DNA of 64,000 nt. Origin: Thermoproteota archaeon (lineage in GTDB: Archaea; Korarchaeota; Korarchaeia; Korarchaeales; JAOZGB01). Numbering within the stretch: position 1 is the stretch's first letter; every line of letters starts with the position of its first letter. Both the position numbers and the translations under genes were made by a program. The DNA lies in contig JAVCBU010000003.1 of assembly GCA_037917685.1 (NCBI GenBank), forward strand, positions 225,309-289,308. Direction: 5' to 3'. Shown here piece after piece: positions 1-64,000 of the stretch. The notes beneath the pieces were generated by a model. It saw nothing but the letters and a program-made list of their open reading frames with translations, made no database searches and was not told where the DNA came from.

Positions 1-2
1 TT

Positions 3-395
3 GACTCGGCAGGATACTCTCTAGATCAGAAGCTAAGGCAGCTCCCCAGTCCAGAGGAGTCTGTTGAAAAGCTTACAGAGGAGGAGGCTAGGAGAACCGT
101 GCTCAACAGTCTTGTTGTATGCCTCTTCTCCAGGGGGATATACACCTTCCAGCATATATCGGAAGCTTTGAAACCCTTTGGCATAAACTACACTGTTGAA
201 GACCTTGAAAAACTTGGAACAGCGATCTACAGGGAGAGATGGAGGATTAAGCTCGAGTTTGGCTTCAAAGTCGAAGACTTGAAGGTGCCAGAGAGGGTGT
301 ATGAGACACCAGCAGGCCAGTGGGGAAACATAGACAGGGAATACATGGAAACAGCAATCAGCAAGTTCAAGGAGAAAATTGAGAGCCTCACATGA
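3..395 (+). CDS. Aldehyde:ferredoxin oxidoreductase-family protein, C-terminal part (5' end outside window)
   Basis: Frame is open from base 3: DSAGYSLDQK...EEEARRTVLNSLVVCLFSR...LGTAIYRERWRIKLEFG...VPERVYETP, typical of the AFOR C-terminal domain. Confidence 0.8.
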   Translation, partial: DSAGYSLDQKLRQLPSPEESVEKLTEEEARRTVLNSLVVCLFSRGIYTFQHISEALKPFGINYTVEDLEKLGTAIYRERWRIKLEFGFKVEDLKVPERVYETPAGQWGNIDREYMETAISKFKEKIESLT

Positions 396-1161
396 CCTCA
401 CATGTTACGGGTAAAGCTGCAAGTAGAGCTGCACCCTTTGCAACGGCATGTTTAAGCCTGGTCTTCAGAATCCTAGGCTTGAAACCTGGCAGTAGATGCT
501 CGTAGACCAGGCTTCTAAGCATTCGAATATCTAGTGCTAACCCTATACCCCCGCCGAGCACCAATACTTCAGGGTCTAAGATGTGGACAAGGCTGGCTAG
601 AGCCTTTGCTAACACCAACATTCTCTTAGGTTTGTTTACAGCACTCTTGTCTCCCTTAAAAGACCAGCCAGAATAGTAGGCTTCAAGATGGTCTGGTAGT
701 CCGCATATGCATCTATGCCCATCCATCCCTACATACGTGTGGCCAAGCTCTCCAGCATTGCCGGCTCCGAGGTAGGGTCTTCCATTAATTATTAGTCCAA
801 GCCCTATTCCTGTTCCTATGGTTACTCCGGCAAGGCTAGAAGTATATGGGTGTTCAAGCTGGTGGGAGGCATGGGCGAACGCTTCAGAATCCTTGAAATA
901 CGAAACATTCTCCGCCGGGGGCAGCCTGACCGTGGCTTTAAGGGACGCCATATAAACCCTATCAGCGTTTATTCTTACACCCGCCAGGGCTACTCCAAAA
1001 GCGTCACACTTACACCTTCCAGCAAGCTTCGAAATGAACTTGTCAAGGCTACTTAAAATGTTCAGGCTGGTTTTACCTTGATATATAAGCCTAAACCTCC
1101 CGCCCTGTAATTCTACTGCTACTATATTAGTGGCTCCAACATCCACTCCGATTGTGTCCAC
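388..1161 (-). CDS. ROK-family sugar kinase
   Basis: IGVDVGAT N-terminal motif, TIGTGIGLG, GNAGELGH and the CICG...LE zinc motif. Confidence 0.9.
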   Translation of the reverse strand: MDTIGVDVGATNIVAVELQGGRFRLIYQGKTSLNILSSLDKFISKLAGRCKCDAFGVALAGVRINADRVYMASLKATVRLPPAENVSYFKDSEAFAHASHQLEHPYTSSLAGVTIGTGIGLGLIINGRPYLGAGNAGELGHTYVGMDGHRCICGLPDHLEAYYSGWSFKGDKSAVNKPKRMLVLAKALASLVHILDPEVLVLGGGIGLALDIRMLRSLVYEHLLPGFKPRILKTRLKHAVAKGAALLAALPVTCEVM

Positions 1162-1208
1162 GGCAATACATGGGTTACGATTATATTTATCTGTGCATGT
1201 TGTACTGT

Positions 1209-2153
1209 ATGGATTCCAGAGATCTCATATTGAACTTCGCGAAAGATCACGGTGTCAACATTGTAAGTGATGGTGACCTGGACGGGATATTCGCAGCAGG
1301 CCTACTTCTCCGGGGCCTGAACCTCTGTGGCGTCGAGGCCGGCTTAGACTCTGTAAGTTTCCCTCATCCTCGAAATCTCATTGGGATGAGGGTTGAAGGA
1401 TCTTTTCTAATAGAGCTTCCCCCATCGAAGGGGCTAGAATATTCCGGGTGGAACCTGCTTGTCGACCACCATGGTGGGGTGAGTGGCCTGCTTCTCTACA
1501 GGGATGGGAAGGTTGAAAACCACCTTATGATGGACGGAGCGAGCGTGGCTGAAATAGTTGTGAAGGCTCTTAGACTTGAACTGTCCTCTGAAGCGCTGCT
1601 TCTCGTCGACGCTGTTGGTAAGATAGACCAGGCAATCTACGACTCAAAGTTGATTGAGGACCTTCACAAGGCGTACCGGCTTGAAATTTCAAACCCGGAC
1701 ATGAGGGTTAGAGTTGCTGGCTGGGTTTACAAGGGAGAATGGCGGAGGATAATAGAGTGGGCTACAGAGACAGGCGGGAAGTGGAGCCTAGTTGAAGAGA
1801 GGGAGAAACACCTCTACAATAATAGGGTAAGCCTGTGCAGTGGCATAGTATATTTCACATATGATGGTTATGACCCTCTTGACCAGGCAGCTATGAGGGG
1901 CGCCATGTTCAAGCTCGAAGAAGAGTATAAGGTTGTTATAGCAGTAAGGATTGAGGACGGCAAGCCTGTCTCAGCCAGTATTGGAACAAAACAAGATATT
2001 GACCTTCAACCCTTGTTCTCGAAGCTTGCAGCTTGCGGGCTAAGCGCCGGTGGTAGGGGGAACATAGGAGGAGTTCAGGTATCAGGCTTAAGCCTGGGAA
2101 ACTTCCTAGAGCTGGTTAGGAAGGCGCTCTTAGAGATCGGGCTCTGTGAATAG
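1209..2153 (+). CDS. DHH-family phosphoesterase-like protein
   Basis: DGDLDG motif I, LVDHH motif and C-terminal AGGR (DHHA1-like). Start placed at ATG 1209 because the ORF-track start overlaps the divergent ROK gene. Confidence 0.75.
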   Translation: MDSRDLILNFAKDHGVNIVSDGDLDGIFAAGLLLRGLNLCGVEAGLDSVSFPHPRNLIGMRVEGSFLIELPPSKGLEYSGWNLLVDHHGGVSGLLLYRDGKVENHLMMDGASVAEIVVKALRLELSSEALLLVDAVGKIDQAIYDSKLIEDLHKAYRLEISNPDMRVRVAGWVYKGEWRRIIEWATETGGKWSLVEEREKHLYNNRVSLCSGIVYFTYDGYDPLDQAAMRGAMFKLEEEYKVVIAVRIEDGKPVSASIGTKQDIDLQPLFSKLAACGLSAGGRGNIGGVQVSGLSLGNFLELVRKALLEIGLCE

Positions 2154-2948
2154 CTGTATCACGCCCATACCCATCGTCTTGTGCGTTCCAATATTAGTAT
2201 ACGTTGCAGCCTTCACTATTCCCGCCAGCAGTCTTGAATACTTCTCATGGTCCCTCTCGCTGAAACCTCTCTGCCTATCCACTATGTAGGCTACGTTGCC
2301 TATGAACCCCGGCAGCTTGAACTCGCCCTCCAGCCTTCGTGTTTCAAGCTTGTATCTCTTAGCTGTGACACATCTAGAAACCCACTCCTGAAGTCCCTCA
2401 TACTCATGGGAGAGGAGGCTGGGATCCACGGTTTTGAATATTGAGAGCATGGAGTTCAAAATCCTCAGAGGAGTAGGAAACAAGTCATACAAGTTCGATG
2501 CCGCCATTTTGAAGCATGTAGGTGTTACAAACCTTAGGGTGAAGCTTTTAATAGGCTTGCTTCCCCCTATGATCTGCCTGAAACTTGAGGCTTCGAACTC
2601 AGCATTGGCAACATTAAAATCTAGGCCGCCTACACTTATAGATCTCCCCAGGGACTCTATCATCCTAACACCGAAACCCTCAAAGCCCTTACTATATACG
2701 CAGACCGTAAAATGGTAGAGACTGTTCTTCCTAATATGTCTGGGCATTCTTAGAAGCCCTCTTTCATCCCTGTAGAGTATTGGCGTCACAGAGTATGTTT
2801 TACGCTTTTCATAGTCGTGGAGAAACGATGCAAGCTCGGGGTAGGCTTCTCCAAGCATCTTGAAGAATACCCCTTGGATATCGTGTCCTGTGAATTCTAT
2901 GTTCCCCTCGGACATGGCTGTAAGGTTAAACCTAAGCTGCTGTATCAC
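2130..2948 (-). CDS. cas6: CRISPR-associated endoribonuclease Cas6 (stand-alone in this window)
   Basis: LH...YSVTP, LRFVTPTCFK, FP.P.RI, GFIG and the C-terminal G-rich loop IGTHKTMGMG. Confidence 0.88.
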   Translation of the reverse strand: MIQQLRFNLTAMSEGNIEFTGHDIQGVFFKMLGEAYPELASFLHDYEKRKTYSVTPILYRDERGLLRMPRHIRKNSLYHFTVCVYSKGFEGFGVRMIESLGRSISVGGLDFNVANAEFEASSFRQIIGGSKPIKSFTLRFVTPTCFKMAASNLYDLFPTPLRILNSMLSIFKTVDPSLLSHEYEGLQEWVSRCVTAKRYKLETRRLEGEFKLPGFIGNVAYIVDRQRGFSERDHEKYSRLLAGIVKAATYTNIGTHKTMGMGVIQLFTEPDL

Positions 2949-2999
2949 ATGTGTGAAGGGGTAAGACTAATATATAACACTATGCCACAGCTTCACGCT

Positions 3000-4292
3000 C
3001 TAGCCTACCGTAACGTTGTACGACTCCCCGTTAATTATAACCTCGTAGTCTCCCGGCTTGAGGTTTAATACCTCTATGGTTGTCATGGCACAGCCTATGC
3101 ACTGGATACACTCAACATTAAGACTATAAAGCTCGATTTCCACCACCAGCCTTTTATCCTCCAGTGTAAGGCTTATCCTTGGGGTATAGCATGGATCTGG
3201 GGTTTCGACAGTGTGCGAGATATATAGTGAGCCGTTGCTACCCTCCACCTTCACGCCTGGAGGCTTAAACATGCAGCTACAGCTGTACTGGTAGCTCCAG
3301 ATCATGCCGCCTTCAAGAGCTGAGTCGATGAGTACTGGTAGGAAACCTGTTGAAATGGCATCCTCAACCGCGGACCGGGTTGCATACCTGTCATGACCCG
3401 CGATCACAAGGATAACCTGTCCTCTAAACATGCCTGGAGGGTTGTAGTAAACCTTGTAATTGCTGTCTGTCTCCAATGCTCCAGATATGCTGGGTGGAAG
3501 CAGGAACCTTGAGAGAACGCCTATGTCCTGGTAGGCTAGAGGTCCGCCGAGGACTATTAGTACCTTGCTATCAATCCCCTCCGTAAAGTTTTCCATGGTG
3601 TACAACCTATAGGTAAGACCACGTTCTCTTAGAATTTCTTCTATAACAGGCAGGCTTAACCCCCTGTCTATACTGTTCGCCACCACACCAATTTCATCCT
3701 TGGCGTCGAAGCCGTTGACCATTATGTTTGCATGGCTTGGGCCGCACCTAAAGCCCATTTGTTCAAGGTCTACCCCCTGCTCTAGCTTCGCCCACTTAAT
3801 TACAGCGTCGGCAGGCATAAAGTTCCCCTCTGTAACCATGTAGCTCGACGGGTCAGGCGGCAAGTGGATGATTCCCGCTTTCAACAAGAGACCTAGTGCG
3901 CATTCCAGCGGCTTTTCGGAGCCTTCAAGCGTCGTATTAGTTTTCAAAGCTGAATAGTTAATACCAGGGTATATCCTCGCTGTTGCCTCTATGGGTAATG
4001 GTGTCATGGGCCCGGCTGGAAGCCATATCCCAAGCCGGAAAACAACTGTTTTGAATTCCACCTCTCCACCGTCAACGGTTCTATGCACAATTGTACTCTC
4101 CCAGGCGTCAACACCTACAGCCCTAAGCCTATTGACTGCATCTTCAACTGAGATATGCTCCCTTAGAACAACACCTATATGAGACCCGGTAGGCGGACAA
4201 GATATAACAAAAGTACAGGCAGAAAATAGGATAGCTGTGACGAGGATCACAACACCTTTAGAAATCTTCATCAAATATAATCTCTCATGCAT
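3000..4292 (-). CDS. Secreted/surface protein with S-layer-C-like segment and Cys-rich C-terminal Ig-like domain
   Basis: Hydrophobic N-terminus (likely start MKISKG), LIVLGGPLAY...IAGHDRYAT motif and C-terminal TPDPCY...CIQCI...L.PGDYEV. Confidence 0.6.
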   Translation of the reverse strand: MHERLYLMKISKGVVILVTAILFSACTFVISCPPTGSHIGVVLREHISVEDAVNRLRAVGVDAWESTIVHRTVDGGEVEFKTVVFRLGIWLPAGPMTPLPIEATARIYPGINYSALKTNTTLEGSEKPLECALGLLLKAGIIHLPPDPSSYMVTEGNFMPADAVIKWAKLEQGVDLEQMGFRCGPSHANIMVNGFDAKDEIGVVANSIDRGLSLPVIEEILRERGLTYRLYTMENFTEGIDSKVLIVLGGPLAYQDIGVLSRFLLPPSISGALETDSNYKVYYNPPGMFRGQVILVIAGHDRYATRSAVEDAISTGFLPVLIDSALEGGMIWSYQYSCSCMFKPPGVKVEGSNGSLYISHTVETPDPCYTPRISLTLEDKRLVVEIELYSLNVECIQCIGCAMTTIEVLNLKPGDYEVIINGESYNVTVG

Positions 4293-4420
4293 GGAATTTA
4301 AGCATTTCTAGAAAGCTTCAATGATTGTTGAAGCTTTTATGTATGGGCTCAACATTCCCAGCAGGGGGAGGGAAAATCGCCGTTACAGATCTATTTCGCC
4401 ATGTTAGAATCTCACATAGC

Positions 4421-4440
4421 AAAAAAGGAGAAGGGGAGGG
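4421..4440 (-). terminator. Pyrimidine-rich/oligo-T archaeal terminator after cstA
   Basis: Minus strand reads CCCTCCCCTTCTCCTTTTTT directly after the cstA stop. Confidence 0.55.
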
Positions 4441-4441
4441 T

Positions 4442-6115
4442 TTACTCTTTCAATCTCTTATACGCTTTTACAGCGTCGTAGGCCACTATTGCGCCTAAGA
4501 TGAATAGGACCAGGCCTACTATTCCGAATATCCCGTTTAGAGTTAAAGCTACCGTTGGATAGTTTGCGAGGCTTCCCTTCACTATGGGTGTTCCGAGTTT
4601 TATCGCGCGGAAGAACCCTGCAGATTCAAAGATTAAGGCAGCTTCACATGTTATTATCATAAATAGCGCTGGCGCCAATGTGTATATTGTTGGTCTCTTA
4701 GTCTTAGCTAGGAAGATTGTTACGAGGGTTAGCGCCAGGCCTGCTAGTAGCTGGTTTGAACCACCGAACAACAGCCACAGGTTTATCCATGCCCCTGTGT
4801 ATGCGAATATATCAGCTATTATTAGCCCTATCAATGCCCCCACATACTTGTTCCCGAGAACTCCTCCTCCCACCATGTCTCCCCAGACAAGCCAGAAGAA
4901 TCTCACAGCTATTATCCCTATCGTTATGGCGTATAGCTCAAGCCACATGGCGTAGAATGCTTTAATCCATGCAACCCCGGCTCCACCCGGTGCTATAAGC
5001 TTTGCTGCCCCTGCTACGAGGCTTTCCCATTTTACTCCTCCAAGTGTCTTTATTTCATCGGGTGTTAGAACCATATACGCCGCTAGGGATGCCAGGGCGA
5101 GTAATCCCTCTGTAAGCATTGCTCCTGCCCCTACTGGCAGAGCGTCGGTTTCAACATCTAGCTGGGTTGCTGATCCTGAGGTTGATACCAGGCTATGCCA
5201 TCCTGAAATCGCACCACAAGCTATTGACACTGTTAGGATCGGCCAAATAGGCCCCGGGTTCCAGAAGTTACCGGTTGTCCCGAGTATTCCCCCCCATGCT
5301 GTCTGCTCGATCTTAACTCCTGTTACCGGTGAGATCAGGGCCGCCAGGATTAGGAGTATGATTCCGAATATTGCTGGGTATGATGCCACGTATACTACTG
5401 GCTGGGCGAAATACATTAACGGTGCAACTGCGCCGATAAACAGTATTATACTTGTAAATATCATCCAGAAGGTTAGGTTTGCGTACTCTATCGGGTATAG
5501 CTTGCCCAGGATTATGCCTATTATGGTTATGATTAGTCCTATGGCTGTAGATGTCCCTATTCCCATTTTTACTTTAAACATCAGTACCCCGCTTGCTATT
5601 CCCCCTATAATCAGGAATATGATTGATAGCACTGAGACCGGGTATGTTTTGAAGAATACGCTGCACAGGACTGCGAAAACCGCTATTATTAGGATCAGGT
5701 AGAAGAATAGGAATCCCATGAGCATCTTTCTTGCCCTTGGGCTTATATACTCGTAGGTTAGCGGCCCCATCGTTTTACCTTCATTCCTGACAGACATGAA
5801 GAGGGATGAGTAGTCATGGATCCATCCTATGAAAAAGTTTCCAAGTAGTATCCAGATGAGGGCTGGAACCCAGCCGTAGAATAATGCGATAAAGGGTCCT
5901 AGTATCGGTCCTAGGCCTGCGATGCCTTTAAACTGGAATCCGTACAGTACGTACCTGCTTACAGGGAAAAATGTTATTCCATCCATGTACATGTGGGCTG
6001 GAGTGGCCTTCTCGGGGTCGGGCTTCCAGACATTTTTGTCGTACCACTTTGCGTAGAGCTTGTACGCCGCGGCGTATACTACTAGACCTAGAACTACGAA
6101 CCAGAATGGATACAT
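4442..6115 (-). CDS. cstA: Carbon starvation CstA-family transporter
   Basis: TPAH...DG...P, IAGLGPILGP, HDYSSLFMSVRNEG, SIACGAISGWHSL, GAMLTEG and LWLLFGGSNQLLA motifs; polytopic. Confidence 0.93.
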   Translation of the reverse strand: MYPFWFVVLGLVVYAAAYKLYAKWYDKNVWKPDPEKATPAHMYMDGITFFPVSRYVLYGFQFKGIAGLGPILGPFIALFYGWVPALIWILLGNFFIGWIHDYSSLFMSVRNEGKTMGPLTYEYISPRARKMLMGFLFFYLILIIAVFAVLCSVFFKTYPVSVLSIIFLIIGGIASGVLMFKVKMGIGTSTAIGLIITIIGIILGKLYPIEYANLTFWMIFTSIILFIGAVAPLMYFAQPVVYVASYPAIFGIILLILAALISPVTGVKIEQTAWGGILGTTGNFWNPGPIWPILTVSIACGAISGWHSLVSTSGSATQLDVETDALPVGAGAMLTEGLLALASLAAYMVLTPDEIKTLGGVKWESLVAGAAKLIAPGGAGVAWIKAFYAMWLELYAITIGIIAVRFFWLVWGDMVGGGVLGNKYVGALIGLIIADIFAYTGAWINLWLLFGGSNQLLAGLALTLVTIFLAKTKRPTIYTLAPALFMIITCEAALIFESAGFFRAIKLGTPIVKGSLANYPTVALTLNGIFGIVGLVLFILGAIVAYDAVKAYKRLKE

Positions 6116-6154
6116 GTCGGGTCTTATACTAAGTGCCGTATTAGCTTTTAAAAT

Positions 6155-6784
6155 TTGCCGATAGCTTTAAGGATTGTGGGACTTGGGGTCCTTATAGTTT
6201 TCACTCTGACGGCTGTGATGCTTATATCCTACTTCTACGGTAGACATGTGAACTATTCGCTTCAAAGAGGTTACTGGAAGGTCCTATCAGGGGTTGTTAA
6301 ATCGTATTCCAAGAAGGTTAGCTATAGAAGTCTCGGTTCTTCGATGTTTCAAGTTTCATTCCCTTGCAATCCGCCGTTAAAAAGGGTTGAGATAACAGTT
6401 CTACTTATGGATAGAGAATTCTTAACCCATTACATAGCCTCAAGACTTATGGGGAGGAGTGACGAGTTTATTCTCAAGGCTTCTTTCAGTAAAGACCCAG
6501 ACTTCACCTTTCAGATAGGCGGAAAGGCAAAGGGAATGGACAGGCTTGAGCCTGGCTGGGTTGGCTTTGAGGTTTATACTGATAATAAAGCTAGAGCCAT
6601 AAGGCTTCTAGGAGATAACGAGTTTAGGAGAACTATTAGGAGACTTAAAGGCAGAATTAACCTTCTTGTTATAGGTGAAGGGGTGCCAAACATTCTGGTT
6701 AGGTGCAAAGCCGAATCTGAAGTGGCAAGGCTTATGCTTAGGCTTGCGGAGAGAGCCTCCCACCTAGTGGCATCTAAGGTTTGA
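6155..6784 (+). CDS. Single-TM membrane protein, CCDC47/DUF1682-like
   Basis: N-terminal TM followed by YFYGRHVNYSL..GYW and ITVLLMDREFL..IASRL..RSDEFILK. Resembles CCDC47 as recalled from memory; not searched. Confidence 0.55.
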   Translation: MPIALRIVGLGVLIVFTLTAVMLISYFYGRHVNYSLQRGYWKVLSGVVKSYSKKVSYRSLGSSMFQVSFPCNPPLKRVEITVLLMDREFLTHYIASRLMGRSDEFILKASFSKDPDFTFQIGGKAKGMDRLEPGWVGFEVYTDNKARAIRLLGDNEFRRTIRRLKGRINLLVIGEGVPNILVRCKAESEVARLMLRLAERASHLVASKV

Positions 6785-7267
6785 AAGGATTCCAATAAAA
6801 TTTTCTGCTTCTTCAACTGACATGTCTCCCTCAGCTACTATATCTATTCTTCTAGCCGTCTCCTTGCACATGAATGCTACCTCTATTTTAGTCCATCTTA
6901 TCATGTCTCCAAGTAAGAGGTACTTCCTCCTTCCAGCTTTTTTAATAGAGTACCCTGCGTTGTGGCCGTTAATCTTCACAAACCCTGACCTAACAGAATT
7001 TCTGGAAGCCTTAGCCACCCATCTATCCAGGTTAAAACCTAGGATGGGTTCCCTGACCGTTATCTTTACGGCTAAAGGCTTTTCACCCCTTATAATATTG
7101 AGTGTAATGTAGCCCGATGCAACCCACCTATCTCCACCTGTCTCTCTCACGAGTTCAACATCTATATAGCCTGCAGGCCTAATCTGCCATTCTTCAGGTA
7201 GGAGGATACTTACGAACCTTACCTCTCCAAGGATTGGATTTTTGGCGTCGATGTTAGCTTTCTGCAT
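6764..7267 (-). CDS. Hypothetical soluble protein ending in ...LRCH
   Basis: 167-aa ORF with normal codon usage, inside the cstA-arsA cluster; AT-rich divergent promoter at ~7283-7300. Confidence 0.7.
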   Translation of the reverse strand: MQKANIDAKNPILGEVRFVSILLPEEWQIRPAGYIDVELVRETGGDRWVASGYITLNIIRGEKPLAVKITVREPILGFNLDRWVAKASRNSVRSGFVKINGHNAGYSIKKAGRRKYLLLGDMIRWTKIEVAFMCKETARRIDIVAEGDMSVEEAENFIGILSNLRCH

Positions 7268-7335
7268 TCAATATGGGCATCCTAAATTAAATATTAAAAG
7301 TGTGATGTGCCCAGAATACTCTGGCTTGAAAAGGT

Positions 7336-7590
7336 ATGCTCAGAAGGTTTAAATCAATATTAAGGGATTTCTTCTACGGCTTTGCCGTTCTAACTCCAGT
7401 TAAGTCTCTCAAGAAGGCTAAATTCATAGAGGACTCTGCAATGATGATTGTTGCCCTGGGCGACATGCTTGGTATACCATTTGCGCCGCCGATTTACAAG
7501 CTTAGAATTTTGCCATACTTTATTCCAATGGTCGGATTATGGAAGGAGTACATTTTAAAGGAGAAAGATATAGTGGAGAAGCTCGAATAG
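7336..7590 (+). CDS. Small CstA/ArsA-associated hydrophobic protein, paralog 1 (cory-CC-star-like)
   Basis: FFYG...MMIVALGDMLGIP..PP.Y.L..LPY...W...EKDI; clear paralog of 7654..7941. Confidence 0.75.
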   Translation: MLRRFKSILRDFFYGFAVLTPVKSLKKAKFIEDSAMMIVALGDMLGIPFAPPIYKLRILPYFIPMVGLWKEYILKEKDIVEKLE

Positions 7591-7653
7591 AAGCTGAAAA
7601 TTACAAACTTTTTTAAGCGGTGCTTTCCCCAACTATTAAGTGGTGATTGCAAG

Positions 7654-7941
7654 GTGTTATTCAAAAGGAAAAAGAAGGAGGAGGGGTCTGGAGAGGAGGT
7701 TAAGGAGGCTATAAAAGGAGTTTTCTATGGTATGGCTTCGCATCAAATGGTTAGATACATGCTTAAGACAAGGATGTACCTTGAGCATCTCTTCATGTTG
7801 ATAACCCTCGGCGACATGTTGGGGATACCGATACTTCCTCCTTACTATTCTCTAAAGCTTTTGCCCTATGCCCTACCTAATATTGAAAGTTGGAAGAGGA
7901 GGCTTTTCAAGGAGAGAGACATAACAGACATGCTTTATTAG
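7654..7941 (+). CDS. Small CstA/ArsA-associated hydrophobic protein, paralog 2 (cory-CC-star-like)
   Basis: VFYG...LEHLFMLITLGDMLGIPILPPYYSLKLLPY...W...ERDI. Confidence 0.78.
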   Translation: MLFKRKKKEEGSGEEVKEAIKGVFYGMASHQMVRYMLKTRMYLEHLFMLITLGDMLGIPILPPYYSLKLLPYALPNIESWKRRLFKERDITDMLY

Positions 7942-7950
7942 GGGATAGGT

Positions 7951-8955
7951 ATGCCCGTATCCCTACCCGAATTTCTTAGAGAAAACCCGGACATTAAGAT
8001 AATAGTCTATGCAGGCAAGGGGGGCCTAGGAAAAACCACCTGTAGTGCCGCAACAGCCTACTGGTTCGCCAAGCAGGGGAGAAAGCCCCTATGCTTTAGT
8101 ACAGATCCCCAGGCTTCCCTAAGCGACATATTTGAAAGAGATATCTTTGGGAAAGGCGTCGTGGAAATCATACCCAACCTCTACGTTGTAGAGATAGACG
8201 CTGACCGGAGAATCTCCGAGTTCCAGGATGAGATCAGAAAGCAGATAAAGGAGATGTACGGGTTAGAAGAGGTTCCGGGGGAGATTGAAGAGTATATCAA
8301 GACGTCTGCCTATGAGCCCGCGATGCATGAATCTGCAACCTATGATGCAATGGCAGACCTAGTCGCTAGTGGGAAGTATAATCCCTATATTTTCGACATG
8401 CCGCCCTTCGGCCACGGGGTTAGGATGATCTCAATGGCTCAGATACTTGACGCATGGATTGACAAGATGGAAGAGACCAGGAAGAAGGCTGCCGAATATG
8501 CTGCAGCAGCTGCTAAGCTTAGGGGAATCTCATCTGAAACCGAGGACGCTGTTATAAGGGAGCTTACATCTATTAGGGAAAAGCTTGACTTCTTCAGGGA
8601 CATGCTCACAAATGAGAGAACCTGCGCGTTCTTCATGGTTCTAATACCAGAAAAAATGGCTATACTCGACACCAAGAGGGCTCTAGAAATGTTTAGGAAG
8701 CTTAAAATAAGGCTTAGCGGTGTGATTGTCAACCAGGTTTACCCTCCAGAACTACTTGAAAGGAGAGACATAACCGACTTTCTAAGGAGAAGAATTGAAA
8801 TGCAACAGAGATATATGAAGGTTATTAACAGGGAGCTCGGGGAGTACGTCAGGGCTGTAATACCAATGTTCGACAGGGAGCCGAAGGGGATAGATATGAT
8901 TGCAAAGGTTGCCGAGCACATGTTTGAAAAGCCAGGTTTGGAGGTGTTTGAGTAG
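7951..8955 (+). CDS. ArsA/Get3/TRC40-family ATPase, canonical subunit
   Basis: P-loop GKGGLGKTT, switch I STDPQASL, switch II DMPPFGH, PEKM and IVNQV motifs. Confidence 0.93.
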   Translation: MPVSLPEFLRENPDIKIIVYAGKGGLGKTTCSAATAYWFAKQGRKPLCFSTDPQASLSDIFERDIFGKGVVEIIPNLYVVEIDADRRISEFQDEIRKQIKEMYGLEEVPGEIEEYIKTSAYEPAMHESATYDAMADLVASGKYNPYIFDMPPFGHGVRMISMAQILDAWIDKMEETRKKAAEYAAAAAKLRGISSETEDAVIRELTSIREKLDFFRDMLTNERTCAFFMVLIPEKMAILDTKRALEMFRKLKIRLSGVIVNQVYPPELLERRDITDFLRRRIEMQQRYMKVINRELGEYVRAVIPMFDREPKGIDMIAKVAEHMFEKPGLEVFE

Positions 8956-9971
8956 TGTCAGGCCATGTAACCTTTAAGATGTTTATCGAGCAAAACCCCA
9001 CGGTTAAATACCTCTTTACGGGGGGCAAAGGAGGGGTTGGAAAGACCATAGTGGCTGCTGGTATAGCCGCCTATTTTGCCGAAACCGGGAGAAAGACTCT
9101 TATAGCATCCCTTAACCCGGTACACTCCCTTTCAAGCCTTTTTGAGCAAGACCTCTCCGGGGGAGTTATAAAGGAAGTCTCAGGCATCGACAACCTATAT
9201 GCGATTGAAGTCGACATCACAGACAGGGTTAGAAGGTATAAAGAACAGCTTACCGAGAGGCTAAGATGGTTCCTAAAGTGGGCTGACATCTCTGTAAAGG
9301 CCGACGAGTTCATAGAGATAGCTTCAACTAACCCAGCATTTGAGGAGAGCGCCATGTTCGACGAAACCATAGATATAATGCTCAGAGAGGGTAAAAACTT
9401 TGACAAGATAGTTTTCGACTGCGCGGCCGTCGCAAACGCTGTGAGGCTTCTAGGACTTAACAAGATATATGGAATGTGGCTTAAGAGGATGATTAAGAGC
9501 AGGAAAGAAGCTTTGTCCCTAAGGGTTAAACTCTCATTCAGGAAGGATAAGGTTATGGAGGAGATAAAGAAAGACCCAATGATGGCGGATCTAATAGAGA
9601 TGAACAGGAAGATAACAGAGGCGTCAGGCATCTTCGGGAATCCCAAGCAAACAGCATTCTTCTTCGTAACTCTACCATTATCTCTCCCAATCTCCGTGGT
9701 TGAGAGGTTTATAAGGATGGTTCAAGGTTTCAACATAGCAGTAGGCGGGGTTATAGTAAACGGAGTGCTTAGGAGGGAGCTTGCTGAGAAGGGAACAGAA
9801 TATCTTAAGAATAAATATGAGGAGCAGAGAAGATACATGGAGATCATAAGAGAGAAAATGTGGCCTATGGTTAGAGCTGTAATACCGCTTTATGAGACCG
9901 AAATAGTCGGTGTAAGAATGGTTAAAAGAATCGCCAGCGATCTGGCATCCTGGACTCCAGAGAAGATGTAG
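8955..9971 (+). CDS. ArsA/Get3/TRC40-family ATPase, degenerate subunit
   Basis: P-loop GKGGVGKT is intact but switch I is SLNPVHSL and switch II is DCAAVAN. GTG start overlaps the upstream TAG by 1 nt. Confidence 0.9.
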   Translation: MSGHVTFKMFIEQNPTVKYLFTGGKGGVGKTIVAAGIAAYFAETGRKTLIASLNPVHSLSSLFEQDLSGGVIKEVSGIDNLYAIEVDITDRVRRYKEQLTERLRWFLKWADISVKADEFIEIASTNPAFEESAMFDETIDIMLREGKNFDKIVFDCAAVANAVRLLGLNKIYGMWLKRMIKSRKEALSLRVKLSFRKDKVMEEIKKDPMMADLIEMNRKITEASGIFGNPKQTAFFFVTLPLSLPISVVERFIRMVQGFNIAVGGVIVNGVLRRELAEKGTEYLKNKYEEQRRYMEIIREKMWPMVRAVIPLYETEIVGVRMVKRIASDLASWTPEKM

Positions 9972-10111
9972 AGCGTAGACATGCAATATTTCACGTTCCT
10001 AAACCCTATTTCTACACACAAAGGTAACAGGTAATTTAACAATACATCTTCACCTCCTAGGAGGTGAGAATCTATTTAGGATAGAATCCACTATTTAACT
10101 TTCATGGTTAT

Positions 10112-11083
10112 ATGAACTCCGGGAAAATTCTCGTCGCCGGCGCCGGACCTGCAGGTCTTAGCTGTGCCTACAATGCCTCTATAAAAGGCTATAAAGTCCA
10201 CCTTTTAGAGAAGAGAGGCACCCTAGCCTACAAGCCTTGCGGCGGGGCCGTACCTGAAGAGGCTTTTAAATACATCCCATTCGCGGGCAAAAAGTTTATA
10301 CTGAATCGTATAGTTAGATGTAGGCTTACTATCCGCTGGAAGACTGTTAAGATTATTGAGGGTGAAACCTCCGGCTATATTATAGATAAGAGAACCCTCC
10401 TGGAAGAGCTATTATGCGCCGCGGAAGCTGAGGGGTGTAAGGTAAGCCTGAACAAGAGGGCAAAACCGTCCATGGCAGAGGACTACGACCTGGTAGTTGA
10501 CGCTACAGGGCATGAGAGGGCTCTAGCCCTACAGATGGGTGTAGACTACTCGGGTTACAAGCTTATACCAGCCTGCCAGCTATACTGTAGGGGGCAGGGT
10601 CCTGATGAAGATGAGATTTGGGTTGAAATAGTAGCCTACGGCTACCTCTGGGTGTTCCCACATGGAGGCGTATACAATGCTGGGATAGGAGGCTTCTCAA
10701 GTCCAACCATCCTAAGAAGGATACTCCTGTCGAGGCTTGAGGAGGCCGGTTTAAAACCACTGTCGAAGCCGAGATTTTCAGCCTTGTCTGTTGGAGGCGT
10801 TATAAAAACATTGAAGGCCGGAAGACTTATAATTATTGGGGAAGCCGCAGGCATGGTTATGCCATCGGTCGGTGAGGGGATAAGATATGCTCTTTACTCA
10901 GGGAAGATATGCCTCCGAGACTACCGTGAGAGATGGGAGGCGGAATACGGTTCCAGGTTTAGAAAGGCTCAAATGCTTCTAAAAATGCTACTATTAATGC
11001 CTGGGAGAATGAGGGTTAAAGCGATGAAGTACATGCCCATCCCGATACTAAAACTTTTCTACCAGGGAGCCCTCTCCAGCTAG
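10112..11083 (+). CDS. Geranylgeranyl reductase-family FAD oxidoreductase
   Basis: GAGPAG Rossmann motif, KPCGG, GYLWVFP and GEAAGMV.P..GEGI. Confidence 0.88.
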   Translation: MNSGKILVAGAGPAGLSCAYNASIKGYKVHLLEKRGTLAYKPCGGAVPEEAFKYIPFAGKKFILNRIVRCRLTIRWKTVKIIEGETSGYIIDKRTLLEELLCAAEAEGCKVSLNKRAKPSMAEDYDLVVDATGHERALALQMGVDYSGYKLIPACQLYCRGQGPDEDEIWVEIVAYGYLWVFPHGGVYNAGIGGFSSPTILRRILLSRLEEAGLKPLSKPRFSALSVGGVIKTLKAGRLIIIGEAAGMVMPSVGEGIRYALYSGKICLRDYRERWEAEYGSRFRKAQMLLKMLLLMPGRMRVKAMKYMPIPILKLFYQGALSS

Positions 11084-11174
11084 CATGTTCCAAATTTTAA
11101 ACCTGTTCCAGATAGTTTTATTTTTGGTTCATATGGTAAATTCTAATATGAAATCAGCGTACAATAATGTTAAA

Positions 11175-13337
11175 ATGAAATTTACGGTCTATGATGCCAT
11201 CGCAGCTATCATAGTCATAGCCCATCTCTCACTATTAACAATGGGAAGTGCCGGGCTCCCGACAGGTTGGGATACACCGTACCATCTTCTAATGGGGAAA
11301 ATGTACGCTGACTACGGTAGGGTTACTCTGTGGGACTACTACGAGTACGCCCCTGTTGGGAGGCCCCAGGTCTATCCGCCGCTCCTCCACGTTATAATTT
11401 GGTGGGTGCACAGCCTTACAGGGGTGGGCTACATATCGATCGGCAGGTTCTTTGCAGTAGTCCAGTTCCCCCTGGCTCTGCTTTCAATATACTATTATGT
11501 AAGAAGAATATTCGGGTGCCCCGAAGCCCTGTACAGCCTTATAACCCTCTCGTCTATTTCCATGTTTTGGATGTGGGAGGTAACCGTTGCCCCGACTGCG
11601 GTGCTTGTGATACTTTTCCCCGCATTCCTGTACTACTTTTACAAGAAAAGCCTCATACCCTCAACCCTGATACTTGTATGTGCATTTTACATGCATCTGG
11701 GGATGCCCATCGTATTTGTAGCTTCAGCCATCATGATAAGCCTGCTTGCTGCAGCTAAGAAAGTTGGATACTGGAGCTTCCTAGCAAAGTGTTTAGGGAT
11801 AGCCCTGCTTTTGTATCTACCATGGCTTATCCACGTATTAAAGAACCTTGAATACATACACGCCAGAATGATGGTCCACGGGTTCCAAGGTATAGCTTTA
11901 GGTTTCATTGCTGGAAACCTGGTATACCTGGTGTTAACGTTCGCAGGCCTTATAATTTCAATAGTAGAATATGGGAGGGGAACCCTAAAGTATCTTGTCC
12001 CGATAGCTGGCTTCATAGGGTTCCTTCCGACGTTCTCCTACGGGGCAAGATACTTCCTCCACTCACCTGTTGCAAACTCTATCCTTGCAGGAATAGCCGC
12101 TGCATGGGCTGTTAGAAAAGCTAGGCGGAGGCTTGCAGGGTGGGAGGGGAAAGCCCTAGCTGCAGCGATAATAATGGTGGTCTCCCTTCAGGCCGTGTGC
12201 GAGCCAACCCTAGGCTTAAGAAGGCCTTTCCAGAAGACGCCGAGACATCAGGGTAAGCGTTGCTCTTCACCCCTTCTGTCAGAGATTATGATGGCAAGTG
12301 GCGCTATGCCAAGCGACCCTTGGAGATTCTCATGTTCAGACCCGGATCTGCTAGCCCTCTCCGACTGGATAAGGGAGAACATCCCCGAGGATGAAATCCT
12401 CCACGTAAACATGGGGGCTGTAGCAGCTTATATCACACTAACCACAGGCAGGCTGACAGACAGCGGAATGTACGGTGAGGTTAGAACAGAGGAGATGATG
12501 GCCGCGATACATCAGGGTAGGAAGTCCGGGATATTCGTCTTCACTCCCTACGGGCCAGGAGGCAGGAGGATACCGGCAAACCTACATGGTAAGGAGCTCT
12601 TCCAGTCAGGCCCATACAAGGTTATAGAGATCTACCAGCCTGAACATGCAGACCTGACCTTGCTTAAAGGAAAGGTAAATATAAGCTGGGTATCCATAGC
12701 GGCAGGAAAGCCTGGGGATCTTGAAAACGCTAAAACACTACTTGAACAGCTGAACTATAAGTCAGTCGTAGTAGTGGTTCCCCAGGACAGGGTCAACAAG
12801 AGAAACCTACGCTTTATATCCGAAGTTTTCCAAGGGTACAATCTCGCCATGGAAATATTCGTCACAGACTGGGGCACCCTCCAAGACGTGTTAAGCCAGG
12901 TGAAGGCCAGCGGTATATCTAAAGTCATCCTATTAGTAACCCAGGACACACTCCCAGCCGGGGACCCAGCACAGGCTAGGGAAATGGTGGAAAGCGTGGG
13001 AGTTCAGATTTACTACTCAATAGCTGGACCGCCCCTTGTCGACCCAGGATGGGACAGGCCTAGACTAAGAAGCTTTCTTGAAGGGGGAAACGTTATAGTA
13101 CATATTCCAGCGCTTCCTGTCCTCGCTGATATTCTTGAGGCGGACCTGCAGGTCCTCGGCGATTGGGACTGTAACATCAAGGTTCAGGTGGACCTTGTTA
13201 AGGACAAGCCCCTAAGGGAAGATGTTCTGGCAAATACCCTAAGCCAGGCTTCCTGGTTCGACGTGGAATTAGGGGTAGGTATACCTGGAGACATGCTGTA
13301 TCAAGCCCTGGACATGATAAGCATTCTGCTAGGGTAG
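11175..13337 (+). CDS. GT-C superfamily (AglB/STT3/ArnT-like) membrane glycosyltransferase with large C-terminal extracellular domain
   Basis: GWDTPYH and GRPQVYPPLLH loop motifs, ~11 TM segments, then DWIRENIP. Start placed at ATG 11175. Confidence 0.7.
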   Translation: MKFTVYDAIAAIIVIAHLSLLTMGSAGLPTGWDTPYHLLMGKMYADYGRVTLWDYYEYAPVGRPQVYPPLLHVIIWWVHSLTGVGYISIGRFFAVVQFPLALLSIYYYVRRIFGCPEALYSLITLSSISMFWMWEVTVAPTAVLVILFPAFLYYFYKKSLIPSTLILVCAFYMHLGMPIVFVASAIMISLLAAAKKVGYWSFLAKCLGIALLLYLPWLIHVLKNLEYIHARMMVHGFQGIALGFIAGNLVYLVLTFAGLIISIVEYGRGTLKYLVPIAGFIGFLPTFSYGARYFLHSPVANSILAGIAAAWAVRKARRRLAGWEGKALAAAIIMVVSLQAVCEPTLGLRRPFQKTPRHQGKRCSSPLLSEIMMASGAMPSDPWRFSCSDPDLLALSDWIRENIPEDEILHVNMGAVAAYITLTTGRLTDSGMYGEVRTEEMMAAIHQGRKSGIFVFTPYGPGGRRIPANLHGKELFQSGPYKVIEIYQPEHADLTLLKGKVNISWVSIAAGKPGDLENAKTLLEQLNYKSVVVVVPQDRVNKRNLRFISEVFQGYNLAMEIFVTDWGTLQDVLSQVKASGISKVILLVTQDTLPAGDPAQAREMVESVGVQIYYSIAGPPLVDPGWDRPRLRSFLEGGNVIVHIPALPVLADILEADLQVLGDWDCNIKVQVDLVKDKPLREDVLANTLSQASWFDVELGVGIPGDMLYQALDMISILLG

Positions 13338-13343
13338 CCAGCG

Positions 13344-14210
13344 ATGATAACCACAATAATACTTGCAGGTGGGCTTAGCAGAAGGTTCAATCTTAGAGAC
13401 AAGCTTACATATAAGTTGGAAGGAAAAACCCTGATAGAGCACACCGTAGAAGCCGCGTCCGAGATTTCCGACGAGATAGTGGTCACCGTAGACAACAGTA
13501 GAAGACTGGAGAAGTACAAGGGAATCCTAGGCATGCATGATGTTACCTTCGCAGTAGACGACTCCTCAAAGGAGAGGACACCCATGAGGGGCATAATAGC
13601 GGGGGTTAAAGCCTCCCAAGGAGACGCCATAATAGTAATCCCGGGGGATGCTGTCCATATTAAAGGGGAAACACTGAGGCAACTTGTGGAGCCTTTAAAA
13701 CACGGCTTTAAGGCTGTATCACCGATTGCTCCCAACGGCGATGTTGAAACCCTTTTCCAAGCTGTCGATGCAGGAGAAGCCAGGGTAAACGCTGACCTGC
13801 TTGGCAGGTACGGGTGGAGAAGAGCTGACGGACTGCTCAGGCTATCGGAGAGTCAGTTATACATAGCCTTCGAGGACTACTGCCAGTTTAAAACGATTAA
13901 CAAGCCTGAAGACTTGAAAGCAGCGGATAACCCGCCCCCTCCCCTAGGCGAATCATATGTGAAAGCCGTGCAGAAGGAGAGGAGAATAAGCATCTCAGAC
14001 GTGGAACCTGATCTCTACTGGGTTGAAAAGCTCGTTGAACATGGAGAATACTTCCTAGCAGGAGTGCTCTCTATGGTGATACTTGGGGAGGCCGTAGCCC
14101 CGGGGGTTGAAGCATTTCGGAGAGAAGCTGCAAGATACTTAGACGCAGGCATAATAATGTTCGTGAGGCACGCCCTAAAAGATGCACTCTGGCTTCAAAG
14201 ACAGGTTTAA
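13344..14210 (+). CDS. MobA-like NTP transferase
   Basis: ILAGGLSRRF...DK, P..GI..G, PGD and INKPEDL motifs. Confidence 0.8.
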   Translation: MITTIILAGGLSRRFNLRDKLTYKLEGKTLIEHTVEAASEISDEIVVTVDNSRRLEKYKGILGMHDVTFAVDDSSKERTPMRGIIAGVKASQGDAIIVIPGDAVHIKGETLRQLVEPLKHGFKAVSPIAPNGDVETLFQAVDAGEARVNADLLGRYGWRRADGLLRLSESQLYIAFEDYCQFKTINKPEDLKAADNPPPPLGESYVKAVQKERRISISDVEPDLYWVEKLVEHGEYFLAGVLSMVILGEAVAPGVEAFRREAARYLDAGIIMFVRHALKDALWLQRQV

Positions 14211-14215
14211 AACTA

Positions 14216-14371
14216 TCATGCCCTCTTAATAAGTTTTTTGAAATGGTCTAGTGCCTCCTCAACGGTCAGCACGTCACCAGGCATTCCGTACTCCTGTAGC
14301 TTCTGCGCAAGCATAGTTATATGGGGAGGCTTAATATACGCCTTCCTCAATATATCTACCTGCCTGAACAC
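14216..14371 (-). pseudogene. C-terminal remnant of an ECF ATPase (EcfA)
   Basis: Hand translation VFRQVDILRKAYIKPPHITMLAQKLQEYGMPGDVLTVEEA aligns with the C-tail of 17827..18660 (VELLLKSNLTPPQITLLAQRV...IKVEE). Confidence 0.75.
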
Positions 14372-14881
14372 CTAAAGACCTATAGACCTCAGGGCAAGCC
14401 CAGCCATATAACAAAGGGAGAAGGGAACCTTGAGTGACCTTAAGCCCACTACAACATCCCTCTCCCTCGTGGTGCTAAGGAAGAAGATGATTATCAGGAT
14501 GGCGAATATAAGCCTAATATAAACCATCATTGCCCACCTAAGGTTCTCCCAGCAAATCTTTATAGGGCCAATCTCAACCAGAACCCTATACTCAGGCCTA
14601 TACCCCCCGAAAAATGTGTAGGCGATAGCAAGGACGAAGAACAGGTTGATAAACGCAAGCTTATAATTCTTAATAATCCTGAGGTCAACCTTCCCATACT
14701 TAAAAATAGCAAACATAAACAGAATCCCAACAACATTCAGCTCAGGAATCTCCACGAGCATAGGATAGGCGCTTACAACAAGCAAGAATAAAAGCCGCGT
14801 CAAGGGGTGAAGCATTAAAATAGGTGACTCCTCAGGCAAGTATCCAAGAAGGCTTCTCTTCATCTTACCCATATGAAACAC
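14372..14881 (-). pseudogene. C-terminally truncated ECF T component (EcfT/CbiQ)
   Basis: LHPLTRL...STTRERD...LALRSIG, then a stop; lacks both coupling-helix xRx motifs. Confidence 0.8.
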
Positions 14882-14905
14882 CTGCTAAAGAAAAATAGGG
14901 GGGAT

Positions 14906-15325
14906 TTAGGCCAGCCATCCCTTACAGAACGCTCTGTGTCTGACAACCAGTGGAGATAGGGCCTTCAACAGTATGATCCCAAAGATCAGGCTTGGTATGC
15001 CGTTTCCAATGGTCCAGCCAGAGAAGAACAGTGGCACGCTTTCAACTGTAATGAGCCCTATGGCCTGTAGTGCAGTCACAGCCCAGGCAGCGCCGATGAC
15101 ATTGTTAATTATCACACCAAAGAGAATATACCCTATATAGTCCTTGGCTGATGTAAGCCTTGGGTCAAGCTTCATATACTTGAATGCTAGCAGCGGGATC
15201 AAGCCCTGAAGCAGGTTTGAAGGTAGATAAGCGAAGCTTACGTAGAGCGGAGCCCCGGCCAGCGAGTTAGATATGAACGGGAACAGGAAGCCAGCAGCGA
15301 CGCTCCAGAGGCCGAACCAGATCGA
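14906..15325 (-). pseudogene. N-terminally truncated ECF S component
   Basis: Frame extends without a start to SIWFGLWSVAAGFLFPFISNSLAG (a mid-protein S-component pattern), then hits a stop inside the sfsA 3' end. Confidence 0.65.
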
Positions 15326-15344
15326 CTCCCCTAAATACCTAGAT

Positions 15345-16118
15345 TCAATCTTTGTTTAGGGGTAGAAGTGTGACGGGTATCCTCCTAACCGGCTTAATCT
15401 CTAATCCATTAAAGGTGAAAGTATATGCTATTATGCCTACCCCCTTGTCAAACGCCTCCACAAGACCCCTTGAGAATTCCGGATCTGTCGCCCAGTTAGG
15501 CATGAAAATCTTTGCATCTGGCCTCATTACTAGGAAGAGAACATAGGCCTTTAATCCATCTTCTACAGCCCTAATAAGGGTTTTCAAATGCCTTAAACCC
15601 CTGTTGGTCGGGGCGTCCGGGAATAAGGCTGTCCCCCCGACGACTAGGGTGCATCCTTTAACCTCCACTAGTGTAGGCGGGCTTCCGAGGACCTGGAGGT
15701 CAATCCTGCTATCTCCGTATTTTACCTCCGGTCTAATACCATGTTCGGCTTTTATCTCCGGAATGACTCCAGCGCTTAATAGTTCAATTGCTAGGCTCGT
15801 GTGAAGTCCAGAGTTGACAACTGTCCATATAGTACCGTCATGTACAGCTATTACCTCGCAGTCCGTCTTCCTACGTTTCCCTTCAACCTCTATGAACATG
15901 ACTTTCACATCCGGCTTTAGAAGCTCTCTAAGCCTTCCAGGATCTCTAAGATGGCACCTCCTAACACCCTTCTCAGTCTTTATCAAGACTGTGAACCTGT
16001 TAGGCCTCCCCTTGAATAGTCCTACTTTCTTTCTACCTTCAACTATCAACCCGCTACGTCTAGCTAGGAAGGGTCGTCCATTATTTAATAGTACATGTTT
16101 TAGATTCTCAATCCTCAA
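15345..16118 (-). CDS. sfsA: DNA/RNA nuclease SfsA (true start probably TTG ~16049)
   Basis: RPNRF, HLRDPGRL.EL, SRID, VEVKGCTL, FPDAPT.RG..HL and DP.F motifs. Confidence 0.93.
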   Translation of the reverse strand: MRIENLKHVLLNNGRPFLARRSGLIVEGRKKVGLFKGRPNRFTVLIKTEKGVRRCHLRDPGRLRELLKPDVKVMFIEVEGKRRKTDCEVIAVHDGTIWTVVNSGLHTSLAIELLSAGVIPEIKAEHGIRPEVKYGDSRIDLQVLGSPPTLVEVKGCTLVVGGTALFPDAPTNRGLRHLKTLIRAVEDGLKAYVLFLVMRPDAKIFMPNWATDPEFSRGLVEAFDKGVGIIAYTFTFNGLEIKPVRRIPVTLLPLNKD

Positions 16119-16276
16119 ATATGATTAGAGTAGGATAACCTACCACCTTTAAGGCAAAGAAACGTCATCATCGAAGTATAATTCCACTTTAAAGCTGCTA
16201 TGACTACGTTTCCATAGTAGAGTATGATCTCGTCCCCTGTACCTAAGCTTCCTCTTCACACATTGGAAGAATGATT

Positions 16277-16660
16277 TCACATGGAAAGAGATTCTATTTC
16301 TTCCTTCATTTTAAGGTATTGTTCCTTCGTTATCTTTCCCCTTGCATACCTTTCTTTAAGTATGTTGAGAGCTCTTTCGCTGCTTCTATATGATTCGCTT
16401 CTTCTAAGTTCGGTGAATAGATAATATCCCCCCACTAATAATAGTAGGAGAAAGACAAGCACTATTAGGTACATATAAACCCATCCGTATCCTCCTCCAC
16501 CCATCATTCCATGATCAGAATGTTCGCCGTATTCTTGATGTCCATGTCCGCGCCAGCCCCACGATGACCACATGAATTTGGGTAAAATAGTTATCAATAG
16601 TATAAAGGCCAAAATGGCCCAGATCAGATTTTTGTTCTCTCTAGACATTAAGATATACAC
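16277..16660 (-). CDS. SHOCT-domain membrane protein
   Basis: TM, His/Gly-rich GMMGGG segment, TM, then ALNILKERYARGKITKEQY. Confidence 0.85.
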   Translation of the reverse strand: MYILMSRENKNLIWAILAFILLITILPKFMWSSWGWRGHGHQEYGEHSDHGMMGGGGYGWVYMYLIVLVFLLLLLVGGYYLFTELRRSESYRSSERALNILKERYARGKITKEQYLKMKEEIESLSM

Positions 16661-16984
16661 CTTTGTAAAGTTGTAAATCTATATATTCTAGCTATCATCC
16701 TAATAGTTTTCTGCGGCTTACTGTAAGAGCTGTTTCCGGGGGTAGAGCAAGTCCTAGTGATTTTAAAATCTCGAAATCTGAAATATTAAGCCCTTTAAAT
16801 TCAGGATAGGCTGGTATTCAATGGATTGTCGCCGCCAGATTCTAGAGAACCGGAATGTTAGGAGGCATGATTTGTCAAAACCGTTGTCTAATTTGATTTC
16901 ACGTTTAATCATGGGCTCAGGTTGTAATTATATTTTAATTATTTAGAAACCTTATAAGAGGCATGGATTCCGAGGTGGGATAGA

Positions 16985-17839
16985 TTGGGAGTGGTGGAAA
17001 TTAGGGATCTATGGGTTAAGTATAGTGTTGGCGACTGGGTTCTTAAAGGAATAAACCTGGACGTTAATGAAGGCGAGTTTGTAGTTATAATGGGGCCTTC
17101 TGGATGTGGGAAATCTACACTGTGCTACACAATTAACGGAATTATACCACACCTCTTGTCCGGGAAAGTTAAGGGAAGCATAAGGGTTGGTGGCATTGAT
17201 ACTTTGAAATCTTCTGTTTCCAGGATTTCGCAGCTTGTAGGGATGGTTTTCCAGAACCCGGACAGTCAGCTTACAGCGTTGACGGTTGAGGATGAGGTTG
17301 CATTCGGCCCGGAGAACCTTGCCCTGCCGAGGGAAGAGGTGGAGAGGAGGGTTGAGGAGGCTTTGTCGCTGGTCAGGCTCGTCCACGCCAGGAAGAGGAA
17401 CCCCCAAAGCCTAAGCGGCGGAGAAAAACAAGCGCTTGTAATAGCCTCTGTTCTGGCTTTGCGTCCTAAGATACTTGTTTTGGACGAGCCTACCTCCATG
17501 CTTGACCCTATAGGCCAGAAGAGGGTTTCAGACCTGATAGTTAAGCTTAACGAGGAGGAGAACATGACTATAATCGCGGTGGATCATAGGATAGAATGGG
17601 CTTCTGAGCATGCGGATAGGATAGCGATTATGGAAGATGGCAGGATAGTGCTTGAAGGCTCGCCTAGAGAGGTCTTCTCCCATAAAGACCTGGTTAGGAG
17701 CATAGGTTTCAGGCCGCCTGAGGTTACAGAACTCTTTTATATCCTTGAGGATGAGGGCTTAAACGTTGAAGAGTACCCTGTTGTCCTAAGTGAAGGTGAA
17801 AAAGCTCTGCGAAAGGTGGTGACGGGTTGGAGGAAATAA
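16985..17839 (+). CDS. ecfA: ECF transporter ATPase (A1)
   Basis: GPSGCGKST, FQNPD, LSGGEKQ and LDEPTSMLD. Confidence 0.92.
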   Translation: MGVVEIRDLWVKYSVGDWVLKGINLDVNEGEFVVIMGPSGCGKSTLCYTINGIIPHLLSGKVKGSIRVGGIDTLKSSVSRISQLVGMVFQNPDSQLTALTVEDEVAFGPENLALPREEVERRVEEALSLVRLVHARKRNPQSLSGGEKQALVIASVLALRPKILVLDEPTSMLDPIGQKRVSDLIVKLNEEENMTIIAVDHRIEWASEHADRIAIMEDGRIVLEGSPREVFSHKDLVRSIGFRPPEVTELFYILEDEGLNVEEYPVVLSEGEKALRKVVTGWRK

Positions 17840-18660
17840 TAAGGGTTGAAGACCTTTATTACACCTATCCAGGCGGTGTTGAGGCTTTAAAAGGAATCTC
17901 CCTATCCATCTTTAAAGGAGAGTTCATAGGGCTAGTAGGTGAGAACGGGTCAGGCAAGACAACCCTTGCAAAACATTTTAACGGCCTCCTCAAGCCTACC
18001 AGGGGCAGAGTACTTGTCTTCGGAGACGACACACGCCGCGCTAGCACGGCAAGCCTCTCAAGGAAGGTTGGATATGTCTTTCAAAATCCAGACTCGATGC
18101 TCTTCGGCAGAACAGTTCTGGAAGAGGTTTCCTTTGCGTTGAAAAACATTGGTGTCCCAAGTGAGAAGTGGGAGGACATGGTCAGGGACGCTCTGAGAAA
18201 GCTTGACCTCAACATACCCCTGGATGCGAACCCTCACCTGCTAAGCATGGGGCAGAGGCATAGGATAGCGATAGCAGACGTCCTCGTCATGAACCCGGAT
18301 GTCTTGATTCTAGATGAGCCCACGACAGGCCTCGACTATAAAAGGTGCATCCAGCTAATGGAGACTGTTAAGAAGATCCACCGAGAGGGGAGAACAGTTA
18401 TTCTAATAACCCACGACATCTCCCTAGTAGCAAGATATGTTGGGAGGGTTATAGTTTTGAAGAATGGAAGCCTGCTGGCCGAAGGCGACCCTCACAAAAT
18501 ACTATCCGATGTTGAACTCCTCCTGAAAAGCAACCTGACCCCGCCTCAGATAACCCTACTGGCCCAGAGGGTTAGGGACCTAGGATTCTCCCCTGAAACC
18601 ATAAAAGTTGAGGAGATGGTTCAGCAAGTATTAGAAATCGTCGGGAAACCTACCATTTAA
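17827..18660 (+). CDS. ecfA: ECF transporter ATPase (A2)
   Basis: GENGSGKTT, FQNPD, LSMGQ, LDEPTTGLD and ITHD. Confidence 0.92.
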   Translation: MEEIIRVEDLYYTYPGGVEALKGISLSIFKGEFIGLVGENGSGKTTLAKHFNGLLKPTRGRVLVFGDDTRRASTASLSRKVGYVFQNPDSMLFGRTVLEEVSFALKNIGVPSEKWEDMVRDALRKLDLNIPLDANPHLLSMGQRHRIAIADVLVMNPDVLILDEPTTGLDYKRCIQLMETVKKIHREGRTVILITHDISLVARYVGRVIVLKNGSLLAEGDPHKILSDVELLLKSNLTPPQITLLAQRVRDLGFSPETIKVEEMVQQVLEIVGKPTI

Positions 18661-19471
18661 CAGGTATATATCCAACCCCAAGCACAAATCTAAGGTAGAA
18701 GCCCAGCACTACCGCGGAGAGCAGGCATGCCAGCCAGGCATAGTCGGCACGTTTCATTTTAAGCTCGTGCAGGAACGTTCTATTATCCTTCGCGCCGAAG
18801 CACCTAGACTCCATGCTCATCGCGAGCTGAACGGTGAACTTCACCATCCTTGTTACGAGGGGTATGAATATTGGAATGTAATTCCTTATTTTCCTGAATA
18901 TGTTTCCACGCTGCATCTCAAGGCCCCTGGACATCTGAGCCTCTATTATCTCCCTTGTCTCAGACGCCATAACAGGGATAAACCTCAACGCAATGGTGAA
19001 TATGTATCCAGCCTTGTATGGGAGGCCGGCCTTCATGGCTGCCTGGACAGCATCCCTTGGGAAGGTTGTTGAGAGGATTATAAGCATGCATGTGATTGGG
19101 TTTAGGATTAGAAAGGCCTTCCCGAAGGCATATAGGAGGCCTATCTCGGTGTATTTCCAGTTGAGAACCGGGATTGTAAATATGACTTTCCCAACTTGGA
19201 GGGGCGCCCTTCTAGGCCAGAAGACAAGGCATGCTAGGATGAATACGAGGCTGTTGAACGCTACGAAGAGAAACCTTTTAGGTGTGAGCCTTGCGAGCAG
19301 CCCGACAACTATGATGGATACATATATTAGCCCGTTAAACCTTGGATCGGAGAAGCATATCGAGAGAGCCAGGATAACTATGAACCATAGAAACTTGCTT
19401 CTGGGGTCAAGCCTATGGATAAGGGTTTCCCCAGGGATGTAAAGCCCGTAGAGTGTTGACACAGGGGTCAC
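18650..19471 (-). CDS. ecfT: ECF transporter T component
   Basis: HRLDPRSK, IALRFIP, EAQMSRG and MESRCF coupling motifs. Confidence 0.92.
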   Translation of the reverse strand: MTPVSTLYGLYIPGETLIHRLDPRSKFLWFIVILALSICFSDPRFNGLIYVSIIVVGLLARLTPKRFLFVAFNSLVFILACLVFWPRRAPLQVGKVIFTIPVLNWKYTEIGLLYAFGKAFLILNPITCMLIILSTTFPRDAVQAAMKAGLPYKAGYIFTIALRFIPVMASETREIIEAQMSRGLEMQRGNIFRKIRNYIPIFIPLVTRMVKFTVQLAMSMESRCFGAKDNRTFLHELKMKRADYAWLACLLSAVVLGFYLRFVLGVGYIPVKW

Positions 19472-19492
19472 CTAAGGTAAAGAAGGGGGTTA

Positions 19493-20326
19493 CTATAGGA
19501 ACTCTATCCTGTCAGCCCAGTACAAGCCCCACTGTTTCACTATCGGGTATAGTATGAACGCCAACACCTCCCCGACGATTGCTGTAACGATAGCATTGTT
19601 TACCACCACGAAGGGTGCGAAGAAGCCCCATATGAACTCTATTGGCAGGCCTACAAGAGGCTTAGCGACGTCAAGCCACCAGCTAATATATAGTGAGCAC
19701 CACACGCTTCCAACCAGGACCCCCCAGAAGTAGTAGTCGAATACCGACCTGGCAGATCTCATGCTGTGGTCTTTCATGAACTTGTATGGTATGTATGCGA
19801 GTATGAAGTTTCCAACGAATCCTCCTATGCTGCCTACCCCAAGGTATCCTGCCAGTAGGTCCGCTATGAAGTTTCCTACAGCCGTCCCAACGCAGCCCGG
19901 TATTCCGAAAAGCATCCCGAAGATTGGGCTAAGCATGTTTGCAGGCCTTATCCATGTGAACCCGGGAATAATTGTTAGCCCCCCTGTTACCGTGAGTCCG
20001 CCGCCGTATACCGCCGCTGACAGGGCTGCAACGGCGACGTCTACGCTATCCCACTTTATCCTCTGCTTCACCAGGCGGAAGGGGAATTTGAAGGTGTAGC
20101 CGAGGAAAACCTCCATTATGAAGAACGCGGTGCCTAGGATCCAGAGTATTCCGCCGACTACGAGCCAGAATGGCCTCCCAAGCTTGAAGAATGCTTTAGC
20201 CCAGACCCAGTTCTCAGGCCCTTGCCTGGCGAACGTTACAGCCCCGTGGATGGAAAGGATTATCGCTACCACGGCTACGATTATAGCCGGAATGTACATG
20301 GTCCTACTCTTCTCCATCCCCCTCAC
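19493..20326 (-). CDS. ECF substrate-specific S component (QueT-like) with N-terminal TM extension
   Basis: AA.YG...WIRPANML.P.FG.LFG.PG..G.AVGN.IADL pattern. Confidence 0.8.
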   Translation of the reverse strand: MRGMEKSRTMYIPAIIVAVVAIILSIHGAVTFARQGPENWVWAKAFFKLGRPFWLVVGGILWILGTAFFIMEVFLGYTFKFPFRLVKQRIKWDSVDVAVAALSAAVYGGGLTVTGGLTIIPGFTWIRPANMLSPIFGMLFGIPGCVGTAVGNFIADLLAGYLGVGSIGGFVGNFILAYIPYKFMKDHSMRSARSVFDYYFWGVLVGSVWCSLYISWWLDVAKPLVGLPIEFIWGFFAPFVVVNNAIVTAIVGEVLAFILYPIVKQWGLYWADRIEFL

Positions 20327-20607
20327 CCCTTAGCCTTTTTAACAGCAATCCAACCTATCACCAGGCCTATGATTATGATAACGGCAGCGATAATGTTCGT
20401 GGCATAGCCTATCTCTGGAGGCTGCTTCCCATATATGCCTAGCTTGGATAGCAAGTGGTAGCCGAGAAGCACGATAATCCATAAGATACCTATGAAGACC
20501 AGCGGCATGCCTAGAGGTGTTTTCAAGCTGTACTTAACTAGCAACCCTATCAGAAGGAATATCGCTCCTAGAATCCATAGGATTGTGATCGGCTCCATCA
20601 TGACCAC
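20323..20607 (-). CDS. Small 3-TM membrane protein
   Basis: Three hydrophobic helices; 4-nt overlap with the S-component start. Confidence 0.7.
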   Translation of the reverse strand: MVMMEPITILWILGAIFLLIGLLVKYSLKTPLGMPLVFIGILWIIVLLGYHLLSKLGIYGKQPPEIGYATNIIAAVIIIIGLVIGWIAVKKAKG

Positions 20608-20691
20608 CTTCGTTTTTCGGCATATCTAGCCTAGACTTTAATATAAATTTTGGCTATGGTTTCGCAGCTCTTATGATGGTTAGTGCCATGT

Positions 20692-21276
20692 TCACGCTGC
20701 CTTCGAAAATATTGCGGCCGCCATTGTTAGTACTCCAACCACGGAGAGAGTTAGCCCAACTGTAAGGTTGTAAAACCTTAGGAGGTATCCTAGGACAAGG
20801 GTTAGGGATGAAACACCGAAGAGAAGGGCTTTAAGACTCTTAAACTTGAGGTAGGCATACCAGAAGATCGCTACGGCAGGGGCTAGAGTAAGCATGGAAA
20901 CCGCGGCTGAAAGGGCAGGGTAGCCCGCCAGCCTAAATGCAACCGTCAATACGCCCAGGATGAGGGGTGTAACCATGTATTTCATTTCCTCCCATGCTAT
21001 AAGTATGGCGCCGGCCAGCAATATGCTGCTCGAGGCCGCCCCGAAGACCACTACAAGCTTCTCTCCCAGCTCGACCGGGGTGGTGAAGGTTAGAGGCGAG
21101 TATGACTTCGCCGGGGAGGCGGCGCCCTCGGCAAGGCCTATCATCAGCATGAGCATGCTCCACATGAGGAGGGGTTTAAGCTTTGTCATGGCGTACTTCA
21201 ACAGCAATATTCCGAACATTACCATAGCCGAAACTATGAGGAGAGATCTTAATACTATCTCTATACTGGTCATCAA
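20692..21276 (-). CDS. Hypothetical multi-TM membrane protein
   Basis: ~7 hydrophobic segments. Confidence 0.65.
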   Translation of the reverse strand: MMTSIEIVLRSLLIVSAMVMFGILLLKYAMTKLKPLLMWSMLMLMIGLAEGAASPAKSYSPLTFTTPVELGEKLVVVFGAASSSILLAGAILIAWEEMKYMVTPLILGVLTVAFRLAGYPALSAAVSMLTLAPAVAIFWYAYLKFKSLKALLFGVSSLTLVLGYLLRFYNLTVGLTLSVVGVLTMAAAIFSKAA

Positions 21277-21367
21277 AGTCGACTTATCAGCTGTTATTAT
21301 TTTAATTTTATCTCACAACACCTAGTAGTCTCGAAATTATTAAGTAAACCAGTGGCTAACTATAGAT

Positions 21368-22690
21368 ATGTCTGAAAGCCTGCTGCTTCAGAACATACGG
21401 GTTTTACTAACACAAGACCGTACTAGAAAAATAATGAGAAACGTCCATGTTCTAATCGAGAATGGTAAGATATCTAAGATCTCACGCCAACCCTTGAAAG
21501 CCGATATTAAGATCGACTGTAGCAGGTTTATGGCGGCTCCCGGGCTCGTAAACTCGCACACGCATATTGCAATGTCACTCTTCAGGGGTGTAGCAGACGA
21601 TCTACCTCTCAAGGAATGGCTGTACGAAAGAATATGGCCTATGGAGGAGCACCTAACACCTGAAATGGTTAGAACAGGAGCCCTGCTTGGAATAGCGGAA
21701 TCCATCCATTCCGGTGCCACATGCTTCGTTGACATGTACTTCTACGAAGACCAGATCGCCGAAGCATGCGTCGAAGCTGGGGTAAGGGGAGTCCTAGCAA
21801 CAGGTTACATGGACTACGGGACACCTCAGAAACGCGACCCCTTCAAGGTTCTATCAGAGGCTGAAAACTACGTCAAAAGATGGAAAGACAGAAACCCCCT
21901 GGTGACCCCAAGCCTTGGCCCCCACGCACCCTACTCCTGCAGCCCTGAGCTTCTTGAAAAGACGGCTGAACTATCCGCCAGGTATGACATTCCCGTACAC
22001 ATCCACCTTGCAGAGGACAGGGAGCTAGCAGACCAGGTAAAGAGGAAAAGCGGAGTAACATCCACCGAGCTCCTAGACAGGACAGGCCTTCTAGATAGAA
22101 GACTGATAACAGCCCACACCATCTGGATCTCCGACTCAGATATGAAACTCCTAGCGAGAAGAAGCGTCCTAGTAGCCCACGTTCCCGTGACCAATGTTAA
22201 GATGGCTCAGGGAATAGCTAAAGTCCCCGAGATGCTGAGCCAAGGCGTAAACGTAGGCCTTGGGACAGACGGGGCTGGAAGCAACAACCTTCTTGACATG
22301 TTCGAGGTGATGAAGACAGCCGCTATAATCCACAAGCAAAGGCTTTCTGACCCGACAGCCCTGCCGGCTCAGAAAGTCCTTGACATGGCGACAACAATCC
22401 CTGCAAGAGTGCTCGGGCTGCCAACAGGCTCGATCGAGGAGGGAAAGGATGCTGATATAATCCTCGTAAGTCTCGACAGGCCTTGGCTTACCCCCCTACA
22501 CAGCCCAGTAGCCCATCTCGTTTACAGTGTAAGAATAGGAGATGTAGACACCGTCCTGGTAGCAGGTAAAATAGTGATGCTTCACGGCCGCATCACGACC
22601 TTCAGCGTCGAGGACACGATTAGGAAGACTGAAGAAGATGCCTTAAAGCTTGTCAGAGACTCCGGCGTGGAAAGCTTCCTAAAACAGTAG
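21368..22690 (+). CDS. mtaD: 5'-methylthioadenosine/S-adenosylhomocysteine (5'-deoxyadenosine) deaminase, amidohydrolase family
   Basis: PGLVNSHTH.AMSLFRG.ADDLPL..WL...IWP.E, PHAPY, HIHLAE and GTDGAGSNN. Confidence 0.85.
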   Translation: MSESLLLQNIRVLLTQDRTRKIMRNVHVLIENGKISKISRQPLKADIKIDCSRFMAAPGLVNSHTHIAMSLFRGVADDLPLKEWLYERIWPMEEHLTPEMVRTGALLGIAESIHSGATCFVDMYFYEDQIAEACVEAGVRGVLATGYMDYGTPQKRDPFKVLSEAENYVKRWKDRNPLVTPSLGPHAPYSCSPELLEKTAELSARYDIPVHIHLAEDRELADQVKRKSGVTSTELLDRTGLLDRRLITAHTIWISDSDMKLLARRSVLVAHVPVTNVKMAQGIAKVPEMLSQGVNVGLGTDGAGSNNLLDMFEVMKTAAIIHKQRLSDPTALPAQKVLDMATTIPARVLGLPTGSIEEGKDADIILVSLDRPWLTPLHSPVAHLVYSVRIGDVDTVLVAGKIVMLHGRITTFSVEDTIRKTEEDALKLVRDSGVESFLKQ

Positions 22691-22718
22691 CCTAACACAC
22701 GCCTAGAATGCTATAAAG

Positions 22719-23966
22719 CTACCTCCATGACTGCAGATACTTCTCCTGCTCCTCTGTAAGGCTGTCTATGGATATACCCATTGATTCAAGCTTGTAGGAC
22801 GCAACCTTATAGTCTATCTCCTCTGGTAACACGTAGACCCTTCTTTCCATCTCATCATGCTTCTCAACGATGTACCTTGCCGCAAGAGCCTGAAGCGAGA
22901 AGCTTAAATCCATGATGTCAGCTGGGTGTCCATCGGCAGCAGCCAGGTTTACAAGCCTCCCATCGCAGAGCAGGTATATCCTCCTACCATCTCTAAGCCT
23001 GTACTCCGTTATGTTAGGCCTAGGCTCCGTCTTGCCTACAGCTATCTCCTCCAGGTCTCTCTTGGATATCTCAACGTCGAAGTGGCCTGCGTTAGCAAGT
23101 ATTACACCATCTTTCATCCTTTCAAAATGCTCCCTCCTAATAACGTTAATGTTTCCCGTCGCAGTAATGAAGATGTCTCCTATCTCAGCGGCCTTAGACA
23201 TGGACATAACGGTGAATCCATCCATTCTAGCCTCCAAGGCTCTGATAGGGTTAACCTCTGTCACTATAACGTTACCTCCCATGCCGCTTAGCCTCATAGC
23301 CAGGCCCCTGCCAACCCAGCCGTAGCCTGCGACTACAATGTTCCTACCAGCCAGCAGCAGGTTGGTGGCTCTAAGCAGCCCGTCTATCGTGGACTGCCCC
23401 GTGCCATACCGGTTGTCAAAGAGATACTTACACTTCGAGTCATTCACGGCTATAACAGGGAAGGAAAGGATGCCCTCCCTCTCCAACGCCTTATACCTTT
23501 TAACACCGCTTGTTGTCTCCTCAGATCCGCCGATAACTCTACCAAGCAGGTCTTTCCGCCTGGTGTGGAGCATAACGCCGAGGTCTCCGCCGTCATCTAT
23601 TATAATATCAGGCTGTAGGGATAGTGCCCTATCAAGGTTTGCATAGTACTCCTCCTCCGTCTCTCCACGCCAGGCATAGACATGTACTCCCTCATCAGCA
23701 AGGGCTGCTGCCACGTCGTCCTGGGTTGTAAGAGGGTTACTACCAGCAATACTGATCTCTGCACCAGCATCCCTTAGGACAAGCGCAAGAAAAGCTGTTT
23801 TCATCTCCAAGTGTAGGCAGCAGGCGATCCTCAAACCCTTGAAAGGCTTATCCCTCTCGAACTCTCTTCTAATAATGTTTAGGACGGGCATGAACCTTGA
23901 AACCCAGTCTATCTTCGCCCTACCATCCGGGGCAAGACCGATATCCTTGACAAGGTAGTCCTCCAC
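22719..23966 (-). CDS. ahcY: Adenosylhomocysteinase
   Basis: [33 protein letters not shown] and GRLVNL..ADGHP. Start placed at GTG 23966. Confidence 0.95.
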
Positions 23967-24074
23967 AATTGGAAAGTTGAAGGTGCAAACTATTAAGCTT
24001 GAACATAAGGATTCTGTTAATCGATGGTGTAAATCTTTAAGAAACAAAACAGTAGTGGCAGACCACAACCTATG

Positions 24075-24101
24075 GTGTTACTTTTTTACGAAAAGTAACA
24101 T
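24075..24101. promoter_or_regulatory. Putative NikR-type operator abutting the TATA box of the Ni/Co ECF operon
   Basis: GTGTTAC-N13-GTAACAT inverted repeat directly followed by TTTAATAA, 39 nt before the cbiM start. Confidence 0.7.
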
Positions 24102-24139
24102 TTAATAAGAAACAGGAGTTCTAACCTAAATGGTCTAAA

Positions 24140-24811
24140 ATGCATATTCCTGACGGATATCTAACACCTATAATAGCGGGGACTTGTTACATTATAAGCA
24201 TAATAATATTGTATCTATCATGGAGGAAATATCTCAAAGGTCCAGGTATCCCAGGCCTACTATCAGACTTAAACACGAGGATAAGCTACCTATCAGTGAT
24301 AGCTGCTGCAATATTCGCCGCTCAAATGCTTAACTGGCCTATTCCCGGTGGTACAAGCGCCCACCTCGTCGCAGGTGCCCTGGCGGGGATGATCCTTGGA
24401 CCTAGCGGAGGTGCCTGTGCGATGTCCCTGGTCCTGCTGGTGCAGTGCCTAATCTTCGGAGACGGCGGAATTACAGCTCTTGGAGCTAACATCCTAAACA
24501 TGGCTATAATAGACGTTTACGTAGGGTACATTGTGGCCGAGGCTGCTTCCAAGATCTTCAAAGACAAGGGGAGGGGGGTGGCCTTCGGATCCTTTCTTGG
24601 AGGATGGCTTGGAATAACGCTTGCAGCCATAGCCTGCGGCGTTGAGATAGGTCTTTCACCTGCCTTCGGCTATCCCCTGAGCGTAACCGTCCCGGTTATG
24701 GGTGTGTGGCATGCGGCTCTAGGCCTTGTAGAGGGAGCTATCACGATGTTCGTAATAAGCTACCTGTCAAGGCTAAATCCCGAACTAGTATTTGTGGGTG
24801 GTGCAACGTGA
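24140..24811 (+). CDS. cbiM: Ni/Co ECF S component CbiM/NikM
   Basis: MHIPDG N-terminus, AAQMLNWPIPGGTSAHL and QCLIFGDGGITALGAN. Confidence 0.93.
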   Translation: MHIPDGYLTPIIAGTCYIISIIILYLSWRKYLKGPGIPGLLSDLNTRISYLSVIAAAIFAAQMLNWPIPGGTSAHLVAGALAGMILGPSGGACAMSLVLLVQCLIFGDGGITALGANILNMAIIDVYVGYIVAEAASKIFKDKGRGVAFGSFLGGWLGITLAAIACGVEIGLSPAFGYPLSVTVPVMGVWHAALGLVEGAITMFVISYLSRLNPELVFVGGAT

Positions 24812-25077
24812 AGAGAGCATACATAATCATAATAGTGCTGGTGGTTCTAAGCCCCTTGTTCGGGGTTATAGGGGCGGAGATAGTGGGGTACAGGGAGCCG
24901 CTTGAAGTGGCCGCGGAAAAAGTAGGCCTTGAAGAGTCTGAGCCCCTCTGGAGCGGCGTTCTACCAGACTATACCTTCCCAGGAGCGAACGACGCAGTAG
25001 GATACATAATAGCAGGATTTATAGGGGTGGCTATACTCCTGTCGCCGCTAATAATAGTAGGGAGACGGAGGAAATGA
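24808..25077 (+). CDS. NikN/PDGLE-domain accessory component
   Basis: GTG start overlaps the cbiM stop; LSPLFG...EPLE.AAE...LPDY followed by a TM. Confidence 0.8.
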   Translation: MKRAYIIIIVLVVLSPLFGVIGAEIVGYREPLEVAAEKVGLEESEPLWSGVLPDYTFPGANDAVGYIIAGFIGVAILLSPLIIVGRRRK

Positions 25078-25796
25078 AACCATACAGCGTGGTAGAGCAA
25101 CTACTTGAAAAGACGGCTGAATGGATGGATGCTGTCGAATCAGCTACCGGGAGTAAGAGGCTTTCAGGGATCCACCCCCTAGTATTCCCCATATCCTTCT
25201 TCATCCTAACCTCGGTAGTTGCATTCTCGAATACCCTGCTTATACCCGTTGCTGCGGTGGCCCTGGCAGCGGTAGCCTGCAGGGATCCACGCCTGTTAAA
25301 ACTTCCACTCCCAATCCTAATATTCACAGTTATAGCCCAGGCCCCGAGAATCCTGCTAGAGCAGTTCCAGACAACAGTGTACCAAGTACTTACAATAGTC
25401 CTTAGAACCTACGCGTCGATGACAGTTATGCTGGCTTTAACCATGATTTACGGAATAGGAAGAATACTCCAAGGGCTCTCATACATGGCAGGGGAGAAGT
25501 TTTCCCTTGCAGTCTCAACACTTCTAAGGATGGTACCAGCCCAGATTAGGGAGATAAGAAGTATAGTGTTAGCGCAGCAGTCCAGGCTCCTCCACAAGCC
25601 AGGCTATACCAGGGTTTGGAATTCAGCAGCCAGAGGCGCGGCAATCCTCATATCCAGGAGCCTCGGTAAATCTACAGCCCTAGCATCTGCATACAAGTCT
25701 AGGATATGGGGCCAGGACCATGAGGAATACAGCCTTGGAGCCTCGGCACTCTTCCTCATAGCATCAGCATCTACGGTGGTCATCCTATGTGTCTAA
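25074..25796 (+). CDS. cbiQ: CbiQ/NikQ ECF T component
   Basis: TM protein with AQQSR and AYKSR coupling motifs; operon position. Confidence 0.78.
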   Translation: MKPYSVVEQLLEKTAEWMDAVESATGSKRLSGIHPLVFPISFFILTSVVAFSNTLLIPVAAVALAAVACRDPRLLKLPLPILIFTVIAQAPRILLEQFQTTVYQVLTIVLRTYASMTVMLALTMIYGIGRILQGLSYMAGEKFSLAVSTLLRMVPAQIREIRSIVLAQQSRLLHKPGYTRVWNSAARGAAILISRSLGKSTALASAYKSRIWGQDHEEYSLGASALFLIASASTVVILCV

Positions 25797-26509
25797 GAGC
25801 TGTGGGCGTCTCATACAGGTATCCAGACGGAACCTTAGCAGTTGAGAATGTAAGCCTGGAGGCGGAGCCCGGCAGGGTAACCGCTGTCCTTGGGGCGAAT
25901 GCGTCTGGGAAAACAACCCTTATACTTCTCCTAGCCGGGCTTCTCGAGCCAACAAGTGGGGAGGTAACGTATGATGGGAGCCCCATCACTATGCTTGGAT
26001 GGAAATATAGGAGAATATGTGGTGTGCTATTCCAGAACCCTGAGGATCAGCTTATAGCACCTGTTGTATACGACGATATATCGGTAGGCCCAAAACAGGT
26101 GGGCATGGACGTCAGGGAGGCAGTCCTAGTAGCAGCTTCAAAATCCAATGTGAGAAACCTTCTAAGGAGGTACACACACCGACTAAGCGGCGGACAGAAG
26201 AAGAAGGTTGCTATAGCAGGAATCATCGCGTACAAGCCAAGAATACTGCTGCTGGACGAGCCCTTCTCAGGCCTAGACTGGAAGGGATATGAAAGTCTCA
26301 CCGGCATACTACGAGCCCACAAGGCTGAAGGTGGAATAGCTGTCTTCACTACACAGGACCCTGAAATAGCCTTCCACCTAGCTGACATAATCATTGTTTT
26401 AAGGGAAGGTCGCATCATAGACGTGCTAGAAGGCGGAAGCAAGCCTACAATTGAGCTTGTAAGGAAGGCGGGAGTAAAACCTCCCTCAAGCATTTACAGC
26501 CAGCTTTAA
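25787..26509 (+). CDS. cbiO: CbiO/NikO ATPase
   Basis: GANASGKTT, FQNPEDQ, LSGGQKK and LDEPF. Confidence 0.88.
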   Translation: MCLRAVGVSYRYPDGTLAVENVSLEAEPGRVTAVLGANASGKTTLILLLAGLLEPTSGEVTYDGSPITMLGWKYRRICGVLFQNPEDQLIAPVVYDDISVGPKQVGMDVREAVLVAASKSNVRNLLRRYTHRLSGGQKKKVAIAGIIAYKPRILLLDEPFSGLDWKGYESLTGILRAHKAEGGIAVFTTQDPEIAFHLADIIIVLREGRIIDVLEGGSKPTIELVRKAGVKPPSSIYSQL

Positions 26510-26523
26510 CCCATCCCAATACT

Positions 26524-27303
26524 CTAGATGCCTATTCCAAGGCTTATAGCTCCAAACCTGCACTCATCAACACACTCCATACAAAGTACGCACTCAGACC
26601 TCGCAGGCCGGCCCGCGGCAAGCCGGCCCGGGGTTAGAGCATCAAACCTGCACTTTAAAGTGCATACTTTACAGTTTCTACACTTCTCTGGGTCAACCTT
26701 CAAGCCTACAGGCTTCACAATGCTGAGAAGCCCGAGAAAGCCTCCCAAAGGGCAGACATGCCTACACCAAGATCTGCTTCCCCAAGCCTCAAACAGGAAC
26801 GGGGCGAGTGCCACTGGTAGAAGGGATAACCCGGCTTCCTTAAGCCTCCCAAGCCCACAGATGCCTCTCACAGGGCATACCACGCAGAAGATAGGATACC
26901 TACACAGATACGAGAGCAAAATGAACGCCCCCGCAAAAAGATACTTTCCACCGGTTCCAAGAGCCATAGACAATGCCGGGGATCCCTTTCTACCTGAACC
27001 CTTCACGGGAAGAATGCATCTATAAATATCTAGGGCAGCCCCAACCGGGCAAAGCCAGCCACAAAAGAATCTGCCAAGGAAAACCGTCAACAGCACTGGC
27101 AGAGCAAAAGCAACAGCCAAGGCAAGCATCAGAAATCTGAGAGACAAAATTCTAAGTATCCCACCATATGGGCATGCCACACTTACCCATCCCGAGATCC
27201 AGCATACCCCAGACGATAAAACTAAGATTGAGGCCGCCAAGCTTAGAGCCTGAACAAAAAGCCTTAACCTGCTCCACCTCAAGGCTTCACCCTTGGCTCC
27301 CAC
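26524..27303 (-). CDS. NapH/MauN-like membrane polyferredoxin
   Basis: GRFFCGWLCPVG, WCRHVCPLG and two C-terminal CxxCxxCxxxC motifs. Confidence 0.85.
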   Translation of the reverse strand: MGAKGEALRWSRLRLFVQALSLAASILVLSSGVCWISGWVSVACPYGGILRILSLRFLMLALAVAFALPVLLTVFLGRFFCGWLCPVGAALDIYRCILPVKGSGRKGSPALSMALGTGGKYLFAGAFILLSYLCRYPIFCVVCPVRGICGLGRLKEAGLSLLPVALAPFLFEAWGSRSWCRHVCPLGGFLGLLSIVKPVGLKVDPEKCRNCKVCTLKCRFDALTPGRLAAGRPARSECVLCMECVDECRFGAISLGIGI

Positions 27304-27848
27304 CCAGTTCTACAAGCTCCTCCCGCTACCACGGTTATAGCATCCCACGGGCAAGCTTCAACACACCTCCCACACCCAACGCAATCCTCAACCAGCACCC
27401 GGGGACCCCCGCCGCTTATCTCTATAGCCCCCACAGACTCCCTCCTACACACATTGTAACACTTCCTACATTTCCCACCCCTACTCCACACAATGCAAGC
27501 ATCCCTATCTATCACAGCTGTACCAATGTCAGCCACCAAATCCTTAGAATATCTTAACGCACCTGAAGGACAAACCCTGGCACACTCCCAGCACCCAATA
27601 CATACACCCTCCACCACGGGTGTGAAAGCATTAAAGCCAGCTGTCAAAGGTAAAATCTTGATGGCGCCTGAAGGGCAGACTTCGGCGCATCTTCCACATC
27701 TCACACAGGCTACTGGGAAAACCTCCTCCGTAACCGCTCCCGGTGGCCTGACAAAGTCCCTCCTTGACCCCCTTAAAGCCACGGTGATAAATGTTGAAGC
27801 AAGGCCTGCAATGGAAAGCTTCAAAAAATCTCTCCGTCTAACCTTCAA
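27279..27848 (-). CDS. NapG/MauM-like Tat-exported polyferredoxin
   Basis: RRRDFLK Tat motif, RPPGA...F...C.RCGRC...CP and four Fe-S motifs. Confidence 0.85.
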   Translation of the reverse strand: MKVRRRDFLKLSIAGLASTFITVALRGSRRDFVRPPGAVTEEVFPVACVRCGRCAEVCPSGAIKILPLTAGFNAFTPVVEGVCIGCWECARVCPSGALRYSKDLVADIGTAVIDRDACIVWSRGGKCRKCYNVCRRESVGAIEISGGGPRVLVEDCVGCGRCVEACPWDAITVVAGGACRTGWEPRVKP

Positions 27849-27908
27849 CCTACCATAATAATGCGTGGATAGAATGTTTTAAAACTCTAGTAACCGCTGA
27901 AACATGGG

Positions 27909-27969
27909 GTTTGATCAGATGAAATCCCGGCGTCATTTGATCCGCCGCGGACACCTCATCATCTCAAAT
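27909..27969 (-). ncRNA. Box C/D guide sRNA
   Basis: Minus strand: TTTGAG-[ATGATGA]-GGTGTCCGCGG-[CGGA]-TCAA-[ATGACG]-CCGGGATTTCAT-[CTGA]-TCAAA, with terminal stem TTTGA/TCAAA. Intergenic, with TTTTAAAT ~20 nt upstream. Confidence 0.78.
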
Positions 27970-28188
27970 CTAGTATGTGTAGGGCATTTAAAAGTTAACA
28001 ATAGCATTTCACATGATAAGAAAAGATGTTACCCTATTTGTTGACCCTTCTACACATTTCCACATGTTACTTTGGAGCCGATACCCTGATCGATGAGCCT
28101 GATCAATAAGCTTTAGCAATTTACTGGTTTATATGCGCGTTCGGGTCATAAACTCTTGCTGTGGGGGCTCTACGCTGAGAACAGGAGC

Positions 28189-29844
28189 CTATAGCTTTAT
28201 TCTGAGAGTCTTCTCTCTTATGAGGGTTGGTGGTAGCAATCCCCCTAGGAGTATGGCTGAGTAGGATAGGAGGAAAGTTGATATGGATGCTATCCCCATG
28301 GATTGGAGGAGCAGGGAGGCTACACTGGCTATATAGGAGAAGGCCAATGTTAAGAGTACTGTTTTGAAGGCGTTGCTTGTTTTCAGGCCTAGAATGGCCA
28401 GTAGGGTTAGTGTTGGCGCAAGGTAGATGATACCGAGCAGTATGCTCTCTAGGCTTCCGGCTATTAGTATGGCTACCTCGGGGTTTACAGCTGTAAGCCC
28501 CTTGAAAATCTTTTCCGTGGCTGTTAGGCTGTAGATTAAAGGTTGTAGCGAGTAGTAGCTGTAGGCGTGAAGTGCCGGGCTTTCCGCGATTAATGATGCT
28601 ACACGTGGGCTCCATGTGTAGTAGAACTTGTTAAACGAGTTTAGGAAGCTGGATCCTAGGAAGGTTTTCATAACGCGTTCGTCTCTAAACCTTCTGAGCA
28701 GCTGAACCTCTCTTGAGAGTTCGCTACCATAGGTTACAGTAGCTATAATACATCTTTCCTCTTTTTTAACTTGTACTGACACGGCTGCCGCCCTATGTAT
28801 TTCCCCGCTTACACCCTTAACTGTTATCCTGTATACGCCGGGGTTTTCTCCAGCCCTTATGGTTAGAACGGTGCTTCCAGGCGGGGTTATACTGTACGTG
28901 GCTAGGCTTGCCGTAAAGTCCTGTGGGACGCCAGATAGGGACAGGCTTATAGTTTCAGGGCTTCCCGATAAGAGTGTAACAAGAACCTGGATGGCTACTT
29001 CCTCACCGGGGCTAACCGTGACCGTTTCAGGCTGGACTGTGATTTCAAAGTCAAACATTGGCGTTTGGGTTTCCGTTGGAGGCACCGTGGTGGAGGGTGG
29101 CGGTGTAGTGGTTGGTGTTATGTTCGGACTAACATATACCGATACCATCGAGCTGTCAATTATAGTACTGCCAACATACAGGTTTACAGTAATATTTATA
29201 ACGCCCCACGTGAGAGGTTTGATGCTAAACTCCACGGGGTAAGTTTCGCTTGGTGGTATCATAATTGACCGCTGAACCGGGGAAACCTGGATCTCGGTGC
29301 AGACCGGGACAACCCTAAACTCGGAGGTTTTACTCATGGAGTTAAACACGTAGACAACCATCTGGTAGGTTTGCCCTTCAACCATGTCCTCGGGAACTAT
29401 AACAGATGATATAGGCCCGCCCTGGAAGGGTACCGTTGAAGGTGGAGGGGTTTCACCGCCGCAAGAGGTGCAGTTAAGCTGCCGGGAAACGGAGTCCACC
29501 AGGATGCTTCCATAATATACCTTAACAGTCATAACATGTAGGCCGGGCACCCTGCAGACGGCGACGAACTGGTAGGTTCCCGAACCCCGGCCTGGCAGGG
29601 TGAGATCTCCAATATAGGAGAATTCTCCCCCCTCCTCGCCATAGTAGATGCTTACTGTGACATCCTTGTGCTCGAAATTCTTGAGTTCAACCATCACATT
29701 GTAAAGGCTCCCCATGCAAACCTCAGCCGGGATACTTACACCTATAATCCTAACATCCGGAGGCTCAACGGCGGAGAGTAAAGCCACGGCTAAAGTTCCA
29801 GCCACATAAACAATGATAAAAACAACCACCAGGTTCAGTCTCAA
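28189..29844 (-). CDS. Surface protein: Ig-like domains, P/T linker, CFI-box-CTERM domain and TM tail
   Basis: N-terminal TM, beta-rich repeats, TPTTTPPPSTT linker and RCIIATVTYGSELS.EV..LRRFRD. Confidence 0.8.
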   Translation of the reverse strand: MRLNLVVVFIIVYVAGTLAVALLSAVEPPDVRIIGVSIPAEVCMGSLYNVMVELKNFEHKDVTVSIYYGEEGGEFSYIGDLTLPGRGSGTYQFVAVCRVPGLHVMTVKVYYGSILVDSVSRQLNCTSCGGETPPPSTVPFQGGPISSVIVPEDMVEGQTYQMVVYVFNSMSKTSEFRVVPVCTEIQVSPVQRSIMIPPSETYPVEFSIKPLTWGVINITVNLYVGSTIIDSSMVSVYVSPNITPTTTPPPSTTVPPTETQTPMFDFEITVQPETVTVSPGEEVAIQVLVTLLSGSPETISLSLSGVPQDFTASLATYSITPPGSTVLTIRAGENPGVYRITVKGVSGEIHRAAAVSVQVKKEERCIIATVTYGSELSREVQLLRRFRDERVMKTFLGSSFLNSFNKFYYTWSPRVASLIAESPALHAYSYYSLQPLIYSLTATEKIFKGLTAVNPEVAILIAGSLESILLGIIYLAPTLTLLAILGLKTSNAFKTVLLTLAFSYIASVASLLLQSMGIASISTFLLSYSAILLGGLLPPTLIREKTLRIKL

Positions 29845-29934
29845 TTTTAACCCACATCAAACTAGAGAGACACTATTTTAAAGTTAAACCCGCAACACCC
29901 TTAACTACATACTAAAGCTTTCAGGGCACGAGCT

Positions 29935-30858
29935 ATGAGTGTGGACTTAAACCTTAAAGTGTCAATCAACAGGGAGAATGTGAAGAAAATCTCAACATTA
30001 ATATCGAGAAGCAGGATTTACACACCTAAATACGATCTTGAAATCTTCCCTCCGAGGACCGACCCCGCCGAACGACAGTTGGCATTCTTCACCGCTATGG
30101 TTGCAATCGATCACAGAACAAGCGCCGTATACCCCTTTGAAGCGTGGATCAACGGGAAAAAGTATAAGGGGTCAGACCTACTATTCAAGCTTGGCGTGGA
30201 AGTATACCGGCGCGAACCAGATTTCTACACGCCGGAAAACCTATCAGAACTCGGCCAGTCTAAGGCTCTCAAACTACTATCGTACCGTGGCATGGTGATA
30301 TGGGACCTTCATGTTAGAACCCTGCTACTGCGGGATCTTGGAAGGAAAATCATGTATAAGTACGGGTCTTACACCGAGCTGTTAGACGTCGATACCGTAA
30401 AGGGTCTTCTGAAAAGGCTTTCATGGTTCATAGCGTATGAAGACCCCGTGGCTAAAAAGAGCTTCCTGCTAGCAAAATTCCTCCATAAGCGTGGCCTTAC
30501 AGCCTTCAAGGATGAGGAGAACTTCCATGTCCCAGTGGATAACCACCTTACAAGGATAGCCTTCAGGCTTGGAATAGTGGAGCTAGACGACTACACGGTC
30601 ATAGACAGGGGGATAGAGCTGAATCGTTCCCAGGATCTTACAATAAGGATGAAGGTTAGAAATGCGTGGAAACTTGTTTCGGAATCCTCCAGGGTAGACC
30701 CTTTCACCCTAGACGACTTTCTCTGGATGCACGGGAGAACAGTATGCCTTCCAGGATCCCCAAGATGCCAGGATTGTATTCTGAAGGCTGCATGCAGGTC
30801 CCTTGAAATCGGCTACTTCCCCGGCGAGCATAAGCACAGTCTAACATGGTACTACTAG
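29935..30858 (+). CDS. HhH-GPD-like protein with C-terminal 4Fe-4S cluster loop
   Basis: DPVAKKS.LL, VPVDNHLTRIAFRLG, LDDFLW..GR and C-X6-C-X2-C-X5-C. Confidence 0.7.
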   Translation: MSVDLNLKVSINRENVKKISTLISRSRIYTPKYDLEIFPPRTDPAERQLAFFTAMVAIDHRTSAVYPFEAWINGKKYKGSDLLFKLGVEVYRREPDFYTPENLSELGQSKALKLLSYRGMVIWDLHVRTLLLRDLGRKIMYKYGSYTELLDVDTVKGLLKRLSWFIAYEDPVAKKSFLLAKFLHKRGLTAFKDEENFHVPVDNHLTRIAFRLGIVELDDYTVIDRGIELNRSQDLTIRMKVRNAWKLVSESSRVDPFTLDDFLWMHGRTVCLPGSPRCQDCILKAACRSLEIGYFPGEHKHSLTWYY

Positions 30859-30902
30859 AGGTCCAGCGACAGTATAGAAGAGGGAGGGTATAAGTATTTC
30901 TT

Positions 30903-32063
30903 TTATGGTGTGCGGTAGGGCTGAGGTATCAGTCTTTCGTCTGGCGCGTAGCCTGTGGCGAAGCCCCAGTAGTACTCGTCCATCAACGCTTCCTTCGCCA
31001 ACTTGTTCGTAAGATAGGCCAGCCAGAGCCCAGCAGGGACCAGCACGAGTAGGCCGAGTATTCCGAACATTGCTATTGTGTTCCAGGTTGCATGGATGAG
31101 CATGGAGTACAGCAAGGCTGGCACCATCCCGCTTATCTTCGTCTCTAGACCGTTAACCTTCAGGTAGCCTATCCACCAGCCTATAAGGCCTGTGCAAAAC
31201 ATGTGCATAGCTGCTGTTATCACCCTTATGAAGATTATTGCTACGGCGCTAGCTGCTAAGCCCCTTGCAACGTATAAGATGTTCTCCATTAGGCTGAAGC
31301 CCAGGCCGGCTGCTACGCCGTATATGAGGCCGTCCAGGTGGTCGTTTACCTCGCCGCCAAGCCAGCGACTCCTAGCTATAAGATAGACACCCAGGATTTT
31401 AAGGGGTTCTTCGACGAAGGCCGCTGATCCAGGCCAGCCGAGGAACAATGATGAAACTATCTGGTTTAGAATTATCGCTGGAAGGGAGGAGAATGCTCCC
31501 CATCCGAACGCTAGGGCTATAAGCCAGGTGGGCTCAGGCTCGTATCTGTCATTAGACCTGATCCAGTAAAGATAAACAGCTATCGGCACCAGCGACGCAA
31601 TGAAGGCCGGTATGAAAAGTGAGGCTACCCCCATCGCTGAAAGCATTACAAGGATCACGATAAGCCCGGCAACGAAGCCTAGAATAGCATATGCAAGATA
31701 CCTGCCAGATCTCGAGATAACGTAGGGGTTAAGCCTTTCATAGACAGCCCGAGAAGCCCTGTAAATAGGATTCCTCCTCTTAGTCGCCATAGTATGGATA
31801 AGCCTGACATTGCCTATGACAGTGGCTCTCAGAGTATAGCCTGGATCTATATACTGGCTACCAGACTGTATGGTCCGCCTATACGATGACAGAGGTCTAG
31901 CCTCAGTTCTGGCCCTGCAGTTTGGACAGTAGGTAGCGATAGACGGTATAATTCGGCCGCAGCTTGGACACTGCTTAGTCACTAGCGGCTGTCCACAGTA
32001 GGAGCAGTAAAGGCTCTCCGGCGGGTTCAACCGCTTGCAAAACGGACACTCCCTTGCTGACAA
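30903..32063 (-). CDS. PrsW-family intramembrane metalloprotease with N-terminal double zinc ribbon
   Basis: Four CxxC; DRYEPEP, FVEEPLK, GFSLMENILY, H..C and H..WN. Confidence 0.88.
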   Translation of the reverse strand: MSARECPFCKRLNPPESLYCSYCGQPLVTKQCPSCGRIIPSIATYCPNCRARTEARPLSSYRRTIQSGSQYIDPGYTLRATVIGNVRLIHTMATKRRNPIYRASRAVYERLNPYVISRSGRYLAYAILGFVAGLIVILVMLSAMGVASLFIPAFIASLVPIAVYLYWIRSNDRYEPEPTWLIALAFGWGAFSSLPAIILNQIVSSLFLGWPGSAAFVEEPLKILGVYLIARSRWLGGEVNDHLDGLIYGVAAGLGFSLMENILYVARGLAASAVAIIFIRVITAAMHMFCTGLIGWWIGYLKVNGLETKISGMVPALLYSMLIHATWNTIAMFGILGLLVLVPAGLWLAYLTNKLAKEALMDEYYWGFATGYAPDERLIPQPYRTP

Positions 32064-32149
32064 GTCTAATCTTCAACCCCCGTGGAAACATTAATTTATA
32101 AATGTTAGCCACCTGCATATGGGTAGGCACTATGCTAGGTGGCTGGCAT

Positions 32150-34780
32150 ATGAGGTTTAGGATAGGGTTTTTACTACTTTTAACCTTGGCTTCAATAGTG
32201 GTGTTAAGAGCTGGCTGGAGCTATTCAGTCTCAGGCCTCATGGACATAGGCCCAGGTGAGGCTGGTACCATATTTTGTAGTGTTGAGAAGCAGGCCGTCG
32301 AGGTTTACGGTAGGCCTAGCCCCCAGCTCCCAGATGTTGCCTTGGAAGCCATCGACAGATGCCCGGACTGGCTGAGGGAGAAGCTGAAGGAGACTTTCAG
32401 ACTGCTCATGTACGAGGATTTGAAGGTTAAAAGCTATTCTAGGGCTTCAGTTGGAGACTTGGATGGGGATGGCCTTCCAGACATTTTGGTAGGCTCTATA
32501 GAGGGAATCCTATACTGCTACCAGAATCTTGGGGTTTTAGGGTCTCCTCTATGGGTGAGCCGTGAAGCCTGGGTTAGAGGTGTAAGGGTGGAGAGCTTCA
32601 GCTCGCCCTGCCTTGTAGATCTAAACCACGATGGGCTCTTAGACCTGGCGGTCTGCTCAGGAAATGGAAACGTTAGATTCTGGTTCCATGTTGAAGGTGA
32701 GCAGCCTGGCTGGGTGGAGGCCAGCTGGATGTTCCAAGGTATAAGGGTTGCTGAGAAGTCGTCTATTGCCTTTATAGACCTGGATGGAGATGGACTTGAG
32801 GATATGATAGTAGGCACAGACAACGGGCTTAGATGCTACCTAAACACTGGGGACCCATCAATTCCAGCCTGGACACCTGCAAACTGGATAGTTTCCGGGT
32901 TAAACACGGGAAACTGGACCTACCCGTCTGCATGCAGAATAAATGGGAGGGTACACCTATTCGTAGGGCTGCAGGACGGGACTGTCAAGGTTTACAGGCT
33001 TAACATTGAGGGAGAAGCCCTCAGACATAAAGAGCTGCCCGGGGGTGGGATCTGGACTGATACAGGCATGCTTTACTGGGTTGATGTTGGCTACCATGCA
33101 GCTCCGTGTCCCGCGGACCTAGACGGAGACGGAAGGTTAGACCTCATACTCGGGTCTTCAGACGGCTACCTATACCTGCTTAAGGGATACGGAACCAGGG
33201 AAGAGCCGGTATTCCCCCACTGGGTCGAGTACACAGAGCTAAACTACTACCCCAGCATTGAAAGGCTGACCGTCGCCGGAAAACATAACAGGGCCTATGT
33301 AGAGGAATATGCCAGTCTCCTGCTTAGTGTCGAGGACAAGTACCTGGATGAAGTCGCATACTGCATCGCCAACGAGCAGCCTTCAAACCTAAAGATTCTA
33401 GCCGACAGAAACAGCACCCAGATATATAGGCGCATAGCAGAGTCAATATATAGGGTTGAGCCGAAGCTTGGATATGTGAAGCTTGTAGAGCTGCCCGGCA
33501 TGACAACTCTCGCCTTCAACAATGGAGATGGGTGGACAACCATACCTCCGGAGGTCTACTATCAAAGGCTAGTTATGCCCAACCGTTACATATTATTCCC
33601 GTGGAGGTGGCCTGGAGACTACGATGGGAACCTCCCATGGGAGTATCTCCCATGGGACGAGACCTACGGCGTATCACTCTACAGTAGGGTTAAGGACGCC
33701 AGAACACCTACCGAGGCGATGTGGAGGCTTGCGTGCTGGCTTAAAAACGATGTAAAAGCATACTATCATAGTGGTATACACGGTAAGCCCCCGGGCTGGT
33801 ACATGATTTATAATCACCTTACAGATAAGGACTACACAATCTACTGTGGAGAATTCTCAATAATAACAATGGTAGCAGGGAGATCTATATTGATCCCCGT
33901 TGCCAACACATTAAACCTTGGAGACGACCACCAGTGGGACGAGTTCTACAATGAAGAGGGAAGATGGGTTCACATAGACCTTTCAGCAACCCAGCCCGGA
34001 GACCTAGATGCGCTCAGAGACTACTTCGACAATCCAAGAGTCTACGAGGAGAAGTGGCATAGCCAGGTTTCAGCAGTAATGTGGCTTGAGCAGGCGGGGA
34101 GATACGACCATCTACAGCCTAGGACCAGGCAGATGGGCTACAGCCGGACAGCAACCCTGAAATTCCATGTTTCCGACGCGAGGGGGAGGCCTGTTGACGG
34201 GGCGAGGGTCGAAGCCTGGACCATGAGAGGAGCCCCAGCCCTCCTGAACTACACCGACGCCTACGGCTGGGCAAGCCTTGAACTTGGCGGAAAAGAGTAT
34301 GTTATAAGAATTGTAACCAGGCTCGGTATCAGAGAATACAGCCTAAACGTAGAGGAGGACGAAACCTACATTTTCAACGTTAGACTGGAGGGCGAGCTTC
34401 CAAGCACCATTGGAAGGCCAACGGCTAAGCACTATAGGCCAAGGGAGCCATGCTACACCATCAGCCTGAAGGCGCGGATAGTAGAGGCACGCCTGGAAAA
34501 CCCCCACTGGGGCAGGAGATTCGCGGAAAGGATGGGGTACAAGGACTACTGGATACTCCCCCAGGCAGACCTGGAAGTATACGTGCTTGACAGGCTGAAC
34601 TATGAGAGGTACATCTCAGGAGAGAGCTTCAAAACCTACTATGCCTTCACACTAACAGGAAAGCTGAGTGTAAAGCTAGTCTTCCCCAGAGACCTAGACG
34701 TTTACATAGTATTCTCAAATACAAGGCTGCAGGATACAACAGTAACCCTGGAGTACAGCGTAGAAGTCTCAGACGGGTAG
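32150..34780 (+). CDS. Secreted FG-GAP-repeat protein with transglutaminase-like domain
   Basis: Signal peptide; four DLD/NxDG..D repeats; YCGEF...DHQWDEF...WVHID Cys-His-Asp triad; V.D..G.PV.GA.V domain. Confidence 0.8.
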   Translation: MRFRIGFLLLLTLASIVVLRAGWSYSVSGLMDIGPGEAGTIFCSVEKQAVEVYGRPSPQLPDVALEAIDRCPDWLREKLKETFRLLMYEDLKVKSYSRASVGDLDGDGLPDILVGSIEGILYCYQNLGVLGSPLWVSREAWVRGVRVESFSSPCLVDLNHDGLLDLAVCSGNGNVRFWFHVEGEQPGWVEASWMFQGIRVAEKSSIAFIDLDGDGLEDMIVGTDNGLRCYLNTGDPSIPAWTPANWIVSGLNTGNWTYPSACRINGRVHLFVGLQDGTVKVYRLNIEGEALRHKELPGGGIWTDTGMLYWVDVGYHAAPCPADLDGDGRLDLILGSSDGYLYLLKGYGTREEPVFPHWVEYTELNYYPSIERLTVAGKHNRAYVEEYASLLLSVEDKYLDEVAYCIANEQPSNLKILADRNSTQIYRRIAESIYRVEPKLGYVKLVELPGMTTLAFNNGDGWTTIPPEVYYQRLVMPNRYILFPWRWPGDYDGNLPWEYLPWDETYGVSLYSRVKDARTPTEAMWRLACWLKNDVKAYYHSGIHGKPPGWYMIYNHLTDKDYTIYCGEFSIITMVAGRSILIPVANTLNLGDDHQWDEFYNEEGRWVHIDLSATQPGDLDALRDYFDNPRVYEEKWHSQVSAVMWLEQAGRYDHLQPRTRQMGYSRTATLKFHVSDARGRPVDGARVEAWTMRGAPALLNYTDAYGWASLELGGKEYVIRIVTRLGIREYSLNVEEDETYIFNVRLEGELPSTIGRPTAKHYRPREPCYTISLKARIVEARLENPHWGRRFAERMGYKDYWILPQADLEVYVLDRLNYERYISGESFKTYYAFTLTGKLSVKLVFPRDLDVYIVFSNTRLQDTTVTLEYSVEVSDG

Positions 34781-35572
34781 ACTGGCCTAAGGCCTCTCCC
34801 ACACCTTGCAGCATCGGTGCCTCCAAGCAAGCAGGCTCCCAGGCTCAAGAGACAGCCATCCATAGTTCCTAACTATTAGAGTAACAGTAACATTGAAAAA
34901 GCCACTCATAAACTCCTCTATCCTGTTATAAGAGCTACTCCAGGACTGGCCAGGCTGAAGTTCTACGATGGTGCCGTTAACTCTAACCCTGACGCCGACA
35001 ATGGAGACGACTACTTAACCATGGATGTTGGGACATGATGGTTGGAGAAGTAATAACACTATACTTTAAAATGTAAGGGTGAGATCTACGCGATTTACAA
35101 GCTCGAGTTTGTAACTGGCGAGCTTGCAGATGTCTGCGAGGGGAAAACCAAGAAGATAGAAAAGTTCATAAATAAAGCTAGCAGCTGCTCTGATGAAATA
35201 ACTATTACTTACGACCTGCTCTTGAGAGATAACGATGGGGGAGACATAGAGACATACTCAATGTTGTGCTACCCATCACACTTGACGCTCTACGAAATAA
35301 AGGCGTAGACACCACTGGTCCAAATTTATCTCAATCATCAGGGGAAGAAGTGGATAATGAATATCTGAATAATGTTTCTAACCTCCAGTAAACATTAAGT
35401 TAACATAATTGTATACATAGAAAATTGGGTGATTCTGGCTTTGCGAATAAAAGAATAGATCGAGCTATCCGGATGGCCTTTGATTCAGGGATAAATGCTA
35501 GCAGGGGGCGCCCGGAAGGCTGGACGGCATAAACTTATATATAAGTTCTTTAACTCTTATTAATGAGTAGAA

Positions 35573-35737
35573 ATGCCTGTGATTAAAGGAAAATTTAAGG
35601 AGGCTCTTATATCAACAAGAGTTACAGCAAAGATTGGAGACCTAGTGCAAATGCTAGCCGACGAGGAAGGACTAACAACATCAGAATGGATGAGAAACCT
35701 CATAATAAAGGAGCTAAAAGAGAGAGGACTACTCTAG
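35573..35737 (+). CDS. 54-aa ribbon-helix-helix (CopG-like) DNA-binding protein, below the ORF-track cutoff
   Basis: Hand translation MPVIKGKFKEALISTRVTAKIGDLVQMLADEEGLTTSEWMRNLIIKELKERGLL; TATA palindrome ~26 nt upstream. Confidence 0.7.
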   Translation: MPVIKGKFKEALISTRVTAKIGDLVQMLADEEGLTTSEWMRNLIIKELKERGLL

Positions 35738-36108
35738 ACACATAGCTGTCCATTCAAACCTGAACATCAGACCTGATAAATGGGAGACACTTTCTTTAAG
35801 CCTCTAAAACTGAACTGTGATATATAACAGTTTCGTTAAGTTCGATGCTCAGTCTAAACCAGGGGCTAAATTGAGCCGCTCAAATCAAACATCCTTAGTT
35901 TAGGATGATTTAAGATCTCCATAATCTTCTTAGGATCGTTCTTCGTAGAGTACACCTAAGCTTTCTTGACTACAGCCCTAGTGTAGAAACGTTCTGCTTC
36001 CCCGTAAAGCTTGCATATAGTGCGCGCGCAAATCCAGGTGTAGAAGTAACCCTGGTAGAAGAAATCTGTACGGGATTCGGGGTAAACATATAATAATCGC
36101 ATGGTGAT

Positions 36109-37143
36109 ATGGTAAGCGTGGTAACTGAGTTACCTACCCTTTGTAGGCCAACGGTTTGGTTTCAGAACGGGCAGGTTGTAATGCTTGACAGAAGGAAGCT
36201 TCCTCATAGCAAAGTGTACGTGAAACTCCGATCCCCAGAAGAGGTTGCAACGGCAATAGAAAGGATGGTAATACAAGGCGCTGGGTCAATAGCCATAGCG
36301 GCTGGCTACGGCATCTTACTTGCAATATATAGGAATAGGGGGAAGCGTTCAAGCCAGGTATTAGAGGCAGCTAAGAGGGCTGCAGGAAGAATGCTCAGGA
36401 CGAGGCCGACAGGACAGGAGCTAGCCCAGGTTACAGCGGAGGTTGTTGAAGCTGTCAGGCAGGCCATCAACGAGAACAAGGATCCCTACACTAAAGCATA
36501 TAACAGGCTGAGGGAAGTAGAGAATGAATTTAGGAGAATAGCATATCTATGCGGCAGGAAAGCTTCAACCCTCCTTCAGGACGGTGACACAATTCTAACA
36601 CATTGTTTTCCAGGCTGTGCTCTCTACTACATGCTTAACGAGGCTAAGAAACAGGGGAAAAAGATAAGCGTGTATGCGACGGAGACAAGACCCTACCTAC
36701 AGGGGGCGAGACTAACATGCCTAACCCTGGTGGAGGCTGGATACACCCCCACCCTAATCACAGATAACATGGTAGGCTACCTTATGTGGAAAGGCCTAGT
36801 TGATAAGGTGTTCCTTGCAGCTGATAGAATAGCCATGGATGGTTCGATAGCAAACAAGATTGGAACCTATAGCATAGCGGTGCTAGCAGCAAGACATAAG
36901 GTACCATTCTACGTCCTGGGCTACGAGGGGCCAGACCCCAACACTAATACCTGGGAGGACATGGAGATAGAGGAGAGAAACCCTCAGGAAGTACTATACT
37001 GCATGAAAGCAAGGACAGCCCCCGAAGGCGTTCAGGCATACTATCCAGCGTTCGACATAACACCGCCAGAGCTCATAACAGCGATAATAACCCATAAGGG
37101 AATATACCCCCCATGTGAGATAGCTAAAACAGTAGAGGTTTGA
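36109..37143 (+). CDS. mtnA: S-methyl-5-thioribose-1-phosphate isomerase / eIF2B-alpha family
   Basis: LDRRKLP, M.IQGA..IA.AA.YG, TRPT, ILTHC, ETRPYLQGARLT, ANKIGTY and PAFDITP. Confidence 0.88.
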   Translation: MVSVVTELPTLCRPTVWFQNGQVVMLDRRKLPHSKVYVKLRSPEEVATAIERMVIQGAGSIAIAAGYGILLAIYRNRGKRSSQVLEAAKRAAGRMLRTRPTGQELAQVTAEVVEAVRQAINENKDPYTKAYNRLREVENEFRRIAYLCGRKASTLLQDGDTILTHCFPGCALYYMLNEAKKQGKKISVYATETRPYLQGARLTCLTLVEAGYTPTLITDNMVGYLMWKGLVDKVFLAADRIAMDGSIANKIGTYSIAVLAARHKVPFYVLGYEGPDPNTNTWEDMEIEERNPQEVLYCMKARTAPEGVQAYYPAFDITPPELITAIITHKGIYPPCEIAKTVEV

Positions 37144-37445
37144 TACAGCGGGTAAACAAGCAGCCGCCAGGCGCGCGCCCTAAACCTTAGACCTTTCTTC
37201 ACAGAGCTTTAAATCCTACTTGGAAAGCTGGAGAAACTTAGCGCTACTTTCAACAATCCGAGAATGCCCATCATAGAAAGCCATGCGGCCCACCAACCAC
37301 ATTCAAAAATACAGATCCGGAAGAGGAGAGATGAGCGTTCAAAGCATGGTAGGGCAAGGCGTACCCCCTACAATGTCTAACCTTCCACCCCTAAACGTTC
37401 CACACAGCTATGGCTGAGGAGGGCTGACAAGCCGTGGCTACAACT

Positions 37446-38177
37446 CTAATTCCTCAGGCAGAGCCTAGCCACCTCTCTCAGCCTTCCGCCGTAATCCACG
37501 TTGCCATACGGAACGTAGCTTTCAAGCTCAACCCAGGCATCCGGGTTTACACGTTTAACAATCTCCTTCACCCTTCGCAACGATTCAAAGGTTGTCAACT
37601 CAACCATTATAGCAGCGCTGCAGCTGATACCGGCCTTGTAAAGGTTCTCCAAAGCCTTAATCTGCAGGCTGAAACCTCTGCATCCAGTCACCTCCCTAAA
37701 TTCTGCCTCGCAGGCACCCTTCAAGCTAACCCGCACGTGGAGAAACTCACGGAAACTTCTAAGCATGCCTACAGTCCTGGAGTCGAGCAGAGTTCCGTTG
37801 GTCTCGAGAACAAAAACTCTACCATCCATGCCGGCCTCCAGACGTTTAAGAACCTCGAAAAGATGCCTCCTACAAAGCAAAGGCTCATTCCCACTAACCC
37901 TTACAATCCTAAAACCATGCCTGTCGGCGATGCTTAGAAGCCGGCTGGCAACCTCTTCAGGGCTGAAGAATCCAAGATAGCCGAGCCAAGGCCTGTCTCT
38001 CACCCTACCGCTCCAGCAGTAGAAACACTCAAGGTTGCAGCCCACGCAGTCAGCTGTGGCAGAGCCGCCGTAGAAGCGGGTGGCCCTAAAACGGTAGTAC
38101 TTCCTATAAACACCCCTACAGGCAAACCTTGAAACCTGACGCGCCCTCCCCAAAGGGTCGAGAAGCCTTCCCACCAT
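37446..38177 (-). CDS. Radical SAM protein
   Basis: RF....FYGG.ATAD.VGCNLECFYCW, R.SGNEP, LETNG and VRVSLKG. Start placed at ATG 38177. Confidence 0.85.
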   Translation of the reverse strand: MVGRLLDPLGRARQVSRFACRGVYRKYYRFRATRFYGGSATADCVGCNLECFYCWSGRVRDRPWLGYLGFFSPEEVASRLLSIADRHGFRIVRVSGNEPLLCRRHLFEVLKRLEAGMDGRVFVLETNGTLLDSRTVGMLRSFREFLHVRVSLKGACEAEFREVTGCRGFSLQIKALENLYKAGISCSAAIMVELTTFESLRRVKEIVKRVNPDAWVELESYVPYGNVDYGGRLREVARLCLRN

Positions 38178-38435
38178 CAACCATAAACCCATACTACTAT
38201 CTAAAACTTCACAGCCACATCCATAACCCTGGCAAATAGGCACACCTACAGTGGGACGACGCCACATCTGGTGAGAATCCAGGCGTAAAGCCCATAACCA
38301 CGCGAACATGCCAACACGCCTAAATATATCCAATTAACCCATTAAAGTTCGATGATCGGACATGCCTGCGTAAATTTTCCATTTCTCCATGGGTTTTAAC
38401 GAACCTTTAAATTCCCCCGTGGGAAATAGAATCTG

Positions 38436-39011
38436 ATGGGTGGAGAGATCAAAATTGAATCGACAAGGTTCATACCTCTAACCAGAATCCTCGGTTTCAT
38501 AAGGAGTTCAAAGGTAAGCGGGATACTTAGTATTGAAGGGGGAGGCCATGAATCTAAAATCTATTTTATAAGTGGGTTACCCCTCTCCCATGTAGGGGAT
38601 GAAGATTTCACATTAAAGGTTCTAGAGAATAAGGTTGATGCTAAACTAATCTTTAATCAAAGAGAAACCGTGGAGATGTGTGCTCAGGTTAAAGCTTCTA
38701 TGGAAAATATAACAAGCGATGTAGACCTAAGCCTTGTGGACACGAGGAGGATGTTAGACCTCCTCAGAAGGGAGCCTGGCATACACCTTTTCATGGTGGA
38801 CGGGAACTTAATAGTGACGCTCAGAGACACCATCCTGCTCTGCTCCATAGGTGGAGAAGAGGTTAAAGTTAAAAACGTAGATAGAGCACTCAGAGGGATG
38901 ACTGGAAAACTAACAATCCTAAGAAGCAGAAACAAACTGGTATACAGAATTATCGCAGAAACCCTGAAGGAGAGGATGGGCCTACTCCCATTATTCAGGG
39001 TGGAGTTCTAA
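38436..39011 (+). CDS. Hypothetical protein (DUF4388/DUF2226-like)
   Basis: L......SG.L.I......KIYF..G pattern. Confidence 0.55.
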   Translation: MGGEIKIESTRFIPLTRILGFIRSSKVSGILSIEGGGHESKIYFISGLPLSHVGDEDFTLKVLENKVDAKLIFNQRETVEMCAQVKASMENITSDVDLSLVDTRRMLDLLRREPGIHLFMVDGNLIVTLRDTILLCSIGGEEVKVKNVDRALRGMTGKLTILRSRNKLVYRIIAETLKERMGLLPLFRVEF

Positions 39012-39248
39012 AGGGTGAAATCAACATTAAACGATGTACCCCGTGGGAAACGCCCCTTGACACAAATGGGAGCCCTCGGTAAACCCTTAAACTCTAATCT
39101 TCCATTCAAGTCTTGGTCGGTCGAATCCTGTCTAATGTACTGGTGAACCCTGTATGTTCAATGCTTAACCATCAACGCGTGGCGCCGTGGCCAGGTTTAC
39201 ATGGATAAAGCCCTCAACCGGCATTCTAATGGTGTGCAGATGTCATGG

Positions 39249-40037
39249 TTAGAAGACACATTTTATTCTCCCACCGTCCACGGGGATCATGGCTCCAGTT
39301 ATGTAGCTGGCTTTTTCGCTTGCAAGAAAGACAACTGTTGAAGCTATCTCTTCAGGGCTTGCTATTCTACCCGCTGCGGTACCCTCAGCCATCCTCCTGA
39401 GCACTTCTTCGACAGTCTTGCCCTCTGCCTTGGCGAGATGCTCTGCATACTGCCTGAGCCTGTCGGTCAGCGTTAAACCCGGCATTACCCCGTTCACAGT
39501 TATATTATACCTTGAGAGTTCTATTGAGAGCTGCTTAACAAGGCCCGCAAGGCTCAGCCTCAGAATGTTTGAGAGAGCTATGTCAGGCTCAGGCTGCCTA
39601 ATAGCTACAGAGGTGAGAATAACTATCCTACCCCACCTCCTCTCGATCATGGGGGGAGCTAAAAGCTTGCACAGCTTAACAGCACTCATAAGTAGAAGCT
39701 CATACGCCAAATCCCAGTCCCCATCATCCAAAGTCATGAACCTACCCGGCCTAGGACCCCCTGTGTTGAACACAAGTATGTCCACCCCACCCCTCTCCAG
39801 TACATGGGCTGCCAGCTTTTCAACGTCGTCTCTTGAAGTCAAATCAGCTTCAAACCATTCAACATCGGATCCAACCTCGCTTCTTATCCTCTTAGAAGCC
39901 ATCACAAGATTCTCCCGGCTCCTAGAGGAAATTATAACATTAACACCTTCCCTTGCAAGCTCCTTAGCAACTGCAAAACCTATCCCCTTGCTTGAAGCTG
40001 TAACAAGGGCACTCCTATTCCTAATTCCAAGATCCAA
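39249..40037 (-). CDS. Short-chain dehydrogenase/reductase
   Basis: LVTASSKGIG, DILVFNTGGP, GRIV, ITVNGVMPG and YITG..IPVDGG. Confidence 0.92.
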   Translation of the reverse strand: MDLGIRNRSALVTASSKGIGFAVAKELAREGVNVIISSRSRENLVMASKRIRSEVGSDVEWFEADLTSRDDVEKLAAHVLERGGVDILVFNTGGPRPGRFMTLDDGDWDLAYELLLMSAVKLCKLLAPPMIERRWGRIVILTSVAIRQPEPDIALSNILRLSLAGLVKQLSIELSRYNITVNGVMPGLTLTDRLRQYAEHLAKAEGKTVEEVLRRMAEGTAAGRIASPEEIASTVVFLASEKASYITGAMIPVDGGRIKCVF

Positions 40038-40099
40038 GAACCCTCACCACTTGTTGGACGCCGAAGATAGTTTTAAACTTGAAGCATGGAAGTTTACAG

Positions 40100-40344
40100 C
40101 GCTTGGAAAACATAGGAGAAGCGTTAAGGACTCATACAAACTCCTATGCGGCGGAGTAGCTGAAGCATTGAAAATCCTAGGACTTAACCCCCGCGTGAAC
40201 AGGGGAAACATAACTGTGAGGGGGAGAAAGATTTCAGGAAGCGCCCAGCACCGGCTCTACGAAGCAATACTGCACCATGGAACTTTTATGGTTAGGGTTA
40301 ACATGGACACCCTTGAGAAGGGCTGTTTCAGCCTTCAACCTTGA
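40100..40344 (+). pseudogene. Internal fragment of lipoate-protein ligase A
   Basis: SYKLLC...AL..LGL...NITVRGRKISGSAQ.R...AILHHGT; no N-terminal half, and the C-terminus is truncated. Confidence 0.72.
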
Positions 40345-40700
40345 ACTTCACCCTTCCCTTTACGTAGTCCCTTATGAAGCCAAGCTGGTGTTCAGGTGGG
40401 ACTTTAAGGGTTATGATGAGGTTTGTAAGCCTCCACCTCTCCTCAGGGGAAAGCCTGGCTTTAAGCCTCCTAATCTCCTCCCTCCTCCGCTCCTCTTCGA
40501 TGCCTCTGCAGTGTCTGAGCAGCCTCCCGTAAGCCTTAACAATCGCCTCCCCAGGCTCAGCATCATAGCGTGCACGCATAGGTCTAACACTGTATAGTGG
40601 GGGGTTAAGCTCGACTATCTCACCTTCATACTTGAATGATATAGGCTTGTACAGCTTTACATCTGGGCATTTAAGCACCTCCTCAAGATATTTAACTATG
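40328..40700 (-). pseudogene. Probable C-terminal fragment of an unknown gene
   Basis: Coding-like sequence whose ORF-track 5' end runs into the divergent tsaA start. Confidence 0.4.
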
Positions 40701-40723
40701 GGGATTCTAATGGAATTGTTGGG

Positions 40724-41224
40724 ATGAGGGAGATAGTATATAAGCCTATAGGGGTGATCCATACACCTTTTAAGACGCCTAGTGGGACGCCTATTCAGGC
40801 TTCGGCGTCGAGGGGTGTAAAGGGGGTTGTTGAGGTTTATCCAGAGTTTATGGAGGGGTTAGAGGACCTGGATGGTTTCTCGCATATTATTCTAATATAC
40901 CATTTTCACCTTTCAAAGGGGCCCTCACTTAGGGTTAAACCCTACCTGGATGATAAGCCTCATGGTGTCTTCGCTACTAGATCGCCGAGCAGGCCTAACC
41001 CCATAGGTCTTTCTGTGGTACGCCTCCTCAGGGTTGAGGGGAACAAGATCTATGTTCAGGATGTAGACATAATAGATGGCACACCACTTCTAGACATCAA
41101 GCCCTACGTGCCCGAGTTTGACGTTAGAGAGGTTACCAGGAAAGGCTGGCTTGAGAAGGTGATAAGTAAACTACCTGGGGCCAGGGATGATGGAAGATTT
41201 GCAAAGCAAGCATCAAATAGGTAG
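40724..41224 (+). CDS. tsaA: tRNA (N6-threonylcarbamoyladenosine37-N6)-methyltransferase TrmO/TsaA
   Basis: KPIGVI.TPF, L.GFSHI..IY.FH, GVFATRSP.RPNPIGLS and DGTPLLDIKPY. Confidence 0.93.
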   Translation: MREIVYKPIGVIHTPFKTPSGTPIQASASRGVKGVVEVYPEFMEGLEDLDGFSHIILIYHFHLSKGPSLRVKPYLDDKPHGVFATRSPSRPNPIGLSVVRLLRVEGNKIYVQDVDIIDGTPLLDIKPYVPEFDVREVTRKGWLEKVISKLPGARDDGRFAKQASNR

Positions 41225-41592
41225 AGCTAGCTCTACAAGTCTTTCATCACTAAACTTCCCTGTTGCCAGGGTGAAATCTCCAAAGTAAGATCTATGTGGA
41301 TCCCGTGAAATTTCATGTTTTAAGGGTAGCCTTATTTATCTTCCAGCTCCAAGAGATATTTCACCCCTAGTTCCATAAGCTTTTCCTTCTGAGGCTTCAC
41401 CTCCTCTTCAAGCTTTAAGAATCCAACTAATGAATCAGGAACTCGACAGGCAGGGTGTAGCCATTAAAGCAACAGGTAAAACAAACACCTATACATGTTT
41501 ACACTCCAACAGCCAGAACATTTCAATAAACAATAATAAATACCCTTACCGAAATTTTCCTATTATTAAAGCCTAAACTACAATATTTATAT

Positions 41593-42414
41593 TTGTCAAC
41601 AGAGATAATTGCTCAGATCGCCATGGAAAAAGGCGAAACCCCACCAGAAAAAGAACCTACCAAGCATGCTGAAAACCAGCCCAGCACTCCTCCTCCGCCT
41701 CCTCCGCCTCCGGAGCCTAAGGATAAGACGAGACGGAAGATCATAGGTGCGGGCCTTCTTCTTGGTGCGCTCGCTGTGCTCGGATATTTCGGCTGGCCTT
41801 CGATAAAGAGGAGGATTAAACGCCGGGAAGAGCCAGCTAAACCTGCTACTAAGACCCCGTCGCCGACGTCCCCCCAGCCTAGTACAGCTCCCCCTGGGTC
41901 AACTCCCCCTGTGTCATCTCCCCCTGGGGGCGGGTCGCCTACTCCTACTAGTACGCCATCTGAGACTCCAGCTGGCGGTGTTGTTGTCCATGAGCCAGTT
42001 CCGATTCCTTATGATATGCCTAGGCCTTACCTGGGCTTGGATGTTGTCACCGCTGCATCCAGTGTTTCCACGGAGTCTCCGGTTAGGCATATAACGGTCG
42101 AGTTGCTCTGTAAGAATCTGGGAACTGGTGGTTCCACTTGCTTCCTTGAAGTTTTTCACATTGCAGGCGTTGGGGAGCCGAGGCATATGCCAATGCCAGC
42201 GAGGCTCTCAGACTTTGAAAGGATAAGCATCGAGACCCTCTACCTTCCGCCAGGGTCGGGTGTAACGAGAATGCTGACTATCGATATACCTGAGGAGTCG
42301 CTTGGGGTGATGTTCATCCTCACCGATCCCCTGCTTGACCCTTGTAGGAGGGTTTTTGAAACAAATGCGGACTTCGAGGCGGAGTCCAGGCGACTTGTCT
42401 ACTTTGGGAGGTGA
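41593..42414 (+). CDS. Pro-rich membrane-anchored protein with C-terminal beta domain
   Basis: Poly-Pro, TRRKII followed by a TM helix, P/S/T linker; overlaps the next gene's upstream GTG. Confidence 0.7.
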   Translation: MSTEIIAQIAMEKGETPPEKEPTKHAENQPSTPPPPPPPPEPKDKTRRKIIGAGLLLGALAVLGYFGWPSIKRRIKRREEPAKPATKTPSPTSPQPSTAPPGSTPPVSSPPGGGSPTPTSTPSETPAGGVVVHEPVPIPYDMPRPYLGLDVVTAASSVSTESPVRHITVELLCKNLGTGGSTCFLEVFHIAGVGEPRHMPMPARLSDFERISIETLYLPPGSGVTRMLTIDIPEESLGVMFILTDPLLDPCRRVFETNADFEAESRRLVYFGR

Positions 42415-42419
42415 ACCTG

Positions 42420-44252
42420 ATGCCTAAGTATGTTGTCCATGTCCATGTGATGGAGAAGGCTTCCGAAAGGCTTTTTCAGGAGCAGTTTATGGATGCAAGG
42501 CCCATGGTAGACCACCGGGACATCGCTGTAGTCGGTGCCATAGGCCCGGACCTGTTCTTCTGGGCTCCTGACTACGAGATATGCCGGATTATGCTTAGAA
42601 TTCTAGAGGCGTACGATGAGATTAGAAAGCTGTACGACGCCACCATAGGGAAGATAGCTGATGCCATAGAGGCCGTAGAGGAGGCGGTTGAGGATATGGC
42701 TGAGAGGATAGCCCCCCACACGGCTAGCATAGTTGAGGCTGTGATACGTGAGGCTAAGGAGACGGCTGAGATGTTCGAGAGCACACTGAAAAGGGGAGCG
42801 CTTGCCGCAGCACTTGGCCTAGACGACCTAGTAGCAGACTTAGGAGACATGCCAACAGTAACCAAGAGAATATTCGACCTCTTTAAGCCACCACTCCAGG
42901 ATGGGAAGCCGGAGGCTCAGTGGTACTGGTTCGACATGCTCCACTACAGGCAGACAGGCGACTTCGCGAGAAACCTCCTGGAAAACGCTACAACCCCGAT
43001 GCAGAAGGCTTACGCATACGGATACCTGACGCATATAGCCACCGACGTCGTCGGACACGGCTACGTCAACCAGGTGGTGGGAGGACCCTACAGGACACAC
43101 GTGCAGAGACACGTAACAGTGGAGAACTTCATCGACGCATGGGCCTTTAGGGAGTACTATGGGGGAGACATCTCCACAGGCCTCGTTGACATGCTATCCC
43201 TGCCTGACCAGCTGCCGGAGGAAGTAGTAGACCTATTGTGCAACGCCTTCCGCCAGACATACCGGGATAAGCCCCACCCTGCACTCCTGCCTGGAGACGG
43301 GTTCCTAACAAAGGAGCATATAAGGCAGACTTACACACTTTTCAAAAGGGTGACAGAGCTGCTTGAAGACCACATAGAGCCTCCTGAAGAGCCGTTCACC
43401 GGCGTCCTAGACGCGGTTTGGGAAGCCCTCAAGGATGCCTTCAAGCCCCCGCCGGAGCCCCCCGAGGTGGGAGACGGGGACTGCGGAGTACTAGACTACC
43501 TATCCTTTGGGCTGACAGAAAAGTCGAGGGAATGCTACAGAAGCCTTGTCGAAAGCATAAAGGAATGGCTGGAGTACCTGGCCGAGCTTATGGAGTGGAT
43601 CCTGGAGGAAACACTGGCGCTTTTCGACTTCCTACTCTCATCGCTTCTCCTATTACCTGCAATGGCCATAATAGGCATATTATACCTGATCCAGCTGGGC
43701 CTGTACAGGCTACTACTCCTAATAAGAGACCAGCTAGCCCTCCACGGCTTAACATACCCGAGCCACGGCCTCCTAGACACCGCACACGGAAGAAACCTGA
43801 CAACACCATACCAGTGTGGCTACAGCCTTGAGCTGTACCCTGCAGTGTACAGTGCCGATGAAAACTGCCTACAGTGCCCCTCCCACGGGCCTGAGAGACC
43901 CCAGACGCTACCAGCAAGCTATCAGGAGCTAGCATCCCCCCAGGACTTCATAGAGGGGGCACCTGTAGACCTTAAAGCCCTGCACAGCTATGCAAACGCC
44001 CAGACACCCCAGGAGACAAGGAACCTATACCTGGAGTTCGGCGGCATTGCAGCCCCAGGCCAGCAAAGATTCAGGCAGATAGCAAGCGCCGTAGAGCTTG
44101 CAGTATGGATGATAAAAAACTGGAAAAAGAACCCTGACGCAACCACAAACTGGAACCTAGACTCAGACCGAGGATATGCCTACAAACAGTGGACTGGAAG
44201 GCTCCCCACAAGCCCCCCAGACCACACGGTAGAGGGTGAAAGCTACATCTAA
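42420..44252 (+). CDS. Zinc-dependent phospholipase C / P1 nuclease-superfamily protein
   Basis: MP...VH, GAIGPDLFF, DMLHY, GYLTHIATDVVGHGYVN and RH..VE..ID Zn-ligand motifs. Confidence 0.85.
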   Translation: MPKYVVHVHVMEKASERLFQEQFMDARPMVDHRDIAVVGAIGPDLFFWAPDYEICRIMLRILEAYDEIRKLYDATIGKIADAIEAVEEAVEDMAERIAPHTASIVEAVIREAKETAEMFESTLKRGALAAALGLDDLVADLGDMPTVTKRIFDLFKPPLQDGKPEAQWYWFDMLHYRQTGDFARNLLENATTPMQKAYAYGYLTHIATDVVGHGYVNQVVGGPYRTHVQRHVTVENFIDAWAFREYYGGDISTGLVDMLSLPDQLPEEVVDLLCNAFRQTYRDKPHPALLPGDGFLTKEHIRQTYTLFKRVTELLEDHIEPPEEPFTGVLDAVWEALKDAFKPPPEPPEVGDGDCGVLDYLSFGLTEKSRECYRSLVESIKEWLEYLAELMEWILEETLALFDFLLSSLLLLPAMAIIGILYLIQLGLYRLLLLIRDQLALHGLTYPSHGLLDTAHGRNLTTPYQCGYSLELYPAVYSADENCLQCPSHGPERPQTLPASYQELASPQDFIEGAPVDLKALHSYANAQTPQETRNLYLEFGGIAAPGQQRFRQIASAVELAVWMIKNWKKNPDATTNWNLDSDRGYAYKQWTGRLPTSPPDHTVEGESYI

Positions 44253-44364
44253 TAAGTACAACCCCTCCCCCCTTTTCCAGGCACCGCATATAAGTACAGG
44301 ACTCATCTGTAAAAAGCGGGGCGTGAAATATTTAAACGCTGAACACCCTATAGGTCTGGGAGCC

Positions 44365-44929
44365 ATGGCAAGATCGGGAAGGGTGTTGTACCCCTATTAT
44401 TGGTTCTGATCCTTCTCCCAAAAACGTAAATAGCACCATCCCACATTAAGAGTTTCACCCTAACTGTTAATCAGGGGATAAGGGATATCGCCGACGAAGG
44501 TAGCATGTGGTACGATGCCTATGGGAACACCGTTGCAAGGATAGAGTTGGCAAGCGACTTCCTATCAGTCAGAGAGAAATTCAGCATCGTCAGAGTATAC
44601 GATACAGTTCAAACCTAATCTACAGCTTAGACCTTGACAAGTGGGCCTTAAATAGTACGGGGTTAAACCTATCCTCCAACCCTAGAAGAGTTAAAGGGTA
44701 CTACTATGACTGGCTATGCATGAGATGGAAGATCTGGCAGTCCGGAGTATGCAATGAAACCCATGGATCCCCGGACTTCTCACATCCAGCATTTAAACAA
44801 GCATTCAAGTGGATGGCTAGCATATCGGTGGGTGGTTGCTACCTAAACATATCTTTCTACATGTCATGTCACGACCCATACATAAGGATCGCCGTAAACT
44901 CTTCTACAGCTGGGCTGTTACATCGATAA
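44365..44929 (+). pseudogene. Frameshifted remnant of a secreted protein
   Basis: Signal-like VVPLLLVLILL followed by a stop and frameshifts; ends abruptly at the TA promoter. Confidence 0.45.
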
Positions 44930-44966
44930 GGTAAACCTTATATTTGGTAAACTATATATTAATTCT

Positions 44967-45197
44967 GTGAGCAGATACGTCACCGTTTCCGCTAAGGTTC
45001 CTCGTAGGCTGAAGGAGCTAATGGATAGGTTTGGAATAAAGCCTGGCCCTATTATTAGAAGGGCTTTGGAGGAGGAGGTTGTGAAGCGTGTGTTGAGAGA
45101 GGTTGAAGATGATGTAAAGGAGCTTAGCACTAGTCTGTCTCACATATCCGATGAGGAGATAGCTAGGCTGATACGCGCCGATAGAGAGGGTAGGTAG
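44967..45197 (+). CDS. Antitoxin, RHH-type
   Basis: VTVSAKVPRRLKE...I.....IRRALEEEV...IA.LIR.DRE; upstream of a PIN gene. Confidence 0.85.
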   Translation: MSRYVTVSAKVPRRLKELMDRFGIKPGPIIRRALEEEVVKRVLREVEDDVKELSTSLSHISDEEIARLIRADREGR

Positions 45198-45198
45198 C

Positions 45199-45612
45199 AT
45201 GGCGAAGCAGTACCTTTTCGATGCTAGTGCCGTTGTAAATATGGTGAAGAGGGGTGCTGTGATGGCCCTGGCAGAGGGCTGCTCTCTAGATCTAACAGTC
45301 TACGAAGCTCTCAATGCTGTTTGGAAAGAATCCGTCTTGCTTGGAAGAATTGATTCAGAGATAGCATCAAAGCTAGTGGAGAACATAGTTAAAGTCCTAA
45401 GCGTTATCGGGCAACTAACCATAAAGGGGGTGGAGGAGAAAGTTTATGAAACAGCCGTAGAGGAAGAACTAACCATCTATGATGCCTCATACATCTTGGT
45501 TGCAGCCAGGGAAGGCTTAACGCTTGTAACAGACGATGAGAAGCTACTAGACAAGGCGTCTAAACACGTACCTGTAGTGACCAGTAGAAAGCTTCTGGAA
45601 CTCCACGGCTAG
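45199..45612 (+). CDS. vapC: VapC PIN-domain toxin
   Basis: LFDASA, YE..NA.WK, LTIYDASY and LVTDD. Confidence 0.92.
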   Translation: MAKQYLFDASAVVNMVKRGAVMALAEGCSLDLTVYEALNAVWKESVLLGRIDSEIASKLVENIVKVLSVIGQLTIKGVEEKVYETAVEEELTIYDASYILVAAREGLTLVTDDEKLLDKASKHVPVVTSRKLLELHG

Positions 45613-45805
45613 TCGTAACCCTAAATGTAACACTGAAGTCTGGAATCCTATGAATAAACTTTATCCGCCGATTTTCACTTAAAGAGGAGAAGGGATAAGA
45701 ATAGCGGCTGATAGGAATATGGGTATGAATGATGCCTACGTCGCTTCTAAGCTAGATGTTAAGGGTTAGATTTAGGTTAAGCCATCCTTTGAGGAAAGCC
45801 TTAGG

Positions 45806-45953
45806 AGGCTTCGTCATGCAGTGTCTTCATAACGTCGCTGTAGGTAGCCCTAAGGTCCTCCCTGTTTAGCTTCATGAAAAGTGATCTGCGTTTACTATGC
45901 GATTTCGGCGTTACACCCCTACAATGTAAAAGTTTATGGCGACGATCATTGAT
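45806..45953 (-). pseudogene. Degraded partial copy of the PaREP1/HEPN gene at 50349..50759
   Basis: Near-identical DNA to ~50471-50625 (aggcttcgtcatgcagtgtc...ctatgcgatttcggcgttacaccc...aaaagtttatggcga). Confidence 0.85.
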
Positions 45954-46602
45954 CGCGCGCGAAATCTCTATCAAATTCTAAATTGCATTTGTTACATTTC
46001 AACAACCTCTGCCCATTCGGGCTTTTCTTTAGTTTACGCCCACATATCGGGCAGAGGCTGGATGTACTTTTTTGATTCACATATTCTACTACCAATCTGT
46101 TCCATAAAGCCTTATACTCGATGGAAGACTGTAGTTTTCTAAAGTTCCACCTGTTTAGCCTTCTCCTCACCTTTTTGTTCTTCTTGTTTATTGATTCTCG
46201 CATGTGCTTGAGGTTTTCCATTACTATCTTGGCGTTATATTTCTCTGCCTCGGAAATGATTATCGAGGACACCTTGTGGAGATAATCCTCGATCTCCTTT
46301 TTCTCTTCCAGAATACTTCTGGAGAACCTTCCGCATCTTTAGCGGCTTCTTGGAGAGCTTCCTCCGGGTTTTCTCTCCTTGGGGTAGTTGTCGTGAATTC
46401 TCTTCGCTTTGTATATGTCCAGCCTAACAGTCTTTATAACGTTTCCGTGTAGATCCAAAACTGAATAAGTCGCATTCTTCTCATTGATATCTATGGTCAT
46501 AGTCGTGTCACCCTTACACCTTCCTTCAAATATTTGTCTGCTAAAATTGTGAACGCAACTCTTAAACCTGCTTTGCCATGTTATAAACATCATCCGAGCC
46601 AC
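45946..46602 (-). mobile_element. tnpB: IS200/IS605 TnpB remnant (frameshifted, truncated at both ends)
   Basis: RuvC-I IDINEKN, DYLHKVS, RuvC-II IVMENL, W.FRKLQ..IEYKA, TSSLCPICG...CNKC...DRD; two frameshifts near 46290-46370. Confidence 0.88.
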
Positions 46603-46645
46603 CTTACCTGTTGCTTATAACTGCCACCCATATACCATTATACTT

Positions 46646-46682
46646 AAAATAATGGTGTAAACCATATTTTACTGGTGTAAAC
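46646..46682. promoter_or_regulatory. Putative autoregulatory operator of the second VapBC pair
   Basis: Imperfect palindrome AAAATAATGGT-GTAA-ACCATATTTT plus direct repeat TGGTGTAAAC x2 just before the start codon. Confidence 0.5.
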
Positions 46683-46683
46683 T

Positions 46684-46923
46684 ATGATTTATGGTGTTGA
46701 AGTTAAAAAGGTGGATGATCAGGGTAGGATTGTCATCCCATCTGACTGGAGGTCCAGGGAACTTGGCGATGAAAGGGAGGTTTTCATAATCAAGTATAAA
46801 GGATACCTGAAAATAGTGCCAAAGAAGAGAGTAGACCTAACCAGGTACTTTGATAGCGTAGACCTCGAGTCAAACATAGGCAGCTGGCAAGACTTTGAGA
46901 GGAGATTCTATGAGGTTCCTTGA
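46684..46923 (+). CDS. AbrB/MraZ-like antitoxin
   Basis: KVDDQGRIVIP..WR swapped-hairpin motif. Confidence 0.85.
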   Translation: MIYGVEVKKVDDQGRIVIPSDWRSRELGDEREVFIIKYKGYLKIVPKKRVDLTRYFDSVDLESNIGSWQDFERRFYEVP

Positions 46924-47329
46924 CGCAAACGTATTCGTATATGCCTACTACAAGCCGAGGGGGAAACTCACCAAGGAGCAGAAGGATTTAAAGGACAAAG
47001 CAAAGGCAATAGTGAAGGCCATAAACGAGGGCAGAGAAGAGGTTATCACAAGCGTGGTACACCTCTCCGAGATATCAAACATCCTAAAGAGGGCGATGCC
47101 AACGAGCGAACTCCACAACTTCCTGCTTGGTCTATACTCAAGGGAGAACGTAAAGATAGTTGGGGTAACAAGCGCCGACTACCTACTAGCAATCGAACTA
47201 ATGAACGAACTAGACATGGATCCAAGCGACACACTGGCAGTAGCCATCATGAAAAGAAATAACCTAAAAGAAATATACACGTTCGACAAGGGATTCGACA
47301 AGATAAAAGAAATAAAAAGAAAACCATAG
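46910..47329 (+). CDS. vapC: VapC PIN-domain toxin
   Basis: FLDANVFVY, HLSEI, D.LA.A.M and IYTFDKGFD. Confidence 0.92.
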   Translation: MRFLDANVFVYAYYKPRGKLTKEQKDLKDKAKAIVKAINEGREEVITSVVHLSEISNILKRAMPTSELHNFLLGLYSRENVKIVGVTSADYLLAIELMNELDMDPSDTLAVAIMKRNNLKEIYTFDKGFDKIKEIKRKP

Positions 47330-47442
47330 AGAGATGAAAAGAAGAGCAGAAAGCTCAAAGAGGAAAGAGAAGATAGGGTAATCAAAGCTAAAAAAGGTAT
47401 TAGGGGTCAACTCTATCAGGTGAAAAAAAGATTTTCCTCTTC

Positions 47443-47859
47443 CTAAAATATTTTCCTCTTCCTAAATGCCCAATACGTGTAGAAAATCATCCATGTAGCT
47501 GTGAGAGGCAGGACAACTGTAAGCCAGTATTTGAGGCTTGTGAGGGCGGAGAAGCAGTTGACAAACAGGAATACAAGGAAGTTGATGTAGAAAGCTCTCC
47601 TCTGCCAGCCATACCTCTCTATAGAACGCATAGCCTCTAAGGCAGCATGCCCCTCCCTTGTCAGCATGTACCTTCCATCAGCCCCCTTCTCAACAAGGCC
47701 CTTAAGCTTTCCCAGGTGGAAGTCAAGTTTTCCGCTACTCTTCAGTCCAAGCCTAGCCTTAAGCTCGGAAAAGCTCATCGGCCCCTCGTAGAGCATCCTA
47801 ATGATGCGAATACGGATCGGGTGAGAAATGGAGTCAAAGGTACTTTCAGGCTCCCGCAT
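47443..47859 (-). CDS. ArsR-like winged HTH regulator with two C-terminal TM helices
   Basis: F..ISHPIR..I..L...PMSFSELK...SSGKLDFHL.KL...Y.LT..G followed by a hydrophobic tail. Confidence 0.85.
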   Translation of the reverse strand: MREPESTFDSISHPIRIRIIRMLYEGPMSFSELKARLGLKSSGKLDFHLGKLKGLVEKGADGRYMLTREGHAALEAMRSIERYGWQRRAFYINFLVFLFVNCFSALTSLKYWLTVVLPLTATWMIFYTYWAFRKRKIF

Positions 47860-48420
47860 ATACCCTCAGAAATTATCCCACAATACAGCTTTTAACCCTA
47901 TCTACAGGTTTCATGGTCAATAAAAGTAGACATCCAAGTCTCCGGCTGAAGAAACCTCCACATCGCTGGCGAACCGGATCCGAGGCTCCGAGGCAGGCTT
48001 AGCCGCCTAATCTACCTCGAAAGGTGAGCCAGGCGCGCCCTCCAAAGCGAAAAGCTTTCAATCCCGTTTAAGCCTTTTTACTATTTTTAATAGTTTTTTG
48101 GTAGATATCGCTTTATCTTTGGAGGGTTGATTTTTACTGTGTTATATTGTTTGTCTGGGAGCGGTTAGGTTTAGCTGGCTGTTAGAGGCGGGGTTAACCT
48201 GTATACATTTGATTACGATGTTGGTGTGGAACATTGATATGCACATCCTGCGCGGGGCTTTATAGTTGTTGTGGAGAGTCCTATGGTTTTTACACGTTAT
48301 TTTTTAATTGGTGCAGCATGCTTTAGGATGTCTCTCTGGGCGTTATCCTTGGTGTAGAGTGGCAGCTTCATATTAAGTAGTAAATTTTAAATAATAGTAA
48401 TATATTTTTTCTAGTTCGGC

Positions 48421-48648
48421 ATGGTTAGGGTTAAGGTTACGAGGAATTATCAGGTTACGATTCCGGCTGAGGTGAGGGATGAGGCTGGGATTAAGATAGG
48501 GGACTACCTTGAGGTCTCAGTTGACGGCGACAGGATTGTATTGAGGAAGGTTCCGGTTGGGAGGCTGAGGCTTAGGACTGGAAGTAAGCTTGCACCTGAG
48601 GAGATTGAGGCTATCATTATAAGGGGGCTTGCTGGGGAGGTTGTTTGA
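48421..48648 (+). CDS. AbrB/MazE/SpoVT antitoxin
   Basis: VKVTRNYQVTIPAEVR...GIK.GD. Confidence 0.9.
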   Translation: MVRVKVTRNYQVTIPAEVRDEAGIKIGDYLEVSVDGDRIVLRKVPVGRLRLRTGSKLAPEEIEAIIIRGLAGEVV

Positions 48649-49058
48649 GGGCTGTTCTGGATACGAACGTGCTTGTATATGATACTTTTGAGGACAGCAT
48701 GTTCCACGCTGAGGCTTCGGCTATTATGGATGAGCTTGAGGCATGGGTTCTCCCGTTGATAGTTGTTTATGAGTATGTATGGTTTATGAGGGGGCTTGGA
48801 GTGGATGCTAAGACCACTCTTAGAAAAGTTGAGGATTACACTTTGTCGCCTAAAACCTTAATGGTTGAGGGTGACAGGGGTATCGTTAGGTCGGCGCTTG
48901 GCATTATTATTGGCGAGGATGCCTCACTCTCAAGGTTCAATGATAAGGTTATTCTACTGGTGGCTGGGAGGATGGGCATACCAGTTGTAACCTTCGATCA
49001 AAGGCTTAGGACTCAAGCTGAAAAGCATAAGGTGCCATATTATCCGAGAAAGCTATAG
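48645..49058 (+). CDS. vapC: VapC PIN-domain toxin
   Basis: VLDTNVLVY, YE, ND..IL and TFD..L; 4-nt overlap with the antitoxin. Confidence 0.9.
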   Translation: MRAVLDTNVLVYDTFEDSMFHAEASAIMDELEAWVLPLIVVYEYVWFMRGLGVDAKTTLRKVEDYTLSPKTLMVEGDRGIVRSALGIIIGEDASLSRFNDKVILLVAGRMGIPVVTFDQRLRTQAEKHKVPYYPRKL

Positions 49059-49109
49059 CTGGCGCCGGGGTTTAGGGGTGAGCGCCGTTCCAAGAGCGTT
49101 ACGGGTGCC

Positions 49110-49216
49110 ATTGGGCCTCTTAGAAATGGAGTGTTTTAGGATTTTGCATTCTCTTTAACAACCCAATTCTACTGTTTCGTGTTATTGGGCTTCTTAGAAG
49201 TGGAGTGTTTTAGGAT
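49110..49216. repeat. Two 33-nt direct repeats (31/33 identical) separated by a 41-nt unique spacer
   Basis: ATTGGGCCTCTTAGAAATGGAGTGTTTTAGGAT (49110-49142) and ATTGGGCTTCTTAGAAGTGGAGTGTTTTAGGAT (49184-49216). Confidence 0.85.
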
Positions 49217-49780
49217 AGCCTCCTCCGTTCCCCAATGTAGCATGGTGCTTGTTAGCGCCGGGGATTGCTGAAACATAATCCATCCTAAGTGGTGAGACGG
49301 GGGGTTGGCGGCTTATAAGCGTGGGAAGGGCTATGATAAGGTCTGGGGTCTAGGGAGATAAGTCTAACGCTATGTCTCCTGTATGGCTGGATGGTTTGTG
49401 TATGTTGGTGGGGGCCGAAAACAAAACAATACATATTCCCTTGGGAATCTCCACAGGAGAGGAGGGGCCAACCCGCAAATATAAGGATTCTGTGTCTTTC
49501 AAGGCCACCTACGCCTCGCCCGGTGCCTAGCCCATTGGAAGCATGGCCTATAAAGACTTTTCAGCATGCCTTAAAGGACTTATAAGCCAAAACTCATGCT
49601 GGACTTAGGGGTGACAGGAATAATTATTTCCGGGGTTGGCATGACGGTGACAACTGAATCTTGGATTATCATTTTACATCGGGGCGGTGTTAAGTGGAGG
49701 GTTTCAAATGTACCTTCTAATTTATGCGCTTCCAATCTCATATTTATATATTTTGGGGGTTAATCCTTTACTGATAAGAC

Positions 49781-50191
49781 TTGTCCGGCTGGGCCCTGAT
49801 CGAGGAGGTTAAATCCAACCCAAAACTCAGAAGAAGCCTAGCAGAAAGCCTGGCGGAGGACATAGCACTAGAGATAATCTCGAGACCTGAAATAAGGAAG
49901 CCGCTGATCCTAGGGATCATAGAAAACGTAGCGACAAAGCAAGACGTGAAAGAGCTGAAAACCTACGTGGACACAAGGTTCGAAGAGCTGAAAACCTACG
50001 TGGACACAAGGTTCGAAGAGCTGAAAACCTACGTGGATCTAAAGTTTGAAAGGTTTGAGGAGAGGATTAACAGTGTTGAGAGAAGGATCGACGATCTCTA
50101 CGGGGTTGTAAAGGCTACCCTCATAGCTATAACAGTCACCCTGGCATCTACGATAATAACCCCCCTAATCCTTAAACTTCTGGGAATATAA
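49781..50191 (+). CDS. Coiled-coil protein with C-terminal TM anchor (CCDC90/DUF1640/PaREP15-like)
   Basis: VATKQD beta-layer motif, 11-aa repeats ELKTYVDTRFE and a C-terminal TM. Confidence 0.75.
   Translation: MSGWALIEEVKSNPKLRRSLAESLAEDIALEIISRPEIRKPLILGIIENVATKQDVKELKTYVDTRFEELKTYVDTRFEELKTYVDLKFERFEERINSVERRIDDLYGVVKATLIAITVTLASTIITPLILKLLGI
49950..50037 (+). repeat. Perfect 33-nt coding tandem repeat (~2.7 copies)
   Basis: aagagctgaaaacctacgtggacacaaggttcg repeated head to tail. Confidence 0.92.
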
Positions 50192-50348
50192 GTAGGAATG
50201 GCATGCCGATAAAGCGGGTTTTTAGAGGTTGCAGCTAGACACAGAGCTAAACAAACCCATATCTACGGTAAACCAGCAAAATGTTACATAGATAAACCAA
50301 TTAAGAATAGAAGAGCAGTAAGATAACCCCAACTGGCAAAACATTCAG

Positions 50349-50759
50349 TTATAGATCTCTACTCAGCCCTCCCAACTCCTGGTCGGCTAGCTTTTTAAAC
50401 TCCTTGATTATCCTTTTGACTTGGTCGATGGCGTATCTTGCCTCCTCAGGGTTGTAGATTCCCTCGTAGAAGGCTTCGTCATGCAGTGTCCTCATAACGT
50501 CGCTGTAGGTAGCTCTGAGGTCCTCCCTGCTCACCTTCCTGAGAAGTAATCTGCGTTCACTATGCGATTTCGGCGTTACACCCAGCTTCCTGGCGATGTA
50601 AAAGTTTATGGCGATGACCATCGATAGAAAGGCTTTATCCGCAGCATTCCGGTAGAGAAGCATATCCTTGGTTTTGAGAGCCTTACTAAACTCTTCCTCA
50701 GCATATTTTAAAATCTCCTCAGCCGTTGCAAGGGAACTATCGACAACCCTCCCAACCAA
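50349..50759 (-). CDS. PaREP1/HEPN-family protein
   Basis: RNAADKAF.., P.SHSERR..L and LHDEAFYEG. Confidence 0.85.
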   Translation of the reverse strand: MVGRVVDSSLATAEEILKYAEEEFSKALKTKDMLLYRNAADKAFLSMVIAINFYIARKLGVTPKSHSERRLLLRKVSREDLRATYSDVMRTLHDEAFYEGIYNPEEARYAIDQVKRIIKEFKKLADQELGGLSRDL

Positions 50760-50981
50760 GGGGTCCCACTAACTTATTAAACAGTAGGCTAGTATTTAAG
50801 GGTGTAATAGTTCAAGATGTTTAAATCTTCCCATGGCGTGACACGCATGGTTTCTTGAAGTTCTTTAAAGGGGTCTCCCCTCCGAATAAATGTAGGTCTG
50901 AATATTCTGCTTAACTCACGTTGTGCGAAATTGCGAGCCTTTCATGGAAAATTTTTTAAAGAAGGGAGAGAGCAGATAGTT

Positions 50982-52541
50982 ATGAACCAGAAAATTTTAA
51001 TTTTAACCTTGGTTTCGGGGCTAATCCTTGTTAGTGGATTGTTCCTTTGGAGCATGGAGAAAATAAAAACTTCAAAAAAGCCTCCTACAACCACGCCGAC
51101 ATCTACACCTCAGGCCGAAGTTAAGAAACCAACAAAACTTTCTCAGGTTAGGGTTGCCTCCCTCTATCGAAGGGTAACAGACGGTGGAGTCATTGGCAGG
51201 GATCTGGATGATGTTATAGAAATTCTCAAAGAAACCTGTACGGACTTCATATTCCAGGGATGGATGAGATTTGACCCCTGCCCGGAAACTTGTGACGAAT
51301 TACCCTGGGAGGAACGGCAGAAATGCAACATAAAAGGTTACAGTTACGAACACCTTAGAAATGCGATTTCAGAGATAAAAAGGGAGATGCCTGATGTTAT
51401 ATTTGGTGGAGGGCAGGCGATGGAATTCTTAAATCCCGAATGCTGGAATCCGCTAACCGGAGAGTTTTTTGGCAGGGATGAAACCTGGGCTATGGCATTA
51501 GACCCGTCAAAGTGGGGTATTAACATGTCAAAAGAGGAGTTTCAAACCAAATGGGCAGTAAGTCAGGGTTGGGTGGAGGAGGGCCAGCCATATAACCCGA
51601 AGGAAGAGATGCCTTTCTATTTTCCCGACGTCACAAACCCGGATTTTCAAGACCTGTTTCTGAGTTGGGCGAAAAAGCAGATAGATTGCGGAGTTGATGC
51701 ATACTGGATTGATATGTTATTTAGGCAAGCAAGAGAGCTTAGGAGAATAACGGGAGACGAGAATCATCCGGCCGTGGTAGAATCATATAACGCTTCTTCA
51801 GAGATAGTGGATAGAATTCATGAATATGGAGATTCAATAGGGAAACATATTTATGTTATCAGTTGGGCGGAGTGTGCAACATTCCCGTTTCCCCAGCCTG
51901 AGCTCGATGGTGTTGTGGTAACTTTTTCATCTAAGGAAGTTCGCTCCTTAGATTTAGATGAAGAGAGATGGAATAAAATGGTGGAAATAATCAGAGGAAA
52001 ATTAGGGGATATCCCAATATTTGCTATCTTTGACTATGGATTAGATAATTCCCCTTTAGCGGTTTTCAGCCAAGAATTAAGTAAGAGCCAAGCAAGAAAT
52101 TTTTTGAGAATAGCCGATGAATTCCTCCAAGAAAAGGGGATCATTCTCGTCTATCCTATACATGGAGGCAACATGGGAGTAAAAGATGTTAGAAAGCTTT
52201 CCTATGGCAAATATAATTGGTATGACAGTCTTGCCCCTGAATTCCAGACCTACGAAACAATCAGAGAGCTTGCCCGAGAGAAAGCAGCAAAGGGAATGCT
52301 CTCCCATGTTAAGGACGCTTCCCTTCAAGAAAGGGTAACCAATGGGAAACTCACCAACAGAAGTGTAGGAGACGTGATTAACCTACTAAAAGAAGCAGAA
52401 ACCGACCTCATCTTAAGGAGCTGGTGGATACGGTGTCCGTTTCCCGAATCTCCAGAAACAGCATCGCCTCCTGACCATTCTTCTGATTATGTGAAAATAC
52501 AAATTTCAGGCAGAAAGAGGCTATACCTATCAACAATTTAG
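50982..52541 (+). CDS. Membrane-anchored extracellular protein (TIM-barrel/glycoside hydrolase-like); second domain copy degraded
   Basis: N-terminal TM and T/P linker, PDVTNPDFQ...W...QID.GVDA.WID; the C-terminus restarts the same domain. Confidence 0.65.
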   Translation: MNQKILILTLVSGLILVSGLFLWSMEKIKTSKKPPTTTPTSTPQAEVKKPTKLSQVRVASLYRRVTDGGVIGRDLDDVIEILKETCTDFIFQGWMRFDPCPETCDELPWEERQKCNIKGYSYEHLRNAISEIKREMPDVIFGGGQAMEFLNPECWNPLTGEFFGRDETWAMALDPSKWGINMSKEEFQTKWAVSQGWVEEGQPYNPKEEMPFYFPDVTNPDFQDLFLSWAKKQIDCGVDAYWIDMLFRQARELRRITGDENHPAVVESYNASSEIVDRIHEYGDSIGKHIYVISWAECATFPFPQPELDGVVVTFSSKEVRSLDLDEERWNKMVEIIRGKLGDIPIFAIFDYGLDNSPLAVFSQELSKSQARNFLRIADEFLQEKGIILVYPIHGGNMGVKDVRKLSYGKYNWYDSLAPEFQTYETIRELAREKAAKGMLSHVKDASLQERVTNGKLTNRSVGDVINLLKEAETDLILRSWWIRCPFPESPETASPPDHSSDYVKIQISGRKRLYLSTI

Positions 52542-52972
52542 AGAAGCATTAAGAGAAATAAAGAAAGAGCCTCCTGATGTGATTCTTCAAGCGGGCCAGG
52601 TTTGTTTTTATGGGATAACTGGTTTGAGTAGGGATGTGATACCATCCCCCATTTACTACTACCGATTAGTGGTTAAATACCCTCTCAACGCCTGTCCTAA
52701 ACCTGTTAGTCTCTTTTCTCCAGTCTCCATTAATGGTGCCCTATTTACACGTCTTAAACCTTAACCTAAAATGTTCAAGGATAAACTGTGGTTTCTTCCA
52801 TCATTTCCTAGATTTGAAAAAATGTTGAAATTCGTAATCCTCAATAATCTAAGTTTCTCTCATACGCCCTCCCCAGAAGATAGATAAAAGGGGTTCAATT
52901 TACCCTTACATCTTTTCTTAATTAAATCCAGGAATTCCGGGACAAGCTCTAGATGATACCTATATTTTCCTC

Positions 52973-54301
52973 CTACCGACTATTTTGAACTATTAGCTTT
53001 ATGAGGGAGCTTGTAAAAAGCCATTTATCCAGGAGGTCTCCAGCCTCCCTCCCACAGGTTTCCGAGAAAATATCTCTAAAACTTTTAAGGGTTGCTGAAG
53101 CCTCCTGGTCCCTGAGAAATCTCTTAAGAGCTCTCCAGAAGCAATCGTCTCCAACTGACCTTCGAAGCATGTGGAGGAGCCACGGCCCAACCAGGTATGA
53201 GGCGTCCGTGAGCTGTCTCTCACCGTACTCACTCAGCGGGGTTTCAAGTAGCTCTGGATTTTCATCTATCATCCCAACGAGGCGTTTTTTAGCTTCATCT
53301 AGCCTCTTATCTATATTAGCTCCTAGGAAAGCCTCCTCCGCTACTAGTTGAAGGTAGCTGGCGAACCCTTCATCTAGGAAGCGGGATGGGACTTCCTCCG
53401 CCGAGGGAGGGTTCCATAGGTGTGCCAGCTCATGATAGATAGCGTTAGCCCCATGGGGATCTCTGAATGCTCCCCTGGGAAGCAGGGCTCCAGCGACGTC
53501 GGCCTGGCCTCCCCAGCCTTCTGGAAGCTCTATGATTGTGTAGCCAAACCACTTTGGCGGTGGACCTATGAGCCCCCTGTAGAGATCTAGACATCTCCTA
53601 ACCTCCTTAAGCATCTTAACACCGTACCTTCGGTCTTCTGGGAATACGTATAGCTGCAGGTCGCCCTCGTCTATTGTGGTAAACCTGGAGATTGAGATGT
53701 CGATTCTCCAGCTTGGAAGCTTGCTCTCGTAAATGTACCGCCTCCAACCCCCCATTTCCCGGGCTTCTAGGAGCTTCCCCGGGTTGGCAACCGTATATTC
53801 CCTCGGAACCTCAACTTCCAGCCTGTAGGTAAACCTTTGCCTTGGAAGATAGCTGACAAGCTTCCTAAACACTGGGGGAACTGGTACCGGGTAGGAGAAG
53901 GCATCAGGCCTTATTATTGAGTAATCCTCACCTATCCTATCACGAACGTATGGGAATATCTCTTCATAAGAGCTTATCCCACCCTCATAGCTTAGGTTGA
54001 CCCCTAACTCACCTCCAGGTTTTAAGGGCTTATTCAGTTTTAGCTCTATCAGATTTACCGTCAAACCCTTAAGATCTCTAAACTCCACCAATCTTTGGTT
54101 TATGCTAGCAATCTCATGACTGCAGGACGAGGCCGTCACGCTCAGCCCCCTATTCAAAACCATTACAACCTTATCTAACTCTAAGCCCCTGCTCCTGAGA
54201 TGGATGGCAGCATCGGCTCTCAAGATACCATGATAAGGAAGTATCTCAAGACTAAGAAAGTATCTATCCAGATCTAGGGCTAAAGACATATCCGCGAACA
54301 T
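52973..54301 (-). CDS. M1-like (gluzincin) metallopeptidase
   Basis: HELAHLW...FLDEGFASY, Y..G..LL.MLR..VGD..F. Confidence 0.85.
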   Translation of the reverse strand: MFADMSLALDLDRYFLSLEILPYHGILRADAAIHLRSRGLELDKVVMVLNRGLSVTASSCSHEIASINQRLVEFRDLKGLTVNLIELKLNKPLKPGGELGVNLSYEGGISSYEEIFPYVRDRIGEDYSIIRPDAFSYPVPVPPVFRKLVSYLPRQRFTYRLEVEVPREYTVANPGKLLEAREMGGWRRYIYESKLPSWRIDISISRFTTIDEGDLQLYVFPEDRRYGVKMLKEVRRCLDLYRGLIGPPPKWFGYTIIELPEGWGGQADVAGALLPRGAFRDPHGANAIYHELAHLWNPPSAEEVPSRFLDEGFASYLQLVAEEAFLGANIDKRLDEAKKRLVGMIDENPELLETPLSEYGERQLTDASYLVGPWLLHMLRRSVGDDCFWRALKRFLRDQEASATLKSFRDIFSETCGREAGDLLDKWLFTSSLIKLIVQNSR

Positions 54302-54881
54302 ACCGCAGACCTAAAATATAAATCTCCGCGGACACGCAACAGAGCAACAAGAGACCCCGATACATGCATGACCACTTTAAAAGCTCAACACCCTATTTTA
54401 AAGCTCATTTAAAGCCTCCAAGCCCCTAACCCTTTCCGTATCTAAATCCCTCGCTAGACATGGATCCGTAAGGTGATGGTAGAGCCCTATTCCAAACAGG
54501 CCCGAGGAGAGCCTATCTACCTGTTGGACAGTAAGCTATCCCAGCCTGAAAACATACCATACACTATTACCACACCCTCAAAGACCACCATGCCTCAAGC
54601 TTCTGAGAAGAAGCCTTAAGAGATATGTAATACACAGGGAGTCAAAAGCTGGCGGGCTAAACTGCCCCTGCCAGGTTGACCTTTAAATCGAAACCTACAA
54701 TTAAAGCGAATAAGAATTGGAAGGATTTATATCATCTGATATTATCATTTGCTATTTTATATAAATCTTTAAAATTTTAAGTAGAAGCTTTTTGATAATT
54801 AATGAAAACCAAAAGTATTTTATTATAATTCAACGCGAAACGCTTATAAATACGCTTAGTATCTAATGGGTGTAGCAAACT

Positions 54882-57800
54882 ATGGATAGACCCACAGTTG
54901 AAATTGGTACAAGTATTGAGATTAGCCTCCTAACCCTAACTACAATAGTACTCATCGGCATGGGCGGAATAACCATAGCCTACTCAAAATCGAAAATCTG
55001 TAGCATACCTTTGCAGGCATCAGACCCACCAGTCTTAGAAATAGCAGTGAAAGATCCAGGGGAGGTTTCCCTCTGTAGAATGGCAAACTATACAGTGACA
55101 ATTCGGAATATTGGTGACGGCAATGCTACAGATGTAAATATCACGGTGGAAATGCCGCAGGGATTCTGGTACGATTCAGGCTCATCAGAGATAAACGGCA
55201 CGCCTACAGCTCCCGACCAGGATGGTAGAAACATTACGTGGCATCTAGATTTAATCAGGCCTGGTGAAGCATACATAATCACGTTTAACATGACGGCTGG
55301 ATGTAAAGCCCATGTAGAAGCTGCATTCAGGGTCATAGGGGAGTATCTAGACGAGTCCGGCAATGAGTATTCTACCGTCGCCCAATCAGATGTTATAAAG
55401 GTGAGAAAGCCTAGCTTAACAATTCAAAAAGTCCCAGTCATCCAGTCTGCCTATAAGTGGGATACTGTAACGTGGACAATAAAGGTTAAGAATACAGGTC
55501 TAGCCCAAGCCGATAATGTAACCATAATAGACTCGTTAGGGGCTGGACTCACACTCGTATCGTCAAATCCAAATATTGATGGAACCCTCCCTAATGGGTC
55601 GGTTTACTGGAAAAATATACATCTGGATGTAGGCGAAGAATACGATATAACATTAACCGTAGTTGTGTCAGGCTGCGAGGATGTTTACGACGATGCCAGG
55701 GCATACGTCACGTGTGGAGGCCAAACATGTGATTCAGCTTCTGCAACGGCGTCAGTCAGCCTAACCATTAGGGAGCCAAAAATGAAGGTTGAAGGCTTAA
55801 CAGTTCAACCTCCAACCGTGTCGCCCTGCACTCCATCAACAGTGACTGTTACTCTTAAAAACGATGGAGATGGAACAGCATACGATCTAAATAGCACATT
55901 CATTCTACCCCCCGGGCTGAATTACCAACCCGGCACCGGGATTCCAACGCCGGAAATAGATGGAAACAAGCTAATATTTCATTTAGGGGATATTGGAGCT
56001 GGAGAATCGGTAGATATCAAGTTTAATGTCACGGCGGATTGCGGCGTGCAGGGTTCAGCTCTCATCTTAAATCAGCAGGAATACCTTGATGAGTGTGGCG
56101 TATATTGGTATCCCCCTGTAGCATTCCTAACTATTAACATGGCTTCACCTTCAATCTCCATCTCGAAAACCGGCCCACACGAGGTATTAAATGTCAGTAG
56201 TGGAGAAGTGTATACTATAACCGTTACATGCAGCGGCCTACAATACTGTGGTAATCCAAGAGTAATAATTGAAGATGAGATACCTGAAATGCTTGAGTAT
56301 GTGGGAGCCGATATACCGCCAAACACCACACAGGGAAACATGCTTATCTGGAATCTCGCAGCTAGGGATACGATAACAATACATGTTACTCTTAAACCAT
56401 CTCCACAGGCAAGCTGCGGGCGGCATGGTTTCAACAATGTATATGCAACACTCTACTGCTGCCCGGCATGCTCAGCCTCAAGTTCAGACAGCTACTCAAT
56501 AAGAATTGTCTGCTCAACCCCTTCCGACTGCTTCATGATAAGAACCTATACAAACGTATCTAGCGTCGAACCTTGTAAAGCGGTAAACTACACGTCAACA
56601 ATAGATTTCAGCGTAGACAGCGTAAACTCAACATTATCAAACATGATCTACTCACATTGCGAAGAGACCGGTCTTAAAGAGGAGTACCTTGGGCCAACAT
56701 ACCTATACCTTCCGAACGGAACTAGGCGAGCCATCAACCCCACCATGGTAACTGATACATGTATAGTATGGAACCTAAGCATGTTAAACTTCATTGTTAA
56801 CAGTGGAGACCAGCTAAGAATAACATATAACCTGCTGGTTAAATGCTCAGCAGCAGGATACATGCATGACCGAACAGGATTCTCGATGGACGCGAAAAAC
56901 TCAGCCGGGCAATCGTTGAACTGTTCAGGCACGGTCCACCACGCAAAATACATAGATATTAATAGGCCATCTATGTCCATCTATGAGAATCCACCGCTTA
57001 CGGTAAACTTATGCTCTAACCAAACTAGGAAGCTATACATTACGGGAGCCACGGTTGATAGCCCCGGATACAATGTAGAGGTGAGGGCGTACATCCCAGC
57101 CGGGTTTACCCCTGTCTCACTGCAGTCTAACATAACTTTCAATAATGGAACATCTCTCATTGCTAACGCGTATATGGAGGGAAATATTCTCATATGGAAC
57201 AAGACAAATGTGGGTCAGTTGTCAAAAGTCACATGCGGCTTCACAGTCACCTTTAACCTTACATCATGTTGCGATACGTCAACATTCAACTATAAATCTG
57301 AACTCTACTATGAAGACTACTGTGAATACAGCGGAAACTGCCAGGCAGGCTGCGTATGTTCCCATACAGTATCATATAGTAGTGGAAACATCTACACTTT
57401 GAAGCCTATTCTCCTATTAAGCAAGATGCCTGAAATAGTCTACGCAGCCTCAAATGAGGTAACTTGGCAGCTTGAAGTTTCAAACAGGGGGAATGGGACA
57501 TGCTACAGCCCTGAAATAGTGGATAATCTAGGGCCTGGACTTATATTCGTATCTGCAGATACTCCTCCCGGATGGGGATACACGGTTTCAGCCGATAGAA
57601 AAACGGTTATATTCAAAAATGACACGTTTAGCCCGGGAGAAACCGTTATATTCAGGATTACAGCCAAAATGACAGGTTGTACCGGGCTCTATAATAATGT
57701 CACTGTCAGATGGGGATGCTGTGGAGAATATTGTCAGGTGGTTAACGATAGCTCCTCGATAGTAGTCCCAAATGGGAAGCTTCAGGCGATAGATAGTATT

Positions 57801-60800
57801 GTGCCTGAAGTTGTAGATTTCTGCGGCGAAGCCAATGTAACACTGCTTATAAAGAACGTGGGGATAGTAGACATCTACAATTTAACCGTTAAATACGCTA
57901 TGCCAGCATGCTTCTACTATGATAGCAGTGTCCAGGCCCACGTGTACAATTCTACAGTTAGATATTCATTTTCCCCAAATCAGACAGCGCCTGACGGTTC
58001 ATGGGCCCTATGGAACTTCACAGGAACAGTTTTCGATGTCTTAAAGGTCGGTGAATCTCTTAACATAACGTTTAACGTGACTGCAAGCTGCCCATGTAAC
58101 AATGGGGGAGGATACTCAGAACTATACATCACATACTATAAGCCATGCAACGAGCAGGCTCCCCCAGTCATCCTTCATGGAACCGCAAGATACAGGATGC
58201 TAACACCTAATTTACAAATAGAGGCGCCGAGCTATGTCTGCGGAGAGCCTGGAGATACAATCTGGTGGAACCTGACAGTAGTAAATCAGGGGGAGGGAAC
58301 AGCTGAATATGTAAATGTGACAGTTGAGCTTCCAAGCACCGTCTCATACAACGGCGCACAGCCAACGCCAGACATTGTTAATGGGCAAGTATTGGGATGG
58401 GTCAGCCAACGTAGAGGAGGATCAATGCCGGATCTTAAACCCGGAGAATCATTTAAAATAAACGTCAGCCTAAACGTTGCAGGATGCGAATATAAAGGCT
58501 ACATCCATGTTGGGGTGGAAGACGGCTGTGAAGCTTGCACCTACGAGGAGAAATGGTTTAATGAAACATCCTATATCCACAGCAAGGTTAGAAGGCCTTC
58601 GATTACCGACGTACACAACACTATAAACGCGTGTGGAAATGCAACCTGGAGCTTTAGAGTTAGGAATAGAGACCCATGTCTAAACCTATACGCAGCAACC
58701 GTTAACATAGGCGGTTCAACATGTTATAACTATACGGTGCAGGATAACCTGCCAGACGATGTTAATCCGGTTAGCTCTCCAAGTTTGGCGGAAAACTCAA
58801 AAATATACTACCATAATAGTACAGGAACATACAACGTTCCCGTTTACCCATATGGCACTACTCCTACACCGCTCCCCCAAATGTTTGCATGGGTGCGCCA
58901 GGTCGGCAACAGTCTACAGTGGATGGTTTATGCTGAAACAGCTAATCCACTACCCCCAGGCGGATACCTCGAGTTCGAATATAATGTTACATCAGCTTCC
59001 TGCGATCTCCATAGGCAGATGCATACAATAACCACCTATAATTTCAAAGATGCATGTGAAAACTCGAGGGATGTGTCAAAGGATGTAACCGATCGAGTGA
59101 AGCTTCCCTCGATTACGGTTTCAAAGACGCCAAGCAGTCAATACGCAGATCTCTACAGCATAGTATGCTGGGACATCATAGTTAGAAATGTTGGGAACGG
59201 TACAGCTTACAATGTAACAGTATTCGACACCCTATGTCCCTCCTTATCCTTCGATTCTAACAGTCAATCTCAGACCCATCCTGCATGGGACACGGTTAAA
59301 ATACTGGCTAACGGGTCAACTGTGATATACTGGAGGAATATAGAAATACCAGCCGGCGGGATGCTTCAGATACATGTATGTGCGAACATCACAGCCTGCC
59401 CGGTCCCTCCAAGCCATCCCTACAATAATGTCTATGCTATATGGAGCTGCGATAACAAATGCAATTCATCTGAGGTTGCCCACGCCCATGCAGATGTCTA
59501 TATGCATGGTGTCCCCTCCCCGCTCTCTAAATCCCCAACCAAGTTTGACGTGTGTGGAAACCAAACTGTAAACATAACTGTTCATAATATAGGGGCTACA
59601 ATCTTCGGATTCTGCATAAATGAAACCCTCCCATACGGGCTAGAACCATTAAACAGAGATGCGAATGGAAATGTGAAAGCTAACATAACGATAGACGGAT
59701 CAACATACATAAATGTACCCAGCAACAGAACCTACGTCTCCAACACCTACACGATAATAATCTGGAATCTAACCAGGTTAAGAGTGCCTCAAAACACGGA
59801 TATGAGCTTATTCTTCAGGGTTCATGTAAACTGCAGCTTTCACGACAGTATAGAAACAGTCAATTTAACATACTGGGATTCATGCGGCGAAAAGCATAGT
59901 TTATGGAGAAGCGATAACCTACGCAGGCTTGCCCCGGATGTAACTCAAAGCTACAAGGAAAAGGTGAACCCTCCCGGCAGACCGGAGAGGTTTGAGATAG
60001 TAACCTGGAAGATCCATATAGTAAACACGGGATCCGGAAACCTATACTTTGTAAACGTTACCGACTACCTGGACCCGGGATACACCTTTGTAGATTCCAG
60101 TCCACCTCCAGACCAGACGGATAACCCACTGGATCCCCATGTGCTATACTGGTTTTTCAACTGGGCTGAAAACCCCCTCCCACCCGGCGGCGAGAGGACC
60201 ATCACGGTGAGGGCTAACCTGACCGGGTGCGGAGAGCCTTTCTGGAATAATGTATCGTTCAGCTGGGGATGCGACGGGGAGACATGCGCCCCAGCTCACT
60301 GGAGCAATACGAGTATAGAATATGCGAAGCCTTATCTAAAGGTTGAATACAGCTCTCCAATTTACGGGATATGCGACAACACAACCGTAAGCTTTAAGGT
60401 GACCAATGACGGTGACGCGGCAATCTACGGTTTTAACAGCAGCATGCCATTCACACTAAGACATCTGATGCCTGTAAGAGCCTCAAACGGAGACATAGAC
60501 TGCATGAAATATGTAGGGGGAAGCACCAACATCACATTCTCAAACGGAACCATCCTACACGTCGACCCAACAGTGTACACCTCCGGAGAATATAAATACC
60601 TGTTATGGGAGCTCTGGTATGTAGAGTTAAAGCCCGGGGACTGGATAGAAGTCTCATTCAAGGTTAAAACATCCTGCTGCTTCGTAAAAGGAGAGATGGG
60701 AAATGGGTACGCTAAAGCCTATGACATATGCGGAGAAAAATATACGAGGTGGACGAACAGCAGGGCGGATGAGATACTGACTCCGCTGTTAACCATTGAT

Positions 60801-63800
60801 AAATCGCCCAGCACACAGTCGGCTGATAGATGGAGCCTCGTAAGCTGGAACATAACGATAAACAATAACGGCAACGGTACAGCCTACTATGTGAATGTAA
60901 CCGACATTCTAAACGGCTTAAGATACGTTAGTGACAACCAGTCTCAATATAGAGTCTACTCCAGCGATAACAGGGTTGTCTGGAACATAACTAGGATAGA
61001 GCCAGGAGGGAAGATTGTAATCAGCCTAAAAGCCAATGTAACCGGCTGCACCAACCTGGAAAACGAAGTACATCTTAGATGGGGATGCCTGGGTAAGACA
61101 TGCACAAGCACCCATGATACAGCAGCAGTCACCCTTTACACGCCTGACTTAGCTTCCTCCCTAACCATACTGGGTAACCTGTCCTCCTGCGCCAACACAA
61201 CCTTAAGGATAGTTGTGTCAAATGTTGGTGAGGGCTCCGCATACGGCAACCAGTCTAATCCCTTGAATATCTCGCTAATGATTCCAATTTGTAACGGCAC
61301 GCCGGGACTAGGCTACATAGAAACGGTCTCCGTGAATGTAAACGGGACACCATACAGCACCAACCCCACCGTCTCAGGTGCATGGGTTAACTACAGCTTT
61401 TCAAGGTATCCATGGATCAAGCTTAAGCCGGGAGAGAACATTACCATAATTGTAAAGTTTAAAGTGGCATGCTGCCTTACAACACCGAACAATCTAGAGA
61501 TTTACATGGACTATATGGATGCCTGCAGCAGCGTTCACAGCGATAGTGAGGTGAAAACTCTCCCAAGCAGCGTGTTCTACAGGCCTAACATAACGGTTGA
61601 GAAGAGCCCGTCCTCAAATACGGCGGACAGGTGGAGCCTTGTAAGCTGGAACATAACCGTCAGGAACACTGGGAATGGTACAGCCTACTATGTTAACGTA
61701 ACCGACCTGCTTAACGGCCTAGAATACGTGTGGGACAATCAGACCCAGTACAGGGCCTACTCTGGCAGACATAAGGTTGTCTGGAACATAACAGAGCTGA
61801 AACCCGGGGATGCCGTTGTTATAAATCTTGTAGCAAATGTCACCGGATGCAGCGGTGTAGAGAACGTGGTCTACGCCTCCTGGGGATGCCTGAATGCAAC
61901 CTGCCAGTCTGTCTCGGATGTGAGCACCGTCTCACTCTACCTCTCCCCACGTCTAGAGTCGGAGATGGTTATCCATGGTAACCTAACAACATGCCAAAAT
62001 ACGACCTTGGAGATAGTTGTGTCAAATGTTGGTGAGGGCTCCGCATACGGCAACCAGTCTCACCCCCTGAATATTTCAATATTCCTACCAGAGTGTTCGC
62101 TGAGCTATGTTGACACGTTGTCTGTGAGTGTAAACGGATCCGCGTATCCTGTAACCCCATCGGTTTCACAGTTCTGGGTGAACTACAGCTTCCACAATGT
62201 CAGACTTAAACCAGGGGAGAACATAACGATAATTGCTAAGTTTAAGGTTGTATGCTGCTTTGAAGCTCCCGGCACACTATCCATAGGGATGGATTACATG
62301 GATGCATGTTCAGGCTTACACAGCGATAGTGAGGTGAAAACTCTCCCAAGCAGCGTGTTCTACAGGCCTAACATAACGGTTGAGAAGAGCCCGTCCTCAA
62401 ATACGGCGGACAGGTGGAGCCTTGTAAGCTGGAACATAACCGTCAGGAACACTGGGAATGGTACAGCGTACCATGTTAATGTAACCGATGTTTTGGAGGG
62501 GTTAGAATATGTCAGTGACAACCAGTCTGGCCTAGTATCTGGTAGTAAGGTTGTCTGGGATATTGCGGAACTGAAATCTGGGGAGAAATTTGTGATCAAC
62601 ATAGTCGCTAACGTCTCCGGCTGTGTAGATATAAGAGACACGGTTTACGCCTCCTGGGGATGCCTGAACGTAACCTGCCAGTCGGTAGCTAGCAGTTCTG
62701 AGGTTAAGCTTCTATATCCCAATGTAACCGTCACGAAAACCGTTGCCAATGGTTCATGCCCGTATACAGCCGAGCCTGGAGACGTATTAACGTTCACAAT
62801 AACGTTGAATAATACCGGGGCGTCCCATGGCTCAGCATTCAACCTTACGGTTGAAGACGAGCTTCCATCATTCCTAGAATTTGTAAGTGCAAGCGATGGA
62901 GGTGCATACTCAGCTGGAAGTGTGAAATGGAATATAAGGAGGCTGGGGAGAGTAGTGAAGAATTTAACGTTGAAAGTTAGGGTTAAAGCAGGAACGCCGA
63001 ACGGCTCGTCAGAGTACAACAAGGTAACCCTACTCTATAGAGACGCCTGCAACAATACCGCAAACCCGGAGACGGGCGCCCCATACTACAGCGAGGACAA
63101 ATGTCTATTGACAATATACGCTCCAATCATAGTGATTAATAAGACGTTAACCCCGAACCTGACAACGCAATGTGGCGAAGTCACAGCAGCCATAACCGTG
63201 GACAATATAGGACTTGGAACCGCATACCACCTAAACATCTCCGACATCCTACCCCCAGGCTACCATTACATACCTGGAACCACGGTTGTAACAAACCTAA
63301 CAACACACGCCGTAATATCAACAATTGACCCTACAATCACAGAGCATGGGAATAAAACAAAACTAGAATGGCCCCTCAACATCACACTAAACAGTTTACA
63401 ATCAATACAGTTAAACTTCACATTCACAGCTGAATGCAACCTACAGGCAGACTGGAACATAGCAGCCGTAAATGCAACCGACGGGGGAGGATACAGGCTA
63501 AACAACTCGGCAGAGGCATTCCTATCAATCCTCAAACCGGAAATAACAATATCAAAAACCGCACACCCAACCACGATACTAACAGGATCCTATACAACAA
63601 TAAACATAACAATAAGGAACGTAGGCAACGGAACAGCCTACAATCTAACCATAACAGACGACTTCAACGGTTTATTCTACGTCCCCGGATCCACAAAGCT
63701 CAACGGCACACCCTACAAAGATCCAGCCATCACCGGAACCGAAGCAAGATGGAAGACCAATATAACCCTGACGCCAAACCAAACCATAACCCTCCAGCTT

Positions 63801-64000
63801 ACCCTAAGAAGCGGCACACTACCCGGAGTCTACGAAGATAAGGCATGCATCACATACCTAGATAAATGCTCCAACACATGCGGAACAGAATGTACAACAA
63901 CCACAATAACCGTATACAAGCCCCCACCACCGCCAACTCCTACCCCGACTCCTACCCTGACTCCTACCCTGACTCCTACCCCGACTCCTAGCCCTAGTCC
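54882..64000 (+). CDS. Giant (>3030 aa) Cys-rich DUF11/Ig-repeat surface glycoprotein, 3' end outside window
   Basis: ATG 54882 MDRPTVEIG with signal/TM; repeated V.W.I.V.N.G.G.A.NV...D.L...L..V units; same frame at the window end (YKPPPPPTPTP). The ORF track lists no closed ORF in this frame. Confidence 0.9.
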   Translation, partial: MDRPTVEIGTSIEISLLTLTTIVLIGMGGITIAYSKSKICSIPLQASDPPVLEIAVKDPGEVSLCRMANYTVTIRNIGDGNATDVNITVEMPQGFWYDSGSSEINGTPTAPDQDGRNITWHLDLIRPGEAYIITFNMTAGCKAHVEAAFRVIGEYLDESGNEYSTVAQSDVIKVRKPSLTIQKVPVIQSAYKWDTVTWTIKVKNTGLAQADNVTIIDSLGAGLTLVSSNPNIDGTLPNGSVYWKNIHLDVGEEYDITLTVVVSGCEDVYDDARAYVTCGGQTCDSASATASVSLTIREPKMKVEGLTVQPPTVSPCTPSTVTVTLKNDGDGTAYDLNSTFILPPGLNYQPGTGIPTPEIDGNKLIFHLGDIGAGESVDIKFNVTADCGVQGSALILNQQEYLDECGVYWYPPVAFLTINMASPSISISKTGPHEVLNVSSGEVYTITVTCSGLQYCGNPRVIIEDEIPEMLEYVGADIPPNTTQGNMLIWNLAARDTITIHVTLKPSPQASCGRHGFNNVYATLYCCPACSASSSDSYSIRIVCSTPSDCFMIRTYTNVSSVEPCKAVNYTSTIDFSVDSVNSTLSNMIYSHCEETGLKEEYLGPTYLYLPNGTRRAINPTMVTDTCIVWNLSMLNFIVNSGDQLRITYNLLVKCSAAGYMHDRTGFSMDAKNSAGQSLNCSGTVHHAKYIDINRPSMSIYENPPLTVNLCSNQTRKLYITGATVDSPGYNVEVRAYIPAGFTPVSLQSNITFNNGTSLIANAYMEGNILIWNKTNVGQLSKVTCGFTVTFNLTSCCDTSTFNYKSELYYEDYCEYSGNCQAGCVCSHTVSYSSGNIYTLKPILLLSKMPEIVYAASNEVTWQLEVSNRGNGTCYSPEIVDNLGPGLIFVSADTPPGWGYTVSADRKTVIFKNDTFSPGETVIFRITAKMTGCTGLYNNVTVRWGCCGEYCQVVNDSSSIVVPNGKLQAIDSIVPEVVDFCGEANVTLLIKNVGIVDIYNLTVKYAMPACFYYDSSVQAHVYNSTVRYSFSPNQTAPDGSWALWNFTGTVFDVLKVGESLNITFNVTASCPCNNGGGYSELYITYYKPCNEQAPPVILHGTARYRMLTPNLQIEAPSYVCGEPGDTIWWNLTVVNQGEGTAEYVNVTVELPSTVSYNGAQPTPDIVNGQVLGWVSQRRGGSMPDLKPGESFKINVSLNVAGCEYKGYIHVGVEDGCEACTYEEKWFNETSYIHSKVRRPSITDVHNTINACGNATWSFRVRNRDPCLNLYAATVNIGGSTCYNYTVQDNLPDDVNPVSSPSLAENSKIYYHNSTGTYNVPVYPYGTTPTPLPQMFAWVRQVGNSLQWMVYAETANPLPPGGYLEFEYNVTSASCDLHRQMHTITTYNFKDACENSRDVSKDVTDRVKLPSITVSKTPSSQYADLYSIVCWDIIVRNVGNGTAYNVTVFDTLCPSLSFDSNSQSQTHPAWDTVKILANGSTVIYWRNIEIPAGGMLQIHVCANITACPVPPSHPYNNVYAIWSCDNKCNSSEVAHAHADVYMHGVPSPLSKSPTKFDVCGNQTVNITVHNIGATIFGFCINETLPYGLEPLNRDANGNVKANITIDGSTYINVPSNRTYVSNTYTIIIWNLTRLRVPQNTDMSLFFRVHVNCSFHDSIETVNLTYWDSCGEKHSLWRSDNLRRLAPDVTQSYKEKVNPPGRPERFEIVTWKIHIVNTGSGNLYFVNVTDYLDPGYTFVDSSPPPDQTDNPLDPHVLYWFFNWAENPLPPGGERTITVRANLTGCGEPFWNNVSFSWGCDGETCAPAHWSNTSIEYAKPYLKVEYSSPIYGICDNTTVSFKVTNDGDAAIYGFNSSMPFTLRHLMPVRASNGDIDCMKYVGGSTNITFSNGTILHVDPTVYTSGEYKYLLWELWYVELKPGDWIEVSFKVKTSCCFVKGEMGNGYAKAYDICGEKYTRWTNSRADEILTPLLTIDKSPSTQSADRWSLVSWNITINNNGNGTAYYVNVTDILNGLRYVSDNQSQYRVYSSDNRVVWNITRIEPGGKIVISLKANVTGCTNLENEVHLRWGCLGKTCTSTHDTAAVTLYTPDLASSLTILGNLSSCANTTLRIVVSNVGEGSAYGNQSNPLNISLMIPICNGTPGLGYIETVSVNVNGTPYSTNPTVSGAWVNYSFSRYPWIKLKPGENITIIVKFKVACCLTTPNNLEIYMDYMDACSSVHSDSEVKTLPSSVFYRPNITVEKSPSSNTADRWSLVSWNITVRNTGNGTAYYVNVTDLLNGLEYVWDNQTQYRAYSGRHKVVWNITELKPGDAVVINLVANVTGCSGVENVVYASWGCLNATCQSVSDVSTVSLYLSPRLESEMVIHGNLTTCQNTTLEIVVSNVGEGSAYGNQSHPLNISIFLPECSLSYVDTLSVSVNGSAYPVTPSVSQFWVNYSFHNVRLKPGENITIIAKFKVVCCFEAPGTLSIGMDYMDACSGLHSDSEVKTLPSSVFYRPNITVEKSPSSNTADRWSLVSWNITVRNTGNGTAYHVNVTDVLEGLEYVSDNQSGLVSGSKVVWDIAELKSGEKFVINIVANVSGCVDIRDTVYASWGCLNVTCQSVASSSEVKLLYPNVTVTKTVANGSCPYTAEPGDVLTFTITLNNTGASHGSAFNLTVEDELPSFLEFVSASDGGAYSAGSVKWNIRRLGRVVKNLTLKVRVKAGTPNGSSEYNKVTLLYRDACNNTANPETGAPYYSEDKCLLTIYAPIIVINKTLTPNLTTQCGEVTAAITVDNIGLGTAYHLNISDILPPGYHYIPGTTVVTNLTTHAVISTIDPTITEHGNKTKLEWPLNITLNSLQSIQLNFTFTAECNLQADWNIAAVNATDGGGYRLNNSAEAFLSILKPEITISKTAHPTTILTGSYTTINITIRNVGNGTAYNLTITDDFNGLFYVPGSTKLNGTPYKDPAITGTEARWKTNITLTPNQTITLQLTLRSGTLPGVYEDKACITYLDKCSNTCGTECTTTTITVYKPPPPPTPTPTPTLTPTLTPTPTPSPS
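61536..62467 (+). repeat. Internal direct repeat in the giant gene: 149-nt identical blocks 783 nt apart
   Basis: 61536-61684 equals 62319-62467; also 61208-61256 equals 62012-62060. Confidence 0.88.
63936..64000 (+). repeat. 12-nt tandem repeat encoding a Thr/Pro linker
   Basis: ACTCCTACCCYG repeated (TPTP/TPTL). Confidence 0.85.

Follow-up and report, generated by a model that had tools for sequence, protein, structure and literature searches.

The locus occupies positions 4442..9971 of the window, the 64,000-nt stretch of archaeal DNA analysed here. The ORF listing of the window contains seven ORFs in this interval, with positions and lengths in exact agreement with the original prediction. 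The genes and the two intergenic regions between divergent genes are as follows.

4442-6115, minus strand: cstA, 557 aa, CstA-family multipass carrier
6116-6154, no strand: divergent intergenic region 1, 39 nt
6155-6784, plus strand: cstY, 209 aa, single-pass membrane protein, shortened CCDC47 homologue as judged from its model
6764-7267, minus strand: p167, 167 aa, soluble protein with a modelled Mog1/PsbP-like fold
7268-7335, no strand: divergent intergenic region 2, 68 nt
7336-7590, plus strand: cstX1, 84 aa, DUF7990
7654-7941, plus strand: cstX2, 95 aa, DUF7990
7951-8955, plus strand: arsA1, 334 aa, single-domain ArsA/Get3-family P-loop ATPase
8955-9971, plus strand: arsA2, 338 aa, ATPase paralogous to ArsA1

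Both short divergent gaps are present on the sequence with the lengths first reported. The database gene call and the aligned orthologues of CstY begin at GTG 6176, so this GTG, rather than 6155, is probably the true start of cstY, giving a protein of 202 aa and a first gap of 60 nt. A palindromic TTTTAAAA box, read from the sequence, is present as a single copy at 6146-6153 within the first gap; it precedes the cstA ATG by 31-38 nt and GTG 6176 by 23-30 nt. This box is possibly an archaeal TATA box shared by near-leaderless cstA and cstY transcripts. The second gap contains an AT-rich TAAATTAAATATTAAAAG stretch at ~7283-7300 and is a putative promoter region. The 3’ ends of p167 and cstY overlap by 21 nt in convergent orientation, the gap between cstX2 and arsA1 is 9 nt, and the start of arsA2 overlaps the stop of arsA1 by 1 nt. 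Profile searches identify the neighbours as an S-layer-like gene, Cas6, a geranylgeranyl-reductase family gene, a PMT_2-like gene and an NTP-transferase, and find no arsB, acr3 or arsD within the window. The whole 95%-complete genome has no SBF/Acr3 or ArsD match, and its single ArsB-family match is on another contig, which agrees with the earlier claim that no arsenic genes lie nearby.

CstA matches PF02554 (E 2.4e-96) and has many hydrophobic windows along its length (Kyte-Doolittle). Its score against NF011590 (pyruvate/proton symporter CstA) is 153 bits, far under the equivalog cut-off of 1188. Orthologues of CstA at related loci are 48–76% identical. cstA is the sole CstA gene of the genome, and cstX1 and cstX2 are its only two CstX genes.

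The predicted 2+2 pattern of small proteins and ATPases is present. Specifically, CstX1 and CstX2 are 40% identical (E 3e-21), and ArsA1 and ArsA2 are 30% identical (E 4e-49). The description of the small proteins as hydrophobic paralogues holds for the paralogy and is overstated for the hydrophobicity. Each has a single, marginally hydrophobic segment near its C-terminal half, with a best 19-residue Kyte-Doolittle window of 1.56–1.58 against the usual mark of 1.6, and because of this marginal hydrophobicity their membrane location is uncertain. CstX2 carries the precomputed label PF25952 (DUF7990). Orthologues come from numerous archaeal lineages and from a few bacterial records; they are 49–82% identical to it and share a very conserved core, GDMLGxPxxPPYY...W..E.D. 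CstX1 matches NF041419 below the cut-off (E 1.9e-4), 34 of 43 aligned orthologues also match this model, and the mean column identity of the aligned orthologues is 35%. Judged from these sequences, CstX1 is the faster-evolving paralogue of the pair.

ArsA1 and ArsA2 match PF02374 (E 1.3e-66 and 4.4e-56), and their scores against TIGR00345 GET3/ArsA/TRC40 (212.5 and 196 bits) are above the cut-off of 135. For both, the closest PDB entries are two archaeal Get3 homologues, 3zq6 and 3ug6 (E 1e-41 to 4e-56). In alignment with archaeal Get3 structures, ArsA1 has the motifs GKGGLGKTT, STDPQASLSD and FDMPPFGH. Its P-loop and switch-I Asp52 are invariant in 49/49 sequences, and the STDP motif is found in 73/80 ArsA1-class ORFs, the remaining 7 having no motif match. 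ArsA2 has an intact P-loop and a degenerate switch II (FDCAAVAN), and the switch-I Asp is naturally replaced by Asn54, which is invariant in 49/49 sequences; the motif S[LT]NP is found in 61/68 ArsA2-class ORFs, with no motif match in the other 7. This Asn stands where the D57N mutant of yeast Get3 is reported to lose hydrolysis. Thus ArsA1 is predicted to be the catalytic subunit, and ArsA2 is predicted to bind nucleotide without hydrolysing it.

The gap between arsA1 and arsA2 is ≤10 nt in 62/67 loci, with a median of 2 nt. Each ATPase is monophyletic (support 0.99), and the patristic distances of the two are correlated (r = 0.93). Because the genes are in tandem and co-evolve and the catalytic residues are complementary, we infer that ArsA1 and ArsA2 form a heterodimer, whereas Get3/TRC40 is a homodimer. 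The CxxC zinc motif of Get3 is absent from both ATPases in the structure alignments, and their composition alone does not clearly point to a hydrophobic groove. A further difference from Get3/TRC40 is the linkage of the pair to one transporter gene. The pair is not the only Get3-type ATPase of the genome, since a separate Get3-like gene with a Cys-x-Cys motif is located elsewhere. BagA and BagB of Mycobacterium tuberculosis are also encoded by two adjacent Get3-like ATPase genes. The two ATPases match the BagAB models weakly (NF053622, E 2.6e-12 and 7e-11; NF053621, E 5.3e-10 and 3.7e-6), with scores of 47 and 39 bits, far under the equivalog cut-offs of 400 and 521. In the available text of the source, BagAB is tied to glycerol and nitric-oxide toxicity, not to CstA (PMC10597346).

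CstY consists of an N-terminal TM helix (Kyte-Doolittle 19-residue maximum 2.58 at residues 7-25) followed by a cytoplasmic α/β domain. The best Foldseek match of its AlphaFold model (pLDDT 95.4) is 7tm3_4 (E 5.3e-9, TM 0.74), and structural alignment with VIA-align gives Z 17.4 and rmsd 2.2 Å with 201/209 residues aligned. Further CCDC47 fold matches are 9i78_4 (Z 15.5) and 6w6l_7 (Z 12.4). The CstY family comprises 406 representative clusters. Of 80 family members, 23 match PF07946, the family of CCDC47, with one match exceeding the gathering cut-off, and profile positions 5-227 align colinearly; CstY of the window itself has no match to PF07946 in the profile search. The fold and the family-level matches uphold the earlier label “CCDC47-like”, and the model indicates that CstY is a true structural relative, a shortened homologue of CCDC47.

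CCDC47 is a subunit of the PAT complex and multipass translocon, and has the same N-terminal TM helix and cytoplasmic α/β domain. CstY lacks its lumenal N-terminal region; the TM helix of CstY begins at about residue 7 and is aligned from CCDC47 residue 135. CstY also lacks the C-terminal coiled coil or latch region: the family matches stop by position 227 of the 326 in PF07946, and the protein ends at residue 209. In CCDC47 this missing part bears the latch helices, which touch both Sec61 and the ribosome. TtfA (PDB 6t84) ranks fourth among the structural matches of CstY (Z 12.2, 147 residues aligned), a likeness in fold only, with 12% identity. TtfA is a membrane-anchored accessory factor required for the multipass transporter MmpL3 to work. 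MmpL3 belongs to a different family from CstA, and we know of no ATPase partner of TtfA.

p167 has no match in Pfam or NCBIfam. Its model (pLDDT 91.7) matches 18 chains with Z ≥ 8 (best 10.9), and the matches listed include PsbP, Mog1, DcrB, SciW, LpqN and Tsi3-type or uncharacterised chains. The model thus has a Mog1/PsbP-like fold, matched at the superfold level only (Z 9–11). Cys134 and Cys166 are present throughout (45/45 sequences) and His102 and His167 nearly so (44/45), and this His/Cys site may bind metal. Where a locus has both p167 and cstY, the two are neighbours in 31 of 38 cases, and p167 is a conserved seventh component of the module.

Among 43 genomes of the phylum, CstA is present in 20, CstX2 in 19, all among those 20, and p167 in 18, all of which also hold CstX2; CstY is present in 17 of the 41 genomes searched. 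CstX2 and p167 are found in none of the 23 genomes without CstA. These genomes are kin and the counts are not independent, and the linkage of CstA, CstX2 and p167 is far beyond chance. Across many lineages, 31 CstX2-anchored loci have at least 6 kb on each side. These contain CstA in 30, both ATPases in 31, at least two CstX genes in 28, CstY in 25 and p167 in 23, and all seven families occur together in 19. cstX2 almost always directly precedes arsA1: a CstX gene is <200 nt upstream of ArsA1 in 76/80 loci, and the median gap is 15 nt. The expected co-occurrence is therefore observed: the families travel together in at least 18 gene orders, 18 being counted in the 31 loci alone, and in many archaeal lineages and a few bacteria. 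The seven archaeal genes are a real, widely conserved module around the CstA nutrient transporter.

The module had been called undescribed. Castillo and Saier, however, named cstA-cstX-cstY-arsA-homologue operons in archaea and bacteria from gene order, with 26 SEED instances and no experiment reported in the available text (Castillo & Saier 2010, Int J Microbiol 2010:187373, PMC2963123). They describe CstX as ~90 aa and sometimes duplicated, CstY, from archaea, as a ~210-aa protein with one TMS, and the ArsA homologues as single-domain proteins of ~330 aa in ArsA clusters 14-18, some in adjacent pairs ~25-31% identical, with a conserved D that “can be substituted only by N”. They also report that CstA, CstX and the ArsA homologues co-evolve, and propose ATP-energised CstA transport with CstX as the linker, so the transporter option of the original prediction is not new. 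The size classes, the CstX duplication, the ATPase pairs and the absence of ars genes agree with our locus. The available text of that paper leaves the 167-aa protein unnamed, makes no connection between CstY and CCDC47, the structure of which is more recent, and does not remark on the Asp/Asn asymmetry of the ATPase pair. The kinship of CstY with CCDC47, the fold and His/Cys set of p167, the Asp/Asn asymmetry and the marginally hydrophobic CstX as DUF7990 were not found in print, and the literature seems to hold no experimental test of the cst module.

For this module the analysis shows the gene content, the paralogy, the conserved linkage, the asymmetry of the catalytic residues, the folds of CstY and p167 and a lack of ars genes. 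Our tentative reading, with a probability of roughly 0.45, is an ATP-coupled or ATP-gated CstA carrier complex with putative contacts. The ATPases look specialised, with each forming its own clade, neither having the CxxC motif and a separate Get3-like gene elsewhere in the genome; their catalytic sites are asymmetric, with an invariant Asp in ArsA1 and an invariant Asn in ArsA2, the genes from cstX2 to arsA2 are tightly coupled, linkage extends within the phylum and across lineages, and CstA and the two CstX proteins are unique to the locus in the genome. ArsA with ArsB and TtfA with MmpL3 would be precedents. ArsA turns the ArsB carrier into an ATP-driven pump, likewise with a P-loop ATPase of the same Pfam family, gene-linked to a secondary-carrier-type membrane protein, and with two non-equivalent ATPase halves. 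In ArsAB the halves are fused in one two-domain ATPase, whereas the cst module has two separate genes, a different carrier family and four extra accessory proteins. Characterised CstA/BtsT carriers are proton symporters without an ATPase, which counts against ATP coupling. Six accessory proteins are also many for an energy coupler, because ArsAB needs only one. The marginal hydrophobicity of CstX and one relative (G006), which has CstA and two CstX genes with CstY and p167 undetected by the profiles used, argue in the same direction.

The relatives of the accessory proteins also point away from transport. CCDC47, the one characterised relative of CstY, serves membrane-protein biogenesis, Get3 relatives chaperone TM helices, and some p167-like folds bind them. 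The main rival reading, which we regard as rather doubtful, is that the module is a dedicated biogenesis or assembly machine that inserts or folds CstA. The Get3-like pair would hold hydrophobic segments, CstY, perhaps with CstX, would be a PAT-like intramembrane chaperone, and p167 would be a cytoplasmic TM-helix chaperone. The CCDC47 fold of CstY, the TIGR00345 scores of both ATPases and the Eag/SciW chaperones in the fold class of p167, solved bound to effector TM domains, favour this reading, and strict one-to-one linkage to CstA would suit a single client. However, CstY is without the C-terminal part of CCDC47, and no Asterix-like partner is recognised in the module; specifically, 43 CstX1-type sequences match no Pfam family at E <0.01 and no Asterix family even at E ≤1. 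Both ATPases lack the CxxC motif, p167 matches its class at the superfold level only, and it would be unusual for a single client to have an ATP-dependent machine of six proteins.

The Get3-family fold of the ATPases and the hydrophobic segment of CstX could also fit a GET-like archaeal pathway that targets tail-anchored or other membrane proteins in general and merely lies beside cstA, with CstX as receptors or clients. This is improbable, because the distribution of such a pathway would not be expected to follow that of one transporter: the module is found only where CstA is present (19/43 phylum genomes), CstA stays in the cluster at 30/31 roomy loci while gene order varies, and the genome has a separate Get3-like gene. 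An ArsA-type arsenite/antimonite efflux ATPase is very unlikely: both proteins match PF02374 (“anion-transporting ATPase”) and, weakly, the ArsA models, but they reach only 88 bits against the TIGR04291 equivalog cut-off of 650, are single-domain, compared with ~580 aa for the two-domain form, cannot have a conserved, metalloid-binding Cys triad because only one Cys column in ArsA1 and none in ArsA2 is conserved at ≥50%, and lie in a window without arsB, acr3 or arsD. The cst operons described previously were also found to have no ars genes (PMC2963123).

In the ATP-coupled or ATP-gated carrier complex, the seven gene products would form one membrane assembly around CstA. ArsA1 and ArsA2 would be a cytoplasmic pseudo-symmetric heterodimer with a hydrolysing site (Asp52) and a nucleotide-binding-only site (Asn54). 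The heterodimer would dock on CstA through CstX1, CstX2 and single-pass CstY, with soluble p167 beside the cytoplasmic domain of CstY. All of these physical contacts are putative, as are the substrate, the transport direction and the part played by ATP. The coupling logic would be that of ArsA driving ArsB, namely the Castillo–Saier hypothesis with added parts. Binding and hydrolysis of ATP would energise or gate substrate uptake by CstA. Going by the characterised CstA/BtsT proteins, the substrate is probably a carbon source of the pyruvate or peptide type.

The locus comprises seven genes, all of which were found in the ORF listing at the coordinates of the original prediction.

Genes of the locus (window coordinates, strand, product)
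4442-6115, minus strand: cstA, CstA-family carrier (PF02554, E = 2.4e-96)
6155-6784, plus strand: cstY, 209 aa (202 aa from the GTG at 6176)
6764-7267, minus strand: p167, no family match
7336-7590, plus strand: cstX1, 84 aa
7654-7941, plus strand: cstX2, 95 aa, labelled PF25952 (DUF7990)
7951-8955, plus strand: arsA1, 334 aa, single domain (PF02374, E = 1.3e-66)
8955-9971, plus strand: arsA2, 338 aa, single domain (PF02374, E = 4.4e-56)

The sequence confirms the two predicted divergent gaps, of 39 nt (cstA/cstY) and 68 nt (p167/cstX1). cstX2 ends 9 nt before arsA1, arsA2 starts on the final base of the arsA1 stop codon, and the convergent genes cstY and p167 overlap by 21 nt. The predicted 2+2 pattern of paralogues is also present, with 40% identity between the small proteins and 30% between the ATPases. 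Each divergent gap contains one AT-rich TATA-like box, as read from the sequence, and the two boxes are candidate promoters. The TTTTAAAA box at 6146-6153 is compatible with the cstY GTG start at 6176, which is shared by the database gene call for this protein (P0001, 202 aa) and the aligned orthologues. CstY, p167, CstX1, and CstX2 have no match in the Pfam set searched.

The module is genuine, strongly conserved, and of a kind described by comparative genomics in 2010. The original prediction regarded it as undescribed, which fails because the gene context was already published: Castillo & Saier (2010; PMC2963123) describe operons of cstA, cstX, cstY, and an arsA homologue, and name Thermococcus kodakarensis and Pyrobaculum species among the carriers. 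Specifically, they report 26 instances of cstA linked with an ArsA homologue, and characterize CstX as an 'auxiliary' protein of ~90 aa with a single TMS, CstY as a single-TMS protein of ~210 aa in five archaea, and the ATPases as single-domain proteins of ~330 aa. Adjacent ATPase pairs are reported for two organisms and duplicated CstX for two, in operons without ars genes (PMC2963123). The proposal made there is that the ArsA homologue energises CstA transport with CstX as the linker, and the second option of the original prediction, an ATP-energised or regulated CstA transporter, is that published hypothesis. The window locus has the same components, namely a CstA-family gene (PF02554), two paralogous small proteins of 84 and 95 aa, an archaeal 209- (or 202-) aa protein with a single TMS, and single-domain ATPases of 334 and 338 aa without ars genes. 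We infer from size, context, and taxa that the small proteins are the CstX of that paper; size and context likewise indicate that the 209-aa protein is its CstY. The literature search found no experiment on the module, the 2010 comparative study being the sole paper found. Full-text searches for CstX/CstY gave no other relevant paper, nothing relevant to archaeal CstA expression was among the matches listed, and a search for 'cory-CC-star' found nothing.

A survey of 43 genomes of the phylum, including that of the window, defines how closely the module follows CstA. CstA is present in 20 of the 43 genomes, one of which, 72% complete, yields only a fragment. CstX2 is present in 19, every one inside the CstA set, p167 in 18, every one inside the CstX2 set, and CstY in 17 of the 41 genomes searched. 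CstX2 and p167 are absent from all 23 phylum genomes without CstA. These genomes are related by descent, and the counts are therefore not independent events. One relative (genome G006, contig C2:235064-237639) has CstA and two CstX genes, and neither CstY nor p167 was found there with the profiles used. In another (genome G015), the module is divided over two contigs, with CstX1-p167-CstY apart from CstA-CstX2 (C5:172277-173344, C16:100344-102391).

A wider survey of species-representative genomes with a CstX2 alignment (A4) returned 80 loci. Their record titles name Thermoproteota and Korarchaeia-type MAGs, Bathyarchaeia, Thor-, Heimdall-, Hermod-, Baldr-, and Sif-archaeota, Caldarchaeum, Geothermarchaeota, Pyrodictiaceae, Desulfurococcales, Sulfolobales, Pyrobaculum, and three bacteria (Terriglobales or Acidiferrales). 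Stop-to-stop ORFs were scored by HMMs or phmmer from the window and its relatives. Many loci lie on short contigs, and the 31 whose flanks reach 6 kb or more on each side constitute a roomy subset. Among these loci, whose selection via CstX2 affects the co-occurrence counts, ArsA1 is present in 78/80 (31/31 roomy), ArsA2 in 68/80 (31/31), CstA in 66/80 (30/31), at least two CstX in 64/80 (28/31), CstY in 49/80 (25/31), and p167 in 45/80 (23/31), the last two counted with profiles from close relatives that may miss divergent copies, such as Pyrobaculum/Sulfolobales CstY. Such a gene-neighbourhood survey was the check proposed with the original prediction, and conserved co-occurrence was seen, with all seven families together in 19 of the 31 roomy loci and 18 distinct gene orders among the 31. 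The linkage is kept despite the shuffled gene order, which is strong evidence of a common function. In 76 of 80 loci, fewer than 200 nt separate a CstX gene from the ArsA1 gene downstream of it (median gap 15 nt), the ArsA1-ArsA2 gap is at most 10 nt in 62 of 67 loci, and CstY adjoins p167 in 31 of the 38 loci carrying both.

Other than lineage-limited extras, no additional conserved neighbour was found in the related-loci survey. In 11 of the 80 loci, one or two extra proteins of ~120-135 aa are encoded inside the module (Caldarchaeum, Pyrodictiaceae, Thermoprotei, and one Korarchaeia-type record; L102:12535-12942(-), L102:12998-13375(+), L058:8613-8981, L100:5631-5987, L118:4165-4551). A Cys motif is present near their N-terminus, their Thioredoxin_3 matches are weak and below threshold (E = 0.002-0.02), and the window contains no copy. 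In 10 loci, all of Thor or Hermod type (L079:12517-12900(+), L073-L075, L078, L080-L083, and L087), the gene after arsA2 encodes a ~119-aa protein without a Pfam match. The same 10 loci often have three or four CstX genes.

The two ATPases belong to the Get3/ArsA family. Both pass the cut-off of TIGR00345 (Get3/TRC40/ArsA; 135 bits), with 212.5 bits for ArsA1 and 196 bits for ArsA2, and the top solved relatives of both are the archaeal Get3 homologues 3zq6 and 3ug6. The P-loop, a deviant Walker A GKGGxGKT, is invariant in both ATPase alignments.

Motifs of the ATPase pair and of archaeal Get3
P-loop: intact in ArsA1, in ArsA2, and in archaeal Get3 (alignment)
Switch I: STDPQASLSD in ArsA1, SLNPVHSLSS in ArsA2, STDPAHSLSD in archaeal Get3
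Switch II: FDMPPFGH in ArsA1, FDCAAVAN in ArsA2, FDTAPTGH in archaeal Get3
CxxC hinge motif: no Cys in ArsA1, no Cys in ArsA2, present in archaeal Get3

Neither ATPase has a Cys where Get3 has the zinc motif of its dimer hinge (C-E-F-C or equivalent). Each Get3 subunit has a catalytic Asp in switch I; ArsA1 retains it (Asp52), whereas ArsA2 has Asn54. Both residues are invariant in 49/49 orthologues, the sets consisting of the window protein with 48 of 69 complete ArsA1 ORFs and with 48 of 62 complete ArsA2 ORFs, respectively. Among the 80 ORFs of the ArsA1 class, 73 contain STDP, and 61 of the 68 ORFs of the ArsA2 class contain S[LT]NP; those without a motif match are probably truncated. In yeast Get3, the Asp-to-Asn substitution at switch I blocks hydrolysis and keeps ATP binding. 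By this analogy, ArsA2 is predicted to be a subunit that binds nucleotide without hydrolysing it.

In a tree of the 49 + 49 sequences and the two other paralogues of the genome (mafft and FastTree), ArsA1 and ArsA2 are each monophyletic with support of 0.99. Pairwise distances of ArsA1 and ArsA2 correlate with r = 0.93, to which shared ancestry alone contributes. The sequences thus fit an old duplication that may have been passed on as a pair. On another contig of the genome, a separate Get3-like gene stands by itself and encodes a Cys-x-Cys motif. Get3 has a hydrophobic, Met-rich client groove in its helical subdomain; in a comparison of composition only, the hydrophobic fraction is 0.44-0.45 in the pair versus 0.38-0.51 in the genome's other Get3-like protein. 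A complex prediction of ArsA1, ArsA2, CstX1, and CstX2, with the chains supplied as alignments and CstX2 scored, gave ipSAE values of 0.10 and 0.02, where the mark is 0.32, and weighs on neither side of the question of binding. Past switch II of ArsA2 lies a highly conserved helix of strongly basic character (residues ~176-205, many of them near-invariant) with 17 Lys+Arg versus 8 Asp+Glu, which ArsA1 lacks. As a speculation, this helix is a candidate docking surface.

The window CstX2 (P0155) and 120/120 of the relatives listed have the precomputed label PF25952, which is DUF7990 of Pfam 38.1 (name from the ESM Atlas). CstX1 and CstX2 also give weak, below-cut-off matches to NF041419, 'cory-CC-star protein'. 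Across the lineages of the module, CstX2 is 49-82% identical to the window protein with mean column identity of 60%, and CstX1 is much less conserved, with mean column identity of 35%. The sole hydrophobic stretch of CstX, in which Gly-Asp-x-x-Gly-x-Pro is invariant, has borderline hydrophobicity for a TM helix; membrane insertion is plausible. We also considered Asterix as a counterpart of CstX. Asterix-family Pfam profiles had no match at E ≤ 1 among the 43 CstX1-type sequences scanned (set A9), and the identification received no support from these scans.

CstY has one strong N-terminal hydrophobic (TM) segment (KD19 2.58). A word-index homologue search found three CstY and two p167 proteins, and whole-genome and representative searches were then used; the profile search of 1.84 billion representatives returned 406 CstY relatives. 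The AlphaFold model of CstY, from an alignment of the window protein and 79 of 150 listed relatives picked by eye with partial matches dropped, has pLDDT of 95.4. Its top Foldseek match is 7tm3_4 (E = 5.3e-9, query TM 0.74), followed by 9i78_4 and 6w6l_7. All three entries are ribosome-translocon complexes containing CCDC47, and we take chains 7tm3_4 and 6w6l_7 to be CCDC47. VIA-align superimposes CstY on 7tm3_4 with Z of 17.4 and rmsd of 2.2 Å (201/209 residues, target 135-397), on 9i78_4 with Z of 15.5 (target 76-368), and on 6w6l_7 with Z of 12.4. TtfA (6t84) is next after the CCDC47 chains, with Z of 12.2, and unrelated folds reach at most 7.3. The 9i78 paper names CCDC47 residues 76-370, corresponding to the aligned 76-368, which identifies chain 4 as CCDC47.

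Family-level sequence matches agree with the fold. The CCDC47 profile PF07946 was matched by 23 of the 80 aligned CstY members (E ≤ 0.1), by 15 of 40 members scanned singly (E ≤ 0.01), and by 6 of 42 CstY from named loci. One member exceeds the gathering score (33.5 versus 27.7 bits), and the matches of the 15/40 set align colinearly to positions 5-227 of the 326-position profile. The window CstY has no PF07946 match at E ≤ 0.1. A search of PDB sequences with the CstY profile (A5) found no CCDC47 chain, the best match being a syntaxin (E = 0.075), and a single-sequence search with P0021 for CCDC47 found nothing at E up to 10. What links CstY to CCDC47 is thus its fold, along with the Pfam matches seen in members of the family. 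Like CCDC47, the CstY model has a TM helix followed by a globular alpha/beta domain, cytoplasmic in CCDC47. Unlike CCDC47, CstY has no C-terminal coiled-coil/latch helices: it ends at residue 209 and the Pfam matches stop by 227 of 326, so that the C-terminal third of CCDC47 is missing. Judged by predicted fold and family-level matches, CstY is a shortened CCDC47, and the original description of this protein as CCDC47-like stands for the family, the window protein itself having no Pfam match. No title or abstract among the matches listed has a prokaryotic CCDC47 relative as its subject, subscription-only papers lying outside the search.

The seventh protein, p167, has no sequence-family match in Pfam, NCBIfam, or the homologue search. 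Its model (pLDDT of 91.7, from an alignment of only 9 sequences) is an alpha-beta-alpha sandwich of the PsbP/Mog1/DcrB/DUF1795 class. Foldseek E values start from 3e-4, and 18 representative chains, mostly of that class, have Z of at least 8 (best 10.9, 128 residues aligned). SciW and EagT6, whose structures were solved with effector TM regions bound, belong to this class, as do many unrelated binding proteins; the fold by itself assigns no function. Cys134 and Cys166 are present in 45/45 sequences and His102 and His167 in 44/45 (the window and 44 from the 80 loci), which suggests a metal or redox site. Together with the Cys-motif extras of ~120-135 aa, this His/Cys set gives a hint that the system involves thiol or metal chemistry.

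Further genes surround the module in the window. A Cas6-type endoribonuclease gene is located close upstream (2130-2948(-), PF10040 E = 5.3e-12). The gene at 3000-4292(-) encodes a 430-aa protein with a weak, sub-threshold match to an S-layer outer domain (PF05124 E = 4.6e-4). The gene at 11085-13337(+) encodes a membrane protein of 750 aa that matches the PMT_2 glycosyltransferases weakly (E = 2.5e-4), and the next gene encodes a MobA-like NTP-transferase (13344-14210(+), E = 3.4e-24); the two may be a glycosylation pair. Both ArsA/Get3-type loci of the genome adjoin a gene for a geranylgeranyl-reductase-family flavoprotein (window 10112-11083(+) and L001:199-1395(+), on a separate locus; 23% identity, E = 3e-11). 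The flavoprotein is absent from the related-loci survey, and the adjacency is therefore probably coincidence.

We favour the reading that the seven proteins would form an ATP-coupled or ATP-gated CstA complex, with a rough probability of 0.45. It is favoured because the module tracks CstA one-to-one, because features specific to Get3 are gone from the ATPase pair and the genome keeps a separate Get3-like gene at another site, and because ArsA-ArsB and TtfA-MmpL3 provide precedents. Specifically, ArsA with ArsB and TtfA with MmpL3 are accessory proteins that serve mature transporters.

Dedicated biogenesis of CstA is the next candidate and is considerably less probable. The only known function of CCDC47, the Get3 fold of the ATPases, and the Eag-like fold class of p167 all point towards it, but CstY is without the CCDC47 parts that are active at the translocon, and six proteins would be required for a single client. 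A wider proposition regards the module as a prokaryotic counterpart, by kinship, of the machinery with which eukaryotes make membrane proteins; CstY, the DUF7990 proteins as small membrane partners in the place of Asterix, and the Get3-type pair would chaperone TM segments of a multipass client. We consider this rather unlikely; if true, it would show relatives of CCDC47 and Get3 in a single pathway, and the presence of the module in Asgard archaea could point to the ancestors of the PAT complex. A general targeting pathway fits poorly and is improbable.

An arsenic pump fits worst. The metalloid-binding cysteines of ArsA form a triad, and no conserved Cys triad is present in the pair: Cys columns of at least 50% number one in ArsA1 (C48, 82%) and zero in ArsA2 (49 sequences each). 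Against the ArsA equivalog TIGR04291, both ATPases score 88 bits versus a cut-off of 650, with one domain each instead of the ~580-aa two-domain architecture. As the original prediction stated, no ars genes are nearby: arsB, acr3, and arsD are absent from the window, SBF/Acr3 and ArsD have no match in the genome, and the sole ArsB-family match is on another contig. The missing triad, the low score, and the lack of ars genes make an arsenic pump very unlikely. The remaining probability lies with functions outside those weighed here.

The points of interest are the relationship to CCDC47, the seventh protein with its His/Cys set, and the Asp/Asn asymmetry that occurs naturally between the two ATPases. 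Energy-limited archaea of many lineages carry the module (Korarchaeia-type, Bathyarchaeia, Asgard, Caldarchaeum, and Thermoprotei among them), and it is found in some bacteria. Its cstA encodes the sole CstA carrier of the genome, and the module probably governs uptake of a key carbon source in its hosts. It would be either a second case in which a secondary carrier is driven by an ATPase of the ArsA type, or a device of prokaryotes for membrane-protein assembly. On either reading, a relative of CCDC47 and relatives of Get3 are united in one conserved gene set, and the ancestral job of CCDC47 becomes testable in cultivable archaea.

Follow-up and report, generated by a model that had tools for sequence, protein, structure and literature searches.

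The dimeric ATPases Get3 and ArsA are textbook cases of symmetry or near-symmetry, and whether both of their sites need to fire has usually been probed with engineered mutants. In E. coli ArsA, two homologous halves (fused A1–A2) face each other with non-equivalent sites, and the soluble ATPase acts on the secondary carrier ArsB. Carriers of the CstA family have been studied as proton symporters.

The ArsA design of two halves and a carrier is also found in the introduction and discussion of Castillo and Saier (2010), in which two single-domain (half-size) arsA genes of Alkaliphilus metalliredigens act with an Acr3 carrier (PMC2963123). By genome comparison the same authors described a cstA–cstX–arsA cluster that includes adjacent ArsA pairs, and proposed that the ArsA homologues act with CstA via CstX. 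In that paper, no experiments accompany the suggestion that the CstA-linked forms are homodimers, CstX and CstY are called single-TMS proteins, and ars and cst genes are stated never to occur in one operon; the Asp of the SXD motif, which "can be substituted only by N", is recorded there with no interpretation (PMC2963123). The corresponding change in yeast Get3, D57N, was reported to leave the protein closed with ATP bound and hydrolysis absent (PMC12506534). A titles-level literature survey found nothing besides Castillo and Saier treating CstA/ArsA/CstX or a degenerate archaeal ArsA/Get3 heterodimer pair. Searches for DUF7990, cory-CC-star and PF25952, and for an operon of "carbon starvation protein" and "anion-transporting ATPase", likewise returned no literature.

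The locus studied here lies in a window of 64,000 nucleotides, the whole stretch of DNA that was analysed, and is a cstA–cstX–arsA cluster of the kind known since 2010 by genome comparison (PMC2963123). The gene cluster around CstA is old. At the level of sequence, what is new relative to Castillo and Saier is the invariance of an Asn and of an Ala-for-Gly replacement in one ATPase of the pair, the single origin of the Asn, and a sister clade of canonical single ArsA proteins that is also associated with CstX and CstA.

Results

The ATPase gene pair and its active-site motifs

Two ArsA/Get3-family genes lie on the forward strand. Subunit 1 (7951–8955, 334 aa) has an ATG start, and subunit 2 (8955–9971, 338 aa) starts with GTG. 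The genes overlap by 1 nt, the stop codon TAG of subunit 1 (8953–8955) running into the GTG of subunit 2 (8955–8957). A ribosome-binding-like (Shine–Dalgarno-like) word, GGAGGTG, is found within the end of subunit 1 at 8940–8946 (forward strand), 8 nt 5' of that GTG. The profile cut-offs place both proteins in the TRC40/GET3/ArsA superfamily, with PF02374 scores of 225.3 bits for subunit 1 and 190.8 bits for subunit 2 (cut-off 24.3) and TIGR00345 scores of 212.5 and 196 bits (cut-off 135). The two are 30% identical across 328 residues, and the closest solved relatives of both are archaeal Get3 proteins (3zq6, 3ug6). The first-pass annotation had given the same reading frames, the same TAGTG overlap and the same family, and the present analysis bears it out on all three. 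The genome also carries further ArsA-family paralogues.

Both proteins carry a deviant Walker A motif with the signature lysine, GKGGLGKT in subunit 1 and GKGGVGKT (GGKGGVGKT) in subunit 2. Subunit 1 has the full catalytic set (Lys23, Lys28, Asp52, Asp149, Gly154-His155 and Asn261). Its switch-I Asp52 (codon GAT, 8104–8106, forward strand) lies within STDPQASL and is aligned to the Asp of STDPAHS in 3zq6, and its switch II reads DMPPFGH (8395–8415). In subunit 2 the P-loop is intact and both switches are degenerate. Asn54 (codon AAC, 9114–9116, forward strand), within SLNPVHSL, replaces the catalytic switch-I Asp, and the switch II reads DCAAVAN (9417–9437, forward strand) where the canonical form is DTAPTGH. 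The switch stretches align onto STDPAHSL and DTAPTGH of the archaeal Get3 structures 3zq6 and 3ug6.

All four motifs had been called in the first-pass annotation and were read again in the DNA. Its statement that neither protein has the Get3 CxxC zinc clasp also proved correct: a scan of both sequences found none, and the CEFC/CDFC of archaeal Get3 (3zq6, 3ug6) aligns to the Cys-free stretches ITDFL (subunit 1) and TEYL (subunit 2). The helical region had further been described as Met-rich, which is only mildly true; residues 96–230 contain 6.7% Met in subunit 1 and 5.9% in subunit 2, compared with 4.0% and 3.9% outside this region. In subunit 2, the strongly conserved helical segment is rich in Lys and Arg and not hydrophobic.

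Conservation and origin of the asparagine

Motif conservation was assessed in 44 paired loci from archaea and bacteria. Asn54 of subunit 2 is present in 44/44, as is Ala160 in place of the switch-II Gly, while Asn161 is found in 41/44 and is His in the remaining three; most bacterial orthologues have DTAPTAN as switch II. An alignment of homologues had been set beforehand as the test of whether the substituted residues are conserved, and in it the Asp is not retained. Neither lineage-specific decay nor a sequencing error accounts for the Asn, which recurs in every archaeal and bacterial paired locus. Among the closest database homologues, 118 of 120 match S[L]NPVHS.

The rest of the site is kept. 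In subunit 2, Lys25, Lys30, Thr31, Asp155 and Asn269 occur in 44/44 loci each, as do Asp52, Gly154, His155 and Asn261 in subunit 1; Lys23 of subunit 1 is found in 42/44, both exceptions being ORFs with uncertain starts. The mean pairwise identity over the 44 loci is 0.606 for subunit 2 and 0.624 for subunit 1. Judged by its sequence, subunit 2 is not decaying and is conserved as well as subunit 1: the catalytic residue is lost, and the nucleotide-binding residues and the overall sequence are maintained.

In a FastTree analysis of 127 rows, the subunit-1 clade (47 rows) was sister to the subunit-2 clade (46 rows) with 99% support, and wherever the position was readable the former carried Asp and the latter Asn. 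IQ-TREE with a mixture model, run on 48 rows, gave the same topology, again at 99%. On both trees the Asn rows form a single clade, and one change among single-domain proteins suffices to explain them. The two clades show a mirrored topology, and the sister clade of the pair is a single canonical ArsA, likewise accompanied by CstX and CstA. Haloarchaea have this form with one ATPase, for example Haloferax mucosum (locus L081), and a control search for CstA also gave a match in H. volcanii. What would be a hydrolysis-blocking change has been naturally fixed in one protomer and kept over at least a dozen phyla.

Pairing of the two genes

Pairing and gene context were counted in 48 family loci. 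Both ATPase genes are present in 43 of these, and the other five are cut where the partner would lie. In all 43 loci that cover both positions the genes are adjacent, separated by a small gap or overlapping. No family locus with complete flanks has one ATPase gene without its partner. The pairwise identities of subunit 1 and subunit 2 correlate with r = 0.971 over 946 pairs (44 loci), a value inflated by common organismal descent. A heterodimer with one degenerate site is supported by the constancy of the pairing (43/43). The first-pass annotation had proposed an obligate asymmetric heterodimer with one active and one regulatory site; this interpretation is partly supported, by the constant pairing and by the correlation (r = 0.97), and the two proteins would then physically dimerise, with subunit 2 in a putative "regulatory" role. 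A complex prediction of subunit 1, subunit 2, the CstX paralogue 2 as partner and two ATP gave a median score of 0.43, against 0.33 for a control in which subunit 2 was replaced, and is taken neither for nor against the pairing.

No convincing fusion of subunit 1 to subunit 2 was seen among 35 longer database matches. The two best candidates resemble artefacts of read-through or frameshift: in P0121 a subunit-2 orthologue runs on into some 320 residues of low-complexity read-through, and P0122 jumbles both genes together, with stretches suggestive of frameshifts. A 72-row tree places fused ArsA-like proteins of two domains whose N-terminal half is degenerate (e.g. P0178) elsewhere in the family; they are a parallel case and no fusion of the present pair.

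The CstA/CstX neighbourhood

The pair lies directly downstream of two small genes of the CstX (DUF7990) type; one or two such genes occur at this place. CstX paralogue 1 (7336–7590, forward strand, 84 aa) gives a weak NF041419 match, aligns with the CstX family and is 40% identical to paralogue 2 (7654–7941, forward strand, 95 aa), a DUF7990-like protein with an ESM Atlas score of 0.97 to DUF7990 clusters. Paralogue 2 is predicted to form a helical hairpin, its AF2 model (pLDDT 79) having helices at 12–52 and 63–94, with a conserved GDxLGxPxLPPYY in and just past the turn. A fold search of this model against the PDB returned nothing at E ≤ 0.001.

A CstA-family transporter of 557 aa (PF02554 at 324 bits) is encoded at 4442–6115 on the reverse strand, and this locus, the only CstA locus of the genome, adjoins the ATPase pair. 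Between it and the CstX genes lie two further genes for which a Pfam search gave no family. The first, on the forward strand at 6155–6784, encodes a CstY-like protein of 209 aa; both its length and its one hydrophobic stretch, located at the N-terminus, fit CstY as described by Castillo and Saier (~210 aa, single-TMS). The second, at 6764–7267 on the reverse strand, encodes a conserved protein of 167 aa that accompanies the cluster and whose closest ESM Atlas clusters are archaeal hypotheticals. In a BLASTP neighbour survey of 80 loci, relatives of the CstY-like protein were found in nine at E ≤ 1e-3 and relatives of the 167-aa protein in eight; in several loci the latter begin no more than about 40 nt past the end of the subunit-2 ORF or of the CstX ORF downstream of it. 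Because the genes for CstA and the 167-aa protein are on the opposite strand, the cluster does not form one operon in the window.

At least one copy of CstX is found in 45/48 family loci, the three others being cut at a contig end. A CstA homologue lies less than 4 kb from the pair in 36/48 and is missing from 12/48, some of which are cut. Four long ORFs with a CstX-like C-terminus (L016, L037, L038 and L043) contain no Pfam domain and are probably over-extended calls in GC-rich DNA. The small CstX proteins and the transporter CstA form the defining context of the pair, and the first-pass annotation had not mentioned them.

Discussion

Proposed mechanism and alternatives

On balance it seems probable that the pair is the ATPase core of a CstA module, a sandwich heterodimer serving CstA in which one site works and the other is locked with ATP. 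Such a module would consist of CstA, one or two CstX hairpin proteins, the ArsA-like pair and sometimes CstY and the protein of about 165 aa. Subunits 1 and 2 would assemble into a nucleotide-sandwich heterodimer in the manner of Get3 and ArsA that contains two composite ATP sites. Of these, site 1 is expected to be competent, its P-loop, Asp52 and Gly154-His155 coming from subunit 1 and the signature Lys25 being contributed in trans by subunit 2. In site 2, on subunit 2, all nucleotide-binding residues are kept, the presumed water-activating Asp is replaced by Asn and the presumed gamma-phosphate-sensing Gly by Ala. By extrapolation from yeast Get3, subunit 2 would have lost hydrolysis, and site 2 would bind ATP and hold it. 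Subunit 2 would therefore be a half permanently in the ATP state, gluing or gating the dimer, and hydrolysis at site 1 would power a conformational cycle. From the gene neighbourhood, this cycle might perhaps be relayed through CstX to CstA, energising or gating uptake as ArsA does for ArsB, or assembling the transporter complex. In its widest form, the proposal is of an ancient archaeal and bacterial module whose Get3-like heterodimer, live at one site and permanently ATP-loaded at the other, acts via the small hairpin protein CstX to make CstA an ATP-gated or ATP-driven uptake system; this is possible but tentative.

An unlikely alternative is that the pair acts as a Get3-like targeting factor, capturing a hydrophobic client (CstX, CstY or the helices of CstA) and delivering it to the membrane. 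It would suit the family membership, the archaeal Get3 proteins being the best solved relatives, and the mild Met enrichment of the helical region. CstX has a borderline hydrophobic stretch (Kyte–Doolittle 19-residue maximum 1.56–1.58), and CstX and CstY are termed single-TMS by Castillo and Saier (PMC2963123). Nevertheless, this stretch contains a near-invariant Gly-Asp and several prolines, and it lies at the turn of what is predicted to be a soluble-looking hairpin, with about 25 charged residues after it. The conserved segment of subunit 2 is rich in Lys and Arg, the CxxC clasp is absent from both subunits, and the catalytic switch-I Asp is not present in each protomer (Asn54 in 44/44 subunit 2 sequences). 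General targeting could be done by the other ArsA-family paralogues of the genome. The Get3 framing of the first-pass annotation, understood as tail-anchor targeting, found no support in any tested feature.

Among dimeric P-loop NTPases of the Get3/ArsA class there are precedents for active sites completed by a partner. With these, and with every nucleotide-binding residue of subunit 2 invariant over the 44 loci, subunit 2 might still be catalytic, another residue or a partner (CstX or CstA) supplying the missing group so that both sites turn over. This is improbable given that the active site has changed twice independently (switch-I Asp to Asn, switch-II Gly to Ala), each in 44/44; moreover, yeast Get3 is reported to stop hydrolysing ATP with the Asn change alone (PMC12506534).

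The constant adjacency of the genes (43/43), their frequent overlap, the mirrored topology of the two clades and the lack of any lone gene among loci with complete flanks all speak against separate homodimers, that is, an active dimer of subunit 1 beside a subunit-2 dimer that senses ATP as a switch but does not hydrolyse it. That arrangement is quite improbable, even though single-domain relatives are homodimeric in solved structures and Castillo and Saier suggested homodimers for CstA-linked forms (PMC2963123). An arsenite pump ATPase (ArsA proper), as implied where databases label relatives "arsenite-transporting ATPase" or "arsenic transporter", is very hard to credit, given TIGR04291 scores of 88.0 and 88.2 bits against a cut-off of 650, single-domain proteins (334 and 338 aa) in place of two fused halves, no ars gene among the ORFs of 5000–14000 (eight of them Pfam-scanned), the genome's only ArsB-family match on another contig (C19), CstA and CstX as the conserved neighbours, and the statement of Castillo and Saier that ars and cst genes never share an operon (PMC2963123). 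Database names such as "arsenic transporter" are probably wrong for these ATPases.

If one of its two sites is indeed ATP-locked, the natural pair would offer a ready-made system in which the contribution of such a site can be studied. The presence beside CstA of an ATPase pair and an adaptor of its own suggests a function for this widespread gene cluster, ATP-dependent control or assembly of the carrier, which would matter for carbon scavenging in energy-limited anaerobes.

Comparison with known systems

The locus resembles clusters 14–18 of Castillo and Saier, with single-domain ATPases (about 330 aa), CstX (about 90 aa), an archaeal CstY (about 210 aa) and CstA; CstX is duplicated in some archaea of their set, as it is here (PMC2963123). 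Thermococcus kodakarensis figures among their cst clusters, and they give the paired form for "Par" and "Sth". The adjacent ArsA paralogues of cluster 15 are 25–31% identical, compared with 30% and a 1-nt overlap in the present pair (PMC2963123).

The Asn of subunit 2 is at the same position of the same motif (STDPAH) as yeast Get3 D57N. That mutant carries an engineered change in each protomer of a zinc-clasped homodimer with tail-anchored clients, whereas the change here is natural, affects one protomer only, is accompanied by a degenerate switch II and occurs in a transporter context. By its description in Castillo and Saier, the Alkaliphilus metalliredigens pair is similar in combining two single-domain ATPases with a secondary carrier, but it belongs to an arsenic system (PMC2963123).

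Mycobacterial BagAB (Rv3679/Rv3680) is likewise encoded by two adjacent ArsA/Get3-like genes, the products being chains A and B of one entry (PDB 6bs3). The similarity is weak: subunit 1 matches the entry with E-values of 5.5e-5 and 3.8e-4, and subunit 2 matches chain A only, at 3.4e-4. Membership was rejected for both proteins, since subunits 1 and 2 score 46.9 and 42.1 bits with the BagA profile NF053622 (cut-off 400) and 38.9 and 26.2 bits with the BagB profile NF053621 (cut-off 521). To our knowledge, BagAB has no CstA/CstX context.

In those heterodimeric ABC transporters that have one degenerate site, the consensus site hydrolyses ATP and the degenerate site binds it. The design logic proposed for the pair is the same, by analogy only, as fold and family are unrelated.

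As proposed here, the pair is like E. coli ArsA in having two homologous halves with non-equivalent sites and in being an ATPase that works with a secondary carrier. Unlike in the pair, both halves of ArsA retain the Asp and DTAPTGH (P0172, P0193), and ArsA, which is encoded among ars genes, binds metalloid through a Cys triad. If the proposal is true, an ATP-driven or ATP-gated CstA would be a second, independent case of the ArsA–ArsB principle, and the pair would be a natural "D57N half-trap", in which a single hydrolysing site is enough for motors of the Get3/ArsA class.

Two adjacent ArsA/Get3-family genes

The ORF list and the sequence place two genes on the forward strand, encoding subunit 1 (7951-8955, 334 aa, ATG start) and subunit 2 (8955-9971, 338 aa, GTG start). 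Base 8955 is common to the TAG stop of the first and the GTG start of the second, and a GGAGGTG word lies 8 nt 5' of the subunit 2 start. Both products score above the cut-offs of PF02374 (225 bits for subunit 1, 191 bits for subunit 2) and TIGR00345 (212 and 196 bits, respectively), and these matches identify them as full-length ArsA/Get3-family proteins. They share 30% identity. The best solved relatives of both are the archaeal Get3-type structures 3zq6 and 3ug6.

Where 3zq6 and 3ug6 have STDPAHSL and DTAPTGH, subunit 1 reads STDPQASL and DMPPFGH. Subunit 2 has an intact P-loop, GGKGGVGKT, and reads SLNPVHSL (Asn codon AAC, 9114-9116) and DCAAVAN. The gene overlap and the switch motifs described in the first-pass annotation were thus seen in the ORF list, the sequence and the structure alignments. 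The CxxC zinc clasp, which it had reported missing, is absent from both subunits; the CEFC/CDFC of archaeal Get3 structures aligned to Cys-free sequence. Its description of the helical region as Met-rich was borne out in direction only, the enrichment being mild (6.7% in subunit 1 and 5.9% in subunit 2 vs about 4% elsewhere).

Conservation of the degenerate site

The best 120 of 7,993 matches, with 60-100% identity, came from Bathyarchaeia, Baldrarchaeia, Thermofilum and 'Geothermarchaeota', and also from Anaerolineae and Bacillota. Within these 120, the P-loop was found in all 120, the S[L]NPVHS pattern in 118 and the D[CT]AAVAN pattern in 117. Asn54 and Ala157-Asn161 were invariant in a 24-sequence alignment of subunit 2.

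A scan of species-representative genomes returned 80 loci, of which 48 (L009-L056) form the family of the pair, with 44-71% identity to subunit 2. Archaeal members belong to Bathyarchaeia, Caldarchaeales, Thermoproteales including Pyrobaculum, and Methanoperedens; bacterial members are spread over many phyla, among them Chloroflexota, Thermodesulfobacteriota, Acidobacteriota, Actinomycetota, Myxococcota, Gemmatimonadota and Pseudomonadota. Motifs were counted at the 44 loci with both proteins, the window among them. Conservation of the Asn and Ala-Asn residues in homologues, a check proposed in the first-pass annotation, proved strong: Asn54 and Ala160, which replaces the switch-II Gly, occur at 44/44 loci and Asn161 at 41/44, with His in the other 3. 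Lys25, Lys30, Thr31, Asp155 and Asn269 of subunit 2 were each found at all 44 loci, as were Asp52, Gly154, His155 and Asn261 of subunit 1.

Most bacterial subunit 2 orthologues have DTAPTAN as switch II, so the family-wide changes in this motif are Gly to Ala and His to Asn. The earlier reading of DCAAVAN is refined accordingly: on the aligned sequences, its Pro to Ala and Thr to Val changes are confined to the subclade of the window. Mean pairwise identity is 0.606 for subunit 2 vs 0.624 for subunit 1; subunit 2 is not drifting and is conserved like its partner. When 1.84 billion cluster representatives were searched with a profile, all high-scoring single-domain matches with a readable motif had Asn, and the first match of the subunit 1 type (P0200, STDPQAS/DMPPFGH) scored far lower. 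Judged across these sequences, Asn54 is not a local accident.

Gene neighbourhood and CstX

Both genes are closed, adjacent and on one strand at 43/48 family loci; at the remaining five (L012, L015, L017, L049 and L056), the position of the partner is at or past the end of the sequence examined. Estimated intergenic gaps within pairs range from overlaps to about 140 nt, with many 4-nt overlaps in the ORF table. One or more small homologues of the 7654-7941 product (CstX) are encoded just upstream at 45/48 loci, the three without being cut, and 32/48 have two or more. A CstA-family transporter is encoded within 4 kb at 36/48, in most cases a short way upstream and in the same orientation. In the window, CstA (4442-6115, reverse strand; PF02554) is the sole CstA gene of the genome. 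Among the 32 non-family loci, a CstX-like ORF was found in 17, CstA in 16 and both in 13.

The 209-aa product of 6155-6784 (forward strand), with a hydrophobic N-terminus and relatives in 9/80 loci, fits the 'CstY' of a 2010 paper (PMC2963123). Its TTG start is only 39 nt from the divergent CstA start, and the start call may be wrong. A conserved 167-aa protein (6764-7267, reverse strand) has no Pfam family and has relatives in 8/80 loci; at several of these (e.g. L048, L028, L029, L050 and L051) the gene begins no more than about 40 nt past the subunit 2 ORF or a CstX ORF behind it. Its closest ESM Atlas clusters are archaeal hypotheticals. On the 3' side of the pair, 10112-13337 (forward strand) holds a gene for an FAD-dependent oxidoreductase-like protein (323 aa) and one for a membrane protein of 750 aa that weakly matches the PMT_2 glycosyltransferase family. 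Both are probably unrelated to the module, since relatives were found in only 2/80 loci and in none of the 80, respectively.

The two CstX-like products of the window (7336-7590 and 7654-7941) are 40% identical. CstX had no match in the Pfam scan and only a weak one in NCBIfam, to cory-CC-star; in the ESM Atlas it falls with DUF7990 clusters (score 0.97). AlphaFold2, given an alignment of 46 rows, predicts a two-helix hairpin (pLDDT 79), with helices 12-52 and 63-94 and the conserved GDxLGxPxLPPYY motif in and just past the turn. The model had no fold match in the PDB.

Origin of the pair

A FastTree phylogeny of 127 ArsA-family rows covered the window, two paralogues from its own genome and the 80 loci. 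The subunit 1 clade (47 rows) was sister to the subunit 2 clade (46 rows) with 99% support. The switch-I residue was Asp wherever readable in the former and Asn wherever readable in the latter, and one change explains the Asn label. An IQ-TREE analysis of 48 chosen rows under a site-mixture model recovered the same sister relation at 99%, with 15 rows for each subunit. Single ArsA proteins with the canonical STDPAHS/DTAPTGH, encoded in haloarchaea, Clostridia and other groups, formed the sister clade of both at 98%, and the Get3-type proteins of methanogens and Asgard archaea fell outside. Internal branching of the two subunit clades is mirrored, and pairwise identities of subunit 1 vs subunit 2 correlate with r = 0.971 (946 pairs), to which shared organismal history contributes.

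The simplest history consistent with the trees would be that a CstA-linked homodimeric ATPase was duplicated once, long ago, that the catalytic Asp and the switch-II Gly were then lost from one copy, and that the two have been retained together since. The single-ArsA sister clade, which shares the CstX/CstA neighbourhood, is probably the ancestral homodimeric form; its carriers include haloarchaeal genera amenable to genetics. A single canonical ArsA with a CstX-like ORF ahead of it, and in many cases CstA after it, was seen at L058, L063, L065-L069, L072, L081, L083 and L084 (haloarchaea) and at L070, L074 and L085 (Clostridia).

Two full-length ArsA-family paralogues of the same genome lie on long branches and have unusual motifs. 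L001 (C22:14612-15508) has SSDPSPS and no pattern match for a DTAPTGH-like switch II; L004 (C1:62337-63230), within a 399-aa frame, has no pattern match for the switch-I motif.

Seven fused two-domain ArsA-like proteins of 525-660 aa (P0178, P0183, P0188, P0190, P0203, P0204 and P0206) form a separate lineage. In the first five, switch II of the N-terminal half is degenerate (D[TML]AAGAH), and in P0204 and P0206 this half has no match to the pattern; in P0178 alone it also has Asn in switch I. All seven C-terminal halves have S[TVS]DPQxS/DTAPTGH. In a 72-row tree these proteins were not close to the pair of the window, and a degenerate half-site therefore seems to have more than one origin in the superfamily. 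P0121 and P0122, present in the database as long forms of the subunits, look more like read-through or frameshift errors in gene calling on GC-rich or error-prone assemblies than real fusions.

Proposed mechanism

ArsA/Get3-family proteins dimerise around two ATP molecules, as described in PMC10248533 and PMC12506534 and seen in known structures. On comparative grounds, a putative heterodimer with one dead site is well supported. Site 1 would be complete, with Asp52 and Gly154-His155 of subunit 1 and Lys25 of subunit 2. Site 2 would combine the P-loop, Asn54 and Ala160-Asn161 of subunit 2 with Lys23 of subunit 1; it should be able to bind ATP and would be without the water-activating carboxylate, with Ala replacing the Gly that senses the γ-phosphate through its backbone. 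According to PMC12506534, the Asp to Asn change in Get3 leaves ATP bound and not hydrolysed. A locked ATP site appears the most likely reading of site 2, because two independent changes (Asp to Asn and Gly to Ala) are invariant, the residues that bind nucleotide do not vary either, and the sequence is conserved like that of the partner. In that case subunit 2 would act as a fixed ATP-state half, holding or gating the dimer as subunit 1 goes through its cycle.

From the gene neighbourhood, and by analogy with the ArsA-ArsB precedent, we infer a role with CstA, in which the pair may energise or gate the transporter via CstX. The alternative, a Get3-like role in insertion or biogenesis, is rated lower because the clasp is missing from both subunits, the predicted CstX turn carries proline and Asp, and the conserved helix of subunit 2 is basic, not hydrophobic.

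Comparison with known systems

The cstA-linked cluster was described by genome comparison by Castillo and Saier in 2010 (PMC2963123). In the text available from that paper, ArsA homologues of about 330 aa are found with CstA, together with CstX (about 90 aa, two copies in some archaea) and, in five archaea, CstY (about 210 aa); ars genes are never in the same operon as cst genes. Adjacent ArsA pairs, 31% and 25% identical, are given for two organisms (cluster 15). The SXD Asp of single-domain proteins 'can be substituted only by N'; in this text no conclusion is drawn from the Asn and homodimers are suggested. ArsA was proposed to energise CstA with CstX as linker.

The available portion of a Get3d phylogeny paper (PMC10248533) makes no mention of the clade of the pair. 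Neither an experimental paper on the cluster nor one reading subunit 2 as a pseudo-ATPase was found in the literature searched, and subscription papers and other PMC articles may hold more. The cluster is thus already in print and, within the literature searched, the conserved design with one dead site is not. The Get3 framing of the first-pass annotation is misleading, as is an arsenic label; the right family for the pair is that of the CstA-linked ArsA homologues.
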